The notes under the pieces were generated by a model that was not told the DNA's origin, did not search any database, and saw only the letters and a program-made list of their open reading frames with translations. From a virus: DNA of 64,000 nucleotides. Where the stretch lies: positions 1 to 64,000 of the IMG/VR virus record IMGVR_UViG_3300012798_000001; one strand, written 5' to 3'. Positions 1 to 64,000 of this stretch are shown here, piece after piece. The position numbers and the translations under genes were made by a program. Position 1 is the stretch's first letter. Each line of letters opens with the position of its first letter.

Positions 1-1
1 C

Positions 2-865
2 CCGGCCCGTGAAATCATCCATGACCGGTGGAACACGCTCTACCACCCGCTCTGCGGCACCTCGCCGATCTTCGCTTGCGGCCTGGCGGCGATGCAGGGC
101 CTCAAGATTCAGAACAACTCGGCGTCGTTCTTCGCCAACGGGTCGCAGCCGGGCGGCATTCTGACTGCGCCTGCCGCGATCAGCAACGAGACCGCAGAGC
201 GGCTGAAGGCCCATTGGGACACCAACTACTCCGGCGCCAATGTGGGCAAGGTCGCCGTCCTCGGTGACGGGCTCAAGTATGAGCCGATGGCGATCAATGC
301 GGTCGACTCGCAACTGATCGAGCAGCTCAAGTGGACGGCCGAGGTGGTGTGCGCCACGTTCGGGGTCCCGGCGTACATGGCCGGCATCGGCGCGATGCCG
401 ACCTACAACAACATCGAGGCCCTGAATCAGCAGTATTACTCGCAGTGCCTCCAGATCCACATCGAGAGCATCGAGCTTTGCCTGAACGAGGGGCTCGCCC
501 TGCCGAAGAGCTACGGCACCCGGTTCTCGATTGACGATCTGCTGCGGATGGATACGGCCACCATGGTCAAGGCCGAGGCCGAGGCGGTGGGCGCCGGCAT
601 CAAGTCGCCCAACGAGAGCCGGCTGCGGCTCAACCTGCCGCCGGTCAAGGGCGGCGCCACCCCGTACCTCCAGCAGCAGAATTACTCGCTCGCAGCCCTC
701 GACGATCGCGACCGCGGCGACCCGTTCGCCAAGCCGCAGCCGGCGCCGCAGATCGCGCCGCCGGAGGATACCGAGGAAGACGAGCCGGACGACCAGGACG
801 CGCAGGCCGATGCCGCGCGCTTCGCGGCCCGGCTGGTCCATCGGCTGCTCCAGGCCGCAGCGTGA
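2..865 (+). CDS. phage portal protein, HK97-type (5' end outside window)
   Basis: Frame is open from nt 2 with no upstream stop. The motifs '[23 protein letters not shown]...[19 protein letters not shown]' and the acidic C-tail fit my recollection of Phage_portal C-terminal halves. The stop overlaps the next start (GTGA). Confidence 0.85.
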
Positions 866-2523
866 TCCACGTCGTCCTCGGTCCACCGACCGCAGGGAAA
901 TCGACCTACGTCCGCCAGCACGCCGCCGAGGGCGACGTGATCGTGGACTATGACGCCATCGCGCAGGCGCTCGGCTTTCCCGAGGAGCACGACGCCGATG
1001 GCTCGATCCGCCTCGTCACCCGGTCGGCGCGGGCTGGCGCCATCAACCGGGTCATGGACGGGCTCGACCACGACGCTTGGATCATCGGCACCAATCCGAA
1101 GCCGGCCCGGCTTCGTGCCTACGCCCGAGCTGGCGCGGACTTCACCGTGATCGACCCCGGCCAGGAGGAGTGCCTCCGGCGGGCCAAGCAGCAGGGTCGG
1201 CCGCCGGGCGTCTTCGTGGCAATCAATGACTGGTACGCCGCTCCGCCGGTCCTACCGGGCACAGAAGAAGGGCCAAAGGCGATGCCGAGATCGAGTACCG
1301 CAGTCGCCGACATGGCCGATGCCGTCTATGACGCGGTCAAGGTCTATGTCGGGCGTGAGGTCGGTGGCGTGAAGCCCCAGCTCGTCTCGCTACAGCGCGA
1401 CCTCGACGCCGCAGTGACGATGCTGTCGGTCACGGAGGCGGAGTTGAAGGAGGCCCGCGCCGACGCTGCGACGGCCCGAGCCGAGACCGCGGAGATCCGT
1501 GTCGTCGCCAACGGCCTCGTCGAGCGGTTGGGCGAAGTCATGGAGCGGCTGTCCATCCTGGAGGCCAGGGCGCCCGTTGCCGGCCCTGCGGGGCCCGCTG
1601 GAGCCGATGGCGCCCCAGGGGCGCCCGGTCCCAAGGGCGACCCCGGCGAGGCCGGCCCAGCGGGCCCCCAGGGGCCGCCCGGCCAAGACGGCCTGGCCGG
1701 CCCCCGAGGGGAGCGCGGCGAGGCCGGTCCGCAGGGCCCGGAGGGGCCGGCGGGCCGCGACGGCCAGGACGGGGCGCCTGGGCCTGCTGGCGCGCCTGGA
1801 GAGGCGGGTCCCGCGGGTCCGCAGGGGCCGGAGGGCCCGGCTGGCCAGGACGGGGCCCCTGGGCCCGCTGGCGCGCCCGGCGAGGCCGGTCCGGCTGGTC
1901 CCCAGGGGGAACAAGGGCAGGCAGGGCCGGCGGGCCTGGACGGCGCCCCTGGCGCGCCCGGCGAGGCCGGTCCGGCTGGCGAGGCTGGCCCGGCTGGCCC
2001 CCAGGGCGAGAAGGGCCTGGACGGGGCCCCTGGCCGCGACGGGCGGGATGGCGTCCAAGGGCCGCAGGGCGAGCGTGGCTTGCCCGGTCCCCAGGGCGAG
2101 GCCGGTCCGATCGGCATGCGCGGCGAGCGCGGCGAGAAGGGCGACCCTGGCCGCGACGGTGCCAGCGTCCACAGCATCGACCTCACGACCCCGGATGGCG
2201 GCCGGACGTTCGTCTTCAGCATCGAGGGCGGCGACGAGGTGCTGGTCAACGAGATCCAGACCCGCACGACGATCTGGCAGGGCATCTACGAGGAGGGCCG
2301 GACCTACCAGCCCGGCGACATCGTCACCCTCGGCGGCTCCTGGTGGCACTGCAACCTGGAGACCACCGAACGGCCCGGTGAGGCCAAGGCGGCCTGGAGC
2401 CTCACGGTCAAGCGTGGCCGCGACGGCAAGGACGGCAAGAACGGCGAGCGCGGCGAGCGCGGGCCGCAGGGCCCGGCGGGGCGTGACCTGACGCAGATCG
2501 CTCCGGATGGGAGCAAGTTCTGA
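862..2523 (+). CDS. P-loop kinase-like domain / coiled coil / collagen-like repeat / CBM-like C-terminal fusion protein
   Basis: Single 553-aa ORF. It has a Walker A 'GPPTAGKST' in the first ~130 aa, then a heptad-like Ala/Glu/Leu segment, ~64 uninterrupted G-X-Y triplets, and a globular tail '[27 protein letters not shown]'. A second 8-triplet GXY run follows. Confidence 0.8.
1582..2160 (+). repeat. collagen-like Gly-X-Y coding repeat (~64 triplets)
   Basis: '[37 protein letters not shown]...[13 protein letters not shown]' reads without interruption. Nucleotide units such as ggcgcgcccggcgaggccggtccggctgg recur. Confidence 0.9.
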
Positions 2524-2825
2524 TGGCCACCACCCCGCTCGTGACCCTGGAGATGGTCCGGGATCGCCTCCGCATTGACGCGGTGGACGATCAAGCCGAC
2601 GTGGAGCGGATGATGCGGGAGGGCACCCGCATCGTCCTGGGCTACCTCAAGCCGCAGCCCGATGGCTCGCCCCTCGACCGGGGCTGGACCATCGACACGG
2701 TGCCCGAGCACGTCCAGACCTCGATCCTGCTCGTGATCCGGGCGATCTACGACGGGGAGGATAATCCGCTGTCGCAGGCGGTGATCGACATCCTCCACCG
2801 CGACCGGGACCCGGCGCTCGCATGA
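2523..2825 (+). CDS. head-tail connector (gp6-like / DNA-packaging connector family)
   Basis: 'LVTLEMVRDRLRIDAVDDQADVERMMREGTRIVLGYL' is the typical N-terminal signature. ATGA coupling to the upstream gene and the gene position also fit. Confidence 0.7.
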   Translation: MATTPLVTLEMVRDRLRIDAVDDQADVERMMREGTRIVLGYLKPQPDGSPLDRGWTIDTVPEHVQTSILLVIRAIYDGEDNPLSQAVIDILHRDRDPALA

Positions 2826-3169
2826 GCCGGCAGCCGATGCGGGCCCGGCGGCTCCGCACCCGCCTCACCTTCTACAGCCCGATCGAGAACGAGAGCCCAA
2901 CCGGGAACGTCGAGTTGGGCTGGGAGCCGTTCGTCTCCCGCTGGGTCGAGATGGCCGGCATGCGGGGCAAGGAGCAGCTCCAGGCCGGTCGCCTGGAGGC
3001 CCAGGTCCCGTCGATCGTCCGCATCCGGTGGGACAGCGAGACCGAGCTGATCACGTCGGCGTTCCGGGCCGGCAAGACCGGACCCGACTTCGCGATCGTG
3101 TCGGTCTCGGAGCCGGACCAGATGCGGCGAATGATCGAGCTGCTGCTGCTCACGGGCAAGCCGGGCTAG
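2822..3169 (+). CDS. head closure / head-tail adaptor protein
   Basis: 115 aa. Overlaps the upstream stop. 'LRTRLTFYSP...GNVELGWEPFVSRWVEMAGMRGKE' resembles head-closure (SPP1 gp16/HK97 gp9-like) proteins. Confidence 0.65.
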   Translation: MSRQPMRARRLRTRLTFYSPIENESPTGNVELGWEPFVSRWVEMAGMRGKEQLQAGRLEAQVPSIVRIRWDSETELITSAFRAGKTGPDFAIVSVSEPDQMRRMIELLLLTGKPG

Positions 3170-3172
3170 GCC

Positions 3173-3682
3173 ATGGGCACCTTCAAGGTCGATGGCACTG
3201 CCAAGCTGCAACAGAAGCTTGAGCAGATGCCGGCATCTGTCCGCGAGGCGATGTCGAACGCCATCGCCGATGGCATGGAGGATCTCAACGACTACCAGCG
3301 CCGCCTCGCCCGTCGCGTCTGGCGGACCGGCGAACTGGAGTCGAGCATCGGTTGGGGCTGGGTCACTCCAGGGCAGGACGGCCTGGAGGGGCTCAAGAAG
3401 TTCCGCGCCGTCAACCTCGCGCAGAAGGGCGCCTTCCAATTGGCCGCCAAGGCGTATGCCGGGCGTGTCGACGGGAAAGAAGCCTACTACGCCAAGTTCG
3501 TCGAGTTCGGCACCCGCTACAAGCCGGCGCGGCCGTTCTTCTTCCCGGCCTATCGGCTGAAGAAGCGCGACATCAAGCGGAACATCGCCACCGCCTCGCG
3601 CCGGGCCATCCGCGCAATCGCCAAGGCCGCCGGCACGCCGCCGCCGCGGAAGCCGAGAGCGCCGAAGGGTGCCGCGACATGA
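3173..3682 (+). CDS. HK97 gp10-like tail-component protein
   Basis: 'AYYAKFVEFGTRYKPARPFFFPAY' is the hallmark of the HK97-gp10 family. Confidence 0.7.
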   Translation: MGTFKVDGTAKLQQKLEQMPASVREAMSNAIADGMEDLNDYQRRLARRVWRTGELESSIGWGWVTPGQDGLEGLKKFRAVNLAQKGAFQLAAKAYAGRVDGKEAYYAKFVEFGTRYKPARPFFFPAYRLKKRDIKRNIATASRRAIRAIAKAAGTPPPRKPRAPKGAAT

Positions 3683-4095
3683 GCCCAGACTGCTCCAACG
3701 AGTTGATCGAGGCAATCCGGGCGCGGCTGCTGGCCGACCCGGCTGTCACCGCCATCGTCGGCACCCGCGTATTCGATCGGCCGGACATGGGGGTCGACTT
3801 CCCCTGGCTCCAGATCGGCGAGACCCTGCTTCAGCCGTTCGAGGCGCAGTGCGTCACCGGGACGAGCATCTTCCTGACACTGCATGGCTGGGGTCGCGAT
3901 GGCCATGCGGGCGACGACATGCGGGCGCTCGGCGCCGCGGTCTACGCCAGCCTCCATACGAAGAAGTTCCTGCTGCCTGGGCCCTACGCCCTGCAACTGA
4001 TCGAGCATCAGAACACGCAGGTTCTTCGCGATCCGGACGGCACCACCCGGCACCTCGTGACGGAGTTCCGCGCCGACACGACGGCCGATCTCTGA
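3679..4095 (+). CDS. tail terminator/completion protein (DUF3168-like)
   Basis: Internal ATG at 3679 overlaps the upstream stop (ATGA). 'IRARLLADPAVTAIVGTRVFD...FPWLQIGE' is a DUF3168-type pattern. It lies directly before the major tail gene. Confidence 0.6.
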   Translation: MSPDCSNELIEAIRARLLADPAVTAIVGTRVFDRPDMGVDFPWLQIGETLLQPFEAQCVTGTSIFLTLHGWGRDGHAGDDMRALGAAVYASLHTKKFLLPGPYALQLIEHQNTQVLRDPDGTTRHLVTEFRADTTADL

Positions 4096-4175
4096 TCGGT
4101 CTGCCCGACCCGGCCCTTGGGCAAGGCTGACCGGCCCGCAGCGATGCGCGCCCTTCCCATGATGGAGCCCTTGCC

Positions 4176-4628
4176 ATGGCCCAGCCCGATCTCGCAGGTG
4201 CGAGGGAGCTGCTGCTGTATTTCGAAGATCCCGACGCCCCGAACGCTTGGCTCTTCGCCTGCGGCATCAACTCGCGAGCCCTGAACGGCACCCTCAACAA
4301 CACCGAGACCCCGATCGCCGACTGCGACGACCCCACGGCGCTGCCGGTGCGGCGGGTGACGGCGAACTACTTCGCCGAGGAGATCTCCGGCACCGGCATG
4401 CTCGCCCTGGAGCGCCTGGACGATTTCGAGGCGATCTACCAGTCGGCCGAGTCCCATCGCTGGCGCATCGGCATCATCAACCGCGGCTATTGGCAGGGCC
4501 CGTTCCTGATGACCGCCCGCAACATCGGCGGCGAGCAGGAAGGCTTTGTCACCCTGGAGATCACGCTCTCCAGCGACGGCCCGGTTCCGTACATCGCTGA
4601 TCCCACCTTCCCCGGAGGCACCACGTGA
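4176..4628 (+). CDS. major tail (tube) protein
   Basis: 150 aa, lying between the tail terminator and the chaperone genes. Resembles GTA/TP901-1-type major tail proteins ('TGMLALERLDDFEAIY'). Confidence 0.65.
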   Translation: MAQPDLAGARELLLYFEDPDAPNAWLFACGINSRALNGTLNNTETPIADCDDPTALPVRRVTANYFAEEISGTGMLALERLDDFEAIYQSAESHRWRIGIINRGYWQGPFLMTARNIGGEQEGFVTLEITLSSDGPVPYIADPTFPGGTT

Positions 4629-5053
4629 CTTGGACTGCCCTCATTGAGGTGCCGTTCGCCAACGAACTGCATCGTTTCCGCCTCGGCCTCGGTCAACTGG
4701 AAGATCTGGAGAGCCGGTTCAAGGTCGGCACCATCGGCTGGGTCGAGAAGTTCCGGGCCAACGAGTGGCGCATCGGCGAGATGCGCGCCGTCTTCATCAC
4801 CGCGCTCGTCGGCGGCGGCCAGGACCCGGCGCAGGCGAAGGAAGTCGTCGATCGCTGCATGATGGCGTGGCCGCTGGTCCGGAACGTCGATCTGTTCTGG
4901 AAGATCGTCAACGCAGCGATCCTCGAACCGCCGCCTGGGATGTCCTCGGGAAAAGTTCAGGCGGACGAGGAGGAGGAGATGGCCTCAACCTCGCCCGCCT
5001 CCTCGGTCTCGGAGGAGCCCTCGGCTACACCGCGGAGGAAGTCTGGCGCATGA
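4625..5053 (+). CDS. tail assembly chaperone (gpG-like, zero-frame product)
   Basis: Sits between the tube and tape measure genes. Has an acidic C-terminus and contains an in-phase slippery heptamer. Confidence 0.7.
   Translation: MTWTALIEVPFANELHRFRLGLGQLEDLESRFKVGTIGWVEKFRANEWRIGEMRAVFITALVGGGQDPAQAKEVVDRCMMAWPLVRNVDLFWKIVNAAILEPPPGMSSGKVQADEEEEMASTSPASSVSEEPSATPRRKSGA
4948..4954 (+). promoter_or_regulatory. -1 programmed ribosomal frameshift site G_GGA_AAA
   Basis: GGGAAAA is in the X_XXY_YYZ phase of the 4625 frame (codons TCG GGA AAA). The -1 frame is open from here to 5181. Confidence 0.7.
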
Positions 5054-5181
5054 GCCTGTGGGAGTTGACGGCGCTGGTGGACGGCTTCAACGCCGCGCAT
5101 GGCGGCGAAGACGGCGGTGGCGTCGCTCCGATGACCGTGGAGCGGTTGAAGCAGATCAACCCTCCACGGACGATCCATTGA
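4954..5181 (+). CDS. gpT-like extension of the tail assembly chaperone (-1 frame; G-T fusion 4625..4954/4954..5181)
   Basis: The -1 frame reads 'GKSSGG...LNLARLLGLGGALGYTAEEVWRMSLWELTALVDGFNAAHGG'. This is a GTA rcc01693/TIGR02216-like domain. It begins upstream of the only internal ATG (5050), which argues for a fusion. Confidence 0.65.
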   Translation, partial: SSGGRGGGDGLNLARLLGLGGALGYTAEEVWRMSLWELTALVDGFNAAHGGEDGGGVAPMTVERLKQINPPRTIH

Positions 5182-5548
5182 GCGAAGCCCACAGGGCATC
5201 TGCGCGCTCGTAATCTCGGTTCACCCTGGCCCGATCGCAGTTGAGCACCGTGCGCATCCGGGACGCGGTCATGTAAGTCGATGTGACCGATGCCAGGGTC
5301 TCGGCCGAGAACTTCGGGTCGGCCCGCAGGAGTTTGATCAGGCTCACCATCGGGTCCCCAGGCCGGCGGCTCTTCGTGCAGGCGTAGTCCCCACCCTCGG
5401 CTTCGCCCAATGCCTTCGCGTAGTCGACATAAGCCGCAGGCGCGATGGCCTGGGGCTGGGGCTGGGGCTCGCCGCCCGTGCTGACATAAGCGCCGACTGC
5501 GCCGCCGAGCAGGGCAGTAACGAGCGTGCCGATCAAATAACTAGCCAT
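5156..5548 (-). CDS. small N-terminally membrane-anchored protein (moron)
   Basis: Start 'MASYLIGTLVTALLGGAVGAYV' has GGAG 7 nt upstream. It is the only reverse-strand gene inside the tail module. Its 3' end overlaps the end of the gpT frame. Confidence 0.55.
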   Translation of the reverse strand: MASYLIGTLVTALLGGAVGAYVSTGGEPQPQPQAIAPAAYVDYAKALGEAEGGDYACTKSRRPGDPMVSLIKLLRADPKFSAETLASVTSTYMTASRMRTVLNCDRARVNRDYERADALWASLNGSSVEG

Positions 5549-5601
5549 CGAAATCTCCGGGTTCGAGTCCTTTTGCATTGACATAATCGAAAGTTGCCCG
5601 A

Positions 5602-8220
5602 ATGGCAATGACCGAACTCGAAACGCTGCTAGTCACGGTCGAAGCAGATCTTCGCCGTTACTCCAAGCAGATGCAGCAGCTTGGGCAGATGACCGATGGC
5701 GGCTTCAAGAAAGCCGGCAAGGCCGCCAATGACGGCCTTTCGACCGTCGAGCAACGCGCCAAGCAGGCTTCGGCCCAGGCCCAGAAGGCGCTTCAGGACG
5801 CGCAGCGGTCCTCTCGCCAGTTCGGCCAGACGATCCAGAACGTCGGCTATCAAGTCGGCGACTTTTTCGTCCAGATCGAAAGCGGCCAAGGCTTCCTGAG
5901 AGCCCTCACGCAGCAAGGCACTCAGGTTCTCGGTGCCTTCGGCCCCTGGGGCGCCGTGCTCGGTGCTGCGGCCGGGTCCTTGGCAGTCCTGGCTTCGACG
6001 ATCGGCTTGTTTGGCCCTTCGGTTTCGGAGGCAACCGAAGCGGTCACGAAGCTCAATGACCAGCTCGGGACCACCGACGAACTCACGAAGGCTGCGGCTG
6101 GCGGTTACGACGCGCTGATCCAAAAGGTCAAGGAGTCGACCCGCGCCACCCGTGAGGCGTTCCTCGCCGAGCTGGCGATCGAAGGCCGCGAGGCGGAGAA
6201 GAAGCTCAAGGAGACCGCGGAGACCGTCGCCGGGGCCATGGGCGACATCAACTCTGCGGTCGCCGAGCGGGTGTCCGTCCTCTTCGGCAACGCGGCCGGT
6301 GGCGTGTCGCTGGTCGGGCAGGAGATCAACAAGCTCCAGGACCAGATCGCGAAGGGCGTCGCCTCGCCGGAGGATTTCGAGCGCCTGAACAAGCTCTTGC
6401 GCGATGGCGGCACGGCGAGCGGCGAGGCCACTGCGCGGGCCAAGGAACTCCAGGAGCAGATCGCCAGCCTCATCAAGACGATCGAGTCCGGCAAGGCGAC
6501 CCCGGACCAGTACCTCCAGCTCGCCACCATCCTCCGCGATCTCGCGCAGTCGGCGACGCCAGAGCTGTCGGCGAAACTCCTGGAGCAGGCGGACAACCTC
6601 GCTGTCGCGGCCGGCGCCACCGAGAAGACGAACGACAAGCTCAAGGAGATCAAGGCGACGACCGATGCCGTCACTGGCGCTACGGACGCCGCGACGAAGG
6701 CGACGCTCAACAATGCGGCGGCGATGGATACCGGGACCGGCGCGGCTGGCCGGTATGCCGATGCGATCCGTGGCGCGGTCAAGGCGCTGCAAGAGCAGCA
6801 GCGGGCGTCCGGCTACAATTCCAACCCGACGTTCGAGGTCGGTGGCGGCAACCTGAGCTTTGGCGGGTCGCGTGAGCGCGCTCCGGGCACGATGGGCCCG
6901 ACCTTCGGCAACCTGGACCCGTCATACCTGAAAGACGAGCCCGCGTGGTTCGATAGCGACGCGATCAACGACGCCATCAACCCGGTCAAGGTGCTGGGCC
7001 TCGGCTTCGCCAAGGTCGTCCCGGAAGCGAAGGAGTTCACGGACAGCCTCAAGGCCGCGGAGGCGGCTGCCGTCGATCTGTCCAAGCTGCCGAAGACGTT
7101 CACGATCGGCGGCGGCGGCGTCAACTTCAAGGGCCTCCCCAACCGGACCGACTTGCTCGGCGACCTCTTCGGATCGGAGAGCCCGGCAGATCTGACGACT
7201 AGCGAGTTCTCGCGCTCGATTTATGGGAAGGGCAGGGAAAAGGAGCCCAAGACCCCGAAGGAAAAGAGGACCCCGGAGGACCGGGCCGAAGACCGCACTC
7301 AGGCGCTCAAGGACGAGATCGCCTACAACGAGCAGCTTGCCGCGGTCTATGGCCAGGGCATCGAAGCCCGCAACCGGGTCACCGCCTCGTATGAGGCGCT
7401 CAAGGAGGCCCGGAAGACCGGGCTGGCCGAGGGCTCGGAAGAGTTCCGCCAATTCATCGACACGCAGACGGCCCAGAACGTCGTCAACCTCGGGCTTGAG
7501 CATCGCCTCGACCTGATGAAGCAGGGGCAGGCGCTTACCGAGTCCTTGATGACGGACCAGGAGCGCCAGAACAAGCTGCTCGCCGACTACCAGGAGATGC
7601 TCCGGGCCGGCGCCATCGGCACCGAGATCTACAAGCGCGCCGTCGCCGCCGCCACCAGCGAGAACGACAATCTGGTCGAGGCGATCGGTGGTGTCGGTGA
7701 CGCCATCGAGTCCGGCATCCAGGGCGCGACGAGCTTTGCCGACGCCCTGGCCAAGATCGGCCTCCAGCTCTTGAGCCTCCTGTCCAAGGGGCTGTTCGGC
7801 GCCGGCCCGCTCGGTGGCCTGTTCAATAACATCTTCGGGGTCGCGGCCGGCGGCATCCTCGGCACCCCGGCCAGCGCCATCAACGCGGGCGCGACGGCGC
7901 CGCTGGCGGGGCTCGGCACCGGGTTCCGCCGGTCCTTCGCCGCAGGCGGTTGGGGCGGCCCCGGCCCGGTCCTCGTCGGCGAGAGCGGGCCCGAGATCGC
8001 GAACATGCCGAGCCGCGCCTACATCTCGCCGGCCAATGCCACCCGGCGGATGCTCCAGGGCGGCAACGATAACCGGCCCATCGAGATCAACGTCAACGGC
8101 GCCACCGGCAACGCCGAGTTGAAGCAGATGGTCGCCCTCGGCGTCGATCAAGCGGTCAAGCGATCGGGCCGCAACGTGCCGGGCATCCAGCGCAATTACA
8201 ACCTGCGGTTCGGTCCCTGA
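5602..8220 (+). CDS. tail tape measure protein
   Basis: 872 aa, Ala/Gln/Lys-rich and helical, with a Gly-rich hydrophobic segment near aa 730-790. Position is after the chaperones. Confidence 0.85.
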   Translation: MAMTELETLLVTVEADLRRYSKQMQQLGQMTDGGFKKAGKAANDGLSTVEQRAKQASAQAQKALQDAQRSSRQFGQTIQNVGYQVGDFFVQIESGQGFLRALTQQGTQVLGAFGPWGAVLGAAAGSLAVLASTIGLFGPSVSEATEAVTKLNDQLGTTDELTKAAAGGYDALIQKVKESTRATREAFLAELAIEGREAEKKLKETAETVAGAMGDINSAVAERVSVLFGNAAGGVSLVGQEINKLQDQIAKGVASPEDFERLNKLLRDGGTASGEATARAKELQEQIASLIKTIESGKATPDQYLQLATILRDLAQSATPELSAKLLEQADNLAVAAGATEKTNDKLKEIKATTDAVTGATDAATKATLNNAAAMDTGTGAAGRYADAIRGAVKALQEQQRASGYNSNPTFEVGGGNLSFGGSRERAPGTMGPTFGNLDPSYLKDEPAWFDSDAINDAINPVKVLGLGFAKVVPEAKEFTDSLKAAEAAAVDLSKLPKTFTIGGGGVNFKGLPNRTDLLGDLFGSESPADLTTSEFSRSIYGKGREKEPKTPKEKRTPEDRAEDRTQALKDEIAYNEQLAAVYGQGIEARNRVTASYEALKEARKTGLAEGSEEFRQFIDTQTAQNVVNLGLEHRLDLMKQGQALTESLMTDQERQNKLLADYQEMLRAGAIGTEIYKRAVAAATSENDNLVEAIGGVGDAIESGIQGATSFADALAKIGLQLLSLLSKGLFGAGPLGGLFNNIFGVAAGGILGTPASAINAGATAPLAGLGTGFRRSFAAGGWGGPGPVLVGESGPEIANMPSRAYISPANATRRMLQGGNDNRPIEINVNGATGNAELKQMVALGVDQAVKRSGRNVPGIQRNYNLRFGP

Positions 8221-8879
8221 TGGAGACCTACTCGTTCCCGCCCGCCCTGTGGGCGGCATCGCAGTCGTGGTTCCTCGACGCCAGGACGCGCTCGGGCGGC
8301 GAAACCGTCACCGGGCGCGAGCCGGTGGTCTCGTCCGGTCTGTCCCGGTGGATGTGCAGCCTCACCTTCCCGCTGTACAGCCGCGAGACCATCCTCGCCC
8401 ATGGCGCGCTGCTGGCGCAGTTGGAGGGCCGGGCCAACGCGGTCCGGTTGCCCTTCTGCCCCGGCCCGACCGGCGCCCGTGTGCTGCCGCGGATCAACGG
8501 CGTTCCCTACGCCGGCAGGAACCTGTGGCTTCGGCCTGGCGTGCTTCCGGAGAGCCTCGGCGTCGCCCCCACGGTCCGCGTCACCGCACTTGCCGGCGCG
8601 ACCGAGATCGTCCTGAACATGGGCACGCTCGTGGGGCTCGAACCCGGCGTCATCTTCGGCCTTGGTGAACGGCTGTACATCGTCACCGAGATGCACGGCG
8701 TCTCGGTCACGAACGTCAAGTTCCGGCCGAAGCTGCGCTTTCAGATCAACGCCGGCACCGCCGTCAACTGGAAGAACCCGCGCTGCATCATGCGCCTCCA
8801 GACGGATGACAGCGGCCGGGCCGATATCGCGCTCCGCCGGACCGGCTCGGCGCAGATGGATTTCGTCGAAGTCTGGTGA
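8220..8879 (+). CDS. distal/minor tail protein
   Basis: ATGA-coupled to the tape measure gene. Its position equals lambda gpM / RcGTA g12. Confidence 0.55.
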   Translation: METYSFPPALWAASQSWFLDARTRSGGETVTGREPVVSSGLSRWMCSLTFPLYSRETILAHGALLAQLEGRANAVRLPFCPGPTGARVLPRINGVPYAGRNLWLRPGVLPESLGVAPTVRVTALAGATEIVLNMGTLVGLEPGVIFGLGERLYIVTEMHGVSVTNVKFRPKLRFQINAGTAVNWKNPRCIMRLQTDDSGRADIALRRTGSAQMDFVEVW

Positions 8880-8885
8880 TCCCCG

Positions 8886-9494
8886 ATGCCACTGCTGCCT
8901 CAGACGGCTCTCGCGCAAGCGGAGGGGCTGCACATCGTTGCCTCGCTCTTCGTCACCTTCGCCTTCAAGACCTCGCCGCTGCGGGTCTGGGAAGGTGACG
9001 GCCCGATCGATCGGGAAGGCTTGACGTGGCAGGGCGTGGGCATGCCCTCGGGCCGCTCTGGGAACCCGCTCTATTCGATCGAGGGGCTGGAGCTGTCGAT
9101 GGACGGCTCCGCGCCGCAGCTCAACCTGTCGCTGTCCGGCGTCGACTCCACTGTGGTCGCTGCGGCCCGCGAGGACGTCGCCAACGAGGAGATCGAGGGG
9201 CGCGACCTGACCATCCGGATCGGGTTCTACGACGCCACGCAATACCCCGAGATGATCCCGCTTGACGACCTGATCGTCCTCGGGGTCTGGACGATGCAGA
9301 AGCCGAGCTTCTCGGCAACGGGTGTCACGCTCCGAAACATCACGCTCCCCTGCGAAACGCTGTTCGTGCAGCGCAGCCGGGCGCCGTTCGGCCTGCTGAC
9401 CGATCGGGACCAGCAGCGGCGCTTCCCCGGTGATCTCGCCTGCCAGTTCCCTCCGACCCTCGTTGACAGGGACGTCGCGTGGCCGCGTCGGTGA
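8886..9494 (+). CDS. minor tail protein (gpL / DUF2163-like position)
   Basis: 'PLRVWEGDGPIDREGLTWQGVG' resembles the DUF2163 pattern. Gene order also fits. Confidence 0.5.
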   Translation: MPLLPQTALAQAEGLHIVASLFVTFAFKTSPLRVWEGDGPIDREGLTWQGVGMPSGRSGNPLYSIEGLELSMDGSAPQLNLSLSGVDSTVVAAAREDVANEEIEGRDLTIRIGFYDATQYPEMIPLDDLIVLGVWTMQKPSFSATGVTLRNITLPCETLFVQRSRAPFGLLTDRDQQRRFPGDLACQFPPTLVDRDVAWPRR

Positions 9495-9904
9495 CCGGCT
9501 CGGCACCGCAGATCCTGGATGCCCTCGACCGGCACGTCCGGCTCGCCCGGTCGACGCCGTTCGAGCTGGGCCGGATGGACTGCTCGCTTTGGGTGGCCGA
9601 TTGGGTGTCCATGCGGACCGGGGTCGACCTGGCCGCTGATCTCCGCGGCCGGTACAAGACCCGCGCTGAAGTGCTGCGGCTGATCATCCCGCTCGGCAAC
9701 CTCGTGCGCATTGCCGCCCGGCGGCTGGACTCCATCGGCGCCGCGGTCATCGACCCGGCCCAGGCCCAGCCGGGCGACATCGGCATCGTCGCCACCACGG
9801 ATGGCCCGGCGCTGGCGCTGTTCGCCGATGGCGCTTGGCAGACCAAGACCGGCGACCCGCTGTTCTCGACCCCCACCGCATCCTTTGCCTGGAGATTGCC
9901 GTAG
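9479..9904 (+). CDS. tail-tip associated protein (position of lambda gpK / RcGTA g14)
   Basis: GTG start overlaps the upstream gene. 'GRMDCSLWVADWV...AQPGDIGIV' is reminiscent of NlpC/P60-like Cys peptidase cores. Confidence 0.45.
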   Translation: MAASVTGSAPQILDALDRHVRLARSTPFELGRMDCSLWVADWVSMRTGVDLAADLRGRYKTRAEVLRLIIPLGNLVRIAARRLDSIGAAVIDPAQAQPGDIGIVATTDGPALALFADGAWQTKTGDPLFSTPTASFAWRLP

Positions 9905-12900
9905 ATGCTGGCAGTCCCTCTTGCGATCGGCGCCGCGGCGGCCGGTGCCGGCGCTGCTGCCGGTGTGGCCGCTGCCGCGACGACGGGCCTCTTCCTCGGC
10001 ATTGGCGCCTGGGGCTGGACCGCGGTTGCGGTCGGTCTGAGCGTGCTCGGCACCGTCGCGCAGATGATGCTGTCGCCGACCCCGCCCAAGCCGCAGATGC
10101 AGGAGGGCGACGCCAGCATCAAGCAGGCGATCCCGCCCCGCGTCCGCGTCTACGGCCGGCAGCGGATGGGCGGCGCCTTCCTCTACTACGACAGCACCTC
10201 GGAGGGTGATCTCAAGACCCTGATCTGCCATGCCGCGCATGAGATCGACGGCTACGAGGAGGACTGGCTCAACGACGAGCGGGTCCAGACCGATAGCGAG
10301 GGCCAAGTCACCGACGATCCCTGGTGGCAGGGGAATGACGATCCGATTTTCGGTGACCCCAGCGACGGCCACAGCACCGTTACGATCCTGCATTACCTGG
10401 GCTCGCCGAATCAGACGATCGACAGCTTCGACGAAAAGTGGACTGAGGCGCATCGGGGCCGCGGCCTCAACTGCACCTATGTCAAATATTCGGATCTGAA
10501 GGACGAGGACCAGATCAAGGTCTTCCCGAGCGGGCCGCCGCCCTACCGGGCCGTGCTTCGAGGCGCGAAAGTCTACGACCCGCGCAACGGGGCCATGGCG
10601 CCGGGCAACGAGGCGACCTACGCATACAGCGACAATTCCGCGCTCGTGATCCTCGATTTCCTGACCCGCAAAGAGAATGGCGTGCCGGTCGGGTTCGGCA
10701 TCCCGTGGTCCCGGATCAACCTCGACAGCTTCGCCTTCGCGGCGGCCGTTTGCGATCAGAACATCTCACTCAAGGCTGGCGGCGCCGAGCGCCGCTGGCG
10801 CGCCTGGGGCGCCTACGAGCTGACCGAGGACCGCAAGGACGTCCTCCAGGATCTCCTCGACGGCTGCGGTGGCCGACTCACGCAAGGGCCGGACGGCACC
10901 ATCGGCCTCGCTGTCGGAGCCGGCACGACCAATGGCGCCGCCGCGGTCGGGATGCCGGCCCCCACGGTCGTCATCGACGACGATCAGCTCTATGGCTGGG
11001 ATCTCACGAACGGCAAGACCGGGCTTGAACGCATCAACGAGGTCCGCGCGACCTACGTGTCCGAGATCTGGTCCTGGGCCGAGACCGAGGCCGGCATCCA
11101 GCTCGACCAAGCCGGTATCGATCGCAACGGCATCGAGAGCAGTCAGGTCAAGCTGCGCTTCGTCCCGGCCGAGAGCCAAGCCCAGCGTATCGCCCGCGAG
11201 ATGCTGCGCCGGGGGAGCCCGACCTGGATCGGCAAGATCCGCACCACCATCGCGGGGCTCGATGCCTGGGGCGAGCGGTGGATCAGGCTCCAGATCGCAG
11301 AACTCGAAATCGACGGCATCTTCGAGGTCGGCTCGATCCGCCTCGACCGCGAAACCATGATGGTCGAGATCGACGTCTCCTCCTATGACGGGTGGTGGGA
11401 CTGGACGACGGCGACCGACGAGGCGGACCCGGCGATCCCGCCTCCGGACCTGGACGAGGACGCGAACATCCCGGTCCCGCAGAACGTGTTCGTCGTCATC
11501 GAGAACCGGCTGATCAACGGCAATACCTATGCCGCGGTCGGGGTGATCTCTTGGGACCCCCCGCCACGGCCGGTCTATGTCGGCCGCGCCATCTACCGCC
11601 CGGTCACCACCCCGGAGTCGCCCTGGCAGCCGCTCCCGGTGGCCCAGGAGGCCAATACCGTTAAGACCGACCCGCTGGTGGATGGCCAGGGCTACGAGGC
11701 GCGGGTGCGCTTCATCGCGCCGCGGGGAGCCGGCGGCGATTGGTCCCCGGCGGCGCCGTTCACCGCCATCGCCGATCCGGTGGTGCCCGACGCCCCGATC
11801 CTGACCAGCGGCGAGATCGTCGGCAGCACGGTCGAGCTGGAGACGACCGCCGCCAACAATCCCAACGTCGCGGCGCTCCGCTTCTGGCGCGACACCGATT
11901 CCGTCTTCACGGGCGCGGTCGATATCAGCGGCCCGCTCTACACGGCCCCGAATGCGGTCGCCCACTGGGTCGATACGCCCGGTCCTGGCCGCTTCTATTA
12001 CTGGGCCACGGCCGAGAACTGGAGCGGCCTGCGCAGCCCTCCATCGGGCCCAGCGGGGCCGTTCGACTTCGTCCCGGCTGTCCCGGTCATCACCTCGCCG
12101 ACGAGCCCGTTCGTCACCAACGACAACACGCCGACCTTCAGCGGCACCGGCCAGGACGGCACGACGATCCATCTGTTCGAGGGCCCGACCGACAAGGGCT
12201 CGGCTCCTGTCGTCGGCGGGGTCTGGAGCATCACCTCCTCGACGATGGCGGATGGCACCCGCAACGTCACCGCGCGGGCCTTCGCCGGCCCCCTGGTCAG
12301 CGCTGCCAGCAACATCATCGTCACCACGATCGACACGACCGTCTCGGCGCCGATCATTACCACCAGCTCGCCGCTCACGACGACCGACACCACGCCGGAC
12401 ATCTCGGGCACCTCGGAGCCCAACGCGAGCATCGCCCTGTTCCGCGGCGGCTCGACCCCGGCGGGCTCGACGGTTGCCAATGGTGCCGGGGTCTGGACCG
12501 CGACCCTCTCCGCGCTCGCGGTCGGTCCCTACAGCATCACCGCGACGCAGACCGACAGCGCGGGCAACACCTCCGGCCCGTCCGCGGCGCTGACCCTCAA
12601 CATCCAGCCCGTCGCCCCGACGATCACGACCGGCAGCTTCACGACCTACGACACCACGCCGGTCATCGCTGGCACCTCCACGGCATCGGCCTCGATCAAG
12701 ATCTACGACGATGGAGTTTTGTCGACCACTCTGACGGCGGACGGCTCTGGCAACTGGAGTGGACCGACCGCGGTCCTGTCCAGCGGCGCGAACACCATCA
12801 CCGCCACGCAGACGGTTGCTGGCGTCGAGAGCCCGCAGTCGTCGGGGATCACGGTCACCGTGACCGCGATGGACAGCGCTGCTGCGGCGTACATCGCGGC

Positions 12901-13630
12901 GATGACGGTCGAGCCGACGAGCGCCCGGATGGGGCTCATCAACGACCTTGTCGTCGCCCTCAAGGCGGCCGGGGTCTGGTCCAAGCTGGACTGCCTCTAC
13001 CTGCTCGCCGCGCACGATGCCCAGGCGGCCAGGCTGAATGTGAAGAGCCCCGCGGCCTTCGCCCTCGTCGCCAATGGCATGCCCATCTACACCACGGACC
13101 GCGGCTACAAGGGCACAGGGCTAGGCAGCACGCCCGGCGGCTATCTGGCCGGGGGGTTCAACCCGTCCACGGCCGGCGGCGTCTACGCGCAGAACAGCGC
13201 GCATATGGGCGTCTGGGTTCGGACGGCGAACACGTCGGTTGCAGCGGGCACGGGCGGCGACATCGGAACCGTTGGCGCCGCGATCTACACCAAGCATCCG
13301 ACTGCCGGCAACATCACCACGCAGATCAACGACGGCACCGCCAGCAATACGGCCGGCGGCACCCCGAACAACGTCGGGCACTACGCGATCTCTCGGACGG
13401 TCAACACGGGGTATGCCAAGTATCACGAGGGCGTGGCGCAAGCCTCCTCCTCGGTGGTCTCGACCGCGGTCCCGAACTTCATCTTCTCGATCCTGCGGAC
13501 TGGCGCCACCTCCTACAGCGACGCCGAGATCTGCGCCGCCCATTGGGGCTCGGGCCTGACCGCGGGCGAAGTGACCAGCCTCTATAACGCGCTGCACACC
13601 TATCTGCAGGGCGTCGGCGCGGTGGCCTGA
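9905..13630 (+). CDS. host specificity / central tail fibre protein (gpJ / RcGTA g15-like)
   Basis: 1241 aa. Gly/Ala-rich hydrophobic N-terminus, then a Phage-tail_3-like core, three Ig-like repeats and a distinct C-terminal domain. Confidence 0.8.
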   Translation: MLAVPLAIGAAAAGAGAAAGVAAAATTGLFLGIGAWGWTAVAVGLSVLGTVAQMMLSPTPPKPQMQEGDASIKQAIPPRVRVYGRQRMGGAFLYYDSTSEGDLKTLICHAAHEIDGYEEDWLNDERVQTDSEGQVTDDPWWQGNDDPIFGDPSDGHSTVTILHYLGSPNQTIDSFDEKWTEAHRGRGLNCTYVKYSDLKDEDQIKVFPSGPPPYRAVLRGAKVYDPRNGAMAPGNEATYAYSDNSALVILDFLTRKENGVPVGFGIPWSRINLDSFAFAAAVCDQNISLKAGGAERRWRAWGAYELTEDRKDVLQDLLDGCGGRLTQGPDGTIGLAVGAGTTNGAAAVGMPAPTVVIDDDQLYGWDLTNGKTGLERINEVRATYVSEIWSWAETEAGIQLDQAGIDRNGIESSQVKLRFVPAESQAQRIAREMLRRGSPTWIGKIRTTIAGLDAWGERWIRLQIAELEIDGIFEVGSIRLDRETMMVEIDVSSYDGWWDWTTATDEADPAIPPPDLDEDANIPVPQNVFVVIENRLINGNTYAAVGVISWDPPPRPVYVGRAIYRPVTTPESPWQPLPVAQEANTVKTDPLVDGQGYEARVRFIAPRGAGGDWSPAAPFTAIADPVVPDAPILTSGEIVGSTVELETTAANNPNVAALRFWRDTDSVFTGAVDISGPLYTAPNAVAHWVDTPGPGRFYYWATAENWSGLRSPPSGPAGPFDFVPAVPVITSPTSPFVTNDNTPTFSGTGQDGTTIHLFEGPTDKGSAPVVGGVWSITSSTMADGTRNVTARAFAGPLVSAASNIIVTTIDTTVSAPIITTSSPLTTTDTTPDISGTSEPNASIALFRGGSTPAGSTVANGAGVWTATLSALAVGPYSITATQTDSAGNTSGPSAALTLNIQPVAPTITTGSFTTYDTTPVIAGTSTASASIKIYDDGVLSTTLTADGSGNWSGPTAVLSSGANTITATQTVAGVESPQSSGITVTVTAMDSAAAAYIAAMTVEPTSARMGLINDLVVALKAAGVWSKLDCLYLLAAHDAQAARLNVKSPAAFALVANGMPIYTTDRGYKGTGLGSTPGGYLAGGFNPSTAGGVYAQNSAHMGVWVRTANTSVAAGTGGDIGTVGAAIYTKHPTAGNITTQINDGTASNTAGGTPNNVGHYAISRTVNTGYAKYHEGVAQASSSVVSTAVPNFIFSILRTGATSYSDAEICAAHWGSGLTAGEVTSLYNALHTYLQGVGAVA
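12082..12865 (+). repeat. three tandem bacterial Ig-like domain repeats (coding)
   Basis: 'ITSPTSPFVTNDNTPTFSGTGQDGTTIHLFEG', 'ITTSSPLTTTDTTPDISGTSEPNASIALFRG' and 'ITTGSFTTYDTTPVIAGTSTASASIKIYDDG'. Each ends in '...ITATQT'. Confidence 0.75.
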
Positions 13631-13655
13631 ACACCAGATCAACGGAGACACGCCG

Positions 13656-14045
13656 ATGCCCGATGCGCTGCGGCCAGCGAAGATCATCGCTCGCCATGTG
13701 AGTGCTGCCGCCAAGATCGAGGTCGCTCACGGCAGCGATTGGAACGACGGCCTCCAGGTCCGCGAATGCGGCGCCGACATGGATCTCACCGACAGCGTCA
13801 TTGAGATCATGGTCCGCCCGACCTTCGACGACCCGATCCTCCTCGCATGGCTGTCGTCGGCGACCGGAGACATCCTCTTCGACGACGCGGCCCATGGGAA
13901 GTTCGGGATCTTTTGGCCCGGCTGGAAGGTCTCGACCATCCCGGCCGGCGCCTGGGTCTTCGCAATGCGGGTCCTCAAGGGCGGCGAAGCCCGAGAGATC
14001 GCCCGCGGTCCCTTCATCGTCTATGCGGCGGAGTATCTCGGATGA
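13656..14045 (+). CDS. hypothetical tail-associated protein (paralog 1)
   Basis: GGAGA SD. Shares a beta-rich pattern with the next gene ('DLTDSVIEIMVR' versus 'LEGATLEMNVR'). Confidence 0.55.
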   Translation: MPDALRPAKIIARHVSAAAKIEVAHGSDWNDGLQVRECGADMDLTDSVIEIMVRPTFDDPILLAWLSSATGDILFDDAAHGKFGIFWPGWKVSTIPAGAWVFAMRVLKGGEAREIARGPFIVYAAEYLG

Positions 14046-14392
14046 AGACCTGGGGGCATCAGGATCTCATTGCCGCGACCAATGCGGATTGGGTTGAGAC
14101 CCTCACCCTCGGGGTCGACGGCGTGCCGCTCGTCCTGGAGGGCGCAACGCTGGAGATGAATGTCCGGCGCCGGCCCGGCTCGGTCGACCCGCACCTTACC
14201 CTTGAGACAGGCGCCGGCCTCACCCTGGTCGACCCGGTGGCGCGGACCGCCACACTGGAGGTCGATGCCCTGGACATGGCCCAGCTCGGCCCCGGCGGTT
14301 ACGTGTACGACGTTATCGCCACCAATGGCACGACCAAGACCCGCGTCCTTGAGGGCGCGGTGAACGTGACCCGCGGCATCACCCGGCCTTAG
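14042..14392 (+). CDS. hypothetical tail-associated protein (paralog 2)
   Basis: ATGA overlap with the upstream gene. The 'GGYVYDVIATNGTTKTRVLEGAVNVTRG' tail is similar in pattern to paralog 1. Confidence 0.55.
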   Translation: MKTWGHQDLIAATNADWVETLTLGVDGVPLVLEGATLEMNVRRRPGSVDPHLTLETGAGLTLVDPVARTATLEVDALDMAQLGPGGYVYDVIATNGTTKTRVLEGAVNVTRGITRP

Positions 14393-14469
14393 CGGCCCCT
14401 CGCATCCCCCGATCGTCAACGCGGCCTGGCCGCCACCCCCAACCGCGCCTAGCCGAGGAGAGAAGCGGC

Positions 14470-16659
14470 ATGTTCACGGCGATCCAAGACAGCGTGATCG
14501 AACTCGTCGCCAGGGGCGAGCGCGGCGTCCCTGGCACGCCCGGCGATTATGACTACGAGACCGCCGATGCGGCGGCCAATCAGTTCATCCCGGCTATCCG
14601 GAAGACGGTCCGGGTCGGCGGCCGGCATACGACGCTCGATCGCGGCTCGGCGATCTATGTCCGCGTTGCGAGCGAGCCGAACCATCCCGGCAAGTTCCAA
14701 TCGCTTGATCTCGGCTGGTGGGAGCTGAACGAGGAGTACCCGACTCTCCGGATGTTCGGGGCGCGCGGCGACGGCGTCACCGACGACACCAACGCGATCC
14801 AAGACGCCTTCGATTACTGCGTGGCCAAGTCGTGCGCGGTCAGCGTGACGAAGGGCAACTACCTCGTCGGCCCGCTCTATTTCAACGGCCGGGCTTGGCG
14901 GGACTCGCCTTCGACCAACGGGGCCCAGCCCAGCGCCCGCGGCCTGATCGGCGAGGGATTGATCGTCTTCGAAGCCCGGTTCGTCGCGAAGACCGGAGCT
15001 TACACGTCCGGACAGGCCGTGATCACTGCGCGCAACCTCACCTTCAAGGTGATCACGGGAATCCACATCGATTGCAACTTCGTCGCCGATGTCGGCCTCG
15101 ATGTGGCGTGGATCGGGGGCACCAGCTCGGGTGACTCCACGGCGCCGGCCTGCGGGAACACGTTCACGAATCTCCTGGTCGAGAACGCCCTTGCCATGGG
15201 CATCAACTTCAATCAGGCGGCGGACTGCCTCATCCAGAACATCACCTATCGCGGCGGCACGCCTCCGGTGGCGTTCTCGCTCAAGCTGCCGGGCGGCGCG
15301 ATCCAGGCCAACAATCTGCGCGCCTATCGCGGTCGCTGGGAGATCGCGTGCCAGAACGCGCAGTTCAGCGATTCCCTGATGCTCGGTGGCCTCCAGTTGA
15401 TCGGCGCGGCCATCAACATGGTCACGATCTCGTCGTGCCAGCTCTCAACCGATCCGCTGACCGGCTATACGGTCTATTCCAGCGCTACCGAGGGTTACGG
15501 CACGCACGAGGTCTTCTTCCATGCCTGTGATTTCCTGGGCGGCGCGGCGCATACTTACTACTTCGCCGGTCGCTGGAACATGGGCGCGAAGTTCATCGGC
15601 ACCCATTTCGAGTTGAAGCCGTCCGATACCATGTTCAACCCGGCCGTCTGGACCCCGGTCGGCGGCCCCGGACGTCCGCCTATCTTCGATTTCGAGCATT
15701 GCTCGTGGCATGGCGGTGGGCCGGGGTTGCCCGCCAGCATCCCGGAAAAGGTTCTCGTCGGGACCTATGCCTGCAAGCGGCCGGACACCACTGTCATCGC
15801 TCGCCGCGACTTCCCGAGCGATATCCAGGTCGGCACCGGCTTGATCGTGGCCGACAAGGCAAACCTGACCGGGAACGGCTTCTTCGCCCGGGGACAGGGC
15901 GTGGCGGCTCCGCCGACCGACGCCTTCTTCGGCCAGGGCTACAACCGCTCCGGCTCCCTGGCAGAGGTCGAGCAGTTCATCCGCGGCCAGATGTGGCGGC
16001 TCACGCAGTATGACGGCGCGACGTTCACCACGCATCTCACGTTCAACGCCGGCTCCGCGAACGGGCTCTACCCCGGCAACGACAACGTCCGGAACCTGGG
16101 CATCGCCTCGAACCGGTGGGCAACGGTCTTCGCCGGCACTTCGGCGATCTCCACGTCGGACGCGCGGCTGAAGACTCCGATCGAGCCACTCACCGAGGCC
16201 GAGATCCAGGCGGGGTTGGCGCTCGGCGACGCGATCGGCTCATTCCACTTCCTCGACGCCATGGAGGACAAGGGCAATGACGCTCGCATCCATTGCGGGC
16301 TCACGGTCCAGGGCGCGATCGAGATCATGGAAACCCATGGGCTCGACCCGATGGCCTATGGCTTCATCTGCTATGACGCATGGCCGGCGGAGGTGATCCA
16401 ATATCCGCCGGTCTACGATGCAGACGGGGTCCTGATGCAGCCGGGCTATACCGAGGTCGTCCGGCAGGCCGGCGACGTCTACAGTTTCCGCGCCGACGAG
16501 TTGCAGTTCTTCGTGATCCGCGCCCTCATGGCCCAGCGGGCCGAACAGGAGGGGAAGATCGGCCTCCACGAGCAACGCATCGGCTCGCAGGAGATCCTTC
16601 TGGCGGCACAAGAAGAGCGCCTCATGAACCTGGAGGCGCTCTTCGGAGAGACGACCTAA
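14470..16659 (+). CDS. tailspike/tail fibre with pectate-lyase-type beta-helix and C-terminal S74 intramolecular chaperone domain
   Basis: 'LRMFGARGDGVTDDTNAIQDAFDYC' is a Pectate_lyase_3 N-cap. The C-terminal 'TSDARLKTPIEPLTEAEIQAGLALGDAIGSFHFLD...RIHCGLTVQ' matches the endosialidase-type chaperone with its S-D-x-R-x-K cleavage motif. Confidence 0.85.
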   Translation: MFTAIQDSVIELVARGERGVPGTPGDYDYETADAAANQFIPAIRKTVRVGGRHTTLDRGSAIYVRVASEPNHPGKFQSLDLGWWELNEEYPTLRMFGARGDGVTDDTNAIQDAFDYCVAKSCAVSVTKGNYLVGPLYFNGRAWRDSPSTNGAQPSARGLIGEGLIVFEARFVAKTGAYTSGQAVITARNLTFKVITGIHIDCNFVADVGLDVAWIGGTSSGDSTAPACGNTFTNLLVENALAMGINFNQAADCLIQNITYRGGTPPVAFSLKLPGGAIQANNLRAYRGRWEIACQNAQFSDSLMLGGLQLIGAAINMVTISSCQLSTDPLTGYTVYSSATEGYGTHEVFFHACDFLGGAAHTYYFAGRWNMGAKFIGTHFELKPSDTMFNPAVWTPVGGPGRPPIFDFEHCSWHGGGPGLPASIPEKVLVGTYACKRPDTTVIARRDFPSDIQVGTGLIVADKANLTGNGFFARGQGVAAPPTDAFFGQGYNRSGSLAEVEQFIRGQMWRLTQYDGATFTTHLTFNAGSANGLYPGNDNVRNLGIASNRWATVFAGTSAISTSDARLKTPIEPLTEAEIQAGLALGDAIGSFHFLDAMEDKGNDARIHCGLTVQGAIEIMETHGLDPMAYGFICYDAWPAEVIQYPPVYDADGVLMQPGYTEVVRQAGDVYSFRADELQFFVIRALMAQRAEQEGKIGLHEQRIGSQEILLAAQEERLMNLEALFGETT

Positions 16660-17741
16660 CTCCGGCTGGGCCGCGACGCTCCCGGCCACAGGTCGCCACC
16701 GCGGCGCACGAGCGTTCCCAGGGGCCGCTCGATGTAATGGTAGGAGACGAAGCCCGCCACGATGCACAGGGGCAGCACAATCCAGACCGCCGGCCCCTGC
16801 TCGTGGCCCAGGGCCATCCATGCTTTGTTGATGATCGCGACCGCGAACACGTGGCACAGGTAGAGGCTATATGAGGCGTCGCCAAGCTTGGCCAGGGCCC
16901 GGCCGGCGGCGCCCGTCACCTCCCGGATGGCGAGGCCGACATAGAACACCATCGCCGCCGGCACGCCCCAGGCGATGGGCCGAATCCAATGAAGCGGCAG
17001 GATGTCCTCCAGCGGCGCTCCTGCGCCGGAGCCGACGAGCCACACGACCGGCACCAGGGCGATGGCGACCGGCAGCGCCGCGCGGCGTGTAACCCACCCT
17101 TGACGATACAGCCAATACATCCCCATCCCGGCCACAAACTCGATGACGACGGGGTGCCCCACGAAGGTCAGGATCGCAGTGTCGCGTCCGGTGATGCTGG
17201 TCAGGATCATCAGGCCGGCGAAGAGGACTGCTATCGCAGCCACCCTGGCCCCGATCTTCAGCCCCAGCACCGCGGCGAAGCACAGGTAGAAGAACATCTC
17301 ATATTGCAGCGTCCAACCGACCGACATCAGCGGCTGCACGGTGCCGCTGACCGGATGGGCGGACGGGATGAAGAACAGTGAGGTCAGGACCAGATCCGGC
17401 GTCACCGTCGTCCAGCGGAGCAGCGATGGGAATGCGGTGGCCCCGGCGGCGAGCGCCAGGGTGAAGAACCAATACAGCGGCACGATCCGCCGGATGCGGC
17501 GGCCTAGGAAGATGCGCGGCGTGTTCTCCCGACCCGTGGCCGGGTCGCTCACGAGCATCATGATGAAGCCGGAGATCACGAAGAAGAGGTCGACTCCGGC
17601 CTCTGGCAGTCGGGCCCAGGAAAAGAAGGCCGTCGCGTCTGGGGCGGTGGTCCCAAACCGGGCATGCACCAGGACCACCGAGACCGCTGCCAGCGCCCGG
17701 AGGATCTGAATTCCCTGAATGTTTTCAGGCTTTTGTGCCAT
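16656..17741 (-). CDS. acyltransferase family 3 membrane protein (O-antigen/EPS O-acetylase type)
   Basis: 'IQGIQILRALAAVSVVLVHA...LFFVISGFIM' with about 10 hydrophobic segments. Convergent with the tailspike gene, with a 4-nt overlap. Confidence 0.85.
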   Translation of the reverse strand: MAQKPENIQGIQILRALAAVSVVLVHARFGTTAPDATAFFSWARLPEAGVDLFFVISGFIMMLVSDPATGRENTPRIFLGRRIRRIVPLYWFFTLALAAGATAFPSLLRWTTVTPDLVLTSLFFIPSAHPVSGTVQPLMSVGWTLQYEMFFYLCFAAVLGLKIGARVAAIAVLFAGLMILTSITGRDTAILTFVGHPVVIEFVAGMGMYWLYRQGWVTRRAALPVAIALVPVVWLVGSGAGAPLEDILPLHWIRPIAWGVPAAMVFYVGLAIREVTGAAGRALAKLGDASYSLYLCHVFAVAIINKAWMALGHEQGPAVWIVLPLCIVAGFVSYHYIERPLGTLVRRGGDLWPGASRPSRS

Positions 17742-18007
17742 GTTCTCCCCCTCTAGTTCGGCGGCTCTTCATGGCCGTCCAATGGTCAAAGGCAAATCAC
17801 GCGACAATGATCGCGGTTAATCCACTATGCAATTAGGTCGGTCATCCTAGCGGTTCTCGCCAAACTGTCACGAATATTTTCCGCGGCCCTATGGGTTGTC
17901 GGCCTGGCCGCTCCACTTCCCGAGATTTGCGAGGTTCCGGAATGCCCAAATCCCCAGCGGGGCCAGCCACTTGGCGGCTCGGCCGCAATGGTCAGGCTTG
18001 ATCTCCC

Positions 18008-18304
18008 ATGTCGGACATGGGCGAAGGACTCGGCCGCCGGTTCACCGATCGGCCAGATCTGCGTGACCTCATCCGGGAGGTCCAGGAGTTGAGTCGCCGG
18101 GTGACGGTGATCGAGACGAAGCTCGACATGTCACTCCAGCGGGTCAACGAGGCGCTCGCCGACTTGCGGACCGATGTCGCCGCTTGCGCCACGAAGGAGC
18201 AGCTCAAGCCCGCGGTGTGGCTGCTCGGCATCATCGGCTCGTCCGGCGTCGGCGCCTTCGTGCTCACGCTTTGGAACATGATCCTCAAGCGGGGCGGCAG
18301 TTGA
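18008..18304 (+). CDS. C-tail-anchored coiled-coil membrane protein (XhlA-like lysis accessory/holin candidate)
   Basis: 98 aa with a helical N-terminus and a single C-terminal TM 'VWLLGIIGSSGVGAFVLTLW'. First gene of the lysis cluster. Confidence 0.45.
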   Translation: MSDMGEGLGRRFTDRPDLRDLIREVQELSRRVTVIETKLDMSLQRVNEALADLRTDVAACATKEQLKPAVWLLGIIGSSGVGAFVLTLWNMILKRGGS

Positions 18305-18843
18305 TGGTCCGCGAGCGCATCTCTTGGAGCAGGCAGCCCCTCTGGTGGCTGATGTTCATGATCGGCTCGCCGCTAGCGGTGGCCTGCTGCCTGATGCTCT
18401 GGGCCCTGGTGGACCGGGAGCCGCCGATCTCGTATCGGACGCTCCAGGCCGGCGCTTACGACCCGGCGACACGGATCTTGACGCTGCAATGGGTGGTCCA
18501 TCGGCGCCGCTATTGCCCCGGCGAGTTGACCCGCTCGATCGAAGCGGAGGTCGGTGGCCGGGTGACGCTGCCCTCGGCCATCATCGACCCCGAGGCTGAT
18601 CCGCCAGAGGTGCGTGACCGGAGGATCGGGGCGACCTATGTCGGCCGCGCCAACCTGATCGAGATCCCGCCCACGGTTGGCGGGACGATCAAGCTCTCGA
18701 CGCTCCCGCGCTTCTGGTGCTCGCCCTTCCAGATGTTCGCGCCGATCGAGATCCCGGCGCCGCCGATCATCTTCGACATGCCGGACCCGAAGACCTGGAG
18801 CGGCGGTGGCTTGCCGGTCCACGTCGGCCCGCAACCGGAGTAA
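18304..18843 (+). CDS. N-terminally anchored membrane protein, lysis-cluster (spanin-like position)
   Basis: TGATG coupling. Has a TM 'PLWWLMFMIGSPLAVACCLMLWALV' and a Pro-rich C-terminus. Confidence 0.5.
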   Translation: MVRERISWSRQPLWWLMFMIGSPLAVACCLMLWALVDREPPISYRTLQAGAYDPATRILTLQWVVHRRRYCPGELTRSIEAEVGGRVTLPSAIIDPEADPPEVRDRRIGATYVGRANLIEIPPTVGGTIKLSTLPRFWCSPFQMFAPIEIPAPPIIFDMPDPKTWSGGGLPVHVGPQPE

Positions 18844-18846
18844 CCC

Positions 18847-19572
18847 ATGATCTCAGCAGATCTGTTGCGCTCCCTGTGCCCGCAGGGGGCGGAGCCGGTT
18901 ATTGCCGGCCTGGCGCGATCGTTCGATCTGCTGCTGCCGGCCTTTACGCTCTCGACCCCGCTACGCCAGGCGCACTTCGTGGCCCAGGCCGCGGTCGAGA
19001 CGGCCTATTTCCGGACCCTCCGGGAGTATGGCACCGGCCAGCGATATGCCCCCTATATCGGCCGCGGGCCGGGGCAGCTCACGTGGGAGTCCAACTACGT
19101 TGATATGGGCCGCCGGCTGGGCTTGCCGCTCAAGGCCCAGCCCCAGCTCGTCGAGGACCCGGCGCTCGGGACCCTGGTCTTCCTGATGTACTGGATGGAC
19201 CACGGGCTCAACCGCTACGCCGACGAGGACGACGGCCGGGCCATCTCCCGCGCCATCAACCGCGGCTCGGCCGCGTCGGACAAGCCGGCCAATGCCGAGG
19301 CCGAGCGCCTGGACATGGTGGCCAAAGCGAAGGTGCTGCTGGGGGCCGTTGGAGCGCCTGCCACGAGTCCGGCGCGCTCAGTGAGCGCCCTGCAAGCTGC
19401 TCTTAATCGACTAGGAGCTGATCCGAAGCTCGACGTGGACGGGCGCGCTGGCCCTGCCACCGAAAGGGCGGTGCGCGCTTTTCAGAGCGCCTGCGGCTTG
19501 GCGGTGGACGGCACGGCCGGACCGCTGACCTGGACGGCCATCGACGACGCCCTGGCTGAACTCGACGCCTAG
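18847..19572 (+). CDS. endolysin: GH19-like muramidase/chitinase domain + PG_binding_1 domain
   Basis: 'AHFVAQAAVETAYFRTLREYG...YIGRGPGQLTWESNY' is a GH19-like core. The C-terminal 'LQAALNRLGADPKLDVDGRAGPATERAVRAFQSACGLAVDGTAGPLTW' is a peptidoglycan-binding repeat. Confidence 0.85.
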   Translation: MISADLLRSLCPQGAEPVIAGLARSFDLLLPAFTLSTPLRQAHFVAQAAVETAYFRTLREYGTGQRYAPYIGRGPGQLTWESNYVDMGRRLGLPLKAQPQLVEDPALGTLVFLMYWMDHGLNRYADEDDGRAISRAINRGSAASDKPANAEAERLDMVAKAKVLLGAVGAPATSPARSVSALQAALNRLGADPKLDVDGRAGPATERAVRAFQSACGLAVDGTAGPLTWTAIDDALAELDA

Positions 19573-19587
19573 CAGAGGAGCAGGCCG

Positions 19588-19773
19588 ATGCCCCCCATCG
19601 CGTTCATTGCCGACGTGATCGTCATCGCGGTCATCGTTGTGCTTTTGGTGTGGCTTATCAAGCAGATACCGATCGACCAATGGGTCAAGAGCGCACTCTA
19701 CATCGTGCTCGTGGTGCTGCTGCTGGTCTGGCTCCTGGCGTTCCTCCCGATCGCGCACACCACCATCCCGTGA
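19588..19773 (+). CDS. small two-TM membrane protein (holin candidate)
   Basis: 61 aa, with two hydrophobic helices. Lies immediately after the endolysin. Confidence 0.55.
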   Translation: MPPIAFIADVIVIAVIVVLLVWLIKQIPIDQWVKSALYIVLVVLLLVWLLAFLPIAHTTIP

Positions 19774-19782
19774 GGTGATTCG

Positions 19783-19971
19783 ATGGACTTCGGAAAGATC
19801 TCGAAGGCAATAGCTGGGGCCGTCGCAGCCGGCATAGGTGGAGCCGGAACGAGTGCGGTCATCATCCCCGATGGCGTGACGATGCCGTGGTACGGCTACG
19901 TGATCGTCGGGGTTCTCAATGCGGTGCTTGGTTTCGCGGTGGTTTATTTCGCGCCGCGGAACACCGCGTAA
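19783..19971 (+). CDS. small membrane protein (holin/antiholin candidate)
   Basis: 62 aa. Has a Gly/Ala-rich helix plus the TM 'YGYVIVGVLNAVLGFAVVYFA'. Confidence 0.5.
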   Translation: MDFGKISKAIAGAVAAGIGGAGTSAVIIPDGVTMPWYGYVIVGVLNAVLGFAVVYFAPRNTA

Positions 19972-19972
19972 A

Positions 19973-20221
19973 TCAGCGAGTCATCCTCAATGTGGGCGCT
20001 CTGCTCTGCCACCGTTTCAGATCGCGCTCGAAGGGTTTCAAGGCTTGTCTTCGTTGCGCCACAAGGGCTTGGAGCTTGTCCGCAACCGGGTCTGGCACTG
20101 TGGCCTGGACCTTCCACTTGTAAATCGTCCGACGATTAACTCCTAAAGCCCGAGCCATCGGAATGATCCATTGGTCACCAAAAAGGAGCGTCCCCACCTG
20201 TTCAAAGTAATCGATATCCAT
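19973..20221 (-). CDS. small HTH DNA-binding protein (Cro/YdaS-like)
   Basis: 'MDIDYFEQVGTLLFGDQWIIPMARALGVNRRTIYKWK'. Clear paralog of 30710..30943. Confidence 0.65.
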   Translation of the reverse strand: MDIDYFEQVGTLLFGDQWIIPMARALGVNRRTIYKWKVQATVPDPVADKLQALVAQRRQALKPFERDLKRWQSRAPTLRMTR

Positions 20222-20245
20222 ACGCTGCTCCGTTGAAGACGAAAT

Positions 20246-20277
20246 GCCCCGGCCCAGAAGGCCGGGGCCTTTTTTTG
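20246..20277 (+). terminator. rho-independent terminator of the late (+) transcript
   Basis: gccccggcc-cagaa-ggccggggc followed by c+T7. Confidence 0.75.
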
Positions 20278-20457
20278 TGCCCGCGAATGAGAGCCTTGGG
20301 CAGGTTTCCGGCCTCTCTATTTCGCGACTTGGAATCGTCATAGAGGGCACCATTGTGGGACCTGAGTGGCACACACTCGCGCCCCGGCACCTTAGCAAAG
20401 CTTGCCGCTTCGTTGTACTGCCTAAATGAGTGCGATCTCCCCCCTGGTGACTAGGAG

Positions 20458-20477
20458 GGGGCACATGGGCGTGCCCC
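20458..20477. promoter_or_regulatory. operator-like palindrome GGGGCAC-N6-GTGCCCC (copy 1)
   Basis: Perfect 7-bp arms. The same motif occurs at 37335 and 41390/41409. Confidence 0.6.
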
Positions 20478-20493
20478 TCGCGTTCTCATCGGT

Positions 20494-20522
20494 GTGCCCT
20501 GTTACGGAATGCCACAGGGCAC
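20494..20522. promoter_or_regulatory. inverted repeat GTGCCCTG-N13-CAGGGCAC
   Basis: Same half-site in everted arrangement, 17 bp from copy 1. Confidence 0.45.
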
Positions 20523-20545
20523 ACTCTTGACTTGAAAAACGACGA

Positions 20546-20573
20546 TTGTGGCAAATGCCTGTCATTTGATAAT
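20546..20573 (+). promoter_or_regulatory. candidate sigma70-type promoter TTGTGG-N16-GATAAT
   Basis: Lies in the AT-richer tract just downstream of the operators. It would give a ~500-nt leader before 21092. Confidence 0.35.
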
Positions 20574-21091
20574 GCGCATTACGACTCAGACCAGAGTCAA
20601 GGCGAATCCCCTGTAACTATTCCAAACTGGCCGTAATTTGGAGACGCCCTGAAGATACTTGCAGGTTTCCTAATGTCATGGGGAATCATGGCCGAGTCTT
20701 GACCCCGTCACTTCAGTCTAACGACATGAGCCGCTCGTCGGATTCACTTTAATCTTCCGGTTTCAGTGTTTACAGCCATTCACAGAGACTCTACCACCGG
20801 GGCTTGCAATGGCCGGCGACTCCGGATTAACTTCTCAGCAGGAGGAACCACGTGCAATTGATCCCTGATTTTCTTGAAACCGCTCGCTGCGGCGGCGGTA
20901 AGCGCACAATTGCTGGCGGAATCCGTGAAACCCGCTGGCCGCTCTGATCTGAAATCAACAGGAGAGGAAGGATGCAGAGAGCTGCAGGCGAAACTTTGAC
21001 TAAAATTGTTCCTAGTTCTACCGTGAAGCTCACGCACCGGCATTTGAGCCGGGTCGATTTCCGGCCCCTTGGACATCAGGAAGGCCAGAGG

Positions 21092-22723
21092 ATGTCTACA
21101 GCGGACGATAGCGGGGATGAAACCGCCATGTCGCTCGCGCTGAAGCGGGCGGCGGGTGCCAAGCTCAAGAAAAAGCTCGCGAAACGCGACAAGCGCAAGG
21201 CTGACAAGGAGGCTCGTCTCGATCGGCTGAAGGTCAAGGCCCCTGACCCACAGGACCAGCCTCCTGCGGCGATCCCCGCTCCGCAGACCGGTGCGGCGAT
21301 GCAGGTTTCTGCGCAGCATTTCTTGCAGGAGAAGGCGGCGCGCGAGAAGCGCATCCAGCAGCTCGCCTCGATCGCTTTGGGCCGCACGAAGGCGCCCGAG
21401 CCGGTGGTGATCGAGCGCCTGCCGCCGCCCCCGCCATCGGGGCCCGATGATCCCCGCATCCTGAACGGCACGCTCGCTCCGTCACCCAAGGTCGCGGAGA
21501 TCCTGAAGACCATGGTTTCGGAGGTCGCGGTCGAGGCGGCCAAGCCGAAGCGGGACGAGCGCACTGGTCCACCGGAGGCATGGCTGGAGATTCTCCGGAC
21601 AGGCACGCCCTCGCAGATCCTCGCCACGCGCCCGTTCAAGAATCTCAAGGGCGACGATCGCGAAGCCTTCGACCGGGCCAGGAAGCGCGAGTTGGATGCC
21701 ATCCTCGCCGGGCGCCGGTTCGCAGATCTCTCCCCGGAGGAGAAGCGGGACTTGTACGTCACCAAGACGCGGCACATGAAGCTGATGACCGATCTGACCG
21801 CTCCTCGGAAGCGGCGGAAGGGCGCAGCGCGGTCCGTGGCCGGCAAAGCCATCGATCGGCTGCGTCACAAGGCCGGCCTCACCCTGGTGCAGACCGCGTC
21901 GGGAGCCGGGCTTACGGGGAATCAGTTGCGAGACATCGTGTCCGGCAGGAGGCCGGCCACCTTGGACGAGGCGGCCCTGCTCGCTCGCTTCTTCCACGCC
22001 AAACCGGAGATCTTCATCGTGTCCACGCCCGCACCCATCCCTGCGGCCAAGGCGCCGGCCCCCACGCTCAATGGCGTCACCCCGCCCAAGACGAATCCCA
22101 AGCGGCCCGGCTACAACCCGGAGGTCGCCCTCCGCCAGTTGACGGAGACGACCGAGCCGCGGGACACCGACACCTTCTTCCAGGCCAGCCTGCGTCGCAT
22201 CATGCGGAGCCGCGGGCTCATGGGGCTGCACGTGGCGAGGCTCTGTGGCCTGACACTCGATCTGCCGAGCCGGCTGCTGCGGGATGGCAGCATCCCCAGG
22301 CCGGAGACCCGCGAGAAGCTCCTTGCCGGGCTCGGAGTGACCGAGGAGGAGTTGTTCGGCCCGGCCACCGACACGCCCGAGCCGAAGGCCCTCCAGGCCG
22401 CGCCCGAGGCCCGTCTGGCGGCGCCGGCGCCGGAGGCGGTGCCCGAGGCCGACCCCGACCGCAGCGCCGCCCTGGTGGCCCCCACGGTGCCGGTCGAGAT
22501 GGGCGTCCCGATGCCGGTGATCGTGCTCCGGTCGGACCGCTACCCCTGGGACATGCCCAAGGGCGGCAGCTTCAAGGCCGAGGTGCCGTTCGGGATGCCT
22601 TGGGCGACCTTCCGCAGCCGGTTCCTGAAGATGATCGACCGCCAGAGCGAGTCGCTCGGCCACTGGTACACGTTCGAGGAGAACGAGGCCGAGGGCCTGA
22701 TCCGGGTCTGGAGGTACATCTGA
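21092..22723 (+). CDS. large regulator-like protein with two XRE-type HTH segments
   Basis: AGAGG SD. HTH segments are 'LRHKAGLTLVQTASGAGLTGNQLRDIVSGRR' and 'MRSRGLMGLHVARLCGLTLDLPSRLLRDG'. It also has long Pro/Ala/Lys-rich linkers and a compact C-terminal domain. Confidence 0.6.
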   Translation: MSTADDSGDETAMSLALKRAAGAKLKKKLAKRDKRKADKEARLDRLKVKAPDPQDQPPAAIPAPQTGAAMQVSAQHFLQEKAAREKRIQQLASIALGRTKAPEPVVIERLPPPPPSGPDDPRILNGTLAPSPKVAEILKTMVSEVAVEAAKPKRDERTGPPEAWLEILRTGTPSQILATRPFKNLKGDDREAFDRARKRELDAILAGRRFADLSPEEKRDLYVTKTRHMKLMTDLTAPRKRRKGAARSVAGKAIDRLRHKAGLTLVQTASGAGLTGNQLRDIVSGRRPATLDEAALLARFFHAKPEIFIVSTPAPIPAAKAPAPTLNGVTPPKTNPKRPGYNPEVALRQLTETTEPRDTDTFFQASLRRIMRSRGLMGLHVARLCGLTLDLPSRLLRDGSIPRPETREKLLAGLGVTEEELFGPATDTPEPKALQAAPEARLAAPAPEAVPEADPDRSAALVAPTVPVEMGVPMPVIVLRSDRYPWDMPKGGSFKAEVPFGMPWATFRSRFLKMIDRQSESLGHWYTFEENEAEGLIRVWRYI

Positions 22724-23073
22724 TGCCCATGGTCGAGGCCGAGGGCAAGTGCCCGCAGTGCGGCGCTGGGATGATGTTCCGCTTCTCCCCGACCGACGAT
22801 GCCCCACCGGAGGCGGTGACGGCTCTCCAACGGGGGATGGCGACCTATGCCTTCGCCGAGGAGCGGCGCCGGCATGCGGCCGAAAGCCTTCGTCGGCTCC
22901 GGACGGTCTTCTATCTCGTGTCCGCCGGGATGGTTGTCAGTTGCGCTCTCTACATCACCGGCACCGAGATGGTCTCGAAGTGGAGCGCGGTTGCGGCCAG
23001 CGCCACCAGCGCCCTCGCGTACCTCACCACGGCTTGGTGGGTCTGCGATCTCAAAGAGCGGGCGACCGAGTGA
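22723..23073 (+). CDS. Zn-ribbon + TM protein
   Basis: TGATG coupling. 'CPQCGAG' plus two hydrophobic helices. Confidence 0.55.
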   Translation: MPMVEAEGKCPQCGAGMMFRFSPTDDAPPEAVTALQRGMATYAFAEERRRHAAESLRRLRTVFYLVSAGMVVSCALYITGTEMVSKWSAVAASATSALAYLTTAWWVCDLKERATE

Positions 23074-23579
23074 TGACTGAGAACAGCCGCATCCCGCCCG
23101 GTCTCCTGCACATGATCATCGCCGATCTGCCGAACCACTGTGCCGCCATCTGCCGGGACGTGCTCCTCGAAAGCGGGGAGATGACCTTCTGCATCGGCAT
23201 CGTGGCCACCGAGACCGAGGTGCAGACGCTCCTGTTGCCGGTGCCAAATCATGAGACCGAGGCGGCCATCGCGCGCGGGCTCCGGCGCCACTTGAAGGAG
23301 CATGGCGCGGTCGCCTACGGCGTCTGCGTCGAGGGGTGGATTCGCTTCACCAGCGATGCCGGCCTCGCCGAGGCGCCCCCCAGCGAGCACCCGGACGGGG
23401 TCGAGGCGGTGCTGATCATGGGCTCCACGGTGGATCGCCCGTTCCACTGCTTCTTCCGGATCGCCCGTGACGCGGATGGGAAGATCACGGGTCTCGGCGA
23501 GGATCTGGTGGCCGGGCGCGCGCCGCCGACGACCGGCATCTTCATGGGGCTGCTTGAGCCCGAGCCACTGGTGCATTGA
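23073..23579 (+). CDS. hypothetical protein (paralog of next)
   Basis: TGATG coupling. 'EAVLIMGSTVDRPFHCFFRIARDADGKITGLG'. Confidence 0.55.
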   Translation: MTENSRIPPGLLHMIIADLPNHCAAICRDVLLESGEMTFCIGIVATETEVQTLLLPVPNHETEAAIARGLRRHLKEHGAVAYGVCVEGWIRFTSDAGLAEAPPSEHPDGVEAVLIMGSTVDRPFHCFFRIARDADGKITGLGEDLVAGRAPPTTGIFMGLLEPEPLVH

Positions 23580-23592
23580 GGGAGGGCGGGCC

Positions 23593-24096
23593 ATGGCGAT
23601 GAGGCAGCTCACGAAACAGCAGCGACGCGAGATGGAGGCCGACCTGCCCAAGGCCGCGCGCGATATGGCGCACGGGATCATGCGCACGTTGGGAGAGCTG
23701 CCCTCGGGCGCGCTCCTCGCCTTGACGCCCGGTGGCGCTCTCATTGAGAGCGTCCCGCTGCCACAGGATTTCCGCCTCCGGACAGCGGTTGCCGAGGCAT
23801 GCCGGAGCACGCTGCTGGCCGAGAAGGCCACGGCCTATGCCATCAGCCTCGAAATGTGGCTGCGGCGTGTGGCGAAAGAGGATCTGAACAAGCCGGCTGG
23901 CAACTTTGGCGCCATGCCGGACAGCACCGAGTGCGTCCTGATCTGCGGCCAGACCCCGGCCGGAAGCTTTGCCATCCGTCACGACATCGTCCGGTCGGCG
24001 GACGGCAAGTTCCACCGCCTCCAGCCGAGCGGCGAGCAGATGGATGGCTTCACCGGCATCTGGACCGATCTGCTCTACCGCCAGCAGGCGAGTTGA
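23593..24096 (+). CDS. hypothetical protein (paralog of previous)
   Basis: GGAGGG SD. 'ECVLICGQTPAGSFAIRHDIVRSADGKFHRLQ'. Confidence 0.55.
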   Translation: MAMRQLTKQQRREMEADLPKAARDMAHGIMRTLGELPSGALLALTPGGALIESVPLPQDFRLRTAVAEACRSTLLAEKATAYAISLEMWLRRVAKEDLNKPAGNFGAMPDSTECVLICGQTPAGSFAIRHDIVRSADGKFHRLQPSGEQMDGFTGIWTDLLYRQQAS

Positions 24097-24118
24097 ACGA
24101 ACAACGGGAGAAGGGGCT

Positions 24119-24433
24119 ATGGGGACGAGGAACCGGGACGGGACCATCGAGATCTCGCCCGACGATGCGGCGGCGTTTTACGGCGAGGCCAATGAGGCGC
24201 TCATGGCGGACATCTCCGCCGCTGCCAAGCAGCACGGGCTGCACGCGATTGCGGTGTGCGCGTTCACCCGCGATGCCGGGGTCCTGACCTTCTCTACCGG
24301 CACCGAGGGGGACTGGCGGGAGATGGCCCGCGCCCTGGCGCTGAAGATGGGCGTCGATCTGAGCGAGATGCTTGGCGGCGAGCCCAAGACCAGTCGCGGC
24401 AAGGTGCGCCGGGCTCCTGGGAGCCGGCAGTGA
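24119..24433 (+). CDS. hypothetical protein
   Basis: ORF with a GAGAAGGGG SD. Confidence 0.5.
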   Translation: MGTRNRDGTIEISPDDAAAFYGEANEALMADISAAAKQHGLHAIAVCAFTRDAGVLTFSTGTEGDWREMARALALKMGVDLSEMLGGEPKTSRGKVRRAPGSRQ

Positions 24434-24447
24434 CCAAGTCGGGCCCG

Positions 24448-24759
24448 ATGACGGCTGCGGAGGCGGCGGCGCTGCACGAGAATGCGCGCAAGGCGGACAT
24501 GCTCGCGATCTGGACGGTGACCACCGGCACGGCCGATTTCGGCTCGCGCTTCGTGGCGCGCCCGCACTTCGCTGGCGGCAAGCGCTCCATGCGCGGGCCC
24601 CGACCGGCCCACGGCCCGGTCCAGCCGCAGACCTTCATCAGCACGCGCTATCTGATCGCCGACACGCTTGAGGATCTCCGCAGGCTTCTGCCGCCGGGCC
24701 TCGTCTGCCTGGGCCGGCTCGATGAGGACCACCGCACCATCGTGGAGTCGTGGGTCTAG
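24448..24759 (+). CDS. conserved phage hypothetical protein
   Basis: 'MTAAEAAALHENARKADMLAIWTV...FVARPHF...LIADTLEDLRRLLPPGL'. An alternative GTG start at 24430 overlaps the upstream stop. Confidence 0.55.
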   Translation: MTAAEAAALHENARKADMLAIWTVTTGTADFGSRFVARPHFAGGKRSMRGPRPAHGPVQPQTFISTRYLIADTLEDLRRLLPPGLVCLGRLDEDHRTIVESWV

Positions 24760-24769
24760 GAGGGGGACG

Positions 24770-24967
24770 ATGGAAACGCAGATCCACGTGCTCATGGAGG
24801 TCGACGGCAACGCCGAGACGCGGGTGGTGTCGAGCCTGTTCGATGCCGGCGCCTGGGCCGCCTCCTTCATCCGGCACCTCGACCTGGAGGCGCATGTCGA
24901 TTCCGACATCCGCATCGAGGTGCAGATCGTAAAGCGCAAGCCCGAGCCGGGCTGGCCGGAGTTCTGA
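24770..24967 (+). CDS. hypothetical protein
   Basis: AGGAGGGGGA SD. 65 aa. Confidence 0.5.
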   Translation: METQIHVLMEVDGNAETRVVSSLFDAGAWAASFIRHLDLEAHVDSDIRIEVQIVKRKPEPGWPEF

Positions 24968-24969
24968 CC

Positions 24970-25449
24970 GTGGCCAACGAGATCCTGCGCGGCGTCGAGA
25001 AGACGGTCCGGACCAAGTACGATAAGTCGTCCTGGGGCGCCGGCCCCTGGCAGAGCGAGCCGGACGAGTATCGCTGGAGCGACAGCGTCACCGGCATCCG
25101 CTGCCTGCTGTATCGCACCGCGCCGGAGGCCGGCGGCGTCTGGTCTGGCCATTGCGGCTTGCCGGGGAACCATCCGTGGGAACGGCTGGACAAGGACAAG
25201 ATCCCGGTCGGGGTCCATGGCGGCATCACCCACAAGGGCATCGTCCAGGGAGATGGCGGCGGCATGACCTGGATCGGGTTCGATTGCGCCGGCCCCGGCG
25301 ATCTGCAACCGGGGCTGGTGGGGGTGGCGCGCAGCCCGCGGCTCATCTACCGGGACCAGCGGTTCGCGACGACACATGTGCTCCGCCTCGCCGTGGAGAT
25401 CGTACTCGCGACCGGGCCGGGCGCTTGGTGGGAGGATCGTCGTGGCTGA
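24970..25449 (+). CDS. conserved phage hypothetical protein
   Basis: GTG start. 'WGAGPWQSEPDEYRW...GHCGLPGNHPW...GGITHKG'. Confidence 0.55.
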   Translation: MANEILRGVEKTVRTKYDKSSWGAGPWQSEPDEYRWSDSVTGIRCLLYRTAPEAGGVWSGHCGLPGNHPWERLDKDKIPVGVHGGITHKGIVQGDGGGMTWIGFDCAGPGDLQPGLVGVARSPRLIYRDQRFATTHVLRLAVEIVLATGPGAWWEDRRG

Positions 25450-25669
25450 CTTCTGCAATCAATGCGCGGGCGATCTTGGCTTTCCCGGTGGTGACCTAGC
25501 CGGTCTGACCACTGGCGCCGAGTGGGCCGCTGGACGGGCCGCCTACGCCCTGTGCGAGGGCTGCGGGGCCATCCAGGTCGACCCGCTCGGCAACTGCGTC
25601 ACGGATTACTGCCTGCGGCTGCATGGCGTTACCAAAGGGGGGCAAAGCGCAAACGATGCCGACATCTGA
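25442..25669 (+). CDS. Cys-rich small protein
   Basis: GTG start overlapping the upstream end. 'FCNQCAG...LCEGCG...CVTDYC'. Confidence 0.45.
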   Translation: MADFCNQCAGDLGFPGGDLAGLTTGAEWAAGRAAYALCEGCGAIQVDPLGNCVTDYCLRLHGVTKGGQSANDADI

Positions 25670-25691
25670 TAACACCGGTCATAGGAATCCT

Positions 25692-25910
25692 ATGACCTCG
25701 GCCGGGAGCCTGCCCCACCAGGACCGGGCGTGGTTCGACGCGCAGGCGGTGCTGGCGTTCCTGGAGACGTGCCCCCATGGCGGCGCCGCGCCGCAGCAGG
25801 GGTGGCTGTCGCTGGTCAAGGAGGCGTGCCACCGCATCTCCTTCCTGGAGGGCAGCGTCGCCGGCCTGGAGGCCATGGTGGCCAAGCTTGAGCGGAAGCG
25901 GCCGGAATGA
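25692..25910 (+). CDS. hypothetical protein (paralog of 34923..35141)
   Basis: 'QDRAWFDAQAVLAFLETCPHGGAAPQQGWLSLVKEACHRISFLE' aligns with 'QDRNTFDAALVLDFVRTSGNAPQQGWYSLVEEACHRLIWME'. Confidence 0.6.
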   Translation: MTSAGSLPHQDRAWFDAQAVLAFLETCPHGGAAPQQGWLSLVKEACHRISFLEGSVAGLEAMVAKLERKRPE

Positions 25911-26293
25911 GCCCGCACGCGGACAGGGGGGACCAGGAGGAGGCGGACCGCATCCGCCGGCTGCTGCTGCGCATCGACCGCATCGTCGACAGCGCCCTCG
26001 ACCCCACGGCTGACCAGTTGGCGCGGTTGGCGACGCTGCTGGAGGCCGAGTGCGTGATCGAGAACCTGGGCATGCGGCTGGGCCTCGTCCCGACCCCGAG
26101 GACCCGGCGTGCCGGGGATCTCAAGCCGGCCTGGCCGGATCGGAAGACCGGAACGATGGACCGGGTGGCCCTCGGCCTGGCCGATCTCTTGGACGCCTTC
26201 ATCGCCGATGGCGTGATGCCGGATGCCCTGGCCCTGGCGCTCCAGTTCGAGGCCGATCGGATGATGGAGATCGATGCCGCGGGGGCGACATGA
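25907..26293 (+). CDS. hypothetical protein
   Basis: ATGA coupling. The C-terminus 'FIADGVMPDALALALQFEADRM' resembles the C-terminus of 29805..30236. Confidence 0.55.
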   Translation: MSPHADRGDQEEADRIRRLLLRIDRIVDSALDPTADQLARLATLLEAECVIENLGMRLGLVPTPRTRRAGDLKPAWPDRKTGTMDRVALGLADLLDAFIADGVMPDALALALQFEADRMMEIDAAGAT

Positions 26294-26523
26294 GCAAGCC
26301 GATGACGTGCCCCTGTGGCGAGGCCACCATGGTCGAGACCCTGGAGCGACAGGTCTTCGATCTCCGTGTCGGGCCTCGGCCGACTGATCTCGTCTCGCTG
26401 GTGGCCGAGAACATCCCGGTCATGACGTGCCCGAAGTGCGGTGATCAGCTCATGGACTGGCGTGGCGAGAAGATCCAACAGGCCGCGGTCGCCGCCTATC
26501 GCAAGGCCGCGCGGGGAGAATGA
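26290..26523 (+). CDS. YgiT/MqsA-N-type zinc-ribbon protein
   Basis: 'CPCGEATMV...VMTCPKCGDQLM'. ATGA coupling on both sides. Confidence 0.55.
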   Translation: MSKPMTCPCGEATMVETLERQVFDLRVGPRPTDLVSLVAENIPVMTCPKCGDQLMDWRGEKIQQAAVAAYRKAARGE

Positions 26524-26735
26524 TCATGACCGATCTGCCACACATCTCCGCGATCTCGATATCCAGCCCGACGTCGCTCGATGTCACGTGGTCCGATGGC
26601 CACACCTCGACGATCGAACTGGACGGGGCACTCAATCTCGCCGGCTTCACCCTGCTCCCGACTCACGTCGTTCGGAGCGACGGCGATCTCGACATCGCTG
26701 ATCTCCAGCAGCCGAAGACGGACCAGAAGCCATGA
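26520..26735 (+). CDS. DUF2442-like small protein
   Basis: 'ISAISISSPTSLDVTWSDGHTSTIEL' matches the DUF2442 N-terminal pattern as I recall it. Confidence 0.5.
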   Translation: MIMTDLPHISAISISSPTSLDVTWSDGHTSTIELDGALNLAGFTLLPTHVVRSDGDLDIADLQQPKTDQKP

Positions 26736-26920
26736 GCCCGTACATCGAAGATCTGCTGCGCCGGATGGACGACTACGTTAAGGCCGAGCAGAAGCGGCTC
26801 GGCCCCGGCGCGACCTATCACCCCTATCATCCCGTGACCATCATGGCGGAGGCGAAGATCGCGCTCCGGGCGGCCGAATTGCTGGCGCAGCGTCACGGGC
26901 TCGGAGAGCACATTCAATGA
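26732..26920 (+). CDS. hypothetical protein
   Basis: ATGA coupling. 62 aa. Confidence 0.5.
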   Translation: MSPYIEDLLRRMDDYVKAEQKRLGPGATYHPYHPVTIMAEAKIALRAAELLAQRHGLGEHIQ

Positions 26921-27165
26921 AGCCTCGACCTTCCGCCGCCGACTTCCCCAGCCTGGAGGCCATCACCGAGATCCTCGCTCTCATGGAGCAGGCCGGCTGG
27001 CAGCAGAAGGGCTTTGCCATGACCAGGGCGGACCACATCGCCATCGTCGGGCTCGACGGCCGGATCAACGTGGACGGGCCGAAGCACGATGCCAACGTCC
27101 CCAGGACCCTCGACGAGATCCTCGACCCGCTGCCGGGCGATGGGACGCGGAAGCACGATGCCTGA
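26917..27165 (+). CDS. hypothetical protein
   Basis: ATGA coupling. 82 aa. Confidence 0.5.
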   Translation: MKPRPSAADFPSLEAITEILALMEQAGWQQKGFAMTRADHIAIVGLDGRINVDGPKHDANVPRTLDEILDPLPGDGTRKHDA

Positions 27166-27475
27166 CGATCCGGTCATGCCGCTCTGGCTCCGGATGGCGA
27201 CCTATCCGATCGCCATCATCGAAGACCGCTACCAAGGCGCTTACAGCGGCGGCCAATGGCTCGCCATCGCCTGCGCGGACGCGGTGGACGACGGCGAGGT
27301 CCGCGTCATGCGGTGCCTCGCCTACGGGCCCCACGGCCCCGACCCGTTGGCGATGGCCTTCTGGACGTTCCCGCCACCTTGGATCGCGGCCGGCAAGACC
27401 CCGCAGGAGGCGCGGACCGCGCTGCTGGAAAAGCTCGTCGCCGCGAAGTCGCAGAGTGGAGCAGGAGATGCTTGA
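27158..27475 (+). CDS. hypothetical protein
   Basis: Internal ATG overlapping the upstream end. 105 aa. Confidence 0.5.
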   Translation: MPDDPVMPLWLRMATYPIAIIEDRYQGAYSGGQWLAIACADAVDDGEVRVMRCLAYGPHGPDPLAMAFWTFPPPWIAAGKTPQEARTALLEKLVAAKSQSGAGDA

Positions 27476-27788
27476 GTCGGGAGGGCTTCGTGGGTTCCTG
27501 GAAGGGCTGGCACTCGCCAGGGTCCAGGAGTTCACGATCTCTGAGAGTGGACAGGTCTGGAGAGGGCTGATGCCCTACCTGTACACCCTGGCCATTGTCC
27601 GGGCACCGCTCCTGACCTTCGATATCGATCGCTGGTGTTTCGACGACCCGGATCTGGCGCGCCGCTGCTTCGCCGACTGGGATGGCCAGGGCGACCCGCC
27701 GGACGGATGGATCAAGCACTTCAACACGAACCGCTGCCGCCCGGATGGCGATCCAGCTAGGGAGTCGATCGGATGGCCGAACCCATGA
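27468..27788 (+). CDS. hypothetical protein
   Basis: ATG preceded by GGAGCAGGAG (GTG alternative at 27456). Confidence 0.5.
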   Translation: MLESGGLRGFLEGLALARVQEFTISESGQVWRGLMPYLYTLAIVRAPLLTFDIDRWCFDDPDLARRCFADWDGQGDPPDGWIKHFNTNRCRPDGDPARESIGWPNP

Positions 27789-28354
27789 CGCAGCGGCCGG
27801 GCAGGCTCGGTCCAGACCCGCTGATGAAACAGGTCGCGGATCTTCGCCGGACCCTCTCCAAGGAGGACGAGGATCTCCTGTCGGTGACGTTGGAGGACGC
27901 GATTGTGCCTTGTGGCTCTTGCAGCGCTTGCTGCCATAGCCCGGTCGAGGTTCGGCCCGACTTCGGCGATAATCCATCGAACTACGAGGTCGGCATCTAT
28001 CGCGACGTCTCGGCGCCGAATGGCCTGGGCCTCCTGACCCTGAAGATGAAGCCGGACGGGTCATGCTACGCGCTGAAGAACGGGCGTTGCACGATCTGGG
28101 AGAAGCGCCCCTCCGTGTGCCGGTCCTTCGATTGCCGGAAGATGTTCGTGATGCACACCAAGGAGGAGCGCCGCGCCCTGGTGGCCCTGAAATACTTCAA
28201 GCAGGCGATCATGAACGCCGGTCGCGAGCGAGCCCATACCTTGCCGAACGGCGAGGCGCTTCGGGCTCTGTGCAAGCGGATCGGCTACGGCCGATTGTCC
28301 ATCGCCACCATGGAGCGCCGTCGCGGCGTCAAACCGAAGGGTCCGGCAGCATGA
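27773..28354 (+). CDS. YkgJ-family Cys-cluster (CxxCxxCC) protein
   Basis: 'CGSCSACCH' plus the distal 'CTIWEKRPSVCRSFDC'. Confidence 0.65.
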   Translation: MAEPMTQRPGRLGPDPLMKQVADLRRTLSKEDEDLLSVTLEDAIVPCGSCSACCHSPVEVRPDFGDNPSNYEVGIYRDVSAPNGLGLLTLKMKPDGSCYALKNGRCTIWEKRPSVCRSFDCRKMFVMHTKEERRALVALKYFKQAIMNAGRERAHTLPNGEALRALCKRIGYGRLSIATMERRRGVKPKGPAA

Positions 28355-28674
28355 GCCAAGCCATCCCGGCGGAGGATCTCCGCGACGAGTTCCTGCACAC
28401 GCTCGCCGGCTATGCCCATTATTGGGCCACGCTGCCGGATAAGACCGCGCTGGAGCGGTGCAACGGGTTCGCCTTCTCGGTGCTGGCGATGCTCGACGGC
28501 TGCAATATGGGACTGCCGGCCTTTGACCTAGTCGCCCGGCCCCACCCCGACGACAAGGCGCTCCTTCAAGCCGAGGGCAGAGATTGGATCGAGGATGGCA
28601 CGGTCATCACCGACACCATGCTCCATGAGATTTGGTCCCGGTACGAGCGGGACGAGCGAGGCACCCCGCCATGA
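28351..28674 (+). CDS. hypothetical protein
   Basis: ATGA coupling. 107 aa. Confidence 0.5.
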   Translation: MSQAIPAEDLRDEFLHTLAGYAHYWATLPDKTALERCNGFAFSVLAMLDGCNMGLPAFDLVARPHPDDKALLQAEGRDWIEDGTVITDTMLHEIWSRYERDERGTPP

Positions 28675-28748
28675 CCGGAACCGAGCGAGCCATCGTGATC
28701 ATGGTCTGCGCCTTCTTCGGCTTCATGGCCGTCCTAGTCCTTTCGTGA
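28671..28748 (+). CDS. possible 25-aa hydrophobic peptide
   Basis: ATGA coupling. 'MTGTERAIVIMVCAFFGFMAVLVLS'. Below the size cut-off of the ORF track. Confidence 0.3.
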   Translation: MTGTERAIVIMVCAFFGFMAVLVLS

Positions 28749-28760
28749 GGAGATCTGTCC

Positions 28761-29039
28761 ATGACCACTTACCCCGAGATCCCGCCCGACATGCAACGGG
28801 CCCTCGACATCATTGGCGATCCGACGCAATTCCTGCGGATGCTCAATGGCCTGTACGCCGCTGCCGAGTTCCTGGAGGGCCACGGCTGGGCCAAGTTCGG
28901 GGTCGTGATGTTCAAGGACGACCATCGGGTCATGCTCTCGCTCGACGGGCAGGTCCAGGTATCCGCGGCGACCGTGGACGCCGAGGTGCCGCTGGAGGTC
29001 CATGAGTTGGTGGCCGGCGGCCGGAGGCACCATGCCTGA
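28761..29039 (+). CDS. hypothetical protein
   Basis: ORF of 92 aa. Confidence 0.5.
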   Translation: MTTYPEIPPDMQRALDIIGDPTQFLRMLNGLYAAAEFLEGHGWAKFGVVMFKDDHRVMLSLDGQVQVSAATVDAEVPLEVHELVAGGRRHHA

Positions 29040-29256
29040 CCCGACAGCCGAGCCGCCGCTGGTGAACATGGCGATTGAGGATCTCCTCGCCCATGCCACC
29101 AACGAGGTTGAGCGGACAGCGATACTGCACACGCTGATCACGATCTCCGCCACCTATCTTGCTCGTGAAGTCGGCCGCGCCCGAACCCGGCTCTTCGTCC
29201 GTGATCTGGAGGACTTCATCCGGGACGCGCAGCCGTCCACGCCCTGGCCCTGGTAG
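29032..29256 (+). CDS. hypothetical protein
   Basis: GGAGG SD. 74 aa. Confidence 0.5.
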   Translation: MPDPTAEPPLVNMAIEDLLAHATNEVERTAILHTLITISATYLAREVGRARTRLFVRDLEDFIRDAQPSTPWPW

Positions 29257-29263
29257 ACCAGCC

Positions 29264-29617
29264 ATGGCCTTCAAGCTCCAGCGGACACGCCAGTGCGCCA
29301 AGTGCCCGTGGAAGGTCTCGACCGACCCACACGACATCCCCAACGGTTACAGCGCCGAGCTGCATCGCGGCCTCGCCAGCACCATCGCCCGGCCTGCTGA
29401 TCTCTCGTCGGCGACGGGCGAGCGGCGCGTCATGGCCTGTCACGAGCATCCGCCCGGCGAGGAAGCCTACTGCGTCGGCTGGCTCATGCATCAGCTCGGG
29501 CCCGGCAACAACCTCGGCATGCGGCTCAAAATGATCGGTTGCGAGAACATCGGGCAGGTCCGGCTCGATGGCCCCCAGCACGCCCGGTTCGAGGACACGC
29601 TGCCGAAGCGGAAGTGA
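29264..29617 (+). CDS. conserved Cys-rich phage protein (DUF6283-like by recollection)
   Basis: 'RQCAKCPWKVSTDPHDIPNGY...MACHEHP...YCVGWLMHQLGPGNN'. Confidence 0.55.
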   Translation: MAFKLQRTRQCAKCPWKVSTDPHDIPNGYSAELHRGLASTIARPADLSSATGERRVMACHEHPPGEEAYCVGWLMHQLGPGNNLGMRLKMIGCENIGQVRLDGPQHARFEDTLPKRK

Positions 29618-29619
29618 CC

Positions 29620-29808
29620 ATGGACGATGCGGAGATCGTGCGGACCTGGAACACGGCTGTCCGCTGCTATCGGAGGATTCGACCGTGGAACCGTCTGCCG
29701 GAGCTGTTCGCCATGGCAATGATCGAGCGCCTGGAGGAGGCCGGGGTGACCGAGGCCGACATCGACCGGCTGATCGGCACTGCGCCGGCCGAGGATTGGT
29801 CGATATGA
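29620..29808 (+). CDS. hypothetical protein
   Basis: ORF of 62 aa, tightly spaced. Confidence 0.45.
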   Translation: MDDAEIVRTWNTAVRCYRRIRPWNRLPELFAMAMIERLEEAGVTEADIDRLIGTAPAEDWSI

Positions 29809-30236
29809 ATGCGGGGCCGAAGAAGCGCCTGCCGAAAGTCGCGGATCTGAGACTGATGCCATCCAAGCCGCCGGTTGTGACGGACGAGCAGCGGTATTCG
29901 CGGTCGATGGAGATCGAGGCCATCGTCCGGTTCGGCCGGGAGCTTTCGGATCAAACCCCGGCCCACCCCTGCTCGGCGACACTCTATGTTGCCCTCGGCC
30001 TGCTCGAAGGGCTGGCGAAAGAGCGCGGTCTGTTGCCGGTCGATCGGGGCGTCGAGGCCGCGCCGGCCCCGTCCAGGCCAGAGCCCGCGTCCGAGGCCGC
30101 CTCGCCGATGGAGCAGTTCATCGACAGCATCTCGGCCACCACGGACCGCTTCCTGGCGGAGGGGGTCTATCCCCCGAACCTTGCGGCGGCGCTCCGGGCA
30201 GAAGCGGACCGCGTCCAGGCGAAGGAGAAGGGGTAG
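29805..30236 (+). CDS. hypothetical protein
   Basis: ATGA coupling. 143 aa. Confidence 0.5.
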   Translation: MNAGPKKRLPKVADLRLMPSKPPVVTDEQRYSRSMEIEAIVRFGRELSDQTPAHPCSATLYVALGLLEGLAKERGLLPVDRGVEAAPAPSRPEPASEAASPMEQFIDSISATTDRFLAEGVYPPNLAAALRAEADRVQAKEKG

Positions 30237-30238
30237 GC

Positions 30239-30445
30239 ATGGCCGAGGATCATTCAGTGCCCGGAGATTTCGTCGGCGCCTGGAAGCCGACCGCGCCAGA
30301 GGCGCCGGCTTTCACGTGCCGCGCCTGCGGCTCTGGCGATGTTTGGTATCGCCGCTGGGAGTCGAGCTGCGGCGGTTACGAGGACATCAACTACGAGTGC
30401 CGCTCGTGCAGCCGGGCATGGTGGGTTGAAGGAGCCGATGCGTGA
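30239..30445 (+). CDS. zinc-ribbon protein
   Basis: 'CRACGSG...CRSCSRAW'. Confidence 0.5.
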   Translation: MAEDHSVPGDFVGAWKPTAPEAPAFTCRACGSGDVWYRRWESSCGGYEDINYECRSCSRAWWVEGADA

Positions 30446-30699
30446 TGCCCAAGACCTTCGGCGAGCTGGGGCTGCGGCCTCGGGAATGGGACGTGATCAA
30501 AGCCTGCCTGCACGCTCGGGACGTGACCCCGACCGGCTACTACATCTGCTCTCCAGGGCAGATCGCCGCGGGCAAGCGGCTCATCGAGCGGGGCTTCGTC
30601 ACCGACGTCACGAAGGACGCGGGGCTGCGCGCGACGTGGCCTGGATGGCTCGTGGTGATGATCGGCCAGGCCAACATCGAGGCCATGGACAAGGCTTAA
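30445..30699 (+). CDS. hypothetical protein
   Basis: TGATG coupling (GTG alternative at 30442). Confidence 0.5.
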   Translation: MPKTFGELGLRPREWDVIKACLHARDVTPTGYYICSPGQIAAGKRLIERGFVTDVTKDAGLRATWPGWLVVMIGQANIEAMDKA

Positions 30700-30709
30700 G
30701 CGAGGGGGG

Positions 30710-30943
30710 ATGGAGATGGATATCGAGCGATTCCAGGCCGCCGGGAACTTGCTCTTCGGCGAGCGATGGCAATGCCAGATGGCCGAGGCGCTCGGGGTCG
30801 ATGACCGAACGATCCGGAAGTGGATCGTCGCCGGCCGGGCCCCCGACCACGTCACCGCTAATGTCTTTGCGCTCATGACCGAGCGGGAGGCGCAGATCAA
30901 AGCCCATCTGCGGAAGCTGCGGAAAAAGTGCGGTCGCGGGTGA
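30710..30943 (+). CDS. small HTH DNA-binding protein (paralog of 19973..20221)
   Basis: 'MDIERFQAAGNLLFGERWQCQMAEALGVDDRTIRKWI'. Confidence 0.65.
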   Translation: MEMDIERFQAAGNLLFGERWQCQMAEALGVDDRTIRKWIVAGRAPDHVTANVFALMTEREAQIKAHLRKLRKKCGRG

Positions 30944-31052
30944 AGGGCGGGGCCGACAAGGAGATCCGGGGTCATCTTCACCGTTCGAGGATGTAGACCA
31001 CCGAAAGCATTCGGCCCCGCGAGTCGTGTAGCAGATCGGAGGGACATGCGCC

Positions 31053-31346
31053 ATGCCGCGATTCATCATCCATCACGACGGCCTCTTCTTCGAATGGTCC
31101 GAGGTCGTCGATGCCCCGGTGACCATGGCCATGAGCCGGGAGGACTTCGTCGAATGGTACACGGATCGGCACGGCCAGGACGCTGCCGCCGGCCTCGACG
31201 AGCGGCTGGCCCGCGCCGTGGAGCATGGCACCAGCGCCATGCGGCCCACATCCGCCGAGGAGATGTTTCAGGGCAACCGAGCGGGGCCGGGCGAGAGCAG
31301 CCTGACCTTCGAGGAGATCATTGCCAATGTGACCTCGAAAGGCTGA
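31053..31346 (+). CDS. hypothetical protein
   Basis: GGAGGGA SD. 97 aa. Confidence 0.55.
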   Translation: MPRFIIHHDGLFFEWSEVVDAPVTMAMSREDFVEWYTDRHGQDAAAGLDERLARAVEHGTSAMRPTSAEEMFQGNRAGPGESSLTFEEIIANVTSKG

Positions 31347-31367
31347 AGGCCCCGCTCGGGCTCCTGA

Positions 31368-31601
31368 TCATTCCCCCCGGACGTCCGGGTTGTGCGGCTC
31401 GTCGGCGGGGTCGAGGGGCTGGGCCTCGTCGGCCTCGCCGGCCTCATCCTCCTCCAGGGTGAACTCGCCGCAGATCTCGTCACCGTCCGCGATCTCGCCA
31501 GCGTTCTCGCCGGCCTCGACCCGCTCGGCCACAGCCCGCAGCAGATCGGCGACCTTGGCCGAGTTGCGGCCGACGACATCGATGTCCAGGGTGAACGGCA
31601 T
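31368..31601 (-). CDS. acidic hypothetical protein
   Basis: 'MPFTLDIDVVGRNSAKVADLL' with GGAG 8 nt upstream. Confidence 0.45.
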   Translation of the reverse strand: MPFTLDIDVVGRNSAKVADLLRAVAERVEAGENAGEIADGDEICGEFTLEEDEAGEADEAQPLDPADEPHNPDVRGE

Positions 31602-31670
31602 CTCAATCTCCACAGGTTGGGGAAGCCCGCCTCCTGCGGGCGGCGCATCCTCTCCCGTTTTGAATCTGGG

Positions 31671-31710
31671 CTCAAAAAGAAATGGCCGCGCCCGTTGGGG
31701 CTGCGGCCAT
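31671..31710 (-). terminator. strong rho-independent terminator (minus strand)
   Basis: On the minus strand the sequence reads ATGGCCGC-A-GCCC-CAAC-GGGC-GCGGCCAT followed by TTCTTTTTGAG. Confidence 0.8.
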
Positions 31711-32016
31711 CAAGTGAGCACTCCAGTCGGCACATACCCGGAGAGGAAAGTGCAGATCGGCGACGCATTGCGCCTGCGGAGTGCTTGGCGCGCACAATAG
31801 CCCAGCGACCGCCTCTCTGTCACGCGCTCGCGTGAAGAGATGGACACTGATTCAGGGCTCACATATGATGCCCTGGCGGCAACACATCAGCACGAGACGT
31901 CTTGCCTGCCTCGGGCACACCAGCGAGCCCCCCTCGTCTGCAACCGCCCGATCCGGCCGGCCCCCTTCCTCCAGCTCGGGGCCGGCCGGGCTCCCAACAG
32001 CTTCGGAAGGCCGGTC

Positions 32017-32262
32017 ATGGACGCAGGCCGTATCCATCCGCCTTGGGACGAGAAGGTCGTTGCCGGGCTCAACCGCTGGCAGTCGAACTGCCTCGTCCAT
32101 CCGTTCACATGCGACAAGGGCCATGACCTGATCGCCGGGCCCAATGGCTGGGCCTGCCCTGCCTGCGATTACATGCAGAGCTGGGCCTGGGCCTTCATGG
32201 CCGATGGCGGCCCGGTGCTGCGCGGCGAGCCGCTGCGTCTGGTGGTCGACCGGAAGGACTAG
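32017..32262 (+). CDS. small Cys-containing protein
   Basis: GGAAGG SD. 'HPFTCDKGHDLIAGPNGWACPACDY'. Confidence 0.45.
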   Translation: MDAGRIHPPWDEKVVAGLNRWQSNCLVHPFTCDKGHDLIAGPNGWACPACDYMQSWAWAFMADGGPVLRGEPLRLVVDRKD

Positions 32263-32840
32263 CTGGAGCCCTCGACCCCGGCGCCGGGCGTGGTATCAAT
32301 GGGCGTCTGCCGGCGTGCCGGGCCATGTGTGAGCGTGGTGGGCCCTGAAATAATGGGACAGGCCAAAACGCCACATTCAACGACACGGCCGAGGTCCCTC
32401 CACCTCCCCCTCGAAAAGCGGCGCACCGGCAGACGCCACCCTCCAGGGTTAGAAGGCCCCGCCGTCGCGCACAGCGCGCCCGTGGCGGCCGAGGCGCTGT
32501 CGCCGCTGTAACGGGGCCCAGACGGCCCGATGGCCCTGTGCGGCCCCTGTGCGCGGCCGGCGGGCCGAGTCAGCCTGGCGTCGGCCTGGCGGGCTTAAGG
32601 GTGTTCGGCCGCCTCGCCCCGCCAATAGGCCCGCGCCGCGTTGCGGTGGCGCTGGAGGGCCTTGGCGCGCTGGGCCTGGGCTACGGCGGCCCGGCGCCGC
32701 ACCTTGGCCTGGAGGGCCTTGCTGCGGCGCCGGGTGCGGTGGCGCTTGGGATGGGGCCGCTCCTGCCGGTTGTCCAGCAGCGCTTGGCGGGCCTCCAGGC
32801 TATTCGCGGTGGGGAATGAGCGATGGGCCATGGCGGGAAA

Positions 32841-32917
<77 letters not shown>

Positions 32918-32963
32918 CCGCGATCATAGGCGGGGCAGGACTCGCTGGCAACGGCCGGCCACG

Positions 32964-33515
32964 TTACTCGGGGACGAGAACCGTCGCGATGCCATCGGCG
33001 CCCCGCAGCCGCCAACTGCCGCCGAATCTCTCTCCGCTCAGTCTGAGGCGCCAGATCTCATAGCCTCGGGCGTGGGACCAATCGACCCGCCCGGTGTCTC
33101 GGAAGCGCCGCAGGGTTTCGACTGCTTCGGAGGCGGTGATCCGTTCGAAGTGGAAGACCGACCCGCGCTCGTCGCGACCGTGGAAGAGATGATACGCGAC
33201 CGTGCCGTCGATCCCGAGCCACCGCGCGGCGATGACGGGGACATCGCGCAGGAGCGACTTGTTCTGGTCATGGGCGGCGAAGTGCCAGAACCGAACCGGA
33301 TCTGCCAGCAGCGCGCAGTGACCGGCCATGCAGGCGGCGGTGCCGCACTCATGTTCTGGCGCGAGCCGGCACATCCAAGAGCCCATAAAGAAGCCGGCCC
33401 GCTGCCCGGTCACCGGGTCGAGCCACCCCTTGTCCCCGGCCGCCACGACCTCCTCCAGGTGGGCGATCAGCACGTCGAGATTGGTCTTGGTCACATTGAA
33501 CGAGCCATCCGGCAT
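32964..33515 (-). CDS. hypothetical protein
   Basis: 183-aa ORF lying between the phosphoesterase gene and tRNA-Met. Confidence 0.55.
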   Translation of the reverse strand: MPDGSFNVTKTNLDVLIAHLEEVVAAGDKGWLDPVTGQRAGFFMGSWMCRLAPEHECGTAACMAGHCALLADPVRFWHFAAHDQNKSLLRDVPVIAARWLGIDGTVAYHLFHGRDERGSVFHFERITASEAVETLRRFRDTGRVDWSHARGYEIWRLRLSGERFGGSWRLRGADGIATVLVPE

Positions 33516-33527
33516 TTCCGATCTCCT

Positions 33528-34259
33528 CTATTGGCTGTCGCGGGACGCCACCGCGTCCTCGGTCAGGTCCCGCCTCATATGCGGGTCGCACGTCACCTCG
33601 ATCAGCTTGACCGGGCCGCCAGGGATGTCGTTGTCGAACACTCCGACGACGATGCGGCCGGTGCGCCAAGCGAAGGTGTCCAGGTCGGTGCGGCCGGCCA
33701 GGAAGATCGGGCCATCCGGGAACTGCTCATGCCCATGGACCACATGCCGGTCCTGGTGGCCGCGCTCGTCCCCCGGCCTGTAGATCTTACATTGCAGCAC
33801 CTCGGGGTTCTGCTCATCGAGCGGGACCTCGGGATCGACGCCGGCATGAACGAACACCCGGTGCTCGTCGACGAACATCAACGGGAGGTTGTCGAGCCAC
33901 TCCAGGTGCTCGGCCGGGACCACGCTGGCGTCAATCGGGGCCTTGCCGTCCATGCCATAGGACAGGAGGGTCCAGCCGCCGCCATTGCCGATCCACCAAT
34001 CCATGATGGACTTGCCGCGGACGCAGGCGACCATCATCGCCTCGTGGTTCCCCTGGAGGCAGATCCAGGTCCAGCCCTCCGGCGGCCCGGCCATGAGACA
34101 GTCGATGATGCCTTTGCTGTTGGGGCCACGGTCCACATAGTCGCCGAGAAAGATGATCGTGCCAGGCTCATCGGCCTCGGCGTAGATCGCGGCCAGAGCC
34201 GCGTCCAGGATGTCATAGCGACCGTGCAGATCCGCGATGGCATAGGTGTAGCCGGGCAT
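33528..34259 (-). CDS. metallophosphoesterase, lambda-PPase/PrpA/ApaH-like Ser/Thr phosphatase family
   Basis: 'YAIADLHGRYD', 'IFLGDYVDRGPNS', 'LQGNHE' and 'VFVHAG' are the canonical calcineurin-like motifs. Confidence 0.85.
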   Translation of the reverse strand: MPGYTYAIADLHGRYDILDAALAAIYAEADEPGTIIFLGDYVDRGPNSKGIIDCLMAGPPEGWTWICLQGNHEAMMVACVRGKSIMDWWIGNGGGWTLLSYGMDGKAPIDASVVPAEHLEWLDNLPLMFVDEHRVFVHAGVDPEVPLDEQNPEVLQCKIYRPGDERGHQDRHVVHGHEQFPDGPIFLAGRTDLDTFAWRTGRIVVGVFDNDIPGGPVKLIEVTCDPHMRRDLTEDAVASRDSQ

Positions 34260-34480
34260 GCTGGGCTCCGCCTCGTCAGGGTGTGGGATGCCGCGGCGGG
34301 GTTCGGGGGCAATCTTCCGGTCAAGACCCCCCGGCCTCCCGACTTATCTACCCCGTCGCCTTGGCCGACGACAGGCGAGCCGGGGCGTCCCCCGGCGGCG
34401 ACGTCGCGTGGAGTGATCCACGCCACCGCGGCCCCGCCATCATATCACCGGGAGGGCACAGATCAATGCCCTATGGTCGC

Positions 34481-34569
34481 TGGTGGGCGCCCGAGGACTC
34501 GAACCTCTCGCGGCCAGCCCGTCTCGGATCGCGCGCCGGGTTTACAGCCCGGTGACGGGAAAGGCGCCC
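34481..34569 (-). tRNA. tRNA-Tyr(GUA)-like gene with non-canonical D region and oversized variable region
   Basis: Acceptor GGGCGCC/GGCGCCC+A+CCA, anticodon arm CCGGG-CTGTAAA-CCCGG, and a T arm with TTCGAGT loop. Only ~10 nt lie between the acceptor and anticodon stems, and ~27 nt lie before the T arm. Confidence 0.5.
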
Positions 34570-34570
34570 A

Positions 34571-34644
34571 TGGATCGGGCGGCTGGATTCGAACCAACGT
34601 TGCAGGGACCAAAGCCCCGTGTCCTACCGCTAGACGACGCCCGA
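34571..34644 (-). tRNA. tRNA-Gln(UUG), CCA encoded
   Basis: Hand-folded. Has U1-A72, D arm GTCT..GGAC, anticodon arm CGGGG-CTTTGGT-CCCTG and T arm GTTGG-TTCGAAT-CCAGC. Confidence 0.8.
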
Positions 34645-34653
34645 GCGGGAGGA

Positions 34654-34742
34654 TGGCGGAGGGCGGAGGGATCGAACCCCTAGCGTTCGTCACGCTACCC
34701 CGGTTTTCGAGACCAGTTGCCGGCCATTCGGCGGCGCCCTCC
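34654..34742 (-). tRNA. tRNA-Ser(CGA), CCA encoded
   Basis: Acceptor GGAGGGC/GCCCTCC, 3-bp D stem, anticodon loop CTCGAAA, long variable arm AGCGT-GACGA-ACGCT. Confidence 0.75.
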
Positions 34743-34745
34743 ACA

Positions 34746-34834
34746 TGGCGGAAGGGGGGAGGATCGAACTCCCGCGAGGACTGGCCCCGGCTACGGTCTA
34801 GCAAACCGACGCATTACCGCTCTGCCACCCTTCC
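34746..34834 (-). tRNA. tRNA-Ser(GCU), CCA encoded
   Basis: Acceptor GGAAGGG/CCCTTCC, anticodon loop TTGCTAG, variable arm CGGGG-CCAGT-CCTCG, T arm GGGAG-TTCGATC-CTCCC. Confidence 0.75.
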
Positions 34835-34922
34835 GAAATCAGAAGGATGATCGACTCGATTGCTGTCGGTAGCGCAGAGCGTAGGTCATGGGCGGCGTAT
34901 ACCACAAGACCGACCGGAGCGC

Positions 34923-35141
34923 CTAGAGCAGCAACTCGCGGAACTTCTGCATCATCGCCACCATCTCGTCCGTGACACCCCTGGCCGCTTGAAGCCGCCT
35001 CTCCATCCAGATCAGGCGGTGGCACGCCTCCTCGACGAGCGAGTACCAGCCCTGCTGCGGCGCATTGCCGGACGTCCGAACGAAGTCCAGAACCAGCGCC
35101 GCGTCGAATGTGTTTCGATCCTGTTCCGGCAGTTCGCTCAT
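34923..35141 (-). CDS. hypothetical protein (paralog of 25692..25910)
   Basis: See the paralog alignment under 25692..25910. Confidence 0.6.
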   Translation of the reverse strand: MSELPEQDRNTFDAALVLDFVRTSGNAPQQGWYSLVEEACHRLIWMERRLQAARGVTDEMVAMMQKFRELLL

Positions 35142-35187
35142 GATGGATGCTCCTGTGGCGGGACGAGGATGGCTTTGGCGCTCGCTA

Positions 35188-35334
35188 TCACAAGCCGAGC
35201 GCGCGAGGCCCGATGATCATCAAGATCACGGAGCAACCGATGCAGATGACGAAGAGTATCGTCACCAAGCGTTCGGCCTTGGCGTCCTTGACCCAAAATG
35301 ACTCCGAGCGCTTGGGCTTTTCCGGATCGTTCAT
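35188..35334 (-). CDS. 48-aa C-terminally anchored membrane peptide
   Basis: ATGA coupling to the macrodomain gene. 'LVTILFVICIGCSVILMIIG'. Confidence 0.45.
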   Translation of the reverse strand: MNDPEKPKRSESFWVKDAKAERLVTILFVICIGCSVILMIIGPRALGL

Positions 35335-35798
35335 GGGCCCCTCTCCAGCGGTGGCGGAAACACGAGCACCTCGACCCCGTCGAGCGTGGTCAGGTGACGG
35401 ATGATCTCCTCGCGAACGGTCAGCCACTCCAGGCCGCCTCTGCCGCAGCCCAGCGCCGGCAGGGCGATGGACCGGATGCCGCGCTTCTGGATTGACGTGG
35501 CGAGGCGCTCTAGGCCCCATGCGATCCATTCGAATTGGCTGGGCCGGCGCCACGACTGTTTCGTCGGGAAGTGGACGATCCACCGCGGCACCGATCCGGC
35601 CTTATAGTCGTACACATGCAGCCGCCCTGGATAGAGCGCGGCCAGGGCACAGGCGGCCATGTAGGATTCGCTCGCCTCCGGGAACCGGGTCCGGAACTCC
35701 TTCGCCAGCCCGGCGCCCATGATGCCCTCGCAGTTGACCGGGTTGACCAGCGCCTCGACCTTGGCGTCGAAGAGAGAGCCGTCTCGATACCGAATCAC
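35331..35798 (-). CDS. macrodomain protein (ADP-ribose binding/hydrolase family)
   Basis: 'EALVNPVNCEGIMGAGLAKEF...HFPTK...SIALPALGCGRGGL' are canonical macrodomain motifs. Confidence 0.8.
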   Translation of the reverse strand: MIRYRDGSLFDAKVEALVNPVNCEGIMGAGLAKEFRTRFPEASESYMAACALAALYPGRLHVYDYKAGSVPRWIVHFPTKQSWRRPSQFEWIAWGLERLATSIQKRGIRSIALPALGCGRGGLEWLTVREEIIRHLTTLDGVEVLVFPPPLERGP

Positions 35799-36064
35799 CG
35801 CCGCCTCCTCTGCCGGGCCTTGCGGCTGCGGCCATGCTCGCCGGGCTCACCGCCGGCCGCGATGAAGGCCCGCCGGCCCTCGTCGGTGGCGCCGAACCAT
35901 TCGGTGGTCTTGCCCTCGACGATCCGGGACCGTAGCGCCGCGATCCAGCCGTGGCGCTCCAGGCTCCGCCTCGTAGCCGGCGATACGAGGAAGAGGGGCC
36001 CGATGCGCCACCCGGCTTCATCGGACCCCCAGATCTCAGGCTTGTGCCCCGAGGTGAACAGCAT
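35795..36064 (-). CDS. hypothetical protein, basic C-tail
   Basis: Internal start 'MLFTSGHKPEIWG'. The longer ORF would overlap the upstream gene. Confidence 0.45.
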   Translation of the reverse strand: MLFTSGHKPEIWGSDEAGWRIGPLFLVSPATRRSLERHGWIAALRSRIVEGKTTEWFGATDEGRRAFIAAGGEPGEHGRSRKARQRRRR

Positions 36065-36090
36065 CGTCAGAGCTTCAAATTGCGGGGAGA

Positions 36091-36471
36091 TCACGCCGGC
36101 TCCGGCGGCTGGAGGATGTATCGCTTCACCGACCGATCGTACCGCATCATGCCAGGGCAGCGCGCTTCGATCTCCCGCAAGTCGTGTGACGCTTGGGCGC
36201 TGGAGACTTCGCCGATCCGCATGATATCGGCTCGGTTCAATTCCCCCGTCATGATGAGATGATCGACTGCCGCGGCAAGCCGGGCACGTACCGCCGGGCG
36301 CAGGCCATTCCAAGCCTCGTCGTCTTCGGGCCGGGCCTCTTGTGTCAGGCGAGCGGCTCGGTCGGCCCGGTCCAAGACCGCAAGCACGTCGTCGATCTTC
36401 AGGGTTGTGTAAGTGAGACCGTGGGCCTGATGGTTTTCCACGATGCGGCGCAACTCGGCGAGGTTGACCAT
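36091..36471 (-). CDS. winged-helix DNA-binding protein
   Basis: The C-terminal 'LNRADIMRIGEVSSAQASHDLREIEARCPGMMRYDRSVKRYIL' resembles wHTH domains that accompany Fic/AlbA-type proteins. Confidence 0.5.
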   Translation of the reverse strand: MVNLAELRRIVENHQAHGLTYTTLKIDDVLAVLDRADRAARLTQEARPEDDEAWNGLRPAVRARLAAAVDHLIMTGELNRADIMRIGEVSSAQASHDLREIEARCPGMMRYDRSVKRYILQPPEPA

Positions 36472-36478
36472 CGCCAGA

Positions 36479-36679
36479 TCACGCCGTCGCGCGGCTGTTC
36501 AACCGATCGGCCTCGCGCTCGATCCTGGCGAAGTCGTGAGTCCACTCGCCCACGATGTTGAAGGTCGCGGTCGCCTCGGGCTGGAAGGTCCCATCCGGGG
36601 CGCGCGACTGCGACCACCAATGGGCCAGGGCCCAGCCGGCCCGGCTGTCGAACACCACGATGTATTTGCTCTGATCCAT
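36479..36679 (-). CDS. hypothetical protein
   Basis: 'MDQSKYIVVFDSRAGW' with a GGGGGAAG SD. Confidence 0.5.
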   Translation of the reverse strand: MDQSKYIVVFDSRAGWALAHWWSQSRAPDGTFQPEATATFNIVGEWTHDFARIEREADRLNSRATA

Positions 36680-36689
36680 CGCTTCCCCC

Positions 36690-37046
36690 TCACGCCGTCG
36701 CCATGGTGACGTCCAGGTGGACGGCATCGTAGGGGAACAGCACCCCGGACTCGGTGCCGATGATCTGCCGGTCGAGGAGGCCGGCGAGGATCAGCGCATG
36801 GATGTCGGTGTGAACGCCCTTGAAGTCGCGATCCACCCGCCGGGCGACCTCGCGCATGGTCATGGGGCCCTGGCCGCTCATGACCTTGAGGATCTCCCAA
36901 CGCTTGGGCGTGAGCACCTTGTGCAGCAGTTCGAACGAGATGAAATCGATCCGGGGCGCCTGGGCTTCCACGTTGCCCTTGAAGCCGGCGGCGAGGCGGC
37001 GCTGCGTCTCGGCCAGGGAAGCGACGCCGATCGTGACGGTGTTCAT
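36690..37046 (-). CDS. TumA-like HTH antitoxin
   Basis: 'LTPKRWEILKVMSGQGPMTMREVARRVDRDFKGVHTDIHALILAGLL' is a MarR-like wHTH. ATGA overlap with the toxin gene. Confidence 0.65.
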   Translation of the reverse strand: MNTVTIGVASLAETQRRLAAGFKGNVEAQAPRIDFISFELLHKVLTPKRWEILKVMSGQGPMTMREVARRVDRDFKGVHTDIHALILAGLLDRQIIGTESGVLFPYDAVHLDVTMATA

Positions 37047-37333
37047 TTCAGGATCTCCTTCCAGGTGTTCACGTCGGTCCAGAAGTCGGCGAGCAGGGTG
37101 TCGACGTCGACAAAGCGGTAGGGGACCTCGCTGTCCCACAGGTGCTTGTGATCGCCCTTGCCGCGCTCGTTGTCGTACCGCATCACGCACTCGCCCTTGG
37201 ACACGAGGGCGAGGCGATATTTGAAGCCATGGCTGCTGCCCGGCACCGGGGTGGGCACCGCCCATACGACCATCTCGACGAAAGCGGTCTCGGTCAGGAC
37301 CAGTCGGTTGCGGAGTAGAAGTTTGGCGTTCAT
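37043..37333 (-). CDS. TumE-family (DUF6516) toxin-like protein
   Basis: 'VVWAVPTPVPGSSHGFKYRLALV...MRYDNERGKGDHKHL' matches my recollection of the TumE/DUF6516 signature. Confidence 0.65.
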   Translation of the reverse strand: MNAKLLLRNRLVLTETAFVEMVVWAVPTPVPGSSHGFKYRLALVSKGECVMRYDNERGKGDHKHLWDSEVPYRFVDVDTLLADFWTDVNTWKEILK

Positions 37334-37334
37334 G

Positions 37335-37354
37335 GGGGCACAGTAGCGTGCCCC
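37335..37354. promoter_or_regulatory. operator-like palindrome GGGGCAC-N6-GTGCCCC (copy 2)
   Basis: Perfect 7-bp arms, starting 2 nt upstream of the TumE-like start codon. Confidence 0.6.
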
Positions 37355-37400
37355 ATTAGTGATGTAAAGCACTCCATCACCAACGCCATGAGGAGCACAA

Positions 37401-37865
37401 ATGACTCACCGCCATCGCGGCCAAGCGGCCGAGATCGAACAGCAACTCCGCGCTCTAGCGAGACAGATCCGCAACATCGCCAGTGCCCCGGTCCAGGACC
37501 TAGCCTCACTCCTTCACGCAGCGGCAGAGCGCGCTGAAACGATCGCGGACGCGACGGTGGGAAGGCCCGATGATCCACTCACAAAGCCTGCGGCACCGGC
37601 GCGACTCCCATTGACGATCGGCATCAAGCGGGCGAAGGACCTGTCGGATCTCAGTATGGGAACTCTATACAACATGATGAATGACGGCCGTCTCCGGTCT
37701 ACGCGCGTCGGGGGGCGCCGACTGATCTATTCATCGTCGCTGATGCATGTGCTCGGGCTTGGCGACGACGATGGAAGGGTCATCTCGCCGGGCATTGGAG
37801 AGGACGGCACACCGAAGACCAATAGCGGTTGGCGACGTCGTGGTCAGAAGGCCACTATTGATTGA
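37401..37865 (+). CDS. excisionase/MerR-type HTH protein
   Basis: 'IKRAKDLSDLSMGTLYNMMNDGRLRSTRVGGRRLI'. Confidence 0.55.
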   Translation: MTHRHRGQAAEIEQQLRALARQIRNIASAPVQDLASLLHAAAERAETIADATVGRPDDPLTKPAAPARLPLTIGIKRAKDLSDLSMGTLYNMMNDGRLRSTRVGGRRLIYSSSLMHVLGLGDDDGRVISPGIGEDGTPKTNSGWRRRGQKATID

Positions 37866-38081
37866 GAGCGGCCTTCCAAGGTGCATCCAGGTTTGTAAGT
37901 CGCCACGGAACCCTGCGGAACCCCTTGGACCCTAATTTCGGGTTTGTAACTCCTAAGTCGTTGATTTCACGTGAAACAACAGGTCCTGGAAGTTCATCTA
38001 TGTCGCCCCGTGTGCCGCAGAAATCCTAGGGTTTGGGGCAGGTTTGTAAAAGGTTTGTAGAAATGGGTCCTTGAGCCGTTC
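37866..38081. other. attP-like convergent intergenic region
   Basis: Lower GC. Four direct GGTTTGTA copies (37890, 37941, 38041, 38052), the 12-bp palindrome TTTCACGTGAAA (37965-37976), and the 15-mer ACGGAACCCTGCGGA (37905-37919). Confidence 0.45.
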
Positions 38082-38276
38082 CTATTTCGGTCCCCTGGGG
38101 GCGATGCGATGGGCCTCTGAAAACACTCGTTGGCACTCCTGCGAGGCGTCATACTCCGCGCCCTTCGCATCGATCAGCGCGTCGCGGGCCCGGTGATACT
38201 CGGCGCGGGCTCGTTCGACCCTGCGCTTGGCGGCCTCCCATTCCCGCTTCGCCCGGCGCTGCTCCAGTGTGGTCAT
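38082..38276 (-). CDS. hypothetical helical protein
   Basis: 'MTTLEQRRAKREWEAAKRRVERARAEYH'. Overlaps the upstream stop. Confidence 0.45.
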   Translation of the reverse strand: MTTLEQRRAKREWEAAKRRVERARAEYHRARDALIDAKGAEYDASQECQRVFSEAHRIAPRGPK

Positions 38277-38473
38277 CGCCGGCCTCCCCGGCGCCGCTGC
38301 GAGAGCATTGCCCGGAGCTTGTCGATCCCGCTTTCGAATGCGGCCAGCCGCTCCTCGTCGGTGCCTGACCCGTCCTCCAGTTGCAGGGTCTCGGCCGCCA
38401 GGGCATCCCCGGCGACCTCCAGGATGGCCTCGATCTCCAGCAGCGAGAGGCGCGGGGCACGTGTCCGGATCAT
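38273..38473 (-). CDS. hypothetical protein
   Basis: Start/stop overlaps on both sides. Confidence 0.45.
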   Translation of the reverse strand: MIRTRAPRLSLLEIEAILEVAGDALAAETLQLEDGSGTDEERLAAFESGIDKLRAMLSQRRRGGRR

Positions 38474-38718
38474 TGCCTGTCTTCCCACGTGCCGCCGTTG
38501 GCGAGGATGTGGCGGGCGCAATCGACCCCGAACGGGAACCACCCCTGCGACCGATCGGCCGGCACGTCGGCGCGATCGTGATAGGTATAGTCGCGCTGGT
38601 CCAACTCCAGCCATGCAACCTTGCCCTTGAGCCGCTGCTTGCAGCGGGTGCAATAGCGGCCGTCCGGGTCAATCTCGTCGGTGTTGCCTATGCGGCGCGG
38701 GGTGGGCTTGCTGGTCAT
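38470..38718 (-). CDS. hypothetical Cys-containing protein
   Basis: 'GRYCTRCKQRLKGKVAWLELD'. Confidence 0.5.
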   Translation of the reverse strand: MTSKPTPRRIGNTDEIDPDGRYCTRCKQRLKGKVAWLELDQRDYTYHDRADVPADRSQGWFPFGVDCARHILANGGTWEDRQ

Positions 38719-39068
38719 GCCGAGCCCTCCTGGAGCGCCGCCAGCGCCTCCACAAACCGGCCCTCGCCGGCCAGCCGAGCCGCCTTGAGGATGCGCTCCA
38801 TCCTCTCGCGGTTGCCCGTGTCCATCACCGCCATGATCTCCATGTAATGGACGCCGGCCTCGGCTAGGTCGGCCGCCATGGCGGCGCGCTCGGCTCTGGT
38901 CATCTTGGCGGGCTCGACCGGCTTGCCGGCCTTCAGCAGCGCCCGGCTGGCGTGGCTGTGATACACGTCCTTGATCTTGCCCGACCCGATGCCCTTGATG
39001 TCGGAGTCGTGCAGCGCCCGCCGGGCTTGCCGCCGCTGCTGGTGCCGCGTCTTCGATTTCCTGCTCAT
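38715..39068 (-). CDS. hypothetical protein
   Basis: 117-aa ORF, ATGA-coupled. Confidence 0.5.
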   Translation of the reverse strand: MSRKSKTRHQQRRQARRALHDSDIKGIGSGKIKDVYHSHASRALLKAGKPVEPAKMTRAERAAMAADLAEAGVHYMEIMAVMDTGNRERMERILKAARLAGEGRFVEALAALQEGSA

Positions 39069-39397
39069 TGTCCCACCTCCCGCGCCGCTGGCGCTGTTTT
39101 CAGTTCCTCGGCCTTGGCGAACAGACCAGCGAGATCATCGGTGGCGAAGTCGTGGATCTCCTCCTCGGCGCCGTCCTTATCGCAGGCGCCGAGAAGCCAA
39201 CCGTCGTCGGGCTCGACGCTCGTCCCACTCCGATCGGTCGCCAGAATCTCTCGGCCGTCCGGCAGATCAAGCCGCCATGCTGTGCAGCCACCGCCGGTCG
39301 TGCAGAACCGGAAGCCGGCGGCGAGGAACGCCTTGCCGGCCTCTGTCGCTTCGGCCCGCGCCTTGGCGGCATCGTACCATTGCCAGAAGTCCCCCAT
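39065..39397 (-). CDS. hypothetical protein
   Basis: Internal start 'MGDFWQWYDAAKARA'. Confidence 0.5.
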   Translation of the reverse strand: MGDFWQWYDAAKARAEATEAGKAFLAAGFRFCTTGGGCTAWRLDLPDGREILATDRSGTSVEPDDGWLLGACDKDGAEEEIHDFATDDLAGLFAKAEELKTAPAAREVGQ

Positions 39398-39399
39398 GG

Positions 39400-39582
39400 T
39401 CACGCCCCCTCCGTGTCGGCCCGCGCCGGGGCCGCTTGCTGCGCCTTGGCGGCCTCCTCGGCCCAGCGCCGGATTTTGTCGGCATAGGGGCCGCCGAGGA
39501 GGCTGGTGACCTCCTCGACCGTGCGGCCACCCTCGATCATCCGGCGAACCATGTTCTTCAGGGTGCAAAGGAATGGCTTCAT
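39400..39582 (-). CDS. hypothetical protein
   Basis: Internal start 'MKPFLCTLKNMVRRM'. Confidence 0.45.
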   Translation of the reverse strand: MKPFLCTLKNMVRRMIEGGRTVEEVTSLLGGPYADKIRRWAEEAAKAQQAAPARADTEGA

Positions 39583-39770
39583 CACTCGCCTCCCATCCTG
39601 GAGCGCCACTCGGGCGTCGTCTGCCCGAGGTTGACCAAGTCGGCCATGAGCCGAGCCGTCATCGGATCGGCACAGGAGGCGATCACGACGTCGAAGGAAT
39701 TGACGATCTCGCGGCCCTTGCTCCGAACCGGGAGATGGATCTCGCGAGTCAGCCGTATCGGCTCGGTCAT
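39582..39770 (-). CDS. hypothetical protein
   Basis: 62-aa ORF. Confidence 0.45.
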   Translation of the reverse strand: MTEPIRLTREIHLPVRSKGREIVNSFDVVIASCADPMTARLMADLVNLGQTTPEWRSRMGGE

Positions 39771-39997
39771 GGCCGGCCTCCCATGCCATGGGCCGCCGCC
39801 GGGCCCTGTGCGGCCTCTAGGCGGCGCACAGTGGCCTCCAGGCGCCGAATGTGGGCCACGGCCAGGGCCAGCGCCATCGCGGGCGCCATGCCCCGCCCTG
39901 CGGCGGCCTCGGTAAGCGCCGCGGTCAACTCAGCGCCGTCGCGGAAAATGGCGAAGGAGGCGGCCAGCGCCGCCTCCCCGTCCAGGTTGCAGATCAT
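39767..39997 (-). CDS. hypothetical protein
   Basis: Internal start 'MICNLDGEAALAASF', immediately downstream of int. Confidence 0.4.
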   Translation of the reverse strand: MICNLDGEAALAASFAIFRDGAELTAALTEAAAGRGMAPAMALALAVAHIRRLEATVRRLEAAQGPAAAHGMGGRP

Positions 39998-40017
39998 GTT
40001 CACGGTCGCCCCCCTCC

Positions 40018-41133
40018 TCAACCGACTTCCCGGAAGCGCTCGCGCATCTTGCGCGCCACGCCCTGCTGCAGGATCGCCTTCTTGGCCTCCTTGCAATACC
40101 GATCGACCTCGGACAGGGTCTCGTGCCCGGTCACGGTCATGATCTCGTGCGGAGTGCAGCCGGCCTCGGCCAGCCGCCGCGCTGCCGCCTTGCGCAGGCC
40201 ATGCGACACGCACCGGTCGGGAAGCTTGGCGCCGTCGAAGTTGGAAGCCATCCAGACGCTCAACCGATAGCCGGTAAAGGGCTGGTGGATGCCGTTGAGC
40301 AGGATGTGCTGGTGGATGTCGGTCGGAACCTTGTCCCGCTCGCATGTGGCCCGCCACGCATCCAGCGCCTCGATCAGTTCGGGCTCGCAGTTGATGTTGA
40401 GGGTCTTGTCCTTCTTCTCGCCCTTGGCCTTTTTCTGCTGGACCGTCATGGTCGCCCGGCGGACGCCCTCCTTGTCGGTCCAGAAGCGCACATCGGTCCA
40501 CTTCATCTTGGCCACGTCGGTCACGCGCTGGCCGGACCAGACGAAGAGGGCGAAGGCCGTCCGCTCCCGCGTCCCGACCTTCCACCGCTCCTCGTACTTC
40601 GCGATCTCCTGCTCGTTCCAAGTGTGGTGACTGCCGAGTTCCAGTTTTTCGATGCCCTCGGTCGGGTCCTCCTTGATCCACTGGCGCCGCTTGGCGAACT
40701 TCACCAGTTGGCGAATCGCCTTGAGCAGGTTGCTGTGCTGACCCGGCCGGTCGTGATAATCGGCGAAAAACTGCTCGATCTTGGCAACCGGCGTGCCCTG
40801 AACCGACCTGTGGCCAAACTGCCGGCAGAAGATGTTGAGCATGCGGGTCGTCTTCATCCGCGACGCCGGGCCCTGCTTGCCGAGCCCCACCGCCAGGAAG
40901 TCCTTCACGGCGGCATTCCAGGTCGTGAGCCCCGTGCTGGTCTTCATCACCTCGGGCTGCGGGGTCTGCTGGGGCGCGAAGCCGAGCGCCATGTTGTACT
41001 GCGCCATGAACTCGGGCGAGCCCGGCTTGCCGATCAGCTTCACCGCCTTCCGTTTGGGGTAGCGGAAATATGACCGCTCGCGGCCATGCCGATCGATGAA
41101 GGTGTTCACGTATTTGAGTTTGACGATCGTCAT
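40018..41133 (-). CDS. int: tyrosine integrase
   Basis: 371 aa. The C-terminal 'HGLRKAAARRLAEAGCTPHEIMTVTGHETLSEVDRYCKEA' carries the H-x-x-R ... H ... Y catalytic pattern. N-terminal arm-type domain 'VKLKYVNTFIDRHGRERSYFRYP'. Confidence 0.9.
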   Translation of the reverse strand: MTIVKLKYVNTFIDRHGRERSYFRYPKRKAVKLIGKPGSPEFMAQYNMALGFAPQQTPQPEVMKTSTGLTTWNAAVKDFLAVGLGKQGPASRMKTTRMLNIFCRQFGHRSVQGTPVAKIEQFFADYHDRPGQHSNLLKAIRQLVKFAKRRQWIKEDPTEGIEKLELGSHHTWNEQEIAKYEERWKVGTRERTAFALFVWSGQRVTDVAKMKWTDVRFWTDKEGVRRATMTVQQKKAKGEKKDKTLNINCEPELIEALDAWRATCERDKVPTDIHQHILLNGIHQPFTGYRLSVWMASNFDGAKLPDRCVSHGLRKAAARRLAEAGCTPHEIMTVTGHETLSEVDRYCKEAKKAILQQGVARKMRERFREVG

Positions 41134-41139
41134 TGCGGG

Positions 41140-41370
41140 TCACCCCACGAACGAGGCTTGCCGCTGGATGCTGTCCAGCGTGCGGTGATAGTGCTCCAGG
41201 AAGGCCCGCTCGCCAGGGCGGCCGGGAATGCGGATTCTGACCGTCACCGGCCGGGCCGGCTCCGGGTCCAAGTCGGCCTGGCCGCGCATCGGCGTGTAGG
41301 TCGCGACGAAGTAGTAGAGGGTGCCGCCGTTGGGGCCGTCATAGGCCCGCAGATGCTTCAATTGCGTCAT
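41140..41370 (-). CDS. small protein resembling an integrase N-terminal (arm-binding) domain
   Basis: 'LRAYDGPNGGTLYYFVATYTPMRGQ...IRIPGRPGERAFLEHYHRTL' parallels the int N-terminus '...KLIGKPGSPEFMAQYNMAL'. Confidence 0.45.
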   Translation of the reverse strand: MTQLKHLRAYDGPNGGTLYYFVATYTPMRGQADLDPEPARPVTVRIRIPGRPGERAFLEHYHRTLDSIQRQASFVG

Positions 41371-41389
41371 TTTATGATCTCCGGGTTGT

Positions 41390-41427
41390 GGGCACTTATT
41401 CGTGCCCTGGGGCACACATTAGTGCCT
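41390..41427. promoter_or_regulatory. two adjacent operator-like palindromes (GGGCAC-N6-GTGCCC; GGGGCAC-N6-GTGCCtC)
   Basis: Copies 3a and 3b of the motif seen at 20458 and 37335, upstream of the 41370 start. An extra half-site lies at 41465. Confidence 0.55.
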
Positions 41428-41482
41428 CACCCCGGAGATCCGGAAGGGCTTTTTTTACAAACCTAGGGCACGCCTGTGAGAC

Positions 41483-41752
41483 CTAGGCGTCATCCCAGGA
41501 GTCGTCGCGGGCCGGCGCGTCCAGATACCAGGGCCCGCCATCGTGGGGGATGGCCCGGTAGGCGGCCCGCAGCTCGGTGGCGTCCCACGTCTTCACCCCG
41601 CCGAGGATGCGCGGCGGCGGCATCTTCCGCTCCTTGATCAGGGCCCGGAACGTCGTCACGCCGACCCCGACGAAGGCCGCGGCCTCGTTGATCTGGAGGC
41701 CGAGGATGCACGGCAGCTTTTCCAGCGCTTCACTCCGGTCGACCTTCTTCAC
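41483..41752 (-). CDS. excisionase-like HTH protein (AlpA/MerR superfamily)
   Basis: 'ILGLQINEAAAFVGVGVTTFRALIKERKMPPPRILGGVKTWDATEL'. Lies upstream of int. Confidence 0.65.
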   Translation of the reverse strand: MKKVDRSEALEKLPCILGLQINEAAAFVGVGVTTFRALIKERKMPPPRILGGVKTWDATELRAAYRAIPHDGGPWYLDAPARDDSWDDA

Positions 41753-41931
41753 CTATGCCTCCCTGCGCTTGTAGCGTAGAACTCCGGATCGGCGGCGATG
41801 TAGTCGAAGACATCGCCATAGTTCAGCCCGAGCCGCTCATGGATCATCATCCAGTGCGCGCCCTCGGGGAGGTCCAGCTCGTTGACCTCCTCGATCACGT
41901 CGCGGACCCGGTCCTTGGTCGGACGGTTCAT
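41749..41931 (-). CDS. hypothetical protein
   Basis: 60-aa ORF, ATGA-coupled. Confidence 0.45.
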   Translation of the reverse strand: MNRPTKDRVRDVIEEVNELDLPEGAHWMMIHERLGLNYGDVFDYIAADPEFYATSAGRHR

Positions 41932-41933
41932 GG

Positions 41934-42416
41934 CTAGGTCGTCTTGCGCCGGGCGCGGCGCTCATTGGCCTTGACCACGAACTCCATCTCGCTCGCATAG
42001 ACCTCTCCGTGCCCGAGCGAGATGAAGCCGAGCGGCGATTTCACGGCGATTTCGCAATCGTCGCGGCCCGGATCGTAGTCGCCATAGAGCGTGAGCGGCA
42101 CAAGGCAGCCGGAGTCCGACCACTCAATCGGCAGGCGCCAGCCGACAATCGGGAGGCGGAGGATTTCGGGCTTATCGCTCCTGTCGTTCGGCGGGAAGTA
42201 GATGACCGCCGAGAGGCTCGGATCGGCGTTGGGGAAGACGGCCAGCCCGGCCGTCTCATTATGATGCACCACTGTTTCCCACAGCTCTTTGAGCGCCACT
42301 TCCCCGCCGCTCTTCAACTGCGCGAAAGCCCATTCCTGAGCGCCAACCTGACGAGGGAACACGCACACGATGCTGTCGGGATTGTACAGCGTTGAACCGC
42401 CAAGAAATTTGGCCAT
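41934..42416 (-). CDS. hypothetical protein
   Basis: 160-aa ORF. Confidence 0.55.
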   Translation of the reverse strand: MAKFLGGSTLYNPDSIVCVFPRQVGAQEWAFAQLKSGGEVALKELWETVVHHNETAGLAVFPNADPSLSAVIYFPPNDRSDKPEILRLPIVGWRLPIEWSDSGCLVPLTLYGDYDPGRDDCEIAVKSPLGFISLGHGEVYASEMEFVVKANERRARRKTT

Positions 42417-42419
42417 TGA

Positions 42420-42587
42420 TCACTCCTGTCCCATGTCCATGGGGTTTGCCCGGAGCACCGCTTGCAGCAGCGCAACTGCACCGCGGGCGCCCGTGATGAT
42501 CTCGCGTTGCCCGGCGGACAATTTCCGGAGCTGCGTGACCTCGGCACGAAGCATCATGATCTCGTCCGCCATCTGTGGACCGGTCAT
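42420..42587 (-). CDS. hypothetical helical protein
   Basis: Internal start 'MTGPQMADEIMMLRAEVTQLRK'. Confidence 0.4.
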   Translation of the reverse strand: MTGPQMADEIMMLRAEVTQLRKLSAGQREIITGARGAVALLQAVLRANPMDMGQE

Positions 42588-42643
42588 CTCGCTGATGCTC
42601 GGCCAGTCGCGGCCGGGTTTCCGCGACGGCGCGGCAGGCCGGG

Positions 42644-43144
42644 TCACAGGCCGGCCAGGAAGCGGTGCAGCTTCTCGATCGCCATCGGCTGGTCGATCGC
42701 CCGGCACTCTTCCTCGATCGGCTTCGTCTTCTTGGCTTCCGTGGCGCTCTCGATCAGGCCGAGCAGTGCCCGGCCGCCGTTATAGGTGGCGCGCGCCCCG
42801 ACCGAGAGGACCGAGGGATCGCGGACCGTGGCGAGTTCGAGCCGGCCGGTGCGGGCGGTGCTATGGATGCGGCGCCGCCGCATCTCGGGAATGTCCAGCG
42901 CGGTATCGAGCGCCTCCCGGCGGCGGATGCCGACGAAGCGGATGGTCTCGAACAGGATGCGCTCGTCGCGCACCAGCTTGACCCGCACGTCTTGCAGGAC
43001 ATGGCGAATGCCACGGATCGGCTCGCCGACGATCCCGTCGAGGTGCTCATACGGAACGAGTACGCCTGGCGCGATCGTGAGCAGGAACTTCTTCAAGGCG
43101 GCGCGTTGGGCGGCGCGGGCCGGGTTGTCGTAAAGCGGCATCAT
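42644..43144 (-). CDS. hypothetical protein
   Basis: Start 'MMPLYDNPARAAQ' follows GGAGGA (alternative ATG at 43168). The longer 316-aa frame runs into repeat DNA. Confidence 0.5.
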   Translation of the reverse strand: MMPLYDNPARAAQRAALKKFLLTIAPGVLVPYEHLDGIVGEPIRGIRHVLQDVRVKLVRDERILFETIRFVGIRRREALDTALDIPEMRRRRIHSTARTGRLELATVRDPSVLSVGARATYNGGRALLGLIESATEAKKTKPIEEECRAIDQPMAIEKLHRFLAGL

Positions 43145-43199
43145 GTCCACGGGGTCCTCCGAGATCATGTCGCAAAGAGAGGCGGCGGGATGCGGTGCG

Positions 43200-43544
43200 T
43201 TGGGTGGCGACGCGGGAAGAAGCGAAGAGCTGCGACGGACTGCGAGGCGGGAACTTGAATTGCGGCGTGCGGAACTGCGGGGCGTAGAGCCGGGTAGCGG
43301 GGCGTCGATGTAGTTCAGGAGGTGTCGGGCTGGCGTTCGCTCATGGGCAGAGACCGTGAGTTGCGGAGTGGAGCGATGCGGCGGGCGACGATGCGTTGCG
43401 AAGCGACGCGGAGCGATTCGAAGAGAAGCGGCGCGTGGCGGCGCAATATTCGGGACGTGCCGGCGGGCGATCATGTTGCGATGCGGAGAGCAGCGGTGCG
43501 ATGCGTTCCGGTGCGCATAGCAGCGACGCGGGGAAAAGCGGTTG
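43200..43544. repeat. degenerate ~100-bp repeat block R1 (G-rich on + strand)
   Basis: Units such as 'ttcaggaggtgtcgggc...gcggagtggagcgatgcgg' and 'attcgggacgtgccggcgggc...gcgatgcggagagcagcggtgcg'. Confidence 0.6.
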
Positions 43545-44117
43545 TCAGGCTTTGACCGCGATCTCCTCCATCCCCAGCACCTTGAAACGGCCATACCAGC
43601 CGCCCTTGGCCGGCCGATACCGGCCGATGCCGATCACGAGGCCGATGGTCTGGACGACCTTCAGCATCACGTCGGGGGTCAGGATCTCGTCGGAGATGGT
43701 GTAATCGACGGTCGCCCTCCACTCGGGCATCGTCGGGAACCACCGCCAGACCCGCTTGCCGCTTCCGCGGACTCCGTCCACGTTGCAGAACACCCGCTCG
43801 GGCTGGACATCAGCGGCATCGATATCGAGGACGACCGGCGCATAGACACCCTGGCCGCAGAGCACCTTGGTGGCCCAGGTCTTGTTCCCCTGGCCTTTGA
43901 TCTTCTCTCCGGCGTAGCGGGCCGCCTCGTCGGCTCCAAATTTGAACGCGGCCGGCGGGATGAAGACCTTGCCCTGATCGGTGGTGTGGAGCTTGAGCGG
44001 CCACGTCCGCTTGTCGTAGGCGTCCTCCTGCTCCTTCGGGAGCTTGGGCTCCTCATGGGCGCGGCTCTGGCTGTAGGGCGTGACGCCTTCGATCTGGAAG
44101 CGATAGACCTTGACCAT
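43545..44117 (-). CDS. hypothetical 190-aa protein flanked by repeat blocks
   Basis: Clean ORF 'MVKVYRFQIEGVTPYSQSR...RYRPAKGGWYGRFKV' with a CCCGGAGAG SD. Confidence 0.65.
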   Translation of the reverse strand: MVKVYRFQIEGVTPYSQSRAHEEPKLPKEQEDAYDKRTWPLKLHTTDQGKVFIPPAAFKFGADEAARYAGEKIKGQGNKTWATKVLCGQGVYAPVVLDIDAADVQPERVFCNVDGVRGSGKRVWRWFPTMPEWRATVDYTISDEILTPDVMLKVVQTIGLVIGIGRYRPAKGGWYGRFKVLGMEEIAVKA

Positions 44118-44755
44118 CTGATTCTCTCCGGGATTGAGGTTGGGTTGCGAAGCGGGGCGGCGCGCGGCAGCGGGGCGCAGTGCGCGGCGATGCGCTGGGG
44201 CGCGACGTCAAGTTGTATCGGGTTGAACGAATCTCAGGTGGTGACCTTGCGTTGCGAAGATGTGCGGTGCGCATCGTAGAGAGGCAGAGCGAGGCGCAGC
44301 GGGGCGCTGAATTGAGTTGCGCGGCGGTGCGCGGCATCGCTTAAGACGTATCGGGGCGGCTGAATTCCATGGGGACCTTGAGGTGCGGTGCGCAAAGCAG
44401 CGGGGGGTTGCGCGGCGTCGCGACGCATTGAGCGGCGGAGCGTGGCGCGGTTGAAACTCGTGGGGACATTGCGGAGCGGGACGATGCGGCACGCCGGGGG
44501 GAGAAGCGGTGCGCAGCGGAGCGCGGCAGGGCGATGCGCTGTCAGGTCAGGACGTGTCGTGGCGGATGGCCGTCATTGATGGGAACCTTGCGTCGTGAAG
44601 CGTAACGGTGGGCGGCGGAGCGGCGAGTGGCGCAGCGGTGCGCAGCGTAGCGGCGCCATTCAGGACGTGTCCGGGCAGTTGAATTCCACGTTGGGACCTT
44701 GCGAAGCGGAGGGATGAGAAGCGGCGTGCGGCGGAGCGTGGAGATGCGATCAGAG
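44118..44755. repeat. degenerate ~95-125-bp tandem repeat block R2 (5-6 units)
   Basis: Recurring core 'TCAGGACGTGTC..(~10)..TGAATTCCA..GGGGACCTTGCG' followed by GCG-rich tracts. Cores lie near 44232, 44360, 44452, 44575 and 44677. Confidence 0.7.
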
Positions 44756-45010
44756 TCACCGAACCCGTTTCAGCCCGATCTCCTTCACCGTCTCGAACTC
44801 CATGCCGAGGCGGCGGCGGACCTCGTCCTTGCTCCAATACAAGATGTGCCAGCAGGACCGGATATCCGGCATCTCAGCGGCTCGGCCCATCTCTGCATAG
44901 GTCACGATCTCGCCGAGCGGGGTCTTGGCCAGCAGGGCGACGAGGCCCTTGCGCTGGTCCAGGCGGGGCCGGCTCGGCTTGCGGATGGTCGCGATGCCCA
45001 GGCTGTCCAT
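44756..45010 (-). CDS. hypothetical protein
   Basis: 84-aa ORF. Confidence 0.5.
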   Translation of the reverse strand: MDSLGIATIRKPSRPRLDQRKGLVALLAKTPLGEIVTYAEMGRAAEMPDIRSCWHILYWSKDEVRRRLGMEFETVKEIGLKRVR

Positions 45011-45012
45011 TC

Positions 45013-45531
45013 CTACCTCCTAAGCGATGCTTCCTGGCTCTCCCGGTCGCGCAGGGACCGGTAGGAGTCGGAGAGCTTGATCCAAATGGCGGCGGCGTCT
45101 GGGTCGCGGTCCAGGTCGCGCCGGCTCTTGCAGCCGCAGATTCGCCGGACCTGATCGGCCGCCGCCTCCTCGTCATCGACCCGGAGCCACTTCTGGAAGC
45201 CGGGCTCCTTGCAGAGGATGCCGGCCTGCTTGGTGAACGACAGCTTGTGCCAGGGCGTCCGCTCCGGCTCGGCCCCCGCCGGCTTCGACGATGCCGGCCC
45301 TGGGGTCGGCGCCGGGTCCGTCCACTCCGGGCCAGCCTCCGCCTGCGCCTGCTCCGGATTGAGCAGCACGATCGCGCAGGCCCGCGACTTCGCCGCGGTC
45401 GGCACCCCGCCGAGCCGCTTGAGGATCTCGTCGGCGTCCTCGATCGGGGACTCGAAGAACAGCCGGATCACGGACCGCGTCTGGTAGGTCTTGAAGTCGA
45501 CGAAGTCGGCGCTGAAAGGCTGGCCGGTCAC
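45013..45531 (-). CDS. hypothetical protein
   Basis: GTG start in a GTGA overlap with the upstream gene. 172 aa. Confidence 0.5.
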   Translation of the reverse strand: MTGQPFSADFVDFKTYQTRSVIRLFFESPIEDADEILKRLGGVPTAAKSRACAIVLLNPEQAQAEAGPEWTDPAPTPGPASSKPAGAEPERTPWHKLSFTKQAGILCKEPGFQKWLRVDDEEAAADQVRRICGCKSRRDLDRDPDAAAIWIKLSDSYRSLRDRESQEASLRR

Positions 45532-45746
45532 CGCCCGACCTCCAAGAGCCGGGTGATCGTGAAGCCGCGCCGCTCCAGGCACTCGATCGCGTAGCTGGCC
45601 TCCGCGAGATATCCGGTATAGGTGCCGTCCGCGTCGTCGAGGGCGATGTCCGCCTTGCAGGCGCGGAACCGCTCGCCCTTGCCGTCGATGATGGCCCAGA
45701 CCTCGGCCAGGGCTTCGGACGCCTCGCGGCGCGAAGTGCCGGTCAC
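45528..45746 (-). CDS. hypothetical protein
   Basis: 72-aa ORF, coupled. Confidence 0.5.
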   Translation of the reverse strand: MTGTSRREASEALAEVWAIIDGKGERFRACKADIALDDADGTYTGYLAEASYAIECLERRGFTITRLLEVGR

Positions 45747-46627
45747 TGCCCCACCTCCATCGGCGTCGCGGCCAAGGTCTCGGCATCGGTGATCAGGTCG
45801 ATGGCCCAGCTCCGCTCCGGGTCGGTTGCTGCCCAGCCCCGGATCGCCTGGACGGCGTCCCGGTTCTCTTGGATCTCGATCAGCTTCCGGTTGGTGCCGA
45901 GGCCGCGGATCAGATTGGTCAGGAAGTCGCGGGCGCCGGCTCCATTGGCCTTGAACTTCCGCTCGACGACCCGGCCGGTGAACGTGTCCGGCGGGAAGGT
46001 CAGGATGAAGTGCCGGCCCGTGTCGGCGCCGTCGCCCTCGGCCTCCTGGGGCCGCTGGGCTTGCGGTGGCGGCGGCGAGGCCGCCGGGCCAGGGTTCGGC
46101 CTGGCGTCGGCCTGGCGGCGCCCCTGGCCGCCCTGTGCGCCCTGGCGGAGGGCGTCGCGGGTGGCGTTGGCGACACGGTCGCGGACGTAACTGCCGGCTC
46201 CGGTGTCCATCGCCGCGGCACCGTCATCGTCCTCATCGGCCGTGAGCCCAACGGTGGCGCCGAATGCATACCGTTTCGCATAGGTGATTGCGCTGCCCAT
46301 CTGCTGGACATTGAACTCGCGGCCGAGGATGACCGGGATCTCGGTTTCGAGCCATTGGCCGCTAGAGTGCATAAGGATCGTCGTCACGACGATTTGCCCA
46401 TCGGCGTTGACTTCCGGCGCCTGCGTGAAGCCGATGCCGTTCGCGCTCAAGGCCGACCGAGCCGCGTCGATCAGGGCGTCCAGGGTCGCATAGCGCCACG
46501 ACTTGCCGCCGCCGCCTCCCTTGCCCTCGCCGCCGGCCCCCCGATCCTTCTTCGGATTGGTCATGGCACCTTGCGCTGCGGCCAAGGCTGCCGCGATCTG
46601 GTCGATGCCTTCGGGGCTCTTCTTCAT
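45743..46627 (-). CDS. ERF-family single-strand annealing recombinase
   Basis: 'WRYATLDALIDAARSALSANGIGFTQ...TTILMHSSGQWLE...QQMGSAITYAKRYAFGATVGLTADEDDDG'. Confidence 0.8.
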   Translation of the reverse strand: MKKSPEGIDQIAAALAAAQGAMTNPKKDRGAGGEGKGGGGGKSWRYATLDALIDAARSALSANGIGFTQAPEVNADGQIVVTTILMHSSGQWLETEIPVILGREFNVQQMGSAITYAKRYAFGATVGLTADEDDDGAAAMDTGAGSYVRDRVANATRDALRQGAQGGQGRRQADARPNPGPAASPPPPQAQRPQEAEGDGADTGRHFILTFPPDTFTGRVVERKFKANGAGARDFLTNLIRGLGTNRKLIEIQENRDAVQAIRGWAATDPERSWAIDLITDAETLAATPMEVGQ

Positions 46628-46628
46628 C

Positions 46629-47135
46629 TCACTTCCCCCGTACGGACAGCGTGGGCTCGGCGTTGCTCAACTCGGCGCCGTCCACCGTCTCGCCGGCCTC
46701 GATCGCCTCGTGGATGGCCGACTTCACCGGGGTCCGCTCGGTCTTGCAGAACCGGTCGGGAATGCGCTCGGCATCGGTGATGACGACCTTGCGCCGGCCC
46801 TTGGCCATGGTCAGGGTCGCCTCGGGGAACTCGAACCGCTTCCGGCCCGCGGCATTCATCGCCGCCTGCACCAGGAGCTTCTTCCGCTGGGCCCGCTCGG
46901 TCAGCCGGGCCGCCCGGCCCTGCATCTCGTCGACCCGGATCGACAGCGCCGCGACCATGGCCTTGTCGTCCAGGTGGGAGCAGATCAGGGCCCGGCACCG
47001 CTCCGGGAAGTCGGAGATGCCGTCGAGGGTGTCGGTCAGGGTCGGCTCGTCATCGGCCAGGGAGGGGAACTCCCGCAGCAGCGCCTCGCGGAGCGCGGCA
47101 TCGGCTGCGGCGTCATTGTCCAAGCGTCCGTTCAT
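46629..47135 (-). CDS. Gp157-like protein
   Basis: 169 aa, helical, directly upstream of ERF. The pattern 'LADDEPTLTDTLDGISDF...DEMQGRAARL' resembles the siphovirus Gp157 family. Confidence 0.55.
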   Translation of the reverse strand: MNGRLDNDAAADAALREALLREFPSLADDEPTLTDTLDGISDFPERCRALICSHLDDKAMVAALSIRVDEMQGRAARLTERAQRKKLLVQAAMNAAGRKRFEFPEATLTMAKGRRKVVITDAERIPDRFCKTERTPVKSAIHEAIEAGETVDGAELSNAEPTLSVRGK

Positions 47136-47320
47136 GGCTTCATCCCGAGTGCGATGTAGGCGAGCGGTATCCCCCACAGGGCCAGGGCGACCCCGGCGGC
47201 GAGGATCACGGTGCCGAAGACGATCTCCGCGGGGCCCGACCGGCAGATGGGCGACAGCACCAGCGCGGCCCCGAAGGTGATCAGGAAGGTGGCGCTCATG
47301 ATGAGGATCACGCTGGTCAT
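47132..47320 (-). CDS. small two-TM membrane protein
   Basis: 'MTSVILIMSATFLITFGAALVL...VILAAGVALALWGIPLAYIAL'. Confidence 0.5.
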   Translation of the reverse strand: MTSVILIMSATFLITFGAALVLSPICRSGPAEIVFGTVILAAGVALALWGIPLAYIALGMKP

Positions 47321-47322
47321 GG

Positions 47323-47526
47323 CTACCACCCGCTCACGGCGATTTTGGCGGCGGCGACGATCCACATCAGGCCGATGAAGACCAGGACGATCAGGGTGGC
47401 GGCGGCCCGGTCACCCGGCGTCCAGCGGCGGGAGCCGCCGTGGACCATGTTCGCGATCATCAGGGCCAGGAAGAACCCGGCGAGGAAGGAGCCCGTGGCG
47501 GCCGAGGCGGCGAGGATGACGTTCAT
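47323..47526 (-). CDS. small two-TM membrane protein
   Basis: 67-aa ORF with hydrophobic helices. Confidence 0.5.
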   Translation of the reverse strand: MNVILAASAATGSFLAGFFLALMIANMVHGGSRRWTPGDRAAATLIVLVFIGLMWIVAAAKIAVSGW

Positions 47527-47717
47527 TGCGCGGCTCCGAACAGATCGAGGCGGAGCAGCACGAGGAAGATGACGACGAGCACGATCCCGCAGATCGCCAT
47601 CACTCGGTCGAGCGTGGTCCAGGTGATGCGGCCCCGCACGATGGCCAGGATCAGGCCCATCGCGAAGTAGGCGATAACGAAACTGGCGGCGCCGTAGAAC
47701 AGGTCAGGCGCGCTCAC
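47523..47717 (-). CDS. small two-TM membrane protein
   Basis: GTGA-coupled GTG start. 'AASFVIAYFAMGLILAIV...ICGIVLVVIFLVLL'. Confidence 0.45.
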   Translation of the reverse strand: MSAPDLFYGAASFVIAYFAMGLILAIVRGRITWTTLDRVMAICGIVLVVIFLVLLRLDLFGAAQ

Positions 47718-48061
47718 GGCATCTGCTCCCGCCGGACCATGGCTCGGGTCCGGTCCCGCTCGACGGCGTCGTCCCGGCTCTCCTCCAGCCACCAGCGATG
47801 GGCGGCGGAGATGTCGAACGGCGACCACACGATCCGGCCGGGGGCGCCGGCCTCGACCACCTCCATCACCCTCGCGGCGGCGATGACATCGAGCCCGGCC
47901 TCGCTCTCGTCATAGGCGAGGCAGGCATCGTCGTACCGGACATACATCGAGACCGAGGGCTTCTGCTCCTGCGAGCACCACCAGATCAGGACATAAAGCG
48001 GGGGCATGGCGCGCATACCGGTCTCCGGTTGCACCCTGCGAGGGCGGGTTGTCTGGGGCAT
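47714..48061 (-). CDS. hypothetical protein, first gene of early-left operon
   Basis: 115-aa ORF with AGGA 6 nt upstream. Confidence 0.5.
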   Translation of the reverse strand: MPQTTRPRRVQPETGMRAMPPLYVLIWWCSQEQKPSVSMYVRYDDACLAYDESEAGLDVIAAARVMEVVEAGAPGRIVWSPFDISAAHRWWLEESRDDAVERDRTRAMVRREQMP

Positions 48062-48368
48062 CTATCCTGGGCTCTAATGCGAGCCCGTAACGATGCCGTC
48101 ATCATGTGATCGGCCCGTTTTGCGGTCAAGCGCATTTTCTTTGGTCGTCGCTGTCAACCTGTGGATTGTTCTGGGGGTTGTAAGTGGACAAACCGTCATA
48201 CGGCGTCCTACGGAACCCTGCGGACCCTAAAAGAACCCGTTCACAAAAAGTTTAGACCCCCTGAATTCATCAAGTATCGGGTTACGTTCTGTGACCTAGA
48301 TTTAGGCCACCGGCTTTTATTTGCAGATTGTTGTTGCGGGCGATCTCAAAACGCGCATTCATCAAGGC

Positions 48369-48626
48369 ATGCTCTACTGCGATGCCGCCCTGTATCGGGT
48401 CCAGAGGTGGATCGAGGCCCTCGATCCGCATCTTCGTCAGCCGCTTGTTCTAGCGCGGTTGACTGGGCTCAGTTCTGCGACTCTGCGCCGGTTTATGGCG
48501 CCGGGCGGCATTGGGAATGTGACCCTCGATACCCTGCGGCGCCTGGAGCAGCACGTGCCGGCCGATTTCATGCCGCTGCACATCCAGACGCCGCTCCGCG
48601 ACGACAAGCCGGCGAACGCCGCCTGA
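48369..48626 (+). CDS. putative early regulator (HTH-like)
   Basis: 'LARLTGLSSATLRRFMAPGGIGNVTLDTLRRLE'. First gene of the rightward operon. The start is uncertain (TTG at 48321 is an alternative). Confidence 0.45.
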   Translation: MLYCDAALYRVQRWIEALDPHLRQPLVLARLTGLSSATLRRFMAPGGIGNVTLDTLRRLEQHVPADFMPLHIQTPLRDDKPANAA

Positions 48627-48667
48627 CCACCAACGGGCCGGGACCTCCCGGCCACGGGAGGCTCCAT

Positions 48668-48982
48668 ATGGTCGACTTCGAGAAGATGGCCGACAGCGGC
48701 CGGGCCCTGAAGCAGCGGCTCGCCACCGCGGTCGAGACGATTGCCGGCTACGACCGGGACATCGACGGGCTCAAGGCCCAGCGGAAGGAGGCCCTGGCCG
48801 CCGCCGAGGCCGACGACAAGCTGGTGCCCGAGGCCGTGGCCTACCTCGCCCATCTCCACCGCACCGGCAAGAGCGCCCGGATCACGTCGGCCGTGTGGCC
48901 GATGGTCGAGAAGTACGCCGAGGTGCTGGGCCTGATCCTGCCGGGCCTCGATCAGCCGGATCTGTTCACCGAGGACGACTGA
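48668..48982 (+). CDS. hypothetical helical protein
   Basis: GGGAGG SD. 104 aa. Confidence 0.55.
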   Translation: MVDFEKMADSGRALKQRLATAVETIAGYDRDIDGLKAQRKEALAAAEADDKLVPEAVAYLAHLHRTGKSARITSAVWPMVEKYAEVLGLILPGLDQPDLFTEDD

Positions 48983-49462
48983 ATGCCCCGGCGCCGGCAG
49001 CCGCCACCGCTGCCGTTCATGACGGCGGACCAGCTCCGCCGATATCAGCTCTCGCTCGTCACCGAGGACGCGGTGCAATCGCAGATCGTATCCATGCTGC
49101 GCCAGTTGCCGGCCCCGCCGCTCGGGCCCGCCTGGACGGCCATCAACCCCATCCCGGCCAAGAGCAAGGCCGCTGCCGGGATGTCCAAGCGCCTGGGGCT
49201 GGTGGCCGGCTTCCCCGACCTGCACGTCCTGTGGGGCGGCCGGGCCGCCTATGCCGAGTGCAAGCGGCCTGTCGGCGGCAAGCCCTCCGGCGACACGCAG
49301 CCGGCCGTGCAGGCCCAGCTCGTGGCCGCTGGCGGCTTCGTCGCGGTGGTGACCACCGCCGAGCAGTTCTTCCGCTTCCTCCAGGCCACGTTCCCGGCCG
49401 AGTGGGCGGCGCTGGGGCGGCACGCCCCGATCCTCTGGCCATGGCTGGGAGGTGCCCGTTGA
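48983..49462 (+). CDS. VRR-NUC domain nuclease
   Basis: 'GLVAGFPDLHVLWGGRAAYAECKRPVGGKPSGDTQPAVQAQLVAAGGFVAVVTT'. Confidence 0.7.
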   Translation: MPRRRQPPPLPFMTADQLRRYQLSLVTEDAVQSQIVSMLRQLPAPPLGPAWTAINPIPAKSKAAAGMSKRLGLVAGFPDLHVLWGGRAAYAECKRPVGGKPSGDTQPAVQAQLVAAGGFVAVVTTAEQFFRFLQATFPAEWAALGRHAPILWPWLGGAR

Positions 49463-49785
49463 GCGAGCCGGAATTCATCGCCCTCCGGGTCGGCCTGGCC
49501 GGGCATCCGCTGATCGACGAAGTCGTCTCGATCTCCGGCTGCGACCGGCCGCTGGTCCTCGCGGTCCTGATCGAAGTCATCGAGGCCGGCCTCGGCCACA
49601 CGGATCGAGGAAGCCTGCTCAACTTCAACGTCGATGACACCGCGGACCGCTTCGGCGCCGGTCGCACCGAGATCTTCTCGATCTTCGACGCCTTTCGCTG
49701 CGTCGGCTTGGTCAGTGCCCGGCTCGGCCAGGGCTACAGCGATCTGCACCGCCAGCCCATCCGGTACGAGGGAGGCGAGGAATGA
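49459..49785 (+). CDS. hypothetical protein
   Basis: TTG start overlapping the upstream stop. 108 aa. Confidence 0.4.
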   Translation: MSEPEFIALRVGLAGHPLIDEVVSISGCDRPLVLAVLIEVIEAGLGHTDRGSLLNFNVDDTADRFGAGRTEIFSIFDAFRCVGLVSARLGQGYSDLHRQPIRYEGGEE

Positions 49786-50000
49786 CCCCGCTCGCCGATG
49801 TCCTCGACCGGGTGCTGTTCGAGATCGCCGAAACTCTGGGCTGGCCGCTCGATGCCAAGAGCCGGTGGTTCTACCGGCTCGCCGAGCTGCTGCCGGACCC
49901 GACCGTCAAGACCCTGATCGTGGACGCGGCGTCCGCCGGCATCCTGTCGGCCGACGAGGCCCGCCGGCTGATCGAAGTGCTCGACCTGGAGGCGGCATAG
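49782..50000 (+). CDS. hypothetical protein
   Basis: ATGA coupling. 72 aa. Confidence 0.5.
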   Translation: MTPLADVLDRVLFEIAETLGWPLDAKSRWFYRLAELLPDPTVKTLIVDAASAGILSADEARRLIEVLDLEAA

Positions 50001-50002
50001 CG

Positions 50003-50773
50003 ATGGCCCGCATCCGGTCGATCCACCCAAGCCTCCTGACCGACGAAGCCTTCATGACCCTCACGGTCGAGGCCCCGCTCGCCGTGACCCTGCTGATCGG
50101 GTTGTGGACCGAGGCCGACGATCAGGGGGTGTTCGAGTGGAAGCCGCTCACGATCAAGGCCCGCATCCTGCCGGCACCGGTGCTGGACGTCGTCCCCCTG
50201 CTGGAGGTGCTGGAGCGTTACCGGTTCATCCGCCGGTACGAGATCGACGGCCGCGAGTACGGAGCGGTTCGGAACTTCGCCCGGTTTCAGCGGCCGAAAA
50301 AGCCGAACGCGATCCACCCCATGACGGAAGAGGTCCGGGCCTGGGTTGGAACCGGTTCCGAACCGGTGGGGAACCGGTCCCGAACCGGTGGGGAAAATCT
50401 CTCGCAGATGGAGGATGGAGGAGGAAGGAAGGAAGAGAAGGAGGAAGGAGGGAATCAGGAAGCAGTTGATCCCAGCCCCCCGCGCGAGCGCGCGCCCGCG
50501 CGAGGCGATGCCTCGCGGGAGTATGCCTTCGTTGGGAAGGTGATCCGGCTGACGACGCCCGACTTCGATCGCTGGGCCTCCGCCTTCAAGAACCTCGAAC
50601 TCACGGCCGAGCTGATCGCCAGGGACGCCTATCTGGCCGGCCCCGAGGTCAACGACCGCGATCGGAAGAACTGGTTCACGTCCACCAGCAAATACCTCGC
50701 CAACCGCAACGCCGAGATGCGCCAGCGGGCCAGGGCCGGTCCGGACAGGGCTTCGCGCGGTTACGCGATCTGA
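50003..50773 (+). CDS. replication initiator / replisome organiser-like protein
   Basis: 'IRSIHPSLLTDEAFMTLTVEAPLAVTLLIGLWTEADDQGVFEW' fits a conserved phage replication-protein N-terminus. The gene contains internal iterons and lies before the primase/helicase. Confidence 0.55.
   Translation: MARIRSIHPSLLTDEAFMTLTVEAPLAVTLLIGLWTEADDQGVFEWKPLTIKARILPAPVLDVVPLLEVLERYRFIRRYEIDGREYGAVRNFARFQRPKKPNAIHPMTEEVRAWVGTGSEPVGNRSRTGGENLSQMEDGGGRKEEKEEGGNQEAVDPSPPRERAPARGDASREYAFVGKVIRLTTPDFDRWASAFKNLELTAELIARDAYLAGPEVNDRDRKNWFTSTSKYLANRNAEMRQRARAGPDRASRGYAI
50348..50391. repeat. iterons: 2 x 22 bp (4 x GAACCGGT phased every 11 bp)
   Basis: ggaaccggttccgaaccggtgg / ggaaccggtcccgaaccggtgg, followed by a ~38-nt pure purine tract (~50418-50455). 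Confidence 0.75.
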
Positions 50774-50779
50774 CCGGCC

Positions 50780-51094
50780 ATGCGGGTCGAGGTCACCAAC
50801 GTCCGTCAGGGGCTCGAAGCCCAAGGCTTCCGGCTCCGCTCCTACAACCCCGGCGAGCACCACTCGGTCTGCCCGAGGTGCAGCCCCACCAGGACGAAGA
50901 AGCATGCCCGATGCGTCTCAATCCGGATCGAACCAGACGGAGCCACATGGCGGTGCCACCACTGCGGATGGGGCGACGGCTTCCGGCTACACGGCGATCA
51001 GCCGCGCCGTCGAGAAGTGGTTCATCAGCCGGGGAATCCACCACGGCGCCCTTCGGGCTGGCGGCGTCTTTTCGGAGGCTCGGGGCGGGTCTGA
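50780..51094 (+). CDS. primase zinc-ribbon domain ORF (frame-separated from the Toprim/helicase body)
   Basis: 'CPRCSPTRTKKHARCVSIRIEPDGATWRCHHCGWGDG', after which the frame degenerates into Arg/Pro-rich sequence. Confidence 0.55.
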   Translation: MRVEVTNVRQGLEAQGFRLRSYNPGEHHSVCPRCSPTRTKKHARCVSIRIEPDGATWRCHHCGWGDGFRLHGDQPRRREVVHQPGNPPRRPSGWRRLFGGSGRV

Positions 51095-52457
51095 GGTGAT
51101 CGTCTTCCCCTATCGCCGCCGTGGCCGGGTCGTGAACCAAAAATACCGCGGCGCCGGGAAGAAGTTCTGGATGGCTGCAGGCGGCGAGCTGGTCCTGTGG
51201 AACCTGGATTGCCTGCTGTCGAACCCGGATCACGTCTACATCGTCGAGGGCGAGATGGACGCCCTGGCCTTCATGGAGGCCGGGATCTGGAATGTGCTCT
51301 CGGTCCCCAACGGCGCGCCCCCGCCGGAGCGGGAGGACGAGGTCGTCGAGCCGGAGCACGACGAGACGTTCCGCTACCTGTGGAACTGCCGGGAGGAGCT
51401 GGCCGGCATCCGCTTCGTCCTGGCCGGCGACAGCGATGCGGCCGGGATCAAGCTGCGGCACTCGCTGGTGTCCCGCCTCGGCCGCGCCAACTGCGACATC
51501 GTCGATTGGCCCGAGGGTGTCAAGGACGGCAACGACTACCTCCTGGAGGTCGGGCCGGCCGCCTTCGCCGAGTATGTGCGGGCCAGCCGCAAGCCCTACC
51601 CCATCCGCGGCCTGTGGGGGTGGAACGAGGTCCAGCCGACCCCGCCGATGGAGAGCTTCGACATCGGCATCCCGCTGCTGCGCCAGCACGTCCGCCTCGC
51701 CCGCGGCACCGTCTCGGTGGTCACCGGCATCCCGAACCACGGCAAGAGCGCGCTGTGGAAGGCCATCGCCTGCCAGATGATCAAGAACCACGGTTGGAAC
51801 GTCACCGCGGCCAGCTTCGAGGATCAGGTCTACGCCAACCTCATGCCCGAGCTGCTCCGGATCATGAGCGGCCAGGGCCCATCGCAGGAGCCGTGGATCT
51901 GCCAGAAGCGAGCCGACGCGGCCCGCCTCCTGGCCAAGCACTTCTCCTTCATCGCCGACGAGGGCTATGTCGAGGAGCCCATGACCTTGGAGTGGTTCGT
52001 GGGCATGGCGCGGGACGCGAAGGTCCGCTTCGGCACCGACTTTCTGGTCGCCGACCCGTGGAATGAGATCGAGCACCTCTGGGGCCGCGATCAGAACGAG
52101 ACGCAGTACATCGGCACCGGGTTGCGCGATCTGAGGCGCCTGTCGGTCGAACTCGACATGCACATCATGATCATCGCCCACCCCCACAAGGTGCTCGATG
52201 GGCAGGCGCCTGGGCTCTACCACATCAACGGGTCGGCCCATTGGGCGAACAAGGTCGATATCGGCCTCGTCGTGCATCAGCCCAACTTCGCCGAGGGCCC
52301 AGGCGGCCCGACCGAGGTCTATGTCCGCAAGATCAAGCGCCCGGTGCTCGGCCAGCGCGGGATCGTGACGGTCCAGTTCAACGCGGCCACCGGCTCCTTC
52401 GAAGCCCCGTCCGGCCGACCCTTCGACGACCCCGACATCGAGAGGACCGCAGCATGA
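50904..52457 (+). CDS. bifunctional Toprim primase / DnaB-like helicase (T7 gp4/Twinkle-like)
   Basis: Toprim motif 'VYIVEGEMDALAF...VLAGDSDAAG', Walker A 'VVTGIPNHGKSAL' and Walker B 'FLVADPW'. The sensible sequence begins only around 'AISRAVEKWFISRGI' (~51000). Confidence 0.8.
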   Translation: MPDASQSGSNQTEPHGGATTADGATASGYTAISRAVEKWFISRGIHHGALRAGGVFSEARGGSEVIVFPYRRRGRVVNQKYRGAGKKFWMAAGGELVLWNLDCLLSNPDHVYIVEGEMDALAFMEAGIWNVLSVPNGAPPPEREDEVVEPEHDETFRYLWNCREELAGIRFVLAGDSDAAGIKLRHSLVSRLGRANCDIVDWPEGVKDGNDYLLEVGPAAFAEYVRASRKPYPIRGLWGWNEVQPTPPMESFDIGIPLLRQHVRLARGTVSVVTGIPNHGKSALWKAIACQMIKNHGWNVTAASFEDQVYANLMPELLRIMSGQGPSQEPWICQKRADAARLLAKHFSFIADEGYVEEPMTLEWFVGMARDAKVRFGTDFLVADPWNEIEHLWGRDQNETQYIGTGLRDLRRLSVELDMHIMIIAHPHKVLDGQAPGLYHINGSAHWANKVDIGLVVHQPNFAEGPGGPTEVYVRKIKRPVLGQRGIVTVQFNAATGSFEAPSGRPFDDPDIERTAA

Positions 52458-52753
52458 GCGATGCCATGAACGAGGGCTTGCCCGTGGCCGGCTACCGCCC
52501 ACAGACCGACGCAGCCGTCGATCTGGTCAACGAGCACAAGTTGATGGAGGAGCGAGTGCTCCGCCGGCTCGACGATCTGCGCGCGATGGCATATCGCGGC
52601 GCGCACGGCGCGGCGCACGGGGTCACGATCGACCAGCGGTGGCTGGCCATAGCCCAGACGCACATCGAGCAGGGCTTCATGGCCCTCAACCGCTCCATCT
52701 TTCAGCCTGGCCGGGTCGCCCTGCCCGGCGACAACGTGAGGCCGCCGGAATGA
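52454..52753 (+). CDS. Acb2/Tad1-like small protein (candidate cyclic-nucleotide sponge), copy 1
   Basis: ATGA coupling. 'GYRPQTDAAVDLVNEHK...DQRWLAIAQTHIEQGFMALNRSI'. Y14 and K29 are 15 residues apart, the spacing I recall for the Acb2 ligand-binding residues. Confidence 0.5.
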   Translation: MSDAMNEGLPVAGYRPQTDAAVDLVNEHKLMEERVLRRLDDLRAMAYRGAHGAAHGVTIDQRWLAIAQTHIEQGFMALNRSIFQPGRVALPGDNVRPPE

Positions 52754-53010
52754 GCCCACACCCGTCCAACCCGCTCGGCCCCGAGCCGGACGCGATCAGC
52801 CTTGCCCGCGAGAACCGCCTCCGGGAAGCCCTGGTCAGCCGGTGGCACGAGCAGCTCGCCGCGCAGCAGATCGGCAACGGCGAGGGTAGCTGGCGCCGGG
52901 TCGACCCCCGGTGGCTGGCCATCGGCCGCGCCCACCTGGAGCAGGGCTTCATGGCGCTGGAGCGGGCGATCCTCGAGCCCTGGCAGTTCGATCTGCCGGA
53001 GGAGCGGTGA
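52750..53010 (+). CDS. Acb2/Tad1-like small protein, divergent copy 2
   Basis: ATGA coupling. 'DPRWLAIGRAHLEQGFMALERAI' is shared with copy 1, but the N-terminal Tyr/Lys pair is absent. Confidence 0.45.
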   Translation: MSPHPSNPLGPEPDAISLARENRLREALVSRWHEQLAAQQIGNGEGSWRRVDPRWLAIGRAHLEQGFMALERAILEPWQFDLPEER

Positions 53011-53210
53011 TGGGTTGGTTCCTCGACTGGCTCTGGGGTCCGGAACCGGAATTCAAGCCGGGCGAGGCCCTGCCGTTCCTGCGCTGGCGCGATGGCCGGC
53101 TCGTCCCGCCACGGATCATGCCCCCGGTGCAGTACATCATCAGCGGCCCCCGCTTGCCGTGGGTCAACGAGCACAAGATGCCAGGGCGCCGGCCGGAGGT
53201 TCGCCGCTGA
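53010..53210 (+). CDS. hypothetical protein
   Basis: TGATG coupling. 66 aa. Confidence 0.45.
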   Translation: MGWFLDWLWGPEPEFKPGEALPFLRWRDGRLVPPRIMPPVQYIISGPRLPWVNEHKMPGRRPEVRR

Positions 53211-53914
53211 TGCTCCGGCTGCTCGATCTCTTCGCCGGCATCGGCGGCATGAGCCTCGGGCTCCAGCGCTCCGGGCATTTCCGGCCGGTGGCGTTCTGCG
53301 AGATCAACCCCTTCTGCCACCACGTCCTCCGCAAGCATTGGCCCGAGGTTCCGATCTATGGCGATGTCCGCGCCCTCACCCGAGAACGGCTCCATGCCGA
53401 TGGCATTGCCGTTGACGCCATCTGCGGCGGCTTCCCCTGCCAGGACATCTCGGCGGCTGGGAGAGGTGCGGGGCTTCATGGCGCCCGTTCCGTTCTCTGG
53501 CGTGAATTCGCTCGACTGCTTGGCGATCTTCGACCGCGTTACGCGATCGTGGAGAACACCGACGCGCTCACTTTTCGAGGGCTCGGAACCGTTCTCGGAG
53601 ACTTGGCCGATCTCGGGTTCGATGCGGTCTGGCACAGCATTCCGGCTTCCGCCCTTGGTGCCCGTCACCTCCGACGACGGGTCTGGATTGTGGCCCACAC
53701 CGATCGCTCGGGATTGGAAGAGCAGTTCTACCGCCACGCGCCAGAACTCGCGACCGCTGTCGGAACACATGCCTGGGGCTTTGAACCCGAATTGGATCGA
53801 GTGGCTCCTTGGCTTCCCTATCGGGTGGACCGCGTTCAAGCGCTCGGCAATTCCGCGGTGCCGCAGATCCCGGAACTCATTGGCCGTCTGATCGGCAACC
53901 TGGAGGCAACATGA
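53210..53914 (+). CDS. DNA (cytosine-5) methyltransferase, compact type
   Basis: Motif I 'DLFAGIGG', motif IV 'GGFPCQDIS', motif VI 'ENT/ENV-like IVENTD', and the C-terminal 'QALGNSAVPQI'. Confidence 0.85.
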   Translation: MLRLLDLFAGIGGMSLGLQRSGHFRPVAFCEINPFCHHVLRKHWPEVPIYGDVRALTRERLHADGIAVDAICGGFPCQDISAAGRGAGLHGARSVLWREFARLLGDLRPRYAIVENTDALTFRGLGTVLGDLADLGFDAVWHSIPASALGARHLRRRVWIVAHTDRSGLEEQFYRHAPELATAVGTHAWGFEPELDRVAPWLPYRVDRVQALGNSAVPQIPELIGRLIGNLEAT

Positions 53915-54141
53915 AACCGGACGTGGTCGACGCCCGCCTGCGGGCTTGGCTTGAGCAGCCCCGCCAGCAAGGGTTCCCAGGCTATCAGTTCACCCTCGAC
54001 GCGGCGGTGGGCGCCGTGTGCGACGGCTTCCCATTCACCCATGGCCAGCGGCTCGAAGTGATCAAGGGGCTGCAACGGCTTGGCGTTGCTCTTCGCGATG
54101 GCTGCGTGGTCCGGATCGACGAGACGGAGGAATCCCCATGA
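53911..54141 (+). CDS. hypothetical protein
   Basis: ATGA coupling. 76 aa. Confidence 0.5.
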   Translation: MKPDVVDARLRAWLEQPRQQGFPGYQFTLDAAVGAVCDGFPFTHGQRLEVIKGLQRLGVALRDGCVVRIDETEESP

Positions 54142-54713
54142 TCAGCACCCACAAGAACCGCTCATACACCACGCAGCGGACCAAGGTCGGCGACCGCTTC
54201 CGGGTCGACTACGTGCTGCGCTGCGGCGAATGCGACGCCGTCGAGACGATCCACATGGACCCGCAGTGTCGGCCCGATCTGATCGTCAAGAAGTTCAACC
54301 TCAAGGGCTGGAAGGCGGACGAGCGCAACCCCGCCCGCAACCTCTGCCCCTTGTGCCAGGGCGCCAAGCCCCAGGAGACGCCCGTGGAGACCCCGATGCC
54401 GAGGGAGGACGTGATGGCCGACATGCCCAAGGGCCCCACTCACGAGCAGCGCAAGCGCATCGCGCAGCATCTCCGCGGCGTCTTCGACGAGCAGCGGGGC
54501 CGCTACCTGGAGAGCCACAACGATCAGACGGTCGGCCAGGAGTTGCAGGTCCCCTGGGCCTGGGTCCGCGAGTGCCGCGATCTGCTGGGGTTCGAAATCA
54601 AGATCGACCCGGAGGTCGAGGCGCTGCGGAACGAGTTCGAGGCCATGGCCGAGATGCTGATCGCCCTGGAGGCGAAGCTGAAGGCGCTGGAGGCCAGGAG
54701 GCTCGCATCATGA
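54138..54713 (+). CDS. hypothetical Zn-ribbon/coiled-coil protein
   Basis: 'CGECDAV...CPLCQG' plus a C-terminal heptad region. Confidence 0.5.
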   Translation: MISTHKNRSYTTQRTKVGDRFRVDYVLRCGECDAVETIHMDPQCRPDLIVKKFNLKGWKADERNPARNLCPLCQGAKPQETPVETPMPREDVMADMPKGPTHEQRKRIAQHLRGVFDEQRGRYLESHNDQTVGQELQVPWAWVRECRDLLGFEIKIDPEVEALRNEFEAMAEMLIALEAKLKALEARRLAS

Positions 54714-54925
54714 CCGCGCGCCCGGAGCAGGAGGCCCGCATCCGGGCCATCGGCGCCGCCTCCATCGAGATCATCGAGGCCGTCCGTCTGATCGGCCAGG
54801 CCAACAACCTCTCCCCCGAGGACACGCTGGCCGCCCTGACCTTGGCCAGCGCCTCGATCGACAACGCGATGGATCTCATCGCCGAACTGAAGGATCTGCC
54901 ACATGGATCACGAAGCCCCCTTTGA
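54710..54925 (+). CDS. hypothetical protein
   Basis: ATGA coupling. 71 aa. Confidence 0.45.
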   Translation: MTARPEQEARIRAIGAASIEIIEAVRLIGQANNLSPEDTLAALTLASASIDNAMDLIAELKDLPHGSRSPL

Positions 54926-55190
54926 GATGGATCTCGACGAGGCCGTGGCCGAGCTGCAGGCCGCCGCCGATGCCCTCACCAACGCCGTCTGCGCCGTGGC
55001 CGAGGAGCGTGGCATGGACCCGGCCCGCATGATCTTCGCCACCGCGGTCATGCTGTCGTCGATGGTCGAGATCCTGCCGGCGGTGACCCGCGAGCAGGCT
55101 GCGGCCGACGTGATCAAGATCATCCAAACCGGCCTGGCCGAGGCCATGGCGGCCGATCCGCTGGTGCCGGAGGAGGCCGTCCCCGCATGA
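54903..55190 (+). CDS. hypothetical protein
   Basis: 95-aa ORF. Confidence 0.5.
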   Translation: MDHEAPFEMDLDEAVAELQAAADALTNAVCAVAEERGMDPARMIFATAVMLSSMVEILPAVTREQAAADVIKIIQTGLAEAMAADPLVPEEAVPA

Positions 55191-55369
55191 CCACGCCACA
55201 GGTGATTATGGTCATCCTGCTCACGCTGCGCTTCGTCGGGCCCATCGCGCGGGCCCTTGGAGCGGAGTTCCCACATCGCAAGGCACCGCCGCCTTGGGCG
55301 CAAGTCTTCGGCGCATCGGTCCTGGTGGGCACGTATGCGGGCGTGATGGCCTGGGGAGGCTTCTGGTGA
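55187..55369 (+). CDS. small membrane protein
   Basis: ATGA coupling. Two hydrophobic helices. Confidence 0.45.
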   Translation: MTTPQVIMVILLTLRFVGPIARALGAEFPHRKAPPPWAQVFGASVLVGTYAGVMAWGGFW

Positions 55370-55605
55370 TGGCCGTCGCCCCCAGGGCACAGACCGGAGA
55401 TCAGCCCGGCGACAAATCTGTGCCCTCGGCCTTCCTCTACGGCCTCCACTTCGCATATCGTGGGCGCCTGTATCAGATCGGTCCGGAGGAACTGGCGAGG
55501 TGCCTCTGGACCGATGGCCGAGCCCTGGCAGGCGACATCGCCTGGGCCCGGCAGATCATCGATTCCCTCGCCGCAAAAATCACCGGAAAGGCGCCAAGCC
55601 CATGA
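55369..55605 (+). CDS. hypothetical protein
   Basis: TGATG coupling. 78 aa. Confidence 0.45.
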   Translation: MAVAPRAQTGDQPGDKSVPSAFLYGLHFAYRGRLYQIGPEELARCLWTDGRALAGDIAWARQIIDSLAAKITGKAPSP

Positions 55606-56120
55606 GGAACCTCAACCTGCTCAACCCCCATCGCGTCCAACTGGAGGGCTTCGGGCCTGGCGATGATCGCGAGGGCGCGTTCACGCTCGCGTCACCGATC
55701 GATCGGGCCCAGCTCCGCATCATCGCCTCGGCCGACATGGGCTGGGATCACGTGTCGGTCTCGCGCCAGAACCGCCCGCCCAATTGGGCCGAGATGTCGT
55801 TCGTGAAGCGGCTCTTCTTCAAGGAGGACGAGACCGCGATGCAGCTCCACGTGCCGGTCGACGATCACGTGAACTTCCACCCGAACACGCTGCATCTGTG
55901 GCGCCCGCATGACCAGGAGATCCCCCGGCCGCCCTCGAACATGGTCGGGCCGAAGACCAGCGAGCCGCCGCCCGCCGCCGCCCCGCGTGTGGCCGGGATG
56001 GTCTACGCCAGCGACCACGGCGCAGTCGGGGATGGCGTGACCGACGACACCACGGCGATGCAGGCCGCCTTCGACGCGGCGCGCGCCAGCGCCGGCACGA
56101 AGCGGAGGGCGCGCGGATGA
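55602..56120 (+). CDS. conserved phage protein with C-terminal tailspike-N-cap-like fragment
   Basis: 'WDHVSVSRQNRPPNWAEMSFVKRLFF...LHLWRP' followed by 'YASDHGAVGDGVTDDTTAMQAAFDAA'. Confidence 0.55.
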   Translation: MRNLNLLNPHRVQLEGFGPGDDREGAFTLASPIDRAQLRIIASADMGWDHVSVSRQNRPPNWAEMSFVKRLFFKEDETAMQLHVPVDDHVNFHPNTLHLWRPHDQEIPRPPSNMVGPKTSEPPPAAAPRVAGMVYASDHGAVGDGVTDDTTAMQAAFDAARASAGTKRRARG

Positions 56121-56356
56121 CCGTGCCCAAGAACCCGTGCTTCGTCGCCACCTGTCTGCGCGATCTGCAAATCCACCGGGAAACGTGGCGCGCCGCCTTG
56201 GTGGAAGCCATGGAGCGATCGGACGCCTCGCCCGACAACTACGATCTCCGGTCCTTCTGGCCGGCGGAGATCGCCGCCTTCGACCGCGTGTTCGATGCGC
56301 TGTCCAACTTCGAGGTCGTGATCATCGACGGCCCGAGCACGGGGGTGCGGGTGTGA
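56117..56356 (+). CDS. hypothetical protein
   Basis: ATGA coupling. 79 aa. Confidence 0.5.
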   Translation: MTVPKNPCFVATCLRDLQIHRETWRAALVEAMERSDASPDNYDLRSFWPAEIAAFDRVFDALSNFEVVIIDGPSTGVRV

Positions 56357-56829
56357 TGAAGAACCCGTTCGGAGTGTCCGGATTGATGGAATGGCTGAAC
56401 CTCGTGCCCGGCGATGACCGCAGGCAGTGGATCGACGATCTGCGGGCTCTGTTGAAGCGGATCGAGTTCAGCGACGAAGACGACCGCCACCTCGGCCTCG
56501 ACGTGCTCTGCGCGACGATCGACGACCCCGTCGCCGGCCCGGTGCCGAACCCGATGGTCGACGTGGAGTGCTGTGCCGCTTGGCTCAACGCGCTCTTGCC
56601 CGGCTTCTGGTACAGCATCGGCCTCTGCTACCTGTCCGGCGACGCCAGCCTCGGGCCGGACTACAACGATCCGGCCCACCGGGAGCGGCTGCTGCGCGAA
56701 TGGCCGGAGGAGCATTTCCACGATGGCCTGCACGCTGATCTGAGGCCCGGCGATGGGCTGGCCCGCTGCTGCCGGGCCCTGATCCACTGCGCGCTCCAGG
56801 CGATCATCAAACGGGCGGAGTTGACCTGA
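56356..56829 (+). CDS. hypothetical protein
   Basis: TGATG coupling. 157 aa. Confidence 0.5.
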   Translation: MKNPFGVSGLMEWLNLVPGDDRRQWIDDLRALLKRIEFSDEDDRHLGLDVLCATIDDPVAGPVPNPMVDVECCAAWLNALLPGFWYSIGLCYLSGDASLGPDYNDPAHRERLLREWPEEHFHDGLHADLRPGDGLARCCRALIHCALQAIIKRAELT

Positions 56830-56830
56830 G

Positions 56831-57025
56831 ATGCATCCAATCCTACCGCCGCCTCCGGCGAACCGGATCTTCGTCCGCGACTGTGCGAATGCCCCCGACC
56901 ACGTGCTCTTGACGATCGAGAGCATGAAGCTCCCGCGGGCAATAGCCTCTCAGATCATCGGCCTCGCGGTTCGCAAAGACAGCGCGACGCCCCAGCCGGG
57001 CGAGGTGACCTATGGTAGCCGCTGA
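56831..57025 (+). CDS. hypothetical protein
   Basis: 64-aa ORF. Confidence 0.4.
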   Translation: MHPILPPPPANRIFVRDCANAPDHVLLTIESMKLPRAIASQIIGLAVRKDSATPQPGEVTYGSR

Positions 57026-57110
57026 ATCATCGATCGACGACATCGCCGTGTTCGACCGCGTGGTGGCGGCGCTGGCGCGGCTCGATGTCCACACCGACGA
57101 GGACCGGTAG
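57012..57110 (+). CDS. possible 32-aa ORF
   Basis: 'MVAAESSIDDIAVFDRVVAALARLDVHTDEDR'. Its TAG stop abuts the ATG at 57111. Below the track cut-off. Confidence 0.3.
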   Translation: MVAAESSIDDIAVFDRVVAALARLDVHTDEDR

Positions 57111-57323
57111 ATGCTGATCGAATCCGCGTCCACGGCCTACCGGGCTTCGTGGGGTACGAGCCACGTGCTGACCATGGTCGCCGATGATGACCGGATCTGG
57201 CACCGAATGACGTTCATCGACAGCAACGGGATCGTTGCCACGATCAAGCTCACGGCGGAGGAAGCCCGCGACCTGTTCCTCGCGCTCAAGGTCTCGGTCG
57301 ACAAGGAGCCCGGCAATGGCTGA
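57111..57323 (+). CDS. hypothetical protein
   Basis: 70-aa ORF. Confidence 0.5.
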   Translation: MLIESASTAYRASWGTSHVLTMVADDDRIWHRMTFIDSNGIVATIKLTAEEARDLFLALKVSVDKEPGNG

Positions 57324-57588
57324 CCCCGAGATGATCTATCTTGAGCCCGGCCCGGGCCCGTTCGATGACCGGACGTGGTGCGCCAACGACGTCTGGCCCG
57401 AGGACCACGCCGAGGGCGGCCCCAGCGGCGTCCGCTACATCCGCGCCGATCTGCATGAGTTGGCGCTGAAGGTTGCTCGCGATGAGGGTGCCGGCGCCTG
57501 TGCCCGATGGCTCCAGGGGCAGAAAGGCAAGACGGTCGATGAGGCGCTACCGATCACAATGCTGCGGACGGTGCTCAAAGGATCATGA
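57316..57588 (+). CDS. hypothetical protein
   Basis: Internal ATG overlapping the upstream end. 90 aa. Confidence 0.5.
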   Translation: MADPEMIYLEPGPGPFDDRTWCANDVWPEDHAEGGPSGVRYIRADLHELALKVARDEGAGACARWLQGQKGKTVDEALPITMLRTVLKGS

Positions 57589-58124
57589 GCGGCAAGAGCA
57601 AGGCCAGGGCGCAGCCGCTGCTGGAGACCCCGGAACGGGCCCAGCACGCCGCGGCGATCATCGACCGCAACATCGGCACAGCCATCGGCGCGCCGCGAGG
57701 CCGGCTCATCCAGACCCCGCTCGACCGGCTGTTCGTGCGCAACTCGATCACGCAGCGCCAGTTCTCGGCCGGGGCCAAGCTCAAGGAGGACTTCGAGGTC
57801 GGGATGCTCGGCGCCAAGGACGCCGAGGGCAACTTCGCCCTGGGGATCAGGGGCCAAGCGAACCACGCATGGGTCCCCGATGTGCAACTCGACGCGATCC
57901 GCCGGTTCAAGCAGGCGATGATCGCGGTCGGGGCCCATGTCGGCGCCGTCCTGGTGGCGTTCTGCTGCTACGACCGCGACGTGGTCAAGATCGCCGTCCA
58001 GCAGGGCCGCAACCGGGACAAGGTGATGGGGATCGTCGAGGTCGGGCTCGACACCCTGGCCGATCACTATGGCCTGCTCGGCAACGACAAGCACCGCGCG
58101 ATGCGGGGGTTCAGGGAGGATTGA
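57585..58124 (+). CDS. hypothetical protein (position of a late-gene regulator)
   Basis: ATGA coupling. 179 aa. Penultimate gene of the rightward operon, before the terminator. Confidence 0.5.
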   Translation: MSGKSKARAQPLLETPERAQHAAAIIDRNIGTAIGAPRGRLIQTPLDRLFVRNSITQRQFSAGAKLKEDFEVGMLGAKDAEGNFALGIRGQANHAWVPDVQLDAIRRFKQAMIAVGAHVGAVLVAFCCYDRDVVKIAVQQGRNRDKVMGIVEVGLDTLADHYGLLGNDKHRAMRGFRED

Positions 58125-58128
58125 GCCG

Positions 58129-58434
58129 ATGACCAGGGAGGCGTTCGACAAGATCGCCGAGGGGCTGACCGAGGCCCTGGAGCGAACGATCCGTGGCGAC
58201 GGTGACACGACCGCGATCCCGCCGCCGGGCTTCTATATCGGCGAGGAGATTGCGGCGCGCTTCATGACCCTCCATGACGTGGCCCTCGTCCTGGACATGA
58301 GCGAGTGCGCCGTCGACGGGCTGCTACGCGGAGAGGTTCGGATCAAGCCGCGCCTCGCCGATGGGCTAGGCGCGATGTTCGACGTGTCGCCCGATCTGTT
58401 CCTCAACCTGCAGCGGGCCTACGACGATCAGTAG
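58129..58434 (+). CDS. HigA-like XRE HTH protein (no adjacent HigB seen)
   Basis: 'FMTLHDVALVLDMSECAVDGLLRGEVRIKPRLADGLGAMFDVSPDLFLNLQRAYD'. AGGGAGGA SD. Confidence 0.6.
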   Translation: MTREAFDKIAEGLTEALERTIRGDGDTTAIPPPGFYIGEEIAARFMTLHDVALVLDMSECAVDGLLRGEVRIKPRLADGLGAMFDVSPDLFLNLQRAYDDQ

Positions 58435-58558
58435 AGCCGACTCTCCCCGATGAATCAGTATCTTGTGCCATGCCGCATCGTGTGGCAGCATCTCCCGCAT
58501 CGTGACTTCGTGTCACCGCGCTCCGCAGGCGCTGCCCGGCTCACGCTGGGGATGGGGA

Positions 58559-58591
58559 AACGCCCGGCCTTGAGCCGGGCGTTCCTGTTTT
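58559..58591 (+). terminator. rho-independent terminator of early-right operon
   Basis: aacgcccggc-cttga-gccgggcgtt followed by cctgtttt. Confidence 0.7.
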
Positions 58592-59061
58592 CAGGGCTTG
58601 CCGACGAGCAGCTCGAACTGATCCGGCCCGATCCGCATCCGGACCACGTCGCCAGGGCTTAGGTCGATCCAGTTCTGGCAGTCGTGGCCGTCGATCTTCT
58701 CGACCCCGTCGTCGCCGCCGAAGGAGTCGTTCTTTGCGTTCCACACGGCATCGGGGTCCATGGTCTCGGGATTGGCCTCGTTGGCATAGGCGACCCGCTG
58801 CATGCGCTCGCTGGCCATCAGAGCGGGGCGCCCGTTGCTCACGAGGTAGACCCCGTCATCCCCCACCAGATGAAGGCCGGGCTTGACCTTGGTGGGATCC
58901 ACATCCTCGGGGGTCGCGGCGCCCGCCTCGAAGTCGGGCTCCTTGCCATCCTTGCGGCACTCGGGATCGCACATCTCGTCGAACGTCGGAGCGTGCTCTG
59001 GCGCTGCCATGGCGTGATCGAGCAGCTCTTTCACCGCGGCTTTGGGGAATGTGAGGATCAT
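58591..59061 (-). CDS. conserved hypothetical protein (DUF3085-like by recollection)
   Basis: Start 'MILTFPKAAVKELLDHAMAAPEHAPTF' follows CCCGGAGAG. Confidence 0.55.
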   Translation of the reverse strand: MILTFPKAAVKELLDHAMAAPEHAPTFDEMCDPECRKDGKEPDFEAGAATPEDVDPTKVKPGLHLVGDDGVYLVSNGRPALMASERMQRVAYANEANPETMDPDAVWNAKNDSFGGDDGVEKIDGHDCQNWIDLSPGDVVRMRIGPDQFELLVGKP

Positions 59062-59893
59062 CGGTTCTCTCCGGGTTCGATTCACTAGGGGTTCGTCGAT
59101 CTACTAGGGGGGTGCTGCCGCCGCCGGCCAGCCTGGAGGGCCTCGGGCCCGGCCCGGCCGGCCGCTCGTCGATCGACCGGGGGTGGGCGTCGACCGACCG
59201 GGGGGTGTGGTCGTCGATCGACCGGGGGGTCGTCGACCGACCGGGGGGTGTCCGGGGGGTCGGGGGTGTGTCCCGGCCGCCACAGTCTCCGATCGGAGAC
59301 AGGGGGTGTCTCCCGGCCGCCACACTGCGGCCAGGCCGAGACAGGTGTGGCCGGCCGGACACGTGTCCGCCGGGTGACACACTCGCCAGGGTTGGGCAAC
59401 CCCGCCCCTACCACAAGCCGGGCTTGGTGATCCCGATCCGAGCCACCAGCCGGGCCAGCCCAACCGGGCCGCCGGGTTCCACATCGACTTCGTGGCGATC
59501 TCAACCGCCCCACAAGGGCCCGCGCCAGGGGGCCGGCGGCCCGGCCGGCGCTGGCCCCAGGCGGGCCCCGGCCAAGGCGGCCCCGCCCCGGCCCTAGCTG
59601 GGGATCGCGGGCCCGCCATGGGGCCAGGGCCGCCACAGGGCCACCAGGGCCACCACAGGGGCCGCCGGGGCGGGCCATGGCCACCAGGGCCGGGGCTTGG
59701 CCCCGCCCGGCTTGCACAGGCGGCCCTACGGGGCCCGCGCGGGCCATGGCTGGTGGTAGGGTACGCGAAAGGCGGGCCGGCCCTGTAGAGCCACGACAAC
59801 GCGGCACAGGGGCTCGGCCCCACCAGGGCCACCAGCCCAGGGCCACCAGGGCCCGGCCAGGGGCGGCCCTTGGGCCCGCCTGGACGAGCCACG

Positions 59894-59920
59894 GCCCCGC
59901 GCGGCGCTAGCCGGCGGGGC
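59894..59920. repeat. conserved two-tier hairpin H1
   Basis: GCCCCGC-G-CGGC-GCTA-GCCG-GCGGGGC. Confidence 0.6.
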
Positions 59921-60010
59921 TGGGCTGGGGCTGGTGGTGGCATGGGGCTGGGCCCCGCCATGGCGCGCTCCTGGCAAGGGGCCGGCGCTGGCCGGCCCTG
60001 GCACCAGCAA

Positions 60011-60039
60011 AGCCCCGCGCGGCGCTAGCCGGCGGGGCT
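60011..60039. repeat. conserved two-tier hairpin H2
   Basis: AGCCCCGC-G-CGGC-GCTA-GCCG-GCGGGGCT, 22 nt downstream of the 60062 stop. Confidence 0.6.
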
Positions 60040-60061
60040 TGGTGTGGCTGATGGGGCTCGC

Positions 60062-60361
60062 CTACGGCTGGAGCCCGGCCATGGCGTTGAGGCTGTCCGC
60101 TACCGCCTTGGCTTGCCGCTTGGTGGCCCAGCCCCGGCGGGCCGGGCCGTTGTGGTAGCGGTAGCGCCGCGCCTTCACATCGGGCCGCGCGCAAAGGCGG
60201 ATTAGGGAATCCCCATATTCCGGGTTGCGGCCGAAAACATACCAGCCGGGGCCCGTTGTGGAATCCTGGCGCGCGTAGAAGCGGTTATACACTCGGCCGT
60301 AGGAGTCGGTAGGGTTAAACAACACTCCGGACTCGGCGAATTCTTGCGGGTTGCTGGCCAT
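60062..60361 (-). CDS. hypothetical protein ('GPGWY' family, copy 2)
   Basis: Internal start 'MASNPQEFAESGVLFNPTDSYGRVYNRFYARQDSTTGPGWYVFG'. Confidence 0.5.
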   Translation of the reverse strand: MASNPQEFAESGVLFNPTDSYGRVYNRFYARQDSTTGPGWYVFGRNPEYGDSLIRLCARPDVKARRYRYHNGPARRGWATKRQAKAVADSLNAMAGLQP

Positions 60362-60362
60362 T

Positions 60363-60629
60363 TCACGACTCCGAGTCGGTGGCATCGCTGAAAGCAGCGG
60401 CGCTGGTGTTGAAGGGGCCGCTGGGCTCGCCATCCGGGAGGCAGCCAGGGAACTCGGCCTGCCAATACCAGCCGGGCCCGGTGAAATCGAAGAACTCGGG
60501 CTCAAGGGCCGCCAGTTCGACTTCGCCCATGAAAAACACGTAAAACGAGCCCCAGTCTTCCCCCTGGGCGTTGGTGAAAGAGTGGTAACCCGCCTTGCTG
60601 GTGGCGTTGGTGTCGGCGCTGGTGGCCAT
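60363..60629 (-). CDS. hypothetical acidic protein ('GPGWY' family, copy 1)
   Basis: 'FYVFFMGEVELAALEPEFFDFTGPGWYWQAEF'. Confidence 0.5.
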   Translation of the reverse strand: MATSADTNATSKAGYHSFTNAQGEDWGSFYVFFMGEVELAALEPEFFDFTGPGWYWQAEFPGCLPDGEPSGPFNTSAAAFSDATDSES

Positions 60630-60679
60630 GGTGGGACTCCGGGTTGTGGGGCCACATTGCGGGCCCTTGCACTGCCCTA

Positions 60680-60708
60680 AGCCCCGCCGGCTTTCGCCGC
60701 GCGGGGCT
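60680..60708. repeat. conserved two-tier hairpin H3
   Basis: AGCCCCGC-CGGC-TTTC-GCCG-C-GCGGGGCT (a GAAA tetraloop on the transcribed strand). Confidence 0.6.
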
Positions 60709-60725
60709 GGGCTTGGCCCGCCGGG

Positions 60726-61484
60726 TTAGGCGGGGATGCGGTACACGGTTTTGCCGTCCACTTTTTCGGTTTCCACCGTAAGGCCCAACTTCACCTTAAT
60801 GGCCCCCGCAATGGCGCCGCGGGCCGTGTGGCGTTGCCAGCCAAAGGCATCCATGGCGTCGTCCAGAGTGCAACCCTCGGGCCGCCGCAACATGGCCACG
60901 AAACGGGAAAGCTTGGTGTCCCGCGGCGCCTTGGGCTCGGCCGGGGCCTTGGGCTTGCGGCCCGGCTTGCCCTTGGCAACCTTGGCCGGCTTGGCCGGCT
61001 TGGCAGCCTTGCCCTTGGCCGGCTTGCCCTTGCCGCGGGCCGCCTTGGCCGGCTTGTCCTGGGCCATGGGCCCCGTGGCCGGGCCCACCGAAACCACACG
61101 GGCCACAATGCCCTCCTCCTGGCCGGTTTCCGTGGCCCCGCCCACCACCACATGGCGGGCCGGATCTTCCACCAGGGCCACCACAGGGGCCCCGGACTCG
61201 GTGGCCGGGCCGCGGGCCGGCTCGCCAGCCGAGTTCGTACCCTCGGCGAAAGCGTAGGGCACCGGCTCGGTGGCCGGGCCGCCGGCCGACTCCTGGTCGG
61301 TGGGGCCGCCGGCAAATTCCCAACCCGGCGGGTTGGCGCTGGTGGACTCGGTGGCGTTGCTGGCCGGGGCCAGGGCGGGGAAAGTGAAGCCCCCATCGGT
61401 GGCGTACACGGTGGCCGGGTCAACACCCGCGGCCTTGGCTGCGCGGTTGGCGTTGCCCTTGGTGGTGTAAACCTTGGCAGTCAT
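60726..61484 (-). CDS. DUF3489-domain protein with Lys/Ala/Pro-rich linker
   Basis: The C-terminal 'KLSRFVAMLRRPEGCTLDDAMDAFGWQRHTARGAIAGAIKVKLGL...YRI' matches the DUF3489 pattern. Confidence 0.6.
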   Translation of the reverse strand: MTAKVYTTKGNANRAAKAAGVDPATVYATDGGFTFPALAPASNATESTSANPPGWEFAGGPTDQESAGGPATEPVPYAFAEGTNSAGEPARGPATESGAPVVALVEDPARHVVVGGATETGQEEGIVARVVSVGPATGPMAQDKPAKAARGKGKPAKGKAAKPAKPAKVAKGKPGRKPKAPAEPKAPRDTKLSRFVAMLRRPEGCTLDDAMDAFGWQRHTARGAIAGAIKVKLGLTVETEKVDGKTVYRIPA

Positions 61485-61536
61485 TTTCTTTCTCCGGGTT
61501 GCGGGCCGCCTGGATCGGGGCCCTTGCACTGCCTTG

Positions 61537-61563
61537 GCCCCGCGCGGCGCTGGCCGGCGGGGC
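61537..61563. repeat. conserved two-tier hairpin H4
   Basis: GCCCCGC-G-CGGC-GCTG-GCCG-GCGGGGC. Confidence 0.6.
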
Positions 61564-61582
61564 TGGGCTGGTGGCGGCCCGC

Positions 61583-61783
61583 CTAGTCCTCCTCTATTTC
61601 CGAGCCATCGGCGCGGGCCCACAGGCGGTAGTCGAAGCCGTGGCCCTGGCAAGCAAACTCGAAAACAAGATCCCCATTGCGGAGTCGGCTCCCGTATTTT
61701 CCAGTTGGGCTGTACCACCGATCGTTGTGTAGCAAGGTCCCAACGACCTTGGTGTACACGGCGATTTCAACGAAGTCGGCCAT
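61583..61783 (-). CDS. hypothetical protein
   Basis: 'MADFVEIAVYTKVVGTLLHNDRWYSPTGKYG'. TAATG coupling. Confidence 0.5.
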   Translation of the reverse strand: MADFVEIAVYTKVVGTLLHNDRWYSPTGKYGSRLRNGDLVFEFACQGHGFDYRLWARADGSEIEED

Positions 61784-61965
61784 TACTTGGACTCCTCGCG
61801 CTGGGCTTTGCACTCCAAGGTCACGTAACCGCCACCGGGCAGGGTAATGCGCTGGCCAAGGCTAGGAAGGCAGTCTTCCAGGGTAAGGTTGTGGTCCACC
61901 ACTTGGACCTCCTCCTGGCCCCCACCAACGGCAGTCACCAGCAATAGGGCATACAGGGTATTCAT
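61783..61965 (-). CDS. small secreted/anchored protein
   Basis: 'MNTLYALLLVTAVGGG' is a signal-like N-terminus. CCCGGAGAG SD. Confidence 0.5.
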   Translation of the reverse strand: MNTLYALLLVTAVGGGQEEVQVVDHNLTLEDCLPSLGQRITLPGGGYVTLECKAQREESK

Positions 61966-62133
61966 GGGGCTCTCCGGGTTGCGGGCCTTGGGCCCTAGTG
62001 GCGTTTCCGCCGTTTCGTTTTGGCCCCCCTTTATGGCTCGTTTCTGGGCCCTGTGGGAAGTCAAAAGCGGCGGAAAAGCGAGCAATTCCATTGCGTTGTG
62101 ATCCCCCCTACCGATAACAACCGAGTCACACAT

Positions 62134-62490
62134 ATGAGCCCTGGCCAGCCCCGCCATAGCCGGCCGGCCAAGGTTGCCTGGGGCCGCCTGTACAAGACTG
62201 CGCAATGGCGGGCCCTACGGCGGGCCCAACTACAGCGCGAGCCCCTTTGCGCCATGTGTACGGCCCTGGGGGTATTGCGGGCCGCAACGGTGGTGGACCA
62301 CATACAGCCCCACCGTGGCCGGGCCGCCCTTTTCTACAGCCCCACCAACCTGCAAAGCCTTTGCAAGGCCCACCATGACTCCACCAAGCAACGGTGGGAA
62401 AGGCTGGCCCTAGCTGAAACCGGGGCCGATGGCTGGCCCGCCGAGCCCAGCCCCGCCACCATGGCCCGGCCGGCCAGCCCAAGGCGGTAG
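62134..62490 (+). CDS. HNH endonuclease (packaging-associated type)
   Basis: 'CAMCTALG...VDHIQPHRG...NLQSLCKAHH'. Confidence 0.8.
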   Translation: MSPGQPRHSRPAKVAWGRLYKTAQWRALRRAQLQREPLCAMCTALGVLRAATVVDHIQPHRGRAALFYSPTNLQSLCKAHHDSTKQRWERLALAETGADGWPAEPSPATMARPASPRR

Positions 62491-63530
62491 CGCCGGGCCC
62501 GGCCGGCCAGGGCCCCAACGCACCAGGGCAGTCCGGCTGGACGGTTTGCCAGCTCGGCCACCATGGGCCCGCCCGCCATGGCCCCGGCCATGGGCCCGGC
62601 CTGGCGCAGTCCGTCCAGACGGTTTCCGCCCCAGCCCCGCCCGGCCCCGGCCAGGGCCCCACCACCAGAGCCAAGCGCCGGGGCATGGCCCCACCAGGGC
62701 CGCCCCACCAGGGCCAGGGGCCCAGCCCCGCCGGCCAGGGCCACCACCAGGGGGCAGGGCCCAGCTCCACCAGGGCCACCACCAGGGCCGCCGGCCCCAC
62801 CCTTTCGACCTGGTAGCGATCGGGCCCATCTACCAGCCGCCGACGATGAACCCCGCCCGCCGCTACTACCGCCCCGGCCTGGCGATCCGAGTGCCGAGCC
62901 ACAAGGCGGGCCGATGAACCCGCCCGGCGATCCAACTCCGGGCCGAGGGCGATCCGACCCGATCCACCAGCCGGCGACGATGAATCCCCCCCTAGGGAAT
63001 CGTACACGCCACCAACGATGAAAGAATCGATCTACCTCTACTCGTGGTGGATCGCATCGATCTACCGGGGCCGGCATGGAAGATCGAGGTGGGGTCCCCA
63101 CTCTGGGGAAGATCGGGGCGGCTTCGATTCGAAGGTCTGAATCGGGAACATCGGCTCGATTATTGCTCCAAACCGATCGAGATCTGATCGAGAATTGCTC
63201 GGGGAGCAACAGAATTGCTCGGCAGGGGGGGGTATGAGCAATCTTCGGGTCGATCCGGCCGGGGGCGGCGCGGGCAACTCTTTCTTAGACGCCGCAGTAA
63301 AATGAGGGGCCCTCAGATCTGAGCCCTCGCGAACCGGCGAAAGAAAATGCTCCGGGGGTCGCCCGAACGCGCGAGTCGTTGAAATTGCAGGGAAATTCCC
63401 TCCCTTCCCCTGCGCGAAGGCAAGACAAAAACACCTGCATCACGTCGGAAATCGGCGGGATCGCCGCTCCGACGTCTTGGCCACGCCAAGACAACCCCGA
63501 AAGAACGCCAGAACAACCGGTGCGAGACCT
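62491..63530. other. repeat-dense non-coding region, candidate cos/pac + promoter region
   Basis: Direct repeat CAGTCCG..C..GACGGTTT at 62529 and 62607. GGCCACCAGGGCC-type units at 62640-62800. Four CGATGAA copies at 62844, 62912, 62978 and 63016. AGAATTGCTCGG twice with inverted GAGCAA at 63191-63241. Palindromes CTCAGATCTGAG (63312) and GGGAAATTCCC (63390). Confidence 0.45.
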
Positions 63531-64000
63531 ATGCCCAAACCGAAGTTGAGCGCTCCGCGGCCAAGCACTGACCGCCCCGTGACTGGCCCGGAACTGCTGT
63601 CTCATGGGGGCAGCATCGCCATCCCCCCGGAGTGGCCAGCGCACCAGACCGAGGCCCGGCGGCTTGAGCAGCTCGTGCCCTACGCCCGCAACGCTCGGAC
63701 GCACACGGACGAGCAGGTTGGGCAGATCATGGCGTCGATGCGGGAGTGGGGCTTTACGATCCCGGTCCTGGTGGACGAGAGCGACAGCATCATCTGCGGT
63801 CATGGCCGCGTCCTGGCAGCCCAGCGGCTCGGCTACGAGCACGTCCCGGTCATGGTGGCCCGCGGCTGGAGCGATGCGAAGAAGCGGGCATACATCCTCG
63901 CCGACAACAAACTCGCGCTCAATGCCGGGTGGAATGACGAGCTGCTGCGGCTGGAGATCTCCGATCTCGCCGACATGGGCTTCGACATCCCGCTCCTCGG
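63531..64000 (+). CDS. ParB-like nuclease-domain protein, probably the N-terminus of a ParB-DNA methyltransferase (3' end outside window)
   Basis: 'LVPYARNARTHTDEQVGQIMASMREWGFTIPVLVDESDSIICGHGRVLAAQRLG'. Open to the window edge. Confidence 0.75.
   Translation, partial: MPKPKLSAPRPSTDRPVTGPELLSHGGSIAIPPEWPAHQTEARRLEQLVPYARNARTHTDEQVGQIMASMREWGFTIPVLVDESDSIICGHGRVLAAQRLGYEHVPVMVARGWSDAKKRAYILADNKLALNAGWNDELLRLEISDLADMGFDIPLL

Follow-up and report, generated by a model that had tools for sequence, protein, structure and literature searches.

Among cooperatively bound phage operator arrays, the OR and OL regions of lambda are the more general analogue of the locus described here, and it can further be compared with the start-associated sequences and stoperators of mycobacteriophage Clusters K and A and with iteron origins such as lambda ori and the oriR of plasmid P1 or pSC101. 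The closest case is that of mycobacteriophage D29, in which the Gp36 protein binds GC-rich direct repeats, spaced ~20-26 bp, at two loci close to the ends of the genome, repressing the genes downstream of its repeats (PMC12266134). Of the protein families encoded beside our locus, GafA (DUF6456) binds promoter DNA (PMC9638019), and the DUF3085 family is known elsewhere only from plasmids, as an uncharacterised gene associated with host range (PMC12826799).

Here we analyse a spacer in the right arm of an uncultivated, temperate phage of the HK97-like cos type, contained in a stretch of 64,000 nucleotides (the window). The spacer, called block 1 (59,090-60,061), is real and non-coding, and most likely consists of stop signals, a fast-evolving filler and a conserved row of putative protein-binding repeats. 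We consider it plausible, rather than probable, that block 1 is a transcriptional boundary joined to a candidate operator array for a phage-encoded DNA-binding protein. A sequence-only reading of the same DNA had listed the sequence features of this region, every one of which is present where it placed them, and had correctly noted that block 1 and a second GC-extreme block (block 2) bracket a five-gene operon plus an HNH gene. The features considered are the following.

57,585-58,124: candidate binder, GafA-like DUF6456 protein
58,129-58,434: candidate binder, HigA/Xre-type HTH protein
58,591-59,061, minus strand: DUF3085 gene, 156 aa (Pfam PF11284, E = 2.4e-17)
59,062-59,077, minus strand: ribosome-binding box AACCCGGAG (59,069-59,077) before the DUF3085 ATG (59,059-59,061)
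59,074-59,112, plus strand: proximal iterons, one strong (59,093-59,111, 32.9 bits) and one degenerate (59,074-59,092, 10.4 bits)
59,104-59,961, minus strand: called ORF of 285 aa (automatic annotation)
59,113-59,165, no strand: GC-rich gap of 53 bp between distal and proximal iterons, candidate promoter position
59,166-59,250, plus strand: distal iterons, four 19-bp units from 59,166, 59,187, 59,211 and 59,230 (position-weight matrix)
59,262-59,369, no strand: GAGAC/GTCTC motif zone, with a direct-repeat pair and two palindromes
59,426-59,502, no strand: conserved GATC-containing boxes, sense GAGATCGCCACGAAGTCGAYGTKGAACCCGG and CTCGGATCGGGATC (alignments)
59,503-59,869, no strand: GGGCC-rich hypervariable core (composition, alignments)
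59,870-59,888, no strand: invariant 19-nt island TTGGGCCCGCCTGGACGAG (alignment of three lineages)
59,893-59,931, minus strand: intercistronic cassette copy 2 (score 68), with stem-loop H2 (59,895-59,921)
59,994-60,064, minus strand: intercistronic cassette copy 1 (cassette match), with stem-loop T1 (60,013-60,039) followed by TTT
60,726-61,484: candidate binder, DUF3489 winged-helix-like protein
62,491-63,265, no strand: block 2, a related block ending at the right cohesive end of the genome
62,491-62,810: GGGCC-rich core of block 2
62,838-63,090: ~5 units GATCYACC-N9-CGACGATGAA in block 2
63,054: one weak iteron-like site in block 2
63,162-63,242: ATTGCTC repeats in block 2, which also has a G8 run
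63,266-63,275, no strand: inferred cohesive-end overhang CGGCGCGGGC (relatives' contig ends)

Composition, conservation and coding capacity of block 1

The GC content is 0.76-0.80 across 59,100-60,150 against a background of ~0.66, and no 300-bp window across block 1 drops under ~0.65-0.70, the one lower-GC patch on direct reading being the ribosome-binding region; the 3-base codon periodicity of GC is lost between 59,080 and 60,000. A spacer of ~930-1,000 bp stands at the equal position and in the same module order in the related lineages L007/L102 and L118, and the proteins flanking it are just 54-80% identical among the three lineages that keep it. Conservation does not extend to the gene upstream of the spacer, and the spacer is absent at more distant DUF3085 loci. 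Our comparison set comprised 3-5 related lineages (the window, L007/L102, L118, L010 and L153), a number with which arguments from conservation and covariation are thin. Six contigs with an identical DUF3085 protein were all at least 99.9% identical to the window and hence carried no evolutionary information, and isolated phages yielded no close relative by megablast or by tblastn with DUF3085. A scan of IMG/VR with an iteron-pair pattern fetched L102 and L118 and was too unspecific otherwise, the matches listed being mostly coding. Within this set the modular architecture and the iterons are conserved, and the iterons are confined to block 1.

Gene callers predict the 285-aa ORF on five independent contigs, and an RBS-like CAGGAG-N6-ATG is conserved at its start. 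The view of the sequence-only reading that no frame is protein-like nonetheless holds. The longest stop-free stretches in block 1 (295-328 codons) are no longer than chance allows at this GC content (simulated means 220-267; P = 0.06-0.29), the reading phase shifts 10-16 times per ~1 kb between lineages, and just 6/21, 5/16 and 3/12 of the indels separating lineages are divisible by three. Direct translation of the alignments showed that the three lineages diverge in frame within ~25 codons of the conserved ATG. The ORF had no match in Pfam or PHROG, Gly-X-Y periodicity appeared in no frame (best Gly phase ≤0.32 in any frame of any lineage), the translated composition is a Pro/Gly/Ala/Arg/Trp mix as from random GC-rich DNA, and no gene is called in the L007 spacer. 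Block 1 is thus non-coding because its ORFs are of chance length, its phase shifts, its indels are not triplets, and family matches and protein-like periodicity are lacking; the conserved ORF that would have spoken against the sequence-only reading was not seen in it. Together with block 2 it forms an annotation trap, in which spurious "proteins" of 285 aa and 291 aa are called and the real HNH gene is lost, and spurious proteins from the two blocks have already been deposited in public protein collections.

Stop signals, core and control region

We propose that block 1 would act as a composite boundary and control region with three parts along the minus strand, namely stop signals, a filler core and a control region. 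Evidence for the first part comes from the operon's intergenic cassette, which, used as a query, was significant at exactly two places in block 1, both operon-proximal (copy 1 scoring 61 against a 3-sd threshold of 38). T1 begins ~20 nt past the stop codon (60,062) of a 99-aa gene, has a folding energy of -26.6 kcal/mol and is invariant, CTTTG included, in three lineages. H2 has no T-tract and lies within a ~118-bp tandem duplication (repeat family D1, 59,852-59,924 and 59,970-60,042); in L102 and L118 its sequence differs, two pairs being changed on both sides with the stem kept. These are the two conserved hairpins noticed earlier, and they are indeed identical 27-mers (59,895-59,921 and 60,013-60,039, with further copies at 60,680 and 61,538), but they represent a generic stem-loop of terminator type and no special element. 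Terminators in 21 unrelated phage contigs have the identical stem-loop AGCCCCGCCGGC-loop-GCCGCGCGGGGC, bordered there by an A/T run in the manner of intrinsic terminators. Its orientation in block 1 fits minus-strand transcription, and such stem-loops stand after nearly every gene of the operon, the intercistronic copies having no T-tract; a simple terminator scan listed neither T1, H2 nor the intercistronic copies. Next to them the island TTGGGCCCGCCTGGACGAG is the 5' arm of a predicted stem-loop, H3, in the consensus fold of the sense transcript, and in exact-match scans of IMG/VR it had matches in the two relatives only. Tiling of the entire core by degenerate cassettes was partly rejected, the two operon-proximal copies alone being significant.

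Judged by their sequence, the stem-loops of block 1 are of terminator type and they probably terminate transcription there. The two tandem cassettes (T1 with a short U-tract, then H2) and the third conserved stem-loop would then form stop signals at which the leftward small-gene operon is terminated or attenuated and which protect the 3' end of its transcript. The U-tract is short, with three T's at T1 and zero at H2, which counts against this explanation.

The second part, the core, had been described in the sequence-only reading as about 500 bp of GGGCC/GGCCC units. A GGGCC-rich core is real: the bin 59,001-60,000 contains 44 GGGCC/GGCCC and 50 GGCC, far over the window means of 8.7 and 16.7 per kb. 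The unit CCACCAGGGCC occurs exactly in four copies in block 1 (59,641, 59,681, 59,820 and 59,843) and in four in block 2, all on the plus strand. Between lineages the core is indel-rich and aligns poorly, small conserved islands such as GGCGGGCCATGGC and TGGTAGGGTA..GCGAAAGG being scattered inside it, and the spacing of GGCC within it follows no consistent period. Every lineage and block has its own top periods, so that helical phasing or bent DNA was rejected for the GGGCC units; rejected too was a collagen relic, Gly-X-Y being absent in all frames and the 9-nt peak missing (the real collagen gene peaks at 9.0).

A block of related composition had been noted at 62.5-62.8 kb, and block 2 is real and likewise non-coding (11-14 phase shifts; indels divisible by three 1/11, 1/13 and 2/17). 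Same-strand local alignment of block 1 with block 2 scored 70 against 29 +/- 3 for shuffles, but block 1 aligned with the phage's genuine collagen-repeat gene at a score of 65. Because that gene aligns almost as well, the likeness of the blocks amounts to shared short units, and their homology is unproven.

The core may be filler in the plain sense that no sequence-specific role was identified for it: we suggest ~370 bp of GGGCC-rich, hairpin-prone DNA that would evolve fast through slippage-like indels. A broader version of this reading, according to which the core and possibly the whole spacer are without sequence-specific function and only the flanking terminators and iterons matter, is unlikely, though deserving of some weight. 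Such a filler could originate from, for instance, expanded short repeats or the remains of lost genes; it would be tolerated between two transcription units and stay GC-rich via slippage or biased repair. It agrees with a core that is hypervariable and indel-laden between lineages, that has no consistent periodicity, that is no more like block 2 than like an unrelated collagen-repeat gene, and whose adjoining gene is itself replaceable. However, three lineages with flanking proteins that share only 54-80% identity keep a spacer of ~1 kb at this position, and conserved islands are scattered through the core. Neutral non-coding DNA of bacteria and phages, moreover, is normally lower in GC than coding DNA, and the spacer is 14 points GC-richer than its background, the opposite of the usual situation. 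A passively carried host repeat family, which would also have undermined the sequence-only reading, was not seen: in a genome collection the short 15-mer CCACCAGGGCCACCA had, among the matches listed, single scattered copies in unrelated phyla and no locus like the two blocks, in what is a test of low power. Our preferred explanation, the boundary with an operator array, accounts neither for the core's 80% GC and ~370-bp length nor for the similar core beside cos. Retention of ~370 bp of fast-evolving, 80%-GC DNA both here and beside cos could point to something new, which cannot be claimed on present evidence.

The third part is the control region with its iterons. The sequence-only reading had counted four copies with a G-run every ~20 bp, and GTCGAYCGACCGGGGG is indeed found exactly four times (59,168, 59,189, 59,213 and 59,232, at spacings of 21, 24 and 19 bp) where ~0.5 copies are expected by chance. 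These G-run repeats are the 3' ends of longer, 19-bp iterons. The iteron consensus is TCGTCGATCNAC-YR-GGGGG, in 5-6 units of the same orientation composed of the pseudo-palindrome GTNGATCNAC and a run of G5-6; the distal unit reads TCGTCGAYCGAC + CGGGGG(G), with a 10-bp (pseudo)palindromic core GTCGAYCGAC, and scores 22-30 bits in the position-weight matrix. Strong iterons (22-33 bits) occur within the 64 kb in block 1 only, and on one strand throughout, in every lineage. Arrays equivalent to the distal one are present in L102, L118 and L010 (3 units each), and the proximal GATCGACGA core does not vary among the five lineages, one of which, L153, has a DUF3085 protein of 59% identity. Read in the sense orientation, the proximal iterons immediately precede the ribosome-binding site, and the gap of ~50-55 bp between the two groups is kept in all lineages, with its CTCGGGCC box partly conserved. 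A promoter may lie within the spacer; a scan with the sigma-70 consensus found none in 58,300-63,600, and that consensus may be ill suited to this host. Repeated (pseudo)palindromic sites at a spacing of 19-24 bp, about two helical turns, in two groups and conserved in relatives are what an operator array should present, and a protein-binding array is accordingly the best supported of the roles suggested earlier, its iterons being conserved in sequence, orientation and position in five lineages.

Upstream of the iterons, the 23-bp direct repeat bracketing a perfect palindrome that had been reported is present (59,262-59,284 and 59,302-59,324, 96% identical, around the 16-bp palindrome GTCTCCGATCGGAGAC at 59,285-59,300, the whole spanning 59,262-59,324), as is the second palindrome, GGACACGTGTCC extending to 14 bp at 59,356-59,369. 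Perfect palindromes of 14 bp or more number 3 in block 1, where dinucleotide shuffles lead one to expect 0.34 (P = 0.003). None of its exact palindromes is kept perfect in the related lineages, so that they are unlikely to be functional units; L118 and L010 retain the direct-repeat pair CTGTGGCGGCCGGGAGACACC. The GATC boxes are conserved in the window, L118 and L010 and partly in L102, and direct reading of the alignments showed their substitutions to be without bias to synonymous changes.

Downstream, the AACCCGGAG box precedes four minus-strand genes of the right arm (59,069, 60,637, 61,492 and 61,972), of which the first is the DUF3085 gene. The AlphaFold model of its protein has a pLDDT of 92.6; the fold search gave weak, non-significant matches to sliding-clamp domains only. 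DUF3085 and DUF6456 accompany the iteron array in 5/5 lineages, the HigA-like HTH protein in 4/5. A protein may bind the iterons, and the HigA/Xre-type, GafA-like and DUF3489 proteins are candidates for it through proximity and co-occurrence. The HigA family match (E = 2.8e-7) is under the curated cut-off; DUF3489 homologues at times co-match MarR_2, and some sources name them MarR/ArsR. NCBIfam and PADLOC scans of the neighbouring small proteins gave nothing except the HigA-like HTH, and a GafA/DnaA-box lead for the GATCYAC core met with a literature in which the GafA site motif is not defined.

We propose that the control region would comprise the GAGAC/GTCTC repeats and the iterons, in two groups around the ~53-bp gap, up to the DUF3085 ribosome-binding site. 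As the likeliest mechanism, a phage-encoded dimeric DNA-binding protein would occupy the iterons cooperatively and so set DUF3085 expression, by promoter occlusion or by a roadblock. If this were true, the locus would show in compact form how the right arm of a high-GC temperate phage is partitioned, with one terminator cassette reused after each small gene and doubled at the operon end, and with a dedicated operator array before a DUF3085 gene. The 19-bp iteron would then be a concrete DNA probe for finding the DUF3085 regulator.

Alternative roles for the spacer

Of the other roles on the list drawn up from the sequence, packaging is not supported for block 1, and the Rho and G-quadruplex readings proved weak. 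A zone of Rho-dependent termination or polarity, in which Rho would load on a long, C-rich part of the leftward transcript that is left untranslated and DUF3085 would be uncoupled from the upstream operon unless transcription is antiterminated, is possible but distinctly unlikely. The ~1 kb is untranslated, the sense RNA has an excess of C in block 1 (+0.09 to +0.21, in the first ~200 nt and across the iterons) and in block 2 (+0.10 to +0.22 over ~550 nt), and a stem-loop follows every operon gene, as in antitermination-controlled phage operons. The C excess of 0.1-0.2 thus stands, but the sense RNA of block 1 is not G-poor (still 25-35% G), its extreme predicted structure disfavours Rho loading and no antiterminator was identified.

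The repeats could instead belong to an iteron-based replication element, that is, a second origin or a cis region like that of the P4 ori/crr pair. Its 5-6 direct 19-bp repeats with dyad-symmetric cores, at 19-24-bp spacing and in one orientation, and the weaker related site 3.9 kb off in block 2 would suit such an element. Yet a canonical lambda-type origin already lies inside the O-like initiator gene (50,003-50,773), where four GAACCGGT repeats at 11-bp spacing and a ~70-bp purine tract occupy 50,346-50,460. The replication origin and cos both lie outside block 1. Because of the origin found inside the initiator gene, a further one in block 1 is improbable, all the more as block 1 misses an AT-rich unwinding element, sits 7-9 kb from the replication genes and has its iterons abutting a ribosome-binding site, an operator-like position.

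It is quite improbable, too, that the region functions in its own right as a long structured RNA, either a non-coding one or the 5' UTR of DUF3085. The sense RNA folds far better than shuffles (-633 kcal/mol, z = -5.2), several stem-loops are conserved, with compensatory changes in H2, and the conserved islands are free of coding constraint. On the other hand, the fold of the antisense strand is just as strong (z = -4.9), which DNA palindromes would lead one to expect, and roles of the hairpins at the RNA and DNA levels are for this reason inseparable. No family was matched in Rfam 15, where the best hit, Twister-sister, had 21 bits (E = 0.55; gathering score 34). In its middle part the region is hypervariable, and three sequences give little covariation power.

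We give an equally slight probability to the two GC-extreme blocks being a paired DNA-level device at the right end, a signal for packaging, recombination or end protection in which orientation-fixed CCACCAG/CTGGTGG arrays flank the right-end module; such Chi-like arrays could, for example, modulate host RecBCD/AddAB on cos-cut ends. Block 2 does stop at the cohesive end, the phage encodes a Gam-like end-protection protein, and CCACCAG prevails on the plus strand in the blocks of all lineages (6/4/5 and 7/4/8 copies; the reverse orientation has 2/0/1 and 0/0/0). CCACCAG(C) is the complement of the Chi core GCTGGTGG. But units of a tandem array share orientation by construction, GCTGGTGG is over-represented window-wide, probably through codon usage, and by the E. 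coli rule the units would face the wrong way for a nuclease that enters from the neighbouring end. The Chi idea is thus confounded by the codon-driven genome-wide excess and by the shared orientation of tandem units, and we keep it at low probability. If it were nevertheless true, the device would engage a DNA-processing enzyme of host or phage, for instance the RecBCD/AddAB nuclease or a translocase, on cos-cut or replicating DNA, with the iterons as a separate operator, and would be a phage-borne non-coding end-management element without described counterpart.

The genome ends themselves speak against a packaging signal in block 1, which stands 3.2-4.2 kb from the end. The right end is at 63,265 and the left end runs from 63,276, beside block 2. 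In a relative's assembly ...CGGCCGGGGG passes straight into Illumina adapter, and the 73.8-kb IMG/VR contig of that relative stops at the same base; this contig and an independent one also start at the same homologous base. The cos sequence has a single occurrence in the window, and TerL is of the HK97/HK022 type (~42% identical to those terminases). In HK97 the binding site of the small terminase is at +15 to +29, beyond the cut (PMC11331095). The present phage has an invariant A-tract motif at the matching place beyond its own cut, where by analogy the terminase site is likely to be. Block 1 was hence rejected as a packaging or HK97-type cos site, the termini and the likely TerS site being elsewhere.

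A G-quadruplex or i-motif element, formed by the template-strand G5-6 runs upstream of DUF3085, is very doubtful. The G4Hunter maximum of the 64-kb window (2.56, against a threshold of 1.5) does fall in block 1, at 59,238-59,272, and a four-run cluster G6-N13-G6-N5-G6-N2-G5 lies at 59,224-59,267, with a similar compact cluster in L010. But this best cluster contains a 13-nt loop, the iteron zone has no match to G3+N1-7 or N1-12, most inter-run loops being of 13-18 nt, the compact cluster is absent from L102 and L118 (2/4 lineages), and conservation covers the whole 19-bp unit, beyond the G-run. That the 285-aa ORF (59,104-59,961, minus strand) is a protein-coding gene, finally, is scarcely credible, the five calls and the retained RBS-like start being set against a length within chance at such GC content, an unconserved frame with non-triplet indels, different frames soon after the ATG, an L007 spacer with no called gene, absent family matches and the composition of a random GC-rich translation.

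Comparison with known systems

Under the reading that we prefer, a boundary followed by an operator array, block 1 resembles the D29 Gp36 system in having several short GC-rich repeats about two helical turns apart upstream of the genes they would regulate, close to one end of a cos phage genome, a second locus having a weaker related site and candidate small DNA-binding proteins being encoded nearby. It differs in that the iteron TCGTCGATCNAC-YR-G5 is unrelated in sequence to the AGGCGGC-N13 of D29, in that the iteron core is dyad-symmetric whereas the D29 repeats are simple direct ones, and in that its 5-6 units form two groups and its binders are candidates only. Neither D29 nor lambda has a counterpart to the 1-kb, 80%-GC spacer around the array. 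With the start-associated sequences and stoperators of mycobacteriophages the locus shares a short box including the ribosome-binding site at several genes (AACCCGGAG, at four) and repeated asymmetric sites in fixed orientation, but its iterons are found at one locus and not genome-wide, and sequences and host group are unrelated.

Iteron origins are alike in their 4-6 same-orientation repeats of ~19 bp with inner dyad symmetry and ~20-24-bp spacing, but block 1 has no AT-rich unwinding region or adjacent initiator gene, its repeats run into a ribosome-binding site and the phage has a separate lambda-type origin. The operon-proximal stem-loops correspond to the intrinsic (Rho-independent) terminators of high-GC proteobacterial phages in stem-loop identity, in their position ~20 nt past a stop and in energies of -24 to -30 kcal/mol. 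Unlike those, their T-tract is short (TTT at T1) or missing (H2 and the intercistronic copies), and the unit recurs after nearly every operon gene and is tandem-doubled at the operon end. The spacer is a variant of known regulatory elements, and the variant itself is new.

Composition and coding status of the spacer

The spacer upstream of the DUF3085 gene (59,090-60,061, hereafter block 1) had been described from the sequence as a GC-extreme region, and this is borne out by a GC content of 0.76-0.80 from 59.1 to 60.15 kb, compared with about 0.66 for the background; codon-position periodicity is lost across the same region. All the elements described are present at the positions stated for them: four G-run repeats, a perfect 16-bp palindrome with the 23-bp direct repeat that surrounds it, a second palindrome, units of GGGCC/CCACCAGGGCC and a pair of hairpins identical to each other. 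A second block, at 62.5-62.8 kb, was confirmed as well and lies on the same strand. Both the units and the palindromes are well in excess of what shuffled sequences yield: CCACCAGGGCC at one mismatch or less occurs 29 times (3.4 expected), and palindromes of 14 bp or longer number three (0.34 expected).

Automatic gene callers place a 285-aa ORF on block 1 (59,104-59,961, minus strand) and a 291-aa ORF on the related block 2 (62,334-63,209, minus strand), the latter overlapping and displacing the true HNH gene at 62,134-62,490 (plus strand). Stop-free stretches of 220-270 codons are, however, the chance expectation at this GC content. The spacer occupies the same position, at about 930-1,000 bp, in the diverged relatives L007/L102 (DUF3085 80% identical) and L118 (54-55%), and between lineages its reading phase shifts 10-16 times while its indels are divisible by three at the chance rate only. 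Direct reading of the alignments from a conserved RBS-like CAGGAG-N6-ATG showed the lineages diverging in frame within about 25 codons. Because diverged relatives do not keep the frame and their indels do not respect it, the ORF on block 1 is not a gene and the block is non-coding, as the sequence-only reading had held. Block 2 behaves in the same non-coding way. Both spurious proteins already sit in public protein collections, and the gene calls on three public contigs (L001, L002 and L005) omit the HNH endonuclease gene.

Terminator-type cassettes and iterons

In the leftward operon, a cassette stands 3' of each gene; it has the form CCAGCCC-AGCCCCGCCGGC-loop-GCCGCGCGGGGC, then GGCAGTGCAAGGGCC and then the ribosome-binding box AACCCGGAG, and two tandem copies of it open block 1.

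60,064-59,994, minus strand: first tandem cassette copy opening block 1
59,931-59,893, minus strand: second tandem cassette copy
59,069, 60,637, 61,492 and 61,972, minus strand: box AACCCGGAG with the ribosome-binding site inside it, ahead of four genes in the leftward module of the right arm

The very same stem-loop, with an A/T run on one side, is found in 21 unrelated high-GC phage contigs, and with this run the stem-loop is, judged by its sequence, an intrinsic terminator there. The window copies are oriented for minus-strand transcription. At the first stem-loop (T1, 60,013-60,039) CTTTG is kept in three of three lineages, the second (H2, 59,895-59,921) differs in sequence but keeps its stem, two of its pairs being changed on both sides, and a third rests on a 19-nt invariant island. 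The stem-loop cassette also lies 3' of most genes bearing the AACCCGGAG box.

After the cassettes comes a GGGCC-rich core of about 370 bp that is hypervariable and indel-rich, followed by a better conserved control region. In this region come GATC-containing boxes, then a GAGAC/GTCTC zone in which the direct repeats and palindromes lie, and finally 19-bp iterons, which appear to be the clearest functional signal in block 1. With a position-weight matrix built from 19 units, matches of 22-33 bits were confined to block 1 and always lay on the plus strand. The window has five strong iterons and one degenerate one, L102 five and L118 four; they form a distal (59,166-59,250) and a proximal (59,074-59,112) group flanking a gap of about 53 bp, with a spacing of 19-24 bp, and each unit holds a 10-bp pseudo-palindrome (GTNGATCNAC). 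The proximal core GATCGACGA is invariant in five lineages, including the locus L153, whose DUF3085 is 59% identical, and the proximal unit ends 6-25 nt ahead of the ribosome-binding site. The array co-occurs with DUF3085 and DUF6456 (57,585-58,124 in the window) in all five lineages and with a HigA/Xre-type HTH gene (58,129-58,434 in the window) in four of them; conservation does not extend to the gene upstream of the spacer. More distant DUF3085 loci lack the spacer, such as L155, in which a sliding-clamp-like gene stands directly upstream. This pattern fits an operator array, one form of the protein-binding array that had been proposed. The DUF3489 protein of the operon (60,726-61,484) is winged-helix-like and carries a Lys/Ala/Pro-rich tract; like the HigA/Xre-type HTH and DUF6456 proteins, it is a candidate binder of the iterons.

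In the case of DUF3085 itself (58,591-59,061, minus strand), the structural model is confident (pLDDT 92.6), and its only structural neighbours are single DNA sliding clamp domains, all of them weak (best E = 0.03, TM about 0.4). At L155 (4,787-5,926) the DUF3085 homologue comes directly after the sliding-clamp-like gene.

Other roles considered for the GC-rich blocks

A G4 element had also been suggested, and block 1 does have the highest G4 potential in the window, but this potential is not conserved and would need long loops. As to a structured RNA, block 1 matched no known RNA family, and both of its strands fold equally well (z about -5), with no strand preference. No host repeat family was seen, in what was a weak test. 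Block 1 scores 65 against the authentic collagen-repeat gene of the phage, much as the cores of blocks 1 and 2 score 70 against each other, and neither a Gly-X-Y frame nor a 9-nt period nor helical phasing was found in the cores of the two blocks. The collagen-repeat gene (862-2,523, plus strand), with DNA of up to 0.83-0.87 GC, accounts for the sole other GGGCC-rich bin in the window; it lies just after the portal gene and encodes a 553-aa protein with about 200 Gly-X-Y residues (Pfam Collagen, E = 3e-36) and a weak P-loop kinase-like (AAA_33) similarity at its N-terminus. In block 2, about five tandem GATCYACC-N9-CGACGATGAA units occupy 62,838-63,090, 200-430 bp left of the cos cut; L102 and L118 (10,290-10,480 in the latter) have more regular versions of them than the window. 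For the E. coli Chi octamer GCTGGTGG, 15 plus-strand and eight minus-strand copies were counted in the window where about 1.65 per strand would be expected, an excess that is probably in part codon-driven, and the orientation-fixed CCACCAG units, complementary to the Chi core, offer a low-probability lead for the cores.

A replication origin in block 1 was rejected, as the O-like initiator gene holds its own repeats and purine tract in the layout of the lambda origin, where repeats within the initiator gene precede a purine tract.

50,346-50,460: lambda-type replication origin within the gene of the O-like initiator (50,003-50,773), with four GAACCGGT repeats at 11-bp spacing and then a purine-only, GGA/GAA-rich tract of about 70 bp

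Block 1 was likewise discarded as the cohesive-end site, the termini mapping to 63,265/63,276 instead.

63,252-63,306: cohesive-end evidence in the window
L007:1-40, L102:11,985-12,004, L232:1-30 and L233:1-30: cohesive-end evidence in retrieved contigs

In the assembly of one relative, CGGCCGGGGG is joined directly to the Illumina adapter AGATCGGAAGAGC, and the 73.8-kb IMG/VR contig of the same relative stops at that base, the end of CGGCCGGGGG. This contig and one independent contig share their first base by homology, and it lies 13 nt ahead of CGCCGCAGTAAAATGAG. By homology, the window termini would be 63,265 (right end) and 63,276 (left end). The blunt-ended termini lack about 10 nt (CGGCGCGGGC), matching the 10-nt 3' overhangs of HK97 (PMC11331095), and by analogy the overhangs of this phage may share the HK97 polarity. 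The small terminase of HK97 occupies positions +15 to +29 past its cut (PMC11331095), and in this phage the invariant A-tract motif CGCCGCAGTAAAATGAG lies in the corresponding place, at +14 to +30; the terminase site is thus unlikely to be formed by the block 2 repeats. Four ATTGCTC/GAGCAAT copies just left of cos (63,162-63,242) and the 13-bp palindrome AGGGAAATTCCCT about 115 bp to its right (63,389-63,402), conserved in L118, L232 and L233, may be accessory sites for packaging or regulation.

The phage and its putative regulatory spacer

The window is most of the genome of a temperate, lambdoid-style phage from metagenomes, of which identical copies exist in ENA, JGI and Logan assemblies and which is also present in raw reads such as runs SRR6474748 and SRR6474743 and those underlying ERZ27245269; the longest contig carrying its DUF3085 protein is about 72.8 kb, and no close relative was found among isolated phages. 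Its large terminase shares about 42% identity with those of the HK97/HK022 type, and the phage encodes an integrase, an Erf-like recombinase, a Gam-like protein, an O-like replication initiator and a primase-helicase, together with a C5 methylase, a ParB_N-N6/N4 methylase, an HNH endonuclease and three tRNAs. Since DUF6456 is the domain of GafA, the GTA activator of Rhodobacterales (PMC9638019), and one DUF3489 homologue comes from a Rhodospirillaceae genome, we infer an alphaproteobacterial host. Directly 3' of the primase-helicase gene, a 99-aa product (52,454-52,753, plus strand) has a precomputed Pfam match to Acb2_Tad1_hairpin, an anti-CBASS/anti-Thoeris sponge family. The lowest GC seen in the window (0.46-0.55, at 48,060-48,480) marks the likely early or immunity control region, with leftward integrase/recombination genes on one side and rightward replication genes on the other. 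On average the window has 10.3 GATC sites per kb, about threefold what we calculated from base composition, yet none in 60,001-61,000 and few up to 63,000. Several independent short-read assemblies of the same phage end at or near the GC-extreme blocks, which suggests poor coverage or repeat-induced fragmentation there.

59,351, 60,302, 61,326 and 63,297: assembly breaks, at the contig ends of L006, L003, L004 and L005

Taking anatomy, conservation and neighbourhood together, we tentatively read block 1, with somewhat less than even confidence, as a composite spacer in which tandem terminator cassettes would form the operon-proximal end, a fast-evolving, GC-extreme filler (80% GC) the core, and an operator-like iteron array the part that would control DUF3085. 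For an operator array, a documented precedent is D29 Gp36 with the GC-rich direct repeats that it binds (PMC12266134), and the AACCCGGAG box before the window genes is like the 'start-associated sequences' of some mycobacteriophages.
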